Shown here in pieces: positions 1 to 64,000 of a stretch of DNA of 64,000 bases. A model generated the notes under the pieces. The model had not been told where the DNA came from and searched no databases. It saw only the letters and a program-made list of their open reading frames with translations. Origin of the DNA: Octopus vulgaris (Eukaryota). The DNA lies in NCBI GenBank assembly GCA_951406725.2, contig OX597817.1:15128001-15192000 (forward strand). Direction: 5' to 3'. Numbering within the stretch: position 1 is the stretch's first letter; every line of letters starts with the position of its first letter. Made by a program: the position numbers and the translations under genes.

Positions 1-2540
1 TCGTAACCGACGGAGTGCTTCCATCCTTTGTAGTGTGTTTCCAAACAGTTTTTGGTGGATTAATGAGGTCATTGAAGCTGCTGTTATTTTCGTGTACAAG
101 TTTGTTGTCCTTGTGAAAGGGATTGTGTTCTGGGATGTTATACACATGTTGAGGTTGTAAAAATAGAAAAAAAGGAAAAAATAATTGAGTAAATCATTGT
201 GTGTTGTTAAGTGATCTCCAATGATTGAATGGCTACTTAGGTACAAGTTGAGGTGATGAAGCTGTGAAGACAAGGCAGGAAGTAGATAAGTTGTCTATTT
301 TTGTTATTCTTCAGCTATTTTAGGAAATTCATAACTAGTTTTTAATGAAATAGATCTCAAGCATGACTGATTTTTTTCTTTTTATATTAAAATATACTGT
401 TCTGTTGTGTTCTACTCACCTATCTTATTCATCACAATCATCATTATCATAAATCCATTTTCCATGCTGGCTTTGGTTGGAGGATTTGCCAACATCTGGC
501 AGTCTAAGCCAAGCTCCAGTGTCAGTTTTGGTATGGTTTCTACAGTTGGTTTCCCTTCCTAATGCCAACCACTTTACAAAGTGTACTCTTTTACTTGTTT
601 CAGTCATTTGACTGTGGCCATGCTGGAGCACCGCCTTTAGTCGAGCTAATCGACCCCAGGACTTATTCTTTGTAAGCCCAGTACTTATTCTATCGGTCAC
701 TTTTGCTGAACCGCTAAGTGACGGGGATGTAAACACACCAGCATTGTTGTCAAGTAATGCTATGGGGACAAACATATACACACACACAATTATATATATA
801 TATACATATATACGACAGGCTTCTTTCAGTTTCCGTCTACCAAATCCACTCACAAGGCATTGGTCGGCCTGGGGCTATAGCAAAAGTCACTTGCCCAAGA
901 TGCCACGCAGTGGGACCGAACCCGGAACCATGTGGTTGGTAGACAAGCTACTTACCACACAGCCACTCCTGCGCCTCTACTGAGTGTTTTTTGTTTTTTT
1001 TTTGTACCACCAGCATTAGTGAGGTTGCCAAGTAATTTGCAAGACAAAAAAAGAACAAGGAAAAAGCTTCTGCTACTAAATGATGATTGTTGGGGCAGGT
1101 AGCTTTATGCCAAGTGTTGAAAGGCTAAAATATGATAGACACACAAGAGTAGGTATCTTGCTATAGAGGGGATACATAGCTACCACACACATATAGGAGT
1201 GGGGTAGGAGTAGTTAGGAAGGAGATAAAAATGCTAGCGATGGTGTGTCAGAATAAACTCTCAAGGTATAAGAAGGTGAGCATATGAGAGGATACAGACA
1301 GTGGATCAGGGGAGGGAGAGTGAGTACTCTCAGTGTATTAGAAAATAGTAACATCATCATCATCATCATTGTTCAACCATGGTCGAGACAATGGAATTTA
1401 CCATGCTACGCCAGACTTCACGGTCCATCATGGCATTACGGAAGTCCTGTTGCTGGATGCCTGTATCCCTGGAGATTACATAGTTAGAGATGGGGGAAGA
1501 GGATGTAAGGTGAGAGAAAGAAGTGGCTCAGGAAGGATAGATCAGAAGGTAGAGTGATGATGTGCAAGGTGCAGGAGTGATGAGGAGGGAAATGTAAGGG
1601 TACATAAGGGTGATTATAGTGAGGCTGGTCTCAAGATGATAGCGATTTCCTATGCTTGAGAAGGCCTGTCCACCTCAGCAAAAATTATGTCCTAAATCCT
1701 TCTGGTTATACTTGTGACTCATTCTGCCTCGTCAAGCCTACCTCTAACAACCAACCCTTCATCACTCCTCTGTCTATGGGCAGTATTGGCACATATTACT
1801 CCTCTCCCTGTCTTTGTACCACCTGTTACTTCCTTCCCATTATCTTCCCCATCCACACTTTCAGTGATCTCCTTTCTGTACCTTCAATTATCTCTCGCTT
1901 CTGCCATGTTCCATTTAACACCTCCCATATCTACTTCCATTCTCAGCACCCTCCCATATATGCCATCCACTCACTATCATATTGTAAACTGAAAATCTTC
2001 AAATTGAAAAAATATTTTGTCTTATCTGATTCAATAATTGTATCATATATATAAGGGCTATTTGTGCGTGTCATCATCATCATCGTTTAATGTCTACCTT
2101 CTATGCTGGCATCGGTGGTACGTAAAAAGCACCATCCGATCGTGGCCGTTTGCCAGCCTCATCTGGCACGTAAAAAGCACCCACTACACTCACGGAGTGG
2201 TTTTTGTTAGGAAGGGCATCCAGCTGTAGAAACACTGCCAGATCAGACTGGGCCTGGTGCAGCCTTCTGGCTTCCCAGACCCCAGTTGAACCATCCAACC
2301 CATGCCAGCATGGAAAGCGGACGTTAAACGATGATGATGATATATATATATATATATAAATTTAATGTTTGTATTTTATTGCTTTTGTTGAACTATGAAT
2401 ACCTTTGAACCCATAAGCATTTTGGATAGAAATACTGTTAAAATAAATAGTTTATTCTACTTCACCAAATTTTTATTTTGTGATAGGCAGATCACCAAAT
2501 TGTAAATAGATAGATATGTGTTTTACAAGTACAAACTCGC

Positions 2541-2917
2541 TCATCATCATCATCATCGTTTAGCATCCGCTTTCCATGCTAGCATGGGTTGGACGGTTCG
2601 ACTGGGGTCTGGGAAGCCAGAAGGCTGCACCAGGCCCAGTCTGATCTGGCAGTCTTTCTACAGCTTGATGCCCTTCCTAACGCCAACCACTCCGTGGGTG
2701 TAGTGGGTGCTTTTTACGTGCCACCGGCACAGGTGCCAGACGAGTCTGGCAAACGGCCACGATTGGATGGTGCTTTTTATGTGTAACCGGCACGTGGACC
2801 AGATGAAGCTGGCAACGGCCACGGTTGGATGGTGCTTTTTACATGCCACCGGCATGGAGGCCAGTCAGGCGGCGCTGACTACGGCCACGTTCAGATGGTT
2901 CTCTTACGTGCCACCGG

Positions 2918-2920
<3 letters not shown>
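2541..2920 (-). mobile_element. RTE 3'-UTR-only insertion. Same type at 2113..2341(+), 3313..3868(-), 6511..6745(-), 7075..7601(+), 14639..15017(-), 18272..18460(-), 23800..24021(-), 24232..24855(+), 30018..30175(-), 43530..43710(-), 60705..61221(-)
   Basis: Shared terminus (CAT)n-CGTTTAACGTCCGCTTTCCATGCTAGCATGGGTTGGACG...GGATGCCCTTCCTAACGCCAACCACTCC, matching the 3' end of the RTE LINE at 39564. Confidence 0.9.
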
Positions 2921-2959
<39 letters not shown>

Positions 2960-4332
2960 AAAAGCAAAAGCTGAGTCTACTTACTTTTAATTAGTTACTG
3001 TGGGTTTTATAATTCACCTGTACAGGTACTAAAAGCATGTGAAATTTGATATTTTGTTGGTTTTCAGTGTTGAGCTTGATTCTCCTTATAGAGTAAAAGT
3101 TTCTGCAATAGTCCAGAAGGTGATAATATTTGCTCTGTAGGTCCCTATAATTTAGAAAAAGGCTCAGTTGATAACATACAGAAGTATGTGACTCAATAGT
3201 GGCTAAGGTTGTATAAATTAACTTCAGGTCCAGAATTACTAGAACAAAGTTGTAAATTAACAATGGAGACTATAAGAGATGTTAAACCATGAATGTTTTC
3301 AATTTATATATATCATCATCATCATCATCATCGTTTAACGTCCGTTTCCCGCGCTAGCACGGGTTGGACGGTTCGACCAGGGTCTGGGAAATCAGGGCTG
3401 CACCAGGCTCCAGTCTGATCTGGCAGTGTTTCTACAGCTGGATGCCCTTCCTAACGCCAACCACTCCGCGAGTGTAGTGGGTGCTTTTTACGTGCCACCT
3501 GCACAGGTGCCAGGGGGGTCTGGCATCGGCCACGATCGGTTGGTGCTTTTAACGTGCCACCGGCACAGAAGCCAGTCGAGGCGGCGCTGGCAACGGTCAC
3601 GTTCGGATGGTGCTTTTTATGTGCCACCGACACAGGTATCTCAACTACTATTTCCATTCATATTTGTTTCGATGTTCGTGTACATGCACTTGACTCAACA
3701 GGTCTCCTCAAGCACAGCGAGACATTCCGGGATCCAAGGTACTTTGAATGGGCAGGGGCTATGCGGAACTGGAGCCGGAAGCATCCCGGGTCTTTGTAGT
3801 CACAGCACATCTCCAGAGATCTCGGTCCTTCGCCATTGCCTCAGTGAGGCCCAACGCTCTGAGGTCATATTCTAAATTCACCCAACAAATTTGTAGATGG
3901 AAATAGATGTCATATTGTCCCAGGACTTCTTCAGTTCCAGAATTCATCTGTTTGATATTGTGTTTTTTGACTCAGCTGGAAGTTATCTATATGTGTACAG
4001 TAAATAATATTTTTACCATTATGTATTGCTTAATCAGAATGTAAGTCAGCTGTGAAGGACACTTTAAAAGAAAAAGAAATCATCTAATTTTCTTCTATGT
4101 TCATTTTATTGTCTATATAGATATAGTTTTCAATTACAAGTTTAATTTATTAATTTTCAAGTTATGTTTTCAGATGGAATGAATAGATAAAAATTCAGAG
4201 AGCATTATAGTGTATTGTTGATTCATAACCAAGAAAATAGTTGTATATCTGCATTCTTGGTTCATATACCAACTATTGTGCCTGTTATTTTTCTCCTTTA
4301 CTTAATAAAAATATCAATATTTAATTGTTTAG

Positions 4333-31896
<27,564 letters not shown>

Positions 31897-32881
31897 GCTT
31901 CAATGAGCTTTTAATTATCCTAATGAATTTTGCTGCAAATTACATAACTCTCTGATGACTAGTGAAACTGTGCTTGTATCATCTACTAGGAAGGATGCTA
32001 ACTCTGCAGCGTATAATTGTCAAATGTATCTACTGCTGTGGATAACTCTTCTGCAGATGTTCAAATTTATCTGTTGCTGTGGATGTTGGCAAAGAAAAAA
32101 AAAAAAAGAAAAAAAAGAAAAAAATGGATTATAATATTTTTCTCATCATACTTGCATTAAAAAGGCCCTTTCCCAAAACTAAAAAAAATAAAACCATTAT
32201 TATCAACTTAACTTCCTGTTTTTATTTATACAGAGAAACCTTTCAGCAACAACTAACCACGGATCTTACAACCAAATTTTAAATTATGCTCTCATATTGT
32301 TGACTTTATCTCCAAACTATCAACATAAAATTGCTTGATCCTTAATATTTTCACCACAATCTCGTGCTAATTATCGTACCATTAGTACAGAGATTGTGTA
32401 GAGACAAAAATAGAAGTGGTTTTGTTATTTTAAAAGAAGGAAGCAGTTAACCTGGAGTGCTTTGCAACTTCCTAGTCTGGTCTTTCATAAAAGTTTCTTT
32501 TCTTTTGACTCATTTTTTTCCCTTGACATTTCAATCTTCTGATACCTCAGTGGAGAATGTAACAAATTACACTTCTTTAGGGAATATTTCCGATTAATCT
32601 GCAAAACAACCAAATTCTATTTACTATTTACTTTTTATTCTACAGTTTCATATGTCCATGTAAACTGCAGGGTCATCCTGGCTAGATCACCTTTAAGTTA
32701 TTTCTCTGGACCCCACTCTCTTCTCTGTAAGGAAAATTAAAATGGAACGTCTTTAAATGTGAACTTAATCCCACATCATCCTTAGGACACCATTTTGCTT
32801 GTGATGCTTTATTAAATTTAAAGCTATATAAGCAAAGATAAATGTAATGTAAATTTAAATATAAGCAAACAGGTTTTTCAA

Positions 32882-32903
32882 AATAAATTTATGGAGTAAT
32901 AAA
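32882..32903 (+). terminator. Candidate VPS4 polyadenylation signals (two AATAAA)
   Basis: AATAAA at 32882 and 32898, about 1 kb after the stop, followed by GT/T-rich sequence. Weak evidence in AT-rich DNA. Confidence 0.35.
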
Positions 32904-33111
32904 ATTGTACTCATCAGTCACTTGTGTATGCATTTATATATCAACATTTTTTATTTAATCTTTAATCAGTGTTATGAAAAACATTGTTTTAGTTTTTAAA
33001 ACATTACTGTATTGTATAACAATTATTGTGGTTTTTTACTTAATATATTTTGTCTTTGACAGTTCATTTTGTTAATTAATTAGATTAGCTTGCACTAAAG
33101 TAGTCACTTTA

Positions 33112-33506
33112 TCTTTATATATATAAAAGTGAGGTTGTGTGCTGTCTGTCTCCTACGATTTAGATTCCTAACTACTCCCACATTTTGCGGTGCAGTTTAA
33201 CCAAAAGCGGGTATCTTATAGTCGTGATTCATATCGAGCCCTTCTGGGTATTAGCGCGCGTCTACGATGAGTCTACGATTTAAAAAAAAATTTACCATCA
33301 ATTTTTCCCATTTTTAATGCATTTTTGGCATATATAAGGGAAGTAACTCTCTAAAAATTTATTAAATCTCAGAACGTAAAAAGCTACAGTAACACCCCCC
33401 CTTTGTGGTTAGCCATATTGAGATGGCTATTATACTTTACATCTCTAAAAATGCTTATATAGTTATTTCCCTTACAAACCCGAGCAACGCCGGGCGATAC
33501 TGCTAG
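33112..33506 (+). mobile_element. Non-autonomous Helitron
   Basis: A^TC 5' end, subterminal hairpin CCCG-AGCAACGC-CGGG, CTAG^T 3' end, no TSD. Confidence 0.85.
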
Positions 33507-33732
33507 TTTTAGTATAAATTAGACTTCTAAATTTGATAAAATAATTGCATAAAATTATTTACATAGTTCTTTAAATTTTTATAGTTACATTTCTATTGAC
33601 ATGTTTTTTTTTTAATGATCACTTGCTTTCTGTCCAGTTTCCCATGCTGATATGTCTTGGATTTTTGTTATAGCAAATTTTGTCATTTCCATATGTGAGA
33701 GCAGTTGTATAGGAATAGGCATGGCTGTATAG

Positions 33733-34184
33733 TTAACCCTTCAGTGTTCAGATTATTCTATCAAACATAATGCTTATTGATTCCCATTGATTTGAATTAA
33801 CCATGCATTATCTCATATCTTCAAGATCTTGATGGTGTAACTACTTAATGTAGAATAACATTGTAGGGTAGGTGTGAGGGCCTGGATCTGGTCAGTTTGA
33901 ACATAAAACAGATTAAATATTTTGGCCGGATATGGTCGGTTTAACCCTTTATTGTTCAGATTACTCTGCTAAATGTAATACTTTTTTACTCAAATTGTTT
34001 TTAATTAATCCTGCATTATCTTATAGCTTTTGAGGTTTCAGTGATGTGATTGTTTATTTTAAGAATGTCAGTGTAGGTTAGGTGTGAGAGGCTAGATATG
34101 GCCAGTTTGAATATAAAACATGTAGAATATCAGGGCCAGATATGGCCGGTTTAAACACTAAAGGGTTAAATACTAAAGGGTTAA
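33733..34184. mobile_element. Nested pair of family-2 piggyBac MITEs inside a SINE head
   Basis: TTAA at 33733, 33941, 34166 and 34181 with CCCTT/AAGGG ends. Confidence 0.82.
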
Positions 34185-34378
34185 GAAGCTTGTTTCCTAA
34201 CCAAGTAGTCTTGCTTTCAATCCCACTGTATGACACCTTGGACATGTGTCCAAATGTTTGTGAGTGGATTTGGTAGATGGAAGTCGGAAGAAACCTGTTA
34301 CACGTGTGTGTGTGTGTGTCCAACCTGGTCTTGGCATGATGTGGTAGTTGTAAATGAGCATAATTAATGTTTGTTTCT

Positions 34379-34865
34379 CATCATCATCATCATTGTTCGA
34401 CCGTGGTCGAGACAATGGAATTTACCATGCTACGCCAGACTTCACGGTCCATCATGGCATTACGGAGGTCCTGTCGCTGGATGCCTGTATCCCTGGAGAT
34501 TACATCGGGGTAGGAGAGTGTGCGCCCTCTGGTATTGCGAGTAGATGGCTTCCAGAGGAGGAGAGTAGAAATTACTTCTTTTTCAGCTCTACAACAATGT
34601 CCAGCAAACTGGACTCTCTTACCTTTCACAAGAGATGACACAGGTGGTAGTTTCCCATATATTTGCATTTTGGTTGGATGGTGCTTCCACGAGAGATTTT
34701 GAGCTCTCATAAGGAGGCGAGTGTAGGTTCCATCCAACTGCCTCTCAAGCTTCTTTGATAACGTCCAGGTTTCTGAGCCATATAGTAGAATTAGTTCGAC
34801 TGTGGCTTTGAAGATTTCAAGTTTGAAGTCTCTACTTAGATTTGATGACCAGATCTTATGCATGT
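34379..34865 (-). mobile_element. Second RTE/RTE-X-type LINE 3' fragment with open C-terminal ORF; short copy at 1353..1481
   Basis: ORF 34390..34863 IFKATVELILLYGSETWTL...QFAGHC; GAT-repeat tail directly after the stop. Confidence 0.85.
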
Positions 34866-35175
34866 CATTTGTTTGTTTCTAGTCTTCCATGGCTGGTTGT
34901 TGGGAAATATTACCTTGCCTGGAAGCATGACAGTTGGTGACAGGAAGGGCATCCAGCTGTAGAAAATCTCACTCAACAAATTCTACCTGAACCATACAAG
35001 CAAGGAAAGTTAAATGATGATGATGCTGTCTCTCCTGTTATCTACTGAAACATAAAGTGAATTTGAAGCCTGTGACAACCCAAGCAAACTGAGGGAGCAG
35101 AATAGTGTGTTACTCAGAGTATCACTATGACAGTAAGGTTTGAACTGATGACCACTTGGTCAGTATTGTAGTACA

Positions 35176-35406
35176 GGTGGTGAGATGGCAGAAACGTTAG
35201 CATGCTGGGCGAAATGCTTTGCGGTATTTCGTCTGCCACTGTGTTCTGAGTTCAAATTCCGCCGAGGTCGACTTTGCCTTTCATCCTTTCGGGGTCAATA
35301 AATTAAGTACCAGTTACGCTCAGGGATCGATGCAATCGACTTAATACCTATGTCTGTCCTTGTTTGTCCCCTCTGTGTTTAGCCCCTTGTGGGTAATAAA
35401 GAAATA
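35176..35406 (+). mobile_element. SINE family C (about 230 bp). Other copies: 37849..38265(+, body duplicated), about 43712..43922(-), 59295..59526(-), 61528..61752(-)
   Basis: B box GAGTTCAAATTCC; central GACTTTGCCTTTCATCCTTTCGGGGTCGATAAATTAAGTACC (Nin/Deu-domain-like, from memory); TSDs AGTATTGTAGTAC (35162/35407) and 19-bp ATTCTAGCAGAGCTATACC (61509/61753). Confidence 0.88.
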
Positions 35407-38400
35407 AGTATTGTAGTACCTTAACTTACTGGATTATTGCTTCATAATGAAGGAATGTTCAGTATAGCATCAAAATGTATTTATTATTTTTTGTCACATA
35501 ATTTATTAGCTTTGTTATAGAAAAAAATTTTTTATTTAGATTCCTGATACTCTTTTACTCTTTTACTTGTTTCAGTCATTTGTCTGTGGCCATGCTGGAG
35601 CACCACCTTTAGTCGAGCAAATTGACCCCAGGACTTATTCTTTGTAAGTCTAGTACTTATTCTATTGGTATCTTTTGCCGAACCGCTAAGTTACGTGGAC
35701 GTAAACACACCACCATTGGTTGTCAAGCAATGTTGGGTGGGGACAAACACAGACATACAAACCTATACACACATGTATATATATATATACATGTATATGA
35801 CAGGCTTCTTTCAGTTTCCATCTATCAAATCCACTTACAAGGCTTTGGCGGCTCGAGGCTATAGCAGAAGACATTTGCCCAAGATGCCACGCAGTGGGAC
35901 TGAACCCGGAACCATGTGGTTGGTAAGCAAGCTATTTACCACACAGCCACTCCTCTCTTCTGAACTTTGATATGCTCACAGTTCAGTTAAATCTTACCTA
36001 TTCAACACTTTTGGGACCAAATTTCTAATGCTGTACTGTATGTACTATAGATTTAAATACTTCACCCTGTCTTTGTAATCAGAAACAGAAGGATCAGTTG
36101 GAATTCTTCAAAATCCTGTGTTGGGATTTCATCAGGGTTTGAGTAACCTTTCTAACTGTCCATGGAGATACTGCTTGTAAACCATTATTAAGGGATCAAG
36201 TAAATTGGATTGACACTGATAATTTGATATTTCTGGTGAAATAATCTGCCTGTTTCTTTAATTTTGAAAATAATTAAAAACTTGGATAATTTTATTAAAA
36301 TAACTTTGTGTTATTAGGTTTATTGAAGGAAAAACCTAGAAGGAAATGTAATTAAGGTTGGGGTGGCAGTGAAAAGAAAATAAATATATCAAAACTTCCA
36401 TGCTTTCTGAGATTCGCCAACACTACACCTGATTTTCTCCCCTCCATACACACACAGGCATGTATCTGACTCATACATTGTTCGCTTTCCAGACATTTGT
36501 ACATTACTGCATGTACTTTATATGCACTTTCTGACAAGTTGTGGTGCACCTGAGCACTGTATACAATAATTTCATTATATTATTATATAGAGGGTGATGG
36601 AAAATAAGCTTTGGTCTATGTCAGAGATTTTTGTTGAACTACTTGTAAAGTGGAAAATCCAAGTTCTTGAACAAAGTCTTTCTTCAGGGAAAGGCAGCAG
36701 ATTGGCAGAAAGCTTCTAAAGCAGAACAGGTGGAGCTCTGTGAGGAACTGAAGCTTGGATTGATGATTAATTAATAAGGGAAAGGATTGAAAAAAGGGCA
36801 AAACATTTTGATATTTTTTATGAGAACATATATTATGCTGTTTAGAATATTAAAAAAATTTTTGTAGAAATTTCTGAAACTTAAAGAAAGAAATAAGGGA
36901 AAAGTGTTCTCTGTAAATTGGGTGTTGGGAAGGGCATCCAGCTGTTGAAACCAAACCAAAAATAAAATACAAGATGTAGTCTTCTGATATATTTTGGTGA
37001 GTAGAACCTCTGAATAGGGACTGACTATAAATGGCAACCTGTCCACTCCAAGCCAGCAGGGAAAGCAGACATAAAATGAGGATGATGGTATATTATTTTT
37101 GTATTTGTGTGTGCATGGAACGTGTTGGCTTTTCATGGCCCTACATGTACGTAAAATGGACAAAATATGCTATTTTTATCAGTGGATAAATTCACTAGAG
37201 AAATATATGAGTAAGTGACTACAATAAAGCTAATGACAAAGGCCAGTCTTTATAGAGACTCGTCATTATTTCAACATTTACTTGTCCATGCTTGGGTGGG
37301 GGAGATGAGAGTATGTTGGGGCAGAGTTTCCTTATGGCTGGATACTCTTCTACGCTTGTCTCTAAGCAACAAACAGCCTGCTCATTTTTATACAGAGGAC
37401 TGTAAACAAACTACACTATGAACGAGCCTTTTGTTCAGAAAGTACGGACATACTTTTGCAGCAGACTGCAAGCAAATAACACCATCATTGAGGTTATTGT
37501 TCACAATCAGTGAATACATGTGAAGATGAGAGAAGTATGAGCTCATACATACACAATGGGCTTCTTCCAATTTATGCCAACCAAATTCACATAACTTGGG
37601 GCTGTGGTAGATGACACTGAACATGAAAAGCACATGGTTGGGACTCAAACTTCTTCACCACACAGCCATAACTGTACTTCTATTAGCATTAATATATATC
37701 TACTTAAAACTTGGATTAACTGGATGTCTAGCAGTCTCTTCTGATTTCTATTTTGTGTTGCAGAACTTCATGAGTCTAAAATACTGTTTATATGTTATTG
37801 TTCTTCCTGTCGAGTTTTTAGAGAGGTGGATATTTTGGTGTATTGATTGGCGGCGAGCTGGCAGAAATGTTAGCACACCGGGCGAAATGCATACCTGTAT
37901 TTCATCTGCCGTTACGTTCTGAGTTCGAATTCCGCCGAGGTCGACTTTGCCTTTCATCCTTTCGCGGTCGATAAATTAAGTACCGGTTACGCACTGGTGT
38001 CAATGTAATCGGCTTAATACCTATGTCTGTCCTTGTTTGTCCCCTCTGTGTTTAGCCCCTTGTGGGTAATAAAGAAATAGGTATTTCGTCTGTCGTTACG
38101 TTCTGAGTTCAAATTCCGCCGAGGTCGACTTTGCCTTTCATCCTTTCAAGGTCGGTAAATTAAGTACCAGTTACGCACTGGGGTCAATGTAATCAACTTA
38201 ATACCTATGTCTGTCCTTGTTTGTCCCCTCTGTGTTTAGCCCCTTGTGGGTAATAAAGAAATAGGTATATTGCTAGTTAATAGGTATGTATAAAAGATGG
38301 TTTGTGATGACAAAGGGAGAGAATGTGGATCTCTATTGGTTCTGGAGATAACAAGAGAGAAGGTGTTTGCTTGGTAAAGAAGCATTGTATAGGCTGAACT

Positions 38401-39563
38401 GATTTGTGGCACTGAACCTTCTTATAGTCTTTAGGTTTTACAATGATTAAAAAATCAACAGAGTTATAGGTAGGTTATTGGGCAACCGTGGAGGCGCAAT
38501 GGCCCAGTGGTTAGGGCAGCGGACTTGCGGTCGTAGGATCGCGGCTTCGATTCCCAGACCGGGCATTGTGAGTGTTTATTGAGCGAAAACACCTAAAGCT
38601 CCATGAGGCTCCGGCAGGGGATGGTGGTGATCCCTGCTGTACTCTTTCACCACAACTTTCTCTCACTCTTACTTCCTGTTTCTGTTGTACCTGTATTTCA
38701 AAGGGCCGGCCTTGTCACTCTCTGTGTCACGCTGAATATCCCCGAGAACTACGTTAAGGGTGCACGTGTCTGTGGAGTGCTCAGCCACTTACACGTTAAT
38801 TTCATGAGGAGGCTGTTCCGTTGATCGGATCAACCGGAACCCTCGTTGCCGTAACTGACGGAGTGCTTCCATTGGGCAACCAGTTAAGGAATTGTTGATT
38901 CATATCCTGTCATGTGTGATGTGGTATGCCCATGGCTAAGATTCCAATCATGGCCCTCACCATGTATTGCAAAATGGCACTATTCACTCGTATAAGCAGT
39001 AGCTCTGAAAATAGTGTGTTTCCTTAGAAAAGTTACTTTTGATGATAGACTGGTGTACTATCCTGGAGGAGATATGTATGTTCACTTAATGCGACAGGGT
39101 CTGCAGATCTAGTAAACCACTAAGGTCTATAAAAGAATTAACATTAATAAAACTAGAAGTCAACCATAAATATCTGAGTTATGATTAAATAAATTAATGA
39201 GCTGGACAAATTTAAGTGGCTTGCTCTGTATTGGCCATAGCTGACTTATAAAGTGAAATATTCTTATCCTTGGATAATAAGAGTTATGGGCTTAGTCTTT
39301 GTTTATGCAACTCGGTAGCTGGGATGGTGAGACTTAGACCACCAGCAGTTTTGTAGGAGGAACAGTTGTAGATCTGTATAGAATCCTTATAACTTGGAAA
39401 AAATTTAAATAAACAAAAAGATATGGATTAAAAAAGAGCCATTAAACTTTCTTTTGTATAAGTTTCTCATGAACACTTTAGCCAGATAGAAAACTGGATT
39501 AAAAAAATTGTCTTCTACATGAGAAGATTACTATTAATAATTGTTTTAATGAAATTATATATA

Positions 39564-42238
39564 TCATCATCATCATCGTTTAACGTCTGTTCTCCATGCT
39601 AGCATGGGTTGCACGGTTCGACCGGGGATCTGGGAAGCCAGAAGGCTGCACCAGGCTCCGGTCTTATCTGGCAATGTTTCTACAGCTAGATGCCCTTCCT
39701 AACGCCAACCACTCCGTGAGTGTAGTGGGTGCTTTTTATGTGCCACCTGCACTGGTGCCAGGCGAGGCTGGCAACGGCCACGGTCGGATTGGTGCATTTT
39801 ACGTGCCACCTGCACGGAAGCCAGTCGAGGTGGCACTGGCTTCGGCCACGATTCGGACAGTGCTTTTTACGTATCTCCAGTCCAGGGGTCCTGGCATCTG
39901 CCGGGTGCAAGTCATAGGATTGGTTCAATTTCGATTTCGATTTCACTTGCCCCAACAGGTCTTCGCAAGCAAAGGGGGGTTGGCATAGGTGCCTGTCGTC
40001 GGATGAGGTTCAATATCGACTTCGCTTGCTTCAACAGGTCTTTGTGTGTCCAAGGGAGGAAAGGCATGCATAAGTGGGCTGGACTCACTTGTCCAGCCTG
40101 GTCTTTTCACGCACAGCATATTTCCAAAGGTCTCGGTCGTTGGTCATTTCCTCAGTGAGACCTAAAGTTCGAAGGTCGTGCTTCACCACCTCGTCCCAAG
40201 TTTTCCTGGGTTTACCTCTTCCACGGGTTCCCTCCACTGCTAGGGAATGGCACTTTTTCACACACCTATCTTCATCCATTCTCGCCACATGACCATACCA
40301 GCGCAATCGTCTCTCTTGCACACCACAACTGATGCTCCTTAGGTCCAACATTTCTTTCAGGGTACTAACGCTCTGTCGAGCATGCACACTGATATTACAC
40401 ATCCATCAGAGCATACTGGCTTCATTTCTCGTGAGCTTACGCATGTCCTCAGCAGTCACGGCCCATGTTTCACTGCCATGTAGCATGGCTGTTCGTACAC
40501 ATGCATCATACAGTCTGCCTTTTACTCTGAGCGAGAGGCCTTTAGTCACCAGCAGAGGTAAGAGCTCCCTAAACTTTGCCCAGGCTATTCTTACTCTAGC
40601 CGTTACACTTTCAGCACCCCCACCCCCACTACTGACTTGGTCACCAAGATAACGGAAGCTATCAACTACTTCTAGTTTTTCCCCCTGGAAAGTGACGGAA
40701 GTTGTTTTCTGCAGATTTTCAGAGGTTAATGCTCTCGAGCATCTGCCACATACAAAAACTATTTTCCTAGTTAGCCTTCCTTTGACATTGCTGCACCTCT
40801 TATGTGTCCATAGCTTACACTTGGTGCATCTTATAGAGTTTCTACCTACGCCTTTTCTACAGATCGAGCAGGGCTATCTACCTGAAGGCGTTTGTGATTT
40901 GTCTACCTTCCTACTTATTACGACTTTGGTTTTAGCTAGATTGACTCTAAGGCCCTTCGATTCTAAACCTTGCTTCTACACCTGAAACTTCTCCTCCAGT
41001 TCTGATAGTGACTCAGCAATAAGGGCAAGGTCATCAGCATAGAGGAGCTCCCAGGGGCATCCTGTCTTGAATTCCTCCGTTATTGCCTGGAGGACTATGA
41101 TAAATAGGAGGGGGCTGAGGACTGAGCCTTGGTGGACCCCTACCTCTACCCGGAATTCTTCACTGTACTCGTTGCCAACCCTTACCTTACTAGCAGCGTC
41201 CCTGTACATGGCTCGCACAGCTCTCACTAACCATTCATCTATCCCTAGTTTCCTCATTGACCACCAGATGAGGGATTGGGGGGATCCTGTCGAAGGCTTT
41301 CTCCATGTCAACGAAAGCCAGGTACAGGGGCTTATCTTTGGCTAGGTATTTCTCCTGCAGCTGCCTTACCAGGAATATAGCATCAGTGGTACTTTTCCCT
41401 GGCACGAACCCAAACTGCATCTCATCTAAACTAACTCTCTCTCTAATTAGTTGGGCTATGACCCTCTCTGTAACCTTTATTACCTGATCCAACAGCTTGA
41501 TACCTCTGTAATTATTTGTATCTAGGGTGTCACCTTTACCTTTGTAGCAGTTGACTATTATGCTGCTACACCAGTCATTGGGTATGACTCCTTTGTGTAT
41601 CACCTGATCAACTATATGGGTGACTAGGCTATAGCCGACACTACCAGATATTTTGAGCATCTCTGCAGTGAAACCTGATGGGCCTGGAGCTTTCCCTGTC
41701 TTCATGCTTCTAATTGCCTTAACTACCAAGGAACTATCAACTCTGATAGCTGGTCCCTCTGTTGGGTCAACGTTCGGCAGACTCTCTTTATCCCATTCAT
41801 TCTCTTTATTCAGCAACCTTTCATAGTGGCGTCTCCAAACCTCTCTCTTTGCATCCTCATTTAGCGCAAGTGAACCATCTTCCATGCGAACACACTTCTC
41901 TCCCACCACATCACGATTCTCTCTCACACACTGTCTTGCAACGCGAAACACCTCCAGTCTTTGGTCCTCACAGCGCAGAACATTGGCAAATTTTTTCTTA
42001 TCTGCTTCCCCTCTGGCTAAATAGACCTGTCTCCTAGCTTCCCTTTTAGCAGTCTGATACAATTCCCTGCTACCACCATTCTTCCAGTGCTTCCAAGTCT
42101 GTCTCTTTTCTCTAATAGCCCTGTCTACAACACTGTTCCACCACCACGTTACCTTGGGACGAGAGGGGACCTTGCACCAGCCACAGATCTGGTCAGTGGC
42201 TCTCAGCAGGTTGTCCCTTAGAAACGTCCAGTTGCCCT
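39564..42238 (-). mobile_element. RTE-clade LINE, 5'-truncated, decayed ORF (RT + PHD finger + C-terminus), structured 3' UTR, (GAT)n tail
   Basis: RT motifs KAPGPSG, NYRGIKLL, QFGFVPGKSTTDAIF, AFVDMEKAFD, GVHQGSVLSPLLF, LLYADD; C-terminal RLRWYGHVARM...GTRGRGKPRKTW; frameshift near 41280; stops at 40976 and about 40874. Confidence 0.93.
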
Positions 42239-43944
42239 CTCTCTCTCTCTATATATATATATATATTCATAAATGAATATATATATACGTTGAATGTAAT
42301 GTTATTTCTTATTGGAAACAACTTTGGTGGCTATACCAGAAAAAGGAGCTATTTTTAGCACTAGAGTTAACCACTTAGCAGTAACTCTCTTATATTTAAG
42401 TATATATATATATATATATAAATGCCAGAACACTTGTTGGTTCAGTGATATTGCTTTGCTATGCAATGGTATTGATGTATTCAATAGATAAAATGGTGTG
42501 TTATAAAACCTTCAGTGATTTCTACTTGACTGAAATTCTCTTAACTTCTGATGACCATTTCAGATATCAGACTTTGGCATTTTCTAAGTCTTATATTTTA
42601 TAGAAGCTATTCTTGGTGTTATAGCAAATCTTTATTATAACTTTCCTTTGCAGGAATTACCACAAGTATATTGAAATCTTGGCTATTATTAACTTTCCAA
42701 AGTAATTATTTATTTTAACAGGGTATAACCACAACTTTGTAATGGGAAGTTGACTTAACTGGTACCTATTTTCTTAATCTTGATGCGAGAGAAAGCAAAT
42801 TTAATCCCATCAGTAAGTCATTAAATTAAATACTATAAAAAGTGTTTAGGCAAAGCCTTTGGTCTGTCTCTATTCTACTCCTTTTATGTGGAGGCACAAT
42901 GGCCCAGTGGTTAGGGCAGCGGACTCGCGGACATAGGATCGCGGTTTCGATTCCTAGACGGGGCGTTGTGAGTGTTTATTGAGCGAAAACACCTAAAGTT
43001 CCACGAGGCTCCGACAGGGGATGGTGGTGATCCCTGCTGTACTCTTTCACCACAACTTTCTCTCACTCTTACTTCCTGTTTCTGTTGTACCTGTATTTCA
43101 AAGGGCCGGCCTTGTCACTCTCTGTGTCACGCTGAATATCCCCGAGAACTACGTTAAGGGTACACGTGTCTGTGGAGTGCTCAGCCACTTACACGTTAAT
43201 TTCACGAGCAGGCTGTTCCGTTGATTTGGATCAACCGGAAACCTCGTCGTTGTAACCGACGGAGTGCTTCTTAAACTCCTTTTATTCATGGTGATTACTG
43301 TATTAAGCAATTAAATATATCTTCTTAAAATTATCAAAAATAACAAATCTAAGACAGTTTGTAAGTTGTCTTTTCCATTCTTCAGCTTTGCAATCAGAAA
43401 TCTTCAATTTTTGTTTCATGTCATGTGAACTAAAAAACAACAAAAACAAAAGCCTTTTGTGAATTAAGGAAAATCTTGACTGAAACCTTCTTTTGAATTG
43501 TATAGGTAAATTATCTTTATGTTGCAATAATCATCATCATCATCGTTTAATGTCCATTTTCCATGCTAGCACGGGTTGGACGATTTGACTGAGGACTGGT
43601 AAACCAGATGGCTGCACTAGGCTCCAATCTGATCTAGCAGTGTTTCTACAGCTGGATGCCCTTCCTAATGCCAACCACTCTGAGAGTGTAGTGGGTGCTT
43701 TTTATGTGCCAGTTTCAAATTTTGGTACAAGGCCAGCAGGTATGGGAGAGGGCTTAAGTTGATTAAATTGTGCTGGTGTTCAACTGGTATTTATTTTATT
43801 GACCCTGAAAGGATGAAGAGCAAAGTTGACCCCCAGCAGAATTTGAACTCAGAATGTAAAGATGGATGAAATGCCACTGAGCAATTTGCTCAGCATGCTA
43901 ATGTTTCTGCCAGCTTACTGCTTTATATGTTGCAATAATACTGA

Positions 43945-44823
43945 TCATCATCATTATCGTTTAATGTCCGCTTTCCATGCTAGCATGGGTTGGACGATTT
44001 GACTGAGGACTGGCGAACCAGATGGCTACACCAGGCTCCAATCTTGATCTGGCAAAGTTTCTACAGCTGGATGCCCTTCCTAATGCCAACCACTCTGAGA
44101 GTGTAGTGGGTGCTTTTATGTGTCACTGGCACGAGGGCCAGTCAGGCAGTACTGGCAATGACCACGTTCAAATGGTGATTTTTACGTGCCACCTGTACAG
44201 GAGCCAGTCCAGTGGCACTGTCAACAACCTCGCTTGAATGTTTTTTCACATGCCACTGGCACAAGAGCCTGTAAGGCGATGCTGGGAACGATCATGCTTG
44301 AATGGTACTTTTTACGTGCCACCAGCACGGAAACCAGTTAGCTGCTCTGGCAACGATTACACTTGGATGGTGCTCTTAGCGCTCAACTAGCACAGATGCC
44401 AGTCATCGAATTTGATTTCAATTTCACTTGCCTCAACAGGTCTTCGCAAGCAGAGTTTAGTGTCCAACGAAGGAAAGGTATGCATAAGTGGGCTGGTTAC
44501 AGCCATGAGGTTATGGTCTCACTTGGCTTGCCGGGTCTTCTCAAGCACAGCATATTTCCAAAAGTCTCGGTCACTAGTCATTGCCTCGGTGAGGCCTAAT
44601 GTTCAAAGGTCATGCTTCACCACCTCATCCCAGGTCTTCCTGGGTCGACCTCTTCCACAGGTTCCCTCAACCACTAGTGTGTGGCACTTTTTCACACAGC
44701 TATCCTCATCCATTCTCGCCACATGACCATACCAGCGCAGTTGTCTCTCTTGCACACCACATCGGATGCTTCTTAGGTCCAACTTTTCTCTCAAGGTACT
44801 TACACTCTGTCGAGTATGCACTG
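43945..44823 (-). mobile_element. RTE LINE 3' fragment
   Basis: ORF 44603..44821 (LRWYGHVARM...GRGRPRKTW), 3' UTR modules, CAT-repeat tail. Confidence 0.9.
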
Positions 44824-45194
44824 TCTACTATTTACACAACATAATGAAAAAAAATTTAAGTGGCCAATTATTCTAGCTTTTCACTATAGTATAGGAGCCA
44901 TTAAAAAAAATGTTTCAGTTTAGTTTCTTTAGATTCATTTTCTAGTATCTCTAACTTTATTCATCATGGTGATTTGGTTAAAAAAAGCAAAAACAATCTG
45001 TAATAAATTATCTCCATGCACTTTGTAAACGTAGCAAATGGTAGATTTGTCAACAAATTTGTGGCCCACAGCAGCAAAGCTGTATTTTCTTATGTATTTT
45101 CTTGATCATCTCTGCCTTTTCTTATGCTTGTCTGTCATTTGTGAGAATCAAGTGCCTTTGTATTTTTTCTGTTCACAGGTCCCATGTTTATAGG

Positions 45195-45491
45195 TTGTTG
45201 TTTGTTCCTTCTTGAGCCACGCCTGGCTCATAGGGCTGGTTTCTTGGTTTCCTTGGCGTATAGGATTCCCCACCTGGACGGGACGCTGGTCCGTCGCAGG
45301 TGAGCTGCAAGATGCAGGAGGAAAGAGTGAAAGTTGTGGCGAAAGAGTCAGCAGAAGTTCGCCATTACCTTCTTTTGCTCGTAAACACACATATTGCCTG
45401 GTCTGAGATTCGAACCCGTGATCCCTTGACCGCGAGTCCACTGCTCTAGTTTTTTACTATAGTATAACCACTAGGCCATATGCCTCCACAC
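45195..45491 (-). mobile_element. SINE with a family-B-like tRNA head but a different body and (AAC)n tail
   Basis: Head GGAGGCATATGGCCTAGTGG...GGACTCGCGGTC...GGGTTCGAATC; body CCTGCGACGGACCAGCGTCCCGTCCAGG. Confidence 0.8.
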
Positions 45492-46227
45492 GTTTATGGG
45501 TAGGAATATGTAAATCCATAAACCTTATCAGGCGCAGGAGTGGCTGTGTGGTAAGTAGCTTGCTAACCAGCCACATGGTTCCGGGTTCAGTCCCACTGCG
45601 TGGCATCTTGGGCAAGTGTCTTCTGCTATAGCCCCGGGCCGACCAATGCCTTGTGAGTGGATTTGGTAGACGGAAACTGAAAGAAGCCTGTCGTATATAG
45701 GTATATATATATATATATATGTGTATGTTTGTGTGTCTGTGTTTGTCCCTCTAGCATTGCTTGACAACCGATGCTGGTGTGTTTACGTCCCCGTCACTTA
45801 GTGGTTCGGCAAAAGAGACCGATAGAATAAGTACTGGGCTTACAAAGAATAAGTCCCGGGGTCGATTTGCTTGACTAAAGGCGGTGCTCCAGCATGGCTG
45901 CAGTCAAATGACTGAAACGAGTAAAAGAGTAAGAGTTATCAGTGGAGGTTAATGTTTTAATATTCTCTTATCCATTGGAATATCAAAATCCTTCTTTTAG
46001 AAATAAGGGCTCCTAGTTCAAGTCCAATCTTGTATTTTATTCACTTGTTTCAGTTCGTTGGTCTGTGACCGTGTTGGAGAACCACCTTGTAGTTAAATAA
46101 ATTGAACCTGGTACTATTTTGAAGTCTGGTACTTATTCTGTTGTGGGTTCTTTTGCCAAACCACTAAGTTACAGGGATGTTGACAAGCAGTGGTAGGGAC
46201 AAAAACAAATATGGAGACACATAGACT

Positions 46228-46230
<3 letters not shown>

Positions 46231-46269
<39 letters not shown>

Positions 46270-46319
46270 ACTATATAAATGTAAGTATATATATATATAC
46301 ACACACACATATACATATA

Positions 46320-46362
<43 letters not shown>
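46231..46362. repeat. Compound (TA)n/(CA)n microsatellite
   Basis: Directly visible; many shorter (TA)n tracts elsewhere. Confidence 0.95.
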
Positions 46363-46364
<2 letters not shown>

Positions 46365-46454
46365 TCATTGTTTAACATCCGTTTTCCTTGCTGGCAATGT
46401 TTCTACAGCTGGATACCCCTCCTAATGCTAACCATTCTAAGAGTGTAGTGAGTG

Positions 46455-46490
<36 letters not shown>

Positions 46491-46505
46491 CAACTGTATA
46501 AAATT

Positions 46506-47545
46506 CATCATCATCATCATTTAATGTCTGTTGTCCATGCTGGTATGGGTTGGATGATTTGACCTGGGCTGGCAAGCTGGAAGGCTGCACCAGACCCCAG
46601 TCTGAGTTAGCATGGTTTCTACAGCTGGATGCCTTTCCTAATGCCAACCACTCCGAGAGTGTAATGGGTACTTTCACGTGTCACTGGCACAGGTGCCATT
46701 TGTGTGACATCAGTATCTTCCACAACTGCGATTTTACTTGATTTGTTGGGTCTTCTTCTCAAGCGCCGCATAATGCCAGAGGTCTCGGTCATTCGTCATT
46801 GTCTCTGTGAGGCCCAACACTCAAAAGGTGCTTTGCATGTGCCACTGGCATTGGGCACATTGCCTCCATGAGGCCCAGCACTCGAAAGGTGCTTTTTAAG
46901 TGCCATCAACATTGGCCATGACTACGATTTCACTTGGCTTGACAGGTCTTCTCAAGCACAGCATATTGCCAAAGGTCTTAGTCACTAGTCATTGCCTCTG
47001 TGAGGCCCAAAGTTCAAAGATCATGCTTGACCACCTCATCCCATGTCTTCCTGGATCTACCTCTACAAGTTCCCTCCCCAGTTAGAGATTGGCACTTCCT
47101 CACACTGCTCTCCTCGTCCATATGCATCGCATGACCATACCAGTGCAGTTGTCTCTCTTGCACACCACATTTGATGCTTCTTATGTCCAGCTTTTCTCTC
47201 AAGATGTTTACACTCTGTTGAACACACACACTGACATTTCACATCCAGCAAAGTGTACTGGCTTCATTTCTTTCAAGTCAATGCATGTCCTCGGTTGTTA
47301 CAGCTCATGTTTCACTGTTGTGTAACATGGCTGTTCACACACAGGCATCATACAATCTACCTTTTACTCTGAGGGAGAGGTGCTTTGCTACCAATAGAGG
47401 TAGTTCTCTGAACTTTGCCCAGCCAATTTTTATTCTCACAACCACAATCTCATTGCATCCACCTCTGCTACTAACTTGGTTACCTAGATAATGGAAGTTA
47501 TATACTACCTCTAGCTTACCCTGTTGGTAGTTGATGGAGTCCATA
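46506..47545 (-). mobile_element. RTE LINE 3' fragment
   Basis: LEVVYNFHYLG...RVKGRLYDACV, LHWYGHAMHM; CAT tail. Confidence 0.85.
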
Positions 47546-48782
47546 CAACTACATAAATATATCTATATCGCAGTCGTGACAGATACCGGTGTCACACAAA
47601 TTGACATGTAAACACACCCCTGTGTCATGCAAATGCCACCTGTGCCGGTGGCACGTAAATGCACCCATAACACTCTCAGAGTAATTGGCATTAGGAAGGG
47701 CATCCAGCTGTAGAAAACCATGTCAAATCAAACTAGATCCCGGTGCAACCTTCCAGCATGGACAAAGGATGTTAAACGATGATGATACATACATATACAC
47801 ACAATGGGCTTCTACACAGTGTCCATTTACCAGATTTACTCATAAGACATTGATTAGCCCAATGTTATTGTCTAAAATGCTGTACAGTGGAACTGAAATC
47901 CAAACCATGTGGTTGCAAAATGAACTTCTTACTCCACACAGCTATGCCTTTACCTGTATATGTCCAAGAGTAAAACATCCGATGATGATCTAATACCAAA
48001 CTGACGGAAACATAGTGTAGGTGTAAATAATAAATTATTTTATCGATAAAGATGAGGTTGAGATTTTTTAAAAATCTTCCACTATCCCACCAAAAACAAA
48101 CTATATAACTCATCTCAAAATTTAATTTCCTAATAATTATAAAAATTTTTACTTGGGTAATTTAATCTACAGTTCTTTTTCTAATATAACCAGGTTACAG
48201 AAAGTCTTTACTTTTTAATTATAAATTGTGTATTATTTATTTAGGTTATTAAAATATACTTTCAAAAATTATTTCCCTTAGCTGCTAAATGATGTTACTT
48301 TAACTTGAGATGGAAGTTTAGTCATGGACATTGACTGATGTGTTCTTCAGCTGCAGGCCTCTATTGATCCAATTAGATAGCTGTAAACAAAAGTATCCCA
48401 GCTGTGATGATATTTTTGTTTTTTCTTTCATAGTGTATTTAGAACTGTATAATTCAATATGTCTTTTCTAACATGGTAAGGAATAGTTTGAGGAAGTTTA
48501 CATAGTTATTCTAGCAGGTTAAGTAACTGCAAAAAACACATTTTCTCTGCATTGACATTTTATATTCTTATATATGTATGATCCGATCCATGCAAGCATG
48601 GAAATGTAGATGTAAAACAGACGACAACGATGATGATATACAATAGATCTACTATGTTAGATTATGCAATAGAAAAACATGTTAACCGTCAGTATATTTT
48701 CTTCAGTATTTGCTTTGAGGCAATTAAGAAATTGGTGGTGTGCATCTGTAATATGATTATCAGTAGGTGAAAACTAGTTCGA

Positions 48783-48819
<37 letters not shown>

Positions 48820-51515
48820 TACAACTGGTCCCTTCACCAAATTTCCCCCAAAAGAGATCCCTCCCACCAGCATCTCTTTAATTGCAATGTTCTGCTGCTG
48901 TAATTAAATGAGAGCAGAACTGCATATTTCACCAACTTTTCCCAGATACCATTTATCTTCCTCGTAGTCCAGAACCTTTTCACCTGTCCTCTGCACCCAT
49001 CTTTTATATTGATCATCTTCCTGAACCACCAAATTGTCACCATAGCATCATTTACTACACTTCCCTCTGCACTCTAGCAGAGCCTGGGCAGGCTTTGCCC
49101 AACCACCAGTCATCTCTTTCTCACATCCACCTCCTGTCTACTCTGTCAATATTACTATCCTGCTGCTCTTCACCACCAGTCATCTATTACTCTCCTCTAA
49201 CTTACACCTCACCACTTATCCAATATCCACAGTTGTCACCTACTCTCTTATATCATCCTGCAACATTTTTCTTCATTATATTCACTCCTCACCCTTTCCT
49301 CATCTCTCATGTAACCTCTACCCACCTACATTCCCTGTTCTTCTCTTGGCTCAACTCACCTTGTACCCCGAAGGTCCACCCTGACACTTGTCACCACTAT
49401 TTGTATATCTTTCGAATTTCACCCTGGTCACTCTCACACTCTCTTCTATAACGTGAGTAGCCTTGTAGCCCCTCTAAAACAAGAAACCTGTTCTCTTCTG
49501 GCCCTTTCTTTCATACTTTAATCCCCTCATCTCCCAGCATAAAGTCATCTTATTTACTACAACCCTTCTGAATTGAAGGGGACCTTAATCTTGCAAGTTG
49601 CTTGGCAACCTAATTAATGGTGCAAAAGCAGACATTGGAGTGTGATGCAGTCCTTGAACCTGTCAAACAATCCAACCCATGCTAGCACAGAAGATGGATG
49701 TTAAATGATGATGATGATGATAATATCTCTAAGGGTGGAAAACTGGCAACCTTTGAGATCCTTAAGTGCAGCTTTGTGAAGTAAGTCTGGATTTTTCATT
49801 AAAAAATACATTTTGTTGATTACATATTACAGTATTCATTAAGTCATTAAAAAGATCTGTTTAATTTACATTTTCATCTCATTTTTCTATATTGTTAATC
49901 AAATTTTCTTTAATGTGTTTTCTTTCTTTTATTCTTTTAGCTGTTTCAGTTAGTAGACTGAGGCCATACTGGAGCACTATATATTTAGGCTTAGTCAAAC
50001 AAATCGACCCCAGTAATTAATTTGTCTGGTATTTATTCAACTGGTCAGTTTTCCTTGAATTGTCAAGTTACAGGGATGTAAAGAAATCAACACCAGTTGT
50101 CAAGTGGTGGTGGAAGCAAACACCGAGATACACACACACACATTTTCATTATAAGAATTTAAAATCTTCAAAAGAATCGGAGTAAATTATATCTTTTTAA
50201 AGTGAAACTCAAAGTAGATGAAGTTATAAATACTATCATAGGCGCAGGAGTGGCTGTGTGGTAAGTAGCTTGTTTACCAACCACATGGTTCCGGGTTCAG
50301 TCCCACTGCGTGGCATCTTGGGCAAGTGTCTTCTGCTATAGCCCCGGGCCGACCAATGCCTTGTGAGTGGATTTGTTAGACGGAAACTGAAAGAAGCCTG
50401 TCGTATATATGTATATATATATATGTGTTTGTCCCCCTAGCATTGCTTGACAACCGATGCTGGTGTGTTTACGTCCCTGTCACTTAGCGGTTCGGCAAAA
50501 GAGACCGATAGAATAAGTACTGGGCTTACAAAGAATAAGTGCCGGGGTCGAGTTGCTTGATTAAAGGCGGTGCTCCAGCATGGCCGCAGTCAAATGACTG
50601 AAGCAAATAAAAGAGTATATAGACTATTGTGTTTAAAAAAAAACCCCTTGAATCGATATAAGGTCAAAGCCTACATGTGGGACACAAACCTATATCTTCT
50701 GTGATCATGACAGACATACTAACCATTATATCAAAGCAACACTTTGAATTTGAATTTGAAGATGTGATGTTAAATGATGATGATGGGTTGAAGTTCGGTG
50801 AGCAGCCTTCAAGTTTTGCTCCAATCCAAAGGATTTTTTAATCTAATATTCTAGATTCTATCAATTACAGCTTTGCCTGCTTTGAGATCCAGTGTAAAAA
50901 TGCGTGTCTTTTATCTTTTACTTGTTTCAGTCATTAGACTGGGGCATCGCTTTGAAGAATTTGTAGCTGAATGAAATGATCCCAGTACTTATTTTTTTTT
51001 AAAAAGCTTGGTAGTATTCTATCAATCACTTTTGCTGGACTACTAAGTTACAGGGAAGTAAACAAACGAACAACGGTTGTCATGTGGTGGCGAGTGACAA
51101 ATACAAACACAAAACATACACACACACATATTAAAACAAAAAGTTAAATTCTGGTCATAGAGTTACCAAAGGATTCATATATATATATATATATATGACA
51201 GGCTTCTTTCAGTTTTCATCTACCAATTTCACTCACAAAGCTTCTGTCTACTGAAGGTGCCATGCAGTGGGACTGAAACACAAAACCATGTGGTTCAGAG
51301 CAAGCTTCTTACCACTCAGCCCTGCCCGTGCATCTCTCTTTATAAAAGAGACGAGAAGTTTTCATCAGGGTGACTCAAACCAATAGGTATGCAATCTGAG
51401 TTCTCAAATAGATATACCACTAAAATTCCAGTTTGAACTGCAGTTGAAAGTGTGATTTTGTGACTGACTTATCAGAAGCAGCTAGAAGTGGCTTCCCCAA
51501 GAGTTGGTAGGTATA

Positions 51516-51663
51516 GGTTAAAGTATAAAAGAGAAAGGCTAACAGTTTGGCAAGACTTGACAAGGACATTTAATTTAGCTATATAAAACCTTTTATAATA
51601 TAGCTAAATTAATGTCCTTGTCAAGTCTTGCCAAACTGTTTGCCTTTCCTTTTGTACTTAACC
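51516..51663. repeat. Inverted repeat (about 67-bp arms)
   Basis: 51541..51570 is the exact reverse complement of 51611..51640; pairing extends on both sides. Confidence 0.9.
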
Positions 51664-51729
51664 CGTATATATGATAAATCGTTAGCCAGTACACACATTT
51701 TTTTTTCTCTCCTTGTTTTTTCTGTGTCC

Positions 51730-51765
51730 CTTTCTGTAGAAGAGCGTAGGCTCGAAATGTAAAAG
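51730..51765 (+). ncRNA. Minimal hammerhead-like motif (A6U) in a PLE-like cassette at about 51670..51856
   Basis: CUUU-CUGUAGA-A-GAGC(GUAG)GCUC-GAA-AUGU-A-AAAG. Confidence 0.55.
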
Positions 51766-52280
51766 ACTTTTTCTATTCCTGAGCATTATACTAATACATC
51801 TGTTTGTTTTGTACACCACCTGTCTTCGTCTTTTGTTTCTTTCGTAAACTCTCCATATATATATATATATATATATATGTATATGATCACACACATAACA
51901 AGCTTCCACATAGATTTTTTTCTATCAAATTCACACACAATGTACTGGTCAGCCTGGGGCTATAATAGAAGACACTCACCCATAGTGCTGTGCAGTGGGC
52001 CTGAACCTGAAATCATATAGTTTGAAAGCAAACTTCTTAATCACACAACTATGCCTGTCCCTTATATCTAATTAAATGAGCTCTTATTAGATTACACTTA
52101 ATTTAATGTGACAAATAAATATAAAAGTTCCCCTACCTCTTATTCATGCAATAAAAATGATTGTATTTTCTAGAGTAAAGTCTGTTTATCTTCAACAATT
52201 TGAAAACATTCCAATATTTTGTTTTGTTATTGAGGTTCTTATAAGGCTACTAATTAACAAGAGCAACCATATACATATAA

Positions 52281-52331
<51 letters not shown>

Positions 52332-52399
52332 ACCTTGTGTGTACCGTTGGCGATTTTTTTCCCTCTGTCTTCCCTTCTCTGGATCTTTCCTTCTCCTAT

Positions 52400-52434
52400 G
52401 TTTCCGATGAAGAGCTCCGCTCGAAACGTTAAAC
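52400..52434 (+). ncRNA. Minimal hammerhead-like motif (U4C) in a PLE-like cassette at about 52329..52530
   Basis: GUUU-CCGAUGA-A-GAGC(UCC)GCUC-GAA-ACGU-U-AAAC. Confidence 0.6.
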
Positions 52435-52974
52435 CTTCCTTCTTTCCTGGGTGTCCAATAATACTATATTTGTTCCACGTCCTCACGTTGTTGTTTTTTT
52501 TTTTTGTGCTTTCTTGTTTGGATTAACTTTATATATATATACACACACATACAAATATAAATATATACACATAAAAATATACCTATATATATATATCTAC
52601 ACATACACACACACACACAAAACAGAATTTTGGTGGAACAAACAGTAGAAACAGAACTCAATACACCAGAGTATTTATCTTTTTTTTATTATTTGGTAAC
52701 ATAAGTTACGTAAGCGACTAAAAGGCGAAGTATTTTTAACATTTCACTTCTAAAATTAGGTGCAATGTGTAAAACCATCTGCCACTGAGCCATTTATGTA
52801 ACTTCACAGTTAAACCACGCACACACATATACACACACACGCATAGGTGCACATGCATACACACATGCATACACACAAATGTTTATTTAATAAATTAAAA
52901 CCTAATGTTTTGTAATACAAACAAATATTAAATATTATAACCAAAGTTGTCAACCACCTCACCAATAACAACAC

Positions 52975-53236
52975 TGAACACCTTTTTGATCTCCATGTGT
53001 CTAACACACGTGGACATGCCTACAAAGTCAGAAAACAACACAGCTCCCATGACTTTCGGAAACATTTCTTCACGCTCAGAGTTGCTGAAGCATGGAATAA
53101 ACTACCTGCGTCAGTTGTTGACTGCCATGACACTGCATCCTTTAAGGCCCTCATGCTTTCCGAAACCGTCGAAACTACACCTGATTATATATGCACTTTA
53201 GATGAGTTGTAGTGCACCTGAGCACTGTACACAATG

Positions 53237-53275
<39 letters not shown>

Positions 53276-53276
53276 T
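52975..53276 (+). mobile_element. CR1 LINE 3' end with (ATT)n tail; related 3' end at about 36390..36586
   Basis: SNTRGHAYKVRK...RKHFFTLRVAEAWNKLPASVV...SFK; shared terminal GTGCACCTGAGCACTGTA. Confidence 0.85.
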
Positions 53277-54339
53277 AACTTTGTAAAAGAGTGACTTAGA
53301 AAAATGGACAACAAAACCTAATGAATGATGAGACTTGAGCCACATTTTGTATAAATTTAAATGATTACAAATGGGAAAAAAAAAACAGCAAATCAGTTTT
53401 GAGATTATTTTACAGATTTTAATGACAACATTTCAACACAATGAATGTGTGTAAGGCTTTTGGGAGGAGGGTTCTTCTGCCTTCTAAACCTAAATAGAGA
53501 GACTCATGGGTAATTAGGGAGGATTGTGAGTGCTAAGGATGGGGATTGGAAAACAACATCTGCAGAAAGTCAGTAAAAAGTCTCTCTTCTTAACAACTGT
53601 GATTTGAAATTAGGGAATGGGTTAGAGTAGTCATTTTTTTATATATATGACTAGTTTGTTGACCAGCAGAGCAGAGCATTACTAGTGGTTATTGTTGGTT
53701 AGTTCCCAGCAGTTAGTTTGAGTTTTTACCAACTAGTTGTACATCTTTTTTTCTTTTTTCTTTTTTGCACATACAATACACATATTCACACACAAACACA
53801 CACACTCAATGAGATTCAAACTTAATAGTGGGTGGGTAGTGGGTGGTTAAACAATGTGTGTATCATTGTGTGCAGTTGATAGAGTGTTGTACATAGGCAT
53901 ACTTATGAATGTATAAATAGTACACCACATATTGGAAAGAGATAAACAGAAAGATCAGGTGAGTGAATTTCAGTGTTTCAACATATTTGACTCTAAATTT
54001 TTAACAACTAGGAACAAAAGGTATATTTCTATCTCATTTCATCCCCCATATCCCTATATATATATCTTGCAAAGTTTCTTTGCTTCTCAAATCACTGAAA
54101 CCAATTTAACAATCTATATGCCTTGTACTGCCAGCAGAAAATGACTCAAGAATTGATAGATGATTGGGTGGGAATAGGGGAGGTAGATGGGAGGCCATTA
54201 GAAAAGACGATCTAAAATAAAGGAGAATGAAATACATAAAACAACAACAACAACAAAAACAATAACAAATAAATGGATGGATTAAAGAGATGCTTCTAAC
54301 AATATTTTCTTATCAATGAGAAGTTTATAATAGTAGTGG

Positions 54340-54388
54340 GAGAGAGAGAGAGAGAGTGATAGAAAAAGAATGGGAGAGAGTGAGAGAA

Positions 54389-54452
<64 letters not shown>
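54340..54452. repeat. (AG)n microsatellite in the presumed R3HDM 3' UTR
   Basis: Directly visible. Confidence 0.95.
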
Positions 54453-54458
<6 letters not shown>

Positions 54459-54975
54459 AGTAAGACCAGAGAAGAGAACTGAATGAGAAATATAGTAAGA
54501 AGTTATAGAGAATTAGCAGTATCCAACAGTAGCTGGCAGTGCCGAGTGCAGCTATCTTAGCCATTGACACTCAGACTGGAAGCAGTATCCTTTCTACGAG
54601 GTTCAGGAAATTGATATGTACAGAAAGTATGTACACAGACAATATCACAACTGAGAAATAAGGTGTCAACAATCAATTTACTGGAATTGGTGAAAATACA
54701 TTTTTTTTTTTTTTTCCTCTCTCTTATCTTCTGTCTGCATTTTAAATAAACTAAAATGTTGAAAACAAGATTTTGATAAAATAGTGTAGAGGGATAAAGG
54801 GTTAGAAATGATTTTCTAGACAGAGTGTAATTGATTTGGTCTTGAGTGAATGATTTCAGTAAGTCTGTGCATGAACTATGGAAAAAAAAAAACAAAAAAA
54901 AAAAACATCCAAAATTTTCTCTCTCCTTAAATAAAATATTAAGATATCCTATAAAAATAAACGTGGTATTCTTTC

Positions 54976-55283
54976 TTATCGTTCAGATTTTTGACCAATA
55001 GAGTCTCTGGACACTGTTGACCTTAATTTATATCTTCCACTCGGGATGCTCTGAAGTACATGAGTTGCACACAGTGCATTAGGGAATATTGCCAGGATAG
55101 TTTTACAATCAGAAACTTGCAGGTTGCTTGTGTCGGTGTTAGAAAGCTGACTGCTATCATGTGGGACATAATGTAGGGTGACCCCCTGACAGGTCAAATC
55201 TTTTAATAGTTTTTCAACTTCTCCTTGACGAAGCTTTGGACAGAGATCATATACTTCCAAAACATTACTTCCTGCAACATTCC
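54976..55283 (-). CDS. R3HDM-like last coding exon (C-terminal RRM-like domain)
   Basis: tacag|GGAATGTT...CGATAA; ORF 54976..55296. Confidence 0.88.
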
Positions 55284-58200
55284 CTGTAGAAAACACAGTA
55301 AGAGAAATGATACATTCATTAGAAATTAAAAAGAAAAAAAAAAAAAGAAAAGAAAAAGGAATATTTGATTTCTAACAAACTTTTTAAATATGAACTGTAT
55401 ATATAGTAATGAACCAGGATTACAATGAAAGAATTAAAACTATTTTTCTAAGTAAGGATTAGCTGATACCGTTATGGTGTTTGCATTCAAAAGATTACAC
55501 TATATTATATGTGAAATGTAGGAGTTACGGAGATGTACTTGCATAGCAAGTGATTTGATCTGAGATCGTGTGCTGGAACGAAAACAATTGCAGCATGGAA
55601 GGTGTTTGTAAGCCATTTAAGAGACACACATATTCCGTTCGATTCACTTCAACATTTAAGTTTAATTTGTCAAAATATTTTCGTCGCTAAAATCCGCGAC
55701 CTGTTCACTGACAAAAATCCATGCTGCATCACGGATTTTTGTCAGTGAACAGGTCGCGGATTTTAGCGACGAAAATATTTTGACAAATTAAACTTAAATG
55801 TTGAAGTGAATCCAACGGCTTTTGTGTGTTTCTTAAATGGCTTACAAACACCTTCCACGCTGCAATTGAAATGTAGGAGGATGGTTGTTTATTCACTTCA
55901 ATATTTTACTAAAAAAACCATGAAGAATGTTATGATTTTTAATGTATATGGTATTAAGAAAGTTCATTTAGAAAATTCAAGTGGATTACACAAATAAAAC
56001 TGATCCTAGTGGAATAAAGTCAAAGTCAACTCAAGAAAAATAAATTCAATATATTTTTTGAAAATTTCAAAATTCATGTAACTTCATAACTGTGCGACAT
56101 AAATGATATGAATTTATCAAGTAGAGTAGCATAGCCTGTCTATGGATACAACATAATACCAGTGGCAACATTTGAAATTGTCACATTTGGGTCATTAAAC
56201 CACCATCTTACAAACTAAACAACTGCTTTTGATTGCATAAGTTGATTAACAGATTATTATATTTGGTTTTCATATCAAGGGCTGTGAAGCGGCATAAATA
56301 GTAGGTAGGAAGTCACAGTGAATGCCTCAATGTATTTAGTTCCGTCCACCTAAGTTCTAAGTGAAAATTCTGCCATGGATGACTTTGTCTTTTGTTCTTC
56401 TAAGATCAATAAAGTATCAGCCACATACTTAAGTTAATCTGACAGACCAAACTCATTCTTTTCCCCCAAAAGCCTTATGATTAACCCTTTAGCATTTAAA
56501 CCAGCCATATCCGGCCAAAAATATTCTGCCTGTTTTATGTTCAAACTGGCCAGATCTGGTCTCTCACACCAACCCTACAATATCGTTTTAAAAATTAACA
56601 GCTACCTCATCAAAATCTCATAGCTACAAGATAATGCATGATTAGTTCAAAATAATGTGGATGAAGAAGCATTAATTTTGGCAGAATAATGCGAACACTA
56701 AAGGGTTAAATGTAAGAAATTACATATCTCTCTATAGTATAAATAATATATTGTAATTAAATTTATCTACGGAAATGAAAGTAAATTTCCAAATAAATTA
56801 GATGCTGAAAGAAATGCGTTTCATACCTCTTGAGTCTGCGTCATTACCAGTAGATGATTGGTTCCCTGTGCAACAGTCTTTGCTAATACCACGTGGTGAT
56901 TTTTTGTTTTTAACTTTATTTCCAATAGAGTTATTAGTGTTACCAACAACCCCAAAGCTGCTGTTATACTGGCAGTTTGGAGGACTGAAACGACAGAGCA
57001 AGAAAAGAAAAGAAGACAATGATAGCAGTGCCTGCAAATAGCAAAAAGACAAAGTTGGAAGAAATGCTACAACATAAAAGAATATTAGGAAATGACATGA
57101 TATTCTGGTCAGCTAGTCCATACACAAATTGAACAGGTAAATTTACAAATCCTTTGTATTGCACTTTCGTTATATTTATAATGACAAAATAGAAAAATTT
57201 AGCTAAACTACATTTATCTTTCTTTAATGTTTGTTTTTTAAGGATTAACCTAATCATAATTATCTTTATAGATTTCCTGGGGGTTCTTAGTCAAACATCT
57301 TTTGAAGAAGACCACATCAGGAATTTTGCAGAACAAATATATAAATGTAAAAAAGATAACATGTTTTATCAGAATGTTTTACATAAATATTGAAAAATGA
57401 GAAAAAAAAAAAAAGACCTTAATTATAAAACTAGATTGAAGAAATGAATAATTGAATTGTTATAGAAATCTAATTTGATTTTTTTAATTTACAAGGAAGA
57501 AAGAAATAGCTTGATTGTTCAAAGAGGAAGAAGGAAAACAATACCGAGTTCGTTGATGATTCAATGGTAAAGGTTGAACTTGTGGGCGGAATCCTGATGG
57601 ACTAATGAACCGCAAAGAATCCGCTGTCAATTACAAGAGAACATAATTTATGAGTAAGTCTGCAGGGTGAAAAAAAGGGGATAGGTGTGTTTGTGTATGT
57701 GTGTGTTTTTAGGTGAGCATTGGATTACAATTAAAAGGTTAGAATTTGAGATTTTCAATCAGAAATGAAAAAAATAAAAAAGTTTTAGGCTACTTATTTG
57801 AAAAATGTTTCAAGCTATAATTTTATAATCTTTTTTAATAATTTTTACTCAGATATTATTTTTCTTTTTCTCTTTACATAAAATGTTTTTCTTAGTTAAT
57901 TATCCTGTTAGTGGGCAGTTTATATCTCCCTTATAGGCTAAACTGATTTGGTATTTTGTTTTTTTTATCATTAACAGATTTTTTTTCTTTCCATATATAC
58001 AGATTTAAAAAACAAAAACTTCATCACAAAAATTTTAATACAAACAAATTTCAAGTTAACACTTGGACTGAATGCCTTACAATAATATTTAGTAATATAT
58101 TTTGTGAACTTAGTTCAAATTCCTGGATCAACTGTCTTTCATCCTACTAAGATTGGTGATGGTAACATACACTGGTTTGGTTGGGTCAACCAACTGTTCC

Positions 58201-61200
58201 CGCTTCTCTGTAAATGTTTACATTGAGGCTAATCAATATCTACTGGTTGTAATCTATTTATAATTCCAGGTTGTAACTATTTTCATGTTGTTCATGTCAC
58301 AAAGGGTATGGGTTCACAAGATTTCTTCTTACAAGACCAATTGTAGAGTCAGAATTTTCCGTGTCTGAGATATACAAAGCAAAGTCTTGTCTAAACTTCA
58401 CATATGAATGATTGATTAGTGTGGCCTCTAAGCTCTTTTACTTGTTTCAGTCATTTGACTGCGGCCATGCTGGAGCACCACCTTTAGTCGAGCAAATCGA
58501 CCCCGGGACTTATTCTTTGTAAGCCCAGTACTTATTCTATCGGTCTCTTTTGCTGAACCGCTAAGTGACGGGGACGTAAACACACCAGCATCGGTTGTCA
58601 AGCAATGCTAGGGGGACAAACACAGACACACAAACATATACACACACACTTATATATATATACATATATACGACAGGCTTCTTTCAGTTTACCAAATCCA
58701 CTCACAAGGCATTGGTCAGCCTGGGGCTATAGCAGAAGACACTTGCCCAAGATGCCACGCAGTGGGACTGAACCAGGAACCATGTGGTTGGTTAGCAAGC
58801 TACTTACCACACAGCCACTCCTGCGCCTATGAAATTTTTGTAGAAACATATTGAATCTAGTTAAGATTATATTTCATTCATCTGCTTAGAATAAGTTAGA
58901 TATTAGACGCAGTAAAATACTGTATCAAGGAAATGGCCTGTTTTATTGTGTTCAAAATGCTGTTCACTAATGTCACTAACTGAAATACCTTGATTTACAG
59001 ATGAAATTATTCATAGAAAGTAAAAGGCAAATATGTAATTTATATATAATGTATTAAGGACATCTTTTTATGTATATCATGTCATACACATATACTTGCA
59101 AATTTTGCGACAAGTTATACTCTAAAGTAAAATCTAGACACCTTGTCCCAAGCCACCATTCAATTATTACAGCTTTAACCTCTACTGCTAAATCACATCA
59201 CTTTTTTTTACATACCTGTGTCTATGTCATTATCACAGAGAGAATAATCTATCTTTTTAAAAATATGTTGGATGAAATTGCTTATATATATATATATTTC
59301 TTTACTACCCACAAGGGGCTAAACACAGAGGGGATAAACAAGGACAGACAAACGGATTAAGTCGATTACATCGACCCCAGTGCGTAACTGGTACTTAATT
59401 TATCGACCCTGAAAGGATGAAAGGCAAAGTTGATCTCGGCGGAATTTGAACTCGGAACGTAACGACAGACGAAATACGGCTACGCATTTCGCCCAGCGTG
59501 CTAACGTTTCTGCCAGCTCGCCACCCTATATATATATATGTATATGTATGAAAAACACAAACTCACCAGTATTTGATCTTAGCATGGTTCCAGTACCAGG
59601 TGCAGCAACATTAGCTGTATTATTAACAAATTCCTTATTACAAACATGAGTATGCTCAGACAGTGCAGAGTCCATATTTCCACAGGGGGGCCCACTGTTA
59701 CTATTTGCTTCCCCTCCACAACTGGTGCTACCTGAGGCAACCTTTGACTGCAGTCGGCTGAGATCGGTGAAATTCTTGATGCAGATTGGAGTAGTATGCA
59801 TTGGTTGAGCTGCTAGGGCTGTAGCAGAGCTCTGATTATTGGGGGGTGGGGGTGCTGCTGCAGCTGTAGGTGGCAAGGGCACATTTATTTGCATATTTGG
59901 CCGCATCACCGGGTATGATTGAGGAGCTGATGGATGAACTTGGGTTGTGGAAAACTGCATTATTTGAGTATTAGGTGCACGAGGTGGTTGGGCTGGAGCA
60001 TAGTGAGGATAATTATACGGAACATATTGGTTTTGTAGTTGTGTAGCATTAGCGGTAGGACTATTTCCAGTTGGTTGTCCAATACTAATTGGTGGTCCAA
60101 CATTCAAAGGTACATTTGAAGTGGATACAGGAGCTTGACTAGGAGGTGTGGTGGGTCGATATGTTCCAGTACTATTGAAGTTATAACCTATTTGTGGGCT
60201 AGACGCAGCCATTGTATAATATTGTGGAGTTTGAGGGGTGTAGTTATTTTGTCCATAGGATGGATAACTAGATGGGCAAGTGGTATAACCTGGTATTGCA
60301 GAATCAACTTGGCCGACAGTTGGCTGTGGGGCATAATTGGAGTTTGGGTAAGCTTCAGTATTGGGTGGTGATGTGACTGACTGGTAAGGGTAGCTTGGCA
60401 CCCCTGTAATAAAGGGTTGATGATACTGCCCTACGTTAGTAGAGCCAGGTTGACCAGCTGCTGATTGGCTATCTATAGCAACAGCAGTAGGATTCTGACC
60501 TTGTTGTTGGCCAGATGAGAGAAGAGGAACTGGAAGCATGTAGCGGAAAGCTTGTCCGCTGACACCATGAGTAGCTGGGTAGCCCTGTGAATAAATGAAA
60601 CAGAATAATATTAGTTGTAAACTTTTGAAACTGTGTTTAATTTTATAGGATACAAGTCTTCTTGAGATAGCAGACAAACCACTTCAAAGTAAATCCTGAT
60701 GATATCATCATCATTATCATCATTTAGCGTCCGCTTTCCATGCTAGCATGGGTTGGACGGTTCAAATGGGGTCTGGAAAGCCAGAAGGTTGCACCAGGCT
60801 CCAGTCTGATCTGGCAATGTTTCTATGGCTGGATGCCCTTCCTAACGCCAACCACTCCGTGAGTGAGTTAGTGGGTGCTTTTTACGTGCCACCGGCATGG
60901 GGACCAGGCGAGGCTGGCAATAGCCATGATCAGATGGTGCTTTTTACGTGCCACCAGCACGAAGGACCAGTCGGGGCAGCGCTGGCAACGGCCACGATCG
61001 GATGGTTCGCTTACATACCACCAGCACTGGTATCACAGCTGCAATTTCCATTCATGTTGATCGACTTCGATTTTGGTTCTGATTTCCACTTGCCTTAACG
61101 GGTCTTCACAAGTGGAGTTTTGTGTCCCAAGAAGGAAAGCTATGCATAAGTCGACTGACTACATCCCAGGTAGAGGCCACGGGTTATGGTCTCACTAGTC

Positions 61201-62723
61201 CTGCTGGGTCTTCTCACGCACTTGGAATAAGACCACTAAGACATCAATATTAAAATAGGACAGAAATATTAAAATGAGGCGAAGGACTTCATTTGAAGAG
61301 TACTGTTATATTTCATTGAGGTTTGCATCCTTCACCAATGTACATTATTAAAAGACACACACACTCATACAAATATGTATAACAAATTTCTATACAATTT
61401 CTGTCTATCATATTCTTTCCACAAAATATTGGTCAATTTAAGGCTACATCCCAAAGCCCCATGATTGCATAGCAAACTTCATAACTATACAGCTATAATA
61501 CATAAACCATTCTAGCAGAGCTATACCTATTTCTTTATTACCCACAAGGGGCTAAACACAGAGGGGACAAACAAGGACAGACATAAGTATTAAGTCGATT
61601 ACATCGACCCCAGTGCATAACTGGTTATATTTAAAAAGGATTGAAAGGCAAACTCAGAGCATCGGTGGAATTTGAACTCACAATGTAACGCAGACAAAAA
61701 TACCGCTAAGCATTTCGCCCGGCGTGCTAATGTTTCTGCCAGCTTGCCGCCTATTCTAGCAGAGCTATACCAATCTTGTTCTCAAATTTCTCCTTATTTT
61801 TTAAAAATTCTTGGTTAGACCTTTGCTCCACAACAAAAAGAACAGTGTATTCCAACTGTGACCTTACCTGTTGATATGCAGCAGTAGGTTGAGTACAACT
61901 AGTTTGTACTTGGTTTGTAGCAGTGGAATTACCGTATAAAATTTGCCTCGATGCACCTGGTAGTTCATTAAGACTATCAGTCTGTTGTTGCTGCTGTTGT
62001 TGTTGCTGCTGTTGCTGCTGCTGCTGCTGTTGCTGTTGTTGTTGTTGCTGACTCAAACTTACTGATCCTAACTGTTGTGATAATTCAGTCATTCCATTGG
62101 AATCCTGCTCAAATATTCAAACAATTATGAACAGATATGATATATTCTGTTTACACACACACACAGATATATATATATATATATATATACAAGATAAGAA
62201 AATGGAGAAATACATCTAAATCAAATATCAATTACCAGATAATACTCAATCACATACTTTATTAAACCACCACATAAGAGACTGTAGGGTTAAATATAAA
62301 AAGCAGAACAAATCAGTGTACATAAAGGAATGTACATAAAAAAGTGTACATAAAAGAGTAATGTTGTATAATAAGTAGAATATATATAAAAAAGAGAATA
62401 TAAATATAAGTATAGATTACATCTTACAGCTGTTTCGGCCATGTAGATAAGTATGTCTCATTTTACCAATATTAGCCAATAAAGTATGTGATTGAGTATT
62501 ATCTGATAATTGATATTTGATTTAGATGTATTTCTCCATTTTCTTATCTTGTATTAGTAATTTGTGGTAAATCATTTTACCTTTGCCCATATAATACAAT
62601 AAATGAATTGATTGCATCGCAATCCTTAACATTTATGTATTAACTTTGTTGGGTACTTCACTAGCAGTATATTGGATATATGTTATCCATTAGAGGGTTG
62701 CATTTACAACCCCTATCTCAATT

Positions 62724-62759
<36 letters not shown>

Positions 62760-64000
62760 CTTGTTATCAAAGAATATATTTATATGTATTGTAGTATTTT
62801 GTGACAACCAGTAACTAACACAACCAAGCTTTTACATGTTACTTTTTGACAATCTTTTTCTAAAAGTGTGAAATCGGTAAAGTAAATAAACATCTTTTAA
62901 AATTGCATTTTCAAACCTTCTTTCATATATAATTCCACTCATGCAGTACCTTACAACTCCACTTTGTTATATATATATACACACACACACACATACATAC
63001 ACATATATGGTATAGATTCATTGCTGTAATGATCATACACACACACAAATGATCCTGTTTTATTAGGATTTATAACTAAGCATCACAAATTTTATTAGAA
63101 TGTATTTATTTAGTGACCTATTTAGAATTTTCTGACTTCAGCTGGCTGCAATGAGTTTCTTTCCAGTAGAAGATATTACTATTTTTGTTCAGTGATACGT
63201 GATTTTGTGGTATATTGTAATTGAATAAAAACTTAATTTTTCTTATAAATTATTCCTCTTTTACTTTTTTACTCATTTACTTGTTTCAGTCATTTGACTG
63301 CGGCCATGCTGGAGCACCACCTTTAGTCGAGCAAATTGACCCCGGGACTTATTCTTTGTAAGCCCAGTACTTATTCTATCAGTCTCTTTTGCCAAACTGC
63401 TAAGTGACGGGGACGTAAACACACCAGCATCGGTTGTCAAGCAATGCTAGGGGGACAAACACACACACACACACAAACACACACACGCGTATATATATAT
63501 ATATACATATACACGACGGGCTTCTTTCAGTTTCCGTCTACCAAATCCACTCACAAGGCTTTGGTCGGCCCGAGGCTATAGTAGAAGACACTTACCCAAG
63601 GTGCCACGCAGTGGGACTGAACCCGGAACCATGTGGTTGGTAAGCAAGCTACTTACCACACATCCGCTCCTGCGCCTATTGAATAAAAACTTAATTTTTC
63701 TTATAAAATTCATTCCACTATTTTAAAAATAATTAGATGTGGAAAAGAACATTGATGACAATTGCAGAGCTTAAGTTATGTTTATTAAAATATTTTCTGC
63801 ATGTATGAGAAAGAGAGAGAGAGAGAGTGTGTGTATGAGTGAGATACTAAAAAAACCCAAATGGGGAAGAACCTTACAGGATATTGTCGAGCATCCATGA
63901 CAAATTGGTGTTGAGAAAAGATAGGAGGTCCAGCAGGACTGAAAGAAACAGATGCAGGAAGAGTTTGATTGGGATTGTGTCTGTAGATAGTCCCATCTGC
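54976..64000 (-). CDS. R3H domain-containing protein (R3HDM1/R3HDM2/ARPP21/encore family), 3' portion; complement(join(54976..55283,56827..56984,57545..57623,59567..60584,61868..62104,63878..>64000))
   Basis: Six exons with matching phases (1923 nt, in frame). ADGTIYRHNP resembles the NPDGS/T..YNP motif of this family. There is a long Q/P/Y/S low-complexity region. The C-terminal domain VLEVYDLCPKLRQGEVEKLLKDL...TILAIFPNALCATHVL...YKLR resembles the R3HDM1/2 C-terminus. The R3H/SUZ domains would lie beyond the window. Confidence 0.82.
55525..55866. mobile_element. Palindromic Penelope-like-derived insertion with hammerhead motif and 13-bp TSD
   Basis: Arms 55585..55720 and 55733..55868; TGAAATGTAGGAG at 55512..55524 and 55867..55879. 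Confidence 0.8.
55738..55787 (+). ncRNA. Minimal type I hammerhead ribozyme motif, G3:C8 variant; mirror copy on - strand at 55666..55715
   Basis: UUUGUCA-GUGAACA-G-GUCGC(GGAUUUUA)GCGAC-GAA-AAUAUU-U-UGACAAA. Confidence 0.65.
56481..56709. mobile_element. piggyBac-type MITE, family 2; other copies at 4712..4986 (with an inserted RTE tail at 4922..4967) and about 16205..16421
   Basis: TTAA|CCCTTTAG...CTAAAGGG|TTAA; highly similar internal sequence between copies. Confidence 0.88.
56827..56984 (-). CDS. R3HDM-like coding exon
   Basis: Long pyrimidine tract, then ttcag|TCCTCCA...AGAG|gtatga; PPNCQYNSSFGVVG...NDADSR. Confidence 0.82.
57545..57623 (-). CDS. R3HDM-like 79-nt coding exon (not in ORF track)
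   Basis: gacag|CGGATTC...ACTCG|gtattg; DSLRFISPSGFRPQVQPLPLNHQRTR; its phases (1 in, 2 out) fit both neighbours. Confidence 0.8.
59567..60584 (-). CDS. R3HDM-like 1018-nt low-complexity coding exon
   Basis: cacag|GGCTAC...ACTG|gtgagt; core of ORF 59526..60677. Confidence 0.9.
61868..62104 (-). CDS. R3HDM-like coding exon with Q23 tract
   Basis: agcag|GATTCC...CAACAG|gtaagg; DSNGMTELSQQLGSVSLS(Q23)TDSLNE... Confidence 0.88.
62187..62554. repeat. 77-bp inverted repeat in a (TA)n-flanked PLE-like cassette (about 62167..62756)
   Basis: 62187..62263 vs 62478..62554, one mismatch seen. Confidence 0.88.
63878..64000 (-). CDS. R3HDM-like coding exon, runs off the window edge
   Basis: ADGTIYRHNPNQTLPASVSFSPAGPPIFSQHQFVMDARQYP|gtaagg; phase 0. 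Confidence 0.82.

Follow-up and report, generated by a model that had tools for sequence, protein, structure and literature searches.

Penelope-like elements (PLEs) provide the closest described parallels to the insertion reported here. Typically, these elements include truncated copies in inverted orientation that have a tail on one side only (PMC8557442, PMC3846280), a head-to-head layout is among their described insertion forms (PMC8557442, PMC3846280, PMC4209133), and in Schistosoma pairs of minimal hammerhead ribozymes lie on opposite strands 100-700 bp apart (PMC4209133). The tail has been traced to the stretch between two RT start sites in PMC11167929, which also describes hammerhead cleavage as aided by protein and as dispensable for insertion in vitro. 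The origin of the inverted ends is called open in PMC3846280. For the ribozyme core, the only natural covariation of the 3-8 pair reported in the available parts of PMC3088659 and in the text and supplement file 2 of PMC4209133 is U3:A8. The exchange of C3:G8 for G3:C8 has been engineered: the C3G/G8C double mutant partly rescues activity (PMC11167929), and an engineered G3-C8 swap is reported to do worse with C17 than with G17 (PMC3884650, data not shown there).

In the window, by which we mean the whole 64-kb stretch of Octopus vulgaris DNA that was analysed, an insertion of 342 bp (55525-55866) lies between two direct repeats, TGAAATGTAGGAG, that form a 13-bp TSD (Table 1). A sequence-only reading of this locus had described the TSD, 136-bp arms with a perfect inner part of 80 bp, a 12-nt spacer and the elements of a hammerhead, all of which were recovered at the same coordinates. 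The arms pair perfectly over 55641-55720, with about 6-8 mismatches farther out, and the palindrome folds at -239.5 kcal/mol (z -28; 0/100 shuffles equally stable). The same reading had called the insertion almost entirely a palindrome, which holds for the inverted arms and not for the 60 bp of unpaired tail outside them; its placement of the element 300-600 nt upstream of the last exon is corrected to 241-582 nt, and the acceptor follows the cut site at a distance of 389 nt. The insertion consists of two pLTR ends, of ~200 nt (tailed) and 147 nt (tail-less), joined head to head. Its arms are 94-100% identical to other genomic copies of the element, which indicates that the insertion is young. 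A 17-mer hammerhead core pattern occurs twice in the window, once per strand, against 0.09 expected. The palindrome sequence is not specific to this locus, as the genome contains 1,836 exact matches to a 34-mer spanning the hammerhead motif (control 0). We put at roughly 80% the reading that the insertion is a doubly truncated, head-to-head pLTR copy of a high-copy PLE, likely made from two RNA templates, and that the G3:C8 hammerhead likely works for the element rather than for the host gene.

Table 1. Features of the insertion and of the adjoining host gene (positions within the window).
Feature	Position	Strand	Remarks
Last coding exon of host gene	54976..55283	-	
Host intron	55284..56826	-	last coding intron of R3H/ARPP21-like gene, GT-AG; contig splice joint
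Left TSD	55512..55524		13 bp
PLE tail	55525..55584	-	3' extension of one arm only, between two putative RT start sites; read as tail partly on the basis of PMC11167929 (portion available)
Left arm	55585..55720	-	tailed pLTR copy; sense is the minus (pre-mRNA) strand
Minimal type I hammerhead	55666..55715	-	G3 55708, C8 55703, U17 55673; predicted cut 55673/55672
Spacer	55721..55732		12 nt; head-to-head junction of two pLTR 5' ends, near putative RNA start
Right arm	55733..55868	+	tail-less pLTR copy; sense is the plus strand
Second minimal hammerhead	55738..55787	+	G3 55745, C8 55750, U17 55780
Right TSD	55867..55879		

The PLE origin that had been proposed for the insertion was borne out by longer copies, in which the same pLTR stands behind an ORF with RT and GIY-YIG. 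Going upstream from the pLTR, these copies hold a ~1-kb microsatellite-rich 3' region followed by the ORF. For example, at locus L168 the frame is open over 1,025 codons and includes an RT with YVDD, the same pLTR lying ~1 kb downstream, and at locus L092 the GIY-YIG domain PF01541 was found with E 2.6e-5; the window copy itself is without the ORF. The translated endonuclease domain has a CCHH motif with two Cys between GIY and YIG, and the RT-EN linker carries C-x3-C-x2-C, which fits the CX2-5CxxC motif defined in PMC8557442 and found in the Neptune or Nematis clade. The layout of EN+ PLEs is also present, with direct or inverted pLTRs, an optional one-sided tail and a variable TSD, and most of 30 loci have TSDs of ~10-13 bp and targets that are AT-rich or consist of (TA)n. 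Locus L092, where two truncated copies (1.8 kb and 1 kb) lie head to head and one of them is tailed, is a larger version of the layout in the window. Judged by its sequence motifs, as these are defined in the available part of PMC8557442, the parent is an EN+ PLE of Neptune/Nematis type. Of the 82 homologues recovered, almost all are without a name.

Other hammerhead-bearing PLEs were also encountered. A young, homogeneous family (loci L182-L196, L206 and L207, e.g., L184:5383-5435:+), at ~51% to the window element on the amino acid level, has the core CUGAUGC, in which C replaces the conserved A9, and a non-palindromic stem III. Another PLE copy (L181:3071-3122:- and 2551-2602:-) carries a U3:A8 hammerhead with a 4-nt palindromic stem III.

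Each arm of the window insertion presents stem I, GUGAACA, an extra G, a 5-bp stem II, GAA, AAUAUU and U17. Set against the consensus C3 U4 G5 A6 N7 G8 A9 / G12 A13 A14, the arm differs at positions 3 (G) and 8 (C) and agrees at the other core positions, and in isolation it folds into stems I and II at -15.4 kcal/mol (z -2.1 and -2.7). Rfam returned no hammerhead match on the insertion; its miRNA and sRNA matches, all under the gathering score, were set aside as hairpin artefacts. The sequence-only reading had interpreted the motif as a minimal type I hammerhead in which a double swap keeps the 3-8 pair, an interpretation that gains weight from covariation in homologous families. In the genome-wide motif and covariation check that had been proposed for it, the 3-8 pair is Watson-Crick in 10/10 family representatives, with G:C in four, C:G in five and U:A in one, the four G:C rows being a single lineage. 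Across this alignment 90.8% of cells are paired, 7/13 pairs have changed on both sides and 1/500 shuffles scored as high, a figure that comes from 10 hand-picked related rows and is not a probability. The homologous pLTR families of the same genome align at scores of 145-189 against shuffled maxima of 107-116, partly inflated by shared terminal TA repeats, and their core states are C3:G8, C3:G8 with A9C, or U3:A8. C3:G8 accounts for 906 matches there, mostly in one family, and three divergent C3:G8 copies share stem II of the G3:C8 family. Compensatory stem changes, together with the C3:G8 and U3:A8 states of the homologous families, support a real hammerhead fold.

Within the lineage, G3:C8 is kept in 1,836/1,903 motifs of the young subfamily and in 1,786/2,056 motifs of the older subfamilies, which have a 9-nt loop II, and it persists where loop II and the bases upstream have changed. 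No C3:G8 ancestor was found inside the lineage among the non-G3 motifs of the older subfamilies (0/89). From these sequence counts, G3:C8 is the fixed state of the lineage, in at least 3,600 motifs. A natural G3:C8 core is apparently unreported, a provisional statement: neither such a core nor any octopus PLE hammerhead was found in the literature searched, outside which lie the survey of PLE hammerhead variants by Lunse et al. and supplement file 1 of PMC4209133, and the available part of a 2026 retrozyme preprint holds nothing on natural G3:C8. Among 100 listed of the 181 non-C8 older motifs, about 54 are G3:G8 against 11 with A8, counted by eye. Eleven of the listed G3:G8 rows cluster on C16, where a group from one older subfamily occupies about 0.6-5.0 Mb (L169 at 4.86 Mb); this cluster may have been amplified locally or may represent an intermediate stage of the swap.

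Cleavage by the octopus hammerhead is predicted to be weak and to proceed as a dimer or with protein help. Copy breaks number 13 at the cut site and 15 at the adjacent base, against 4-11 at each of seven other positions, as counted by eye in 100 listed of the 122 copies that lack the sequence just upstream, with ~23 indel rows set aside. Cleaved RNA as the template was considered and rejected, as there is at most a weak bump of copy ends at the cut site.

Foremost among the rival explanations, and quite possible even though we lean away from it, is that the motif is a hammerhead relic with little or no catalytic activity that has been retained for its RNA structure, e.g., for RNP binding, with G3:C8 being structural or a chance compensation. 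U17 is the slowest of the bases permitted at the cut site, and copies beginning at the predicted cut site show no clear surplus. The propagation of a G3:G8 sub-lineage suggests that the 3-8 pair is not strictly required, the related young PLE family carries A9C, and PLE minimal hammerheads are described as cutting poorly in vitro (PMC4209133, portion available). A relic is harder to reconcile with the behaviour of the 3-8 pair, which belongs to the catalytic core and has stayed Watson-Crick through three different states, and with the fact that most motifs are G3:C8 in each of the amplified subfamilies examined.

Short palindromes that retain both loop motifs number at least 393 genome-wide, comprising 291 young/young, 64 older/older and 38 mixed pairs, where the pattern for mixed pairs admitted a second older loop (6/38) that is absent from the older/older count. 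Close inverted pairs occupy 11/28 distinct loci taken in order of position (L031-L060). In all 36 close inverted pairs of L001-L060 exactly one arm is tailed, and in two of these the other arm is cut shorter; tailed arms end at about unit position 200-209 and the others at 143-152 or shorter. The tail is on one arm in 27/30 mixed pairs, on neither in 3/30 and on both in 0/30, and it may sit on either subfamily arm (16 vs 11). Toward the junction, 82 distinct arms reach AGATG, of which 36 extend farther into the element and 46 break there. The base preceding the break is G in 35 arms, C in 9, and T and A in one arm each, at a position where the element reads C or T. The opposite arm could be the source of some of these G, and some palindrome junctions have an extra G on both arms. 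The AGATG ends with their extra G fit, at the level of sequence, a reverse-transcribed cap or terminal addition at an RNA start; the putative start resembles a 3' splice site too. A palindromic master element had been suspected from best matches sharing the exact junction and was rejected: the sample had been selected for that junction, which occurs at only ~40 loci (70 strand matches), and other junctions vary.

The mixed-subfamily arms, the pile-up of arms at the likely capped start and the lack of any two-tailed pair together favour two RNA templates. Under this model, the element RNA would begin at a capped site ~15 nt ahead of the hammerhead, and the RT-endonuclease would nick both strands ~13 bp apart. 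One cDNA would be primed at the distal start site, and so include the tail, and the other at the proximal site without it; both would run off the RNA 5' end, and their joining by microhomology would yield a palindrome flanked by a TSD. Uncut RNA would be the main template.

It appears unlikely to us that the inverted arm arises when a single nucleic acid folds back and primes itself, the proposal made for rotifer PLEs in PMC3846280, with mixed arms produced by later gene conversion or template switching. Self-priming predicts identical arms, whereas some mixed pairs are expected if two cDNAs are copied from two RNAs. The arms are concordant in 355/393 palindromes, and the ~90% with same-subfamily arms would also be given by a single template; moreover, private variants are common to both arms of the mixed pairs L013 and L030, which hints at conversion or template switching. 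However, in 38 pairs a subfamily marker of several bases distinguishes the two arms, the spacer is found in both orientations relative to the tail, and either arm can reach the RNA start, at some junctions with the extra G on both sides. We retain the two-template reading, and propose tentatively, at a little short of even odds for the whole, that the lineage fixed a working G3:C8 hammerhead, a mirror image of the almost universal C3:G8 core and invisible to standard searches, and that the palindromes record two-template insertion, in which a dimeric RT would copy two separate capped RNAs from different start sites and join the cDNAs head to head.

With regard to the host gene, the last exon has a 96% match to an R3H-domain ARPP21-like protein of Argonauta, although an exact search with the exon gave no match, and 55283 is joined to 56827 in contigs of two RNA-like runs, of four runs examined. 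The spliced contigs have depths of 355 and 100 versus ~7-16 in the unique intron, contig depth being a poor reflection of expression. The same intron holds a second high-copy repeat at 56477-56713 with inverted ends TTAA-CCC...GGG-TTAA and very high depth in 4/4 runs, which resembles a piggyBac-type MITE. Elsewhere in the window are a probable host-gene exon with a glutamine run of ~22 residues (61751-62116, minus strand), an exon of an AAA ATPase, presumably VPS4-like (18843-19100, plus strand), and a LINE reverse transcriptase broken over several frames, presumably RTE-like (40085-42248, minus strand).

The sequence-only reading had argued that the antisense arm, transcribed first, would sequester the hammerhead, and the predicted energies agree (-240 kcal/mol for the duplex versus -15 for the hammerhead fold). 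Its further suggestion of a switchable, host-regulatory role found no support, given the many like insertions, the single copy per strand in the window and the splicing of the intron. With at least 393 short palindromes in the genome, the "lock" is a matter of insertion geometry. Within the host pre-mRNA, the hammerhead would be hidden in the 136-bp duplex, and dimer formation by a motif of this kind should require another sense copy; the window copy is probably inert apart from being dsRNA. It is plausible that the duplex is an ADAR/Dicer substrate that yields editing or small RNAs. Letter differences within the element, considered as an editing signal, recur in large DNA-like runs and so stem from other copies; neither editing nor RNA ends can be read from contigs. 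That the host has exapted the insertion as a switchable self-cleaving regulator of the R3HDM-like pre-mRNA is highly improbable: its location within the last coding intron and an almost perfect duplex that may well suit ADAR would speak for it, but this is one among hundreds of similar insertions and a young one, the dimer partner is absent from the window, the duplex outweighs the hammerhead fold ~15-fold and the intron is spliced. For the host gene, it looks like an ordinary PLE insertion. A foldback assembly artefact can practically be dismissed, for although long palindromes are a known artefact class and no contig of the four runs spans the whole insertion, the TSD is present on both sides, the tail is one-sided, the arms carry mismatches, hundreds of like loci each have their own TSD, and contigs of three runs reach 23-29 letters into the element from the flanks, just below the 31-letter match threshold.

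With its thousands of copies, the natural G3:C8 core offers a ready test of the 3-8 tertiary pair, and it implies that surveys based on CUGANGA overlook whole families of PLE ribozymes. Likewise, the mixed-subfamily arms constitute a genomic test of how PLE inverted ends form, one that favours two templates.

Compared with EN+ PLEs of Neptune/Nematis type, as far as PMC8557442 was available, the octopus element shares an RT with C-terminal GIY-YIG, the Cys linker motif and CCHH, as well as the hammerhead pLTR, the inverted truncated copy, the one-sided tail and the (TA)n bias. It differs in its tail, ~60 bp versus the 30-40 bp described there, and in very short two-arm palindromes being a frequent product; mixed-subfamily arms find no mention in that part of the paper. 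Poseidon PAc of Anolis (PMC11167929, portion available) has in common two internal RT start sites that define the tail, AT-rich targets and an uncut-RNA template, but belongs to another PLE clade and has a canonical core, and head-to-head products are left unexplained there. The metazoan PLE minimal type I hammerheads described in the accessible portion of PMC4209133 share the extra base between 9 and 10.1, G10.1-C11.1, a short palindromic stem III and nearby opposite-strand pairs; their consensus is CUGANGAH with C3:G8 and a U3:A8 variant, in contrast to the octopus core GUGAACA (G3:C8) with G as the extra base. Finally, the engineered C3G/G8C hammerheads, in what was available of PMC11167929 and PMC3884650, have the same swapped pair and are reported to be partly active. 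The octopus swap is natural, exists in thousands of copies and is accompanied by U17, whereas the engineered mutants are disfavoured by C17 (PMC3884650); the U17 of this lineage may be permissive for the G3:C8 swap.
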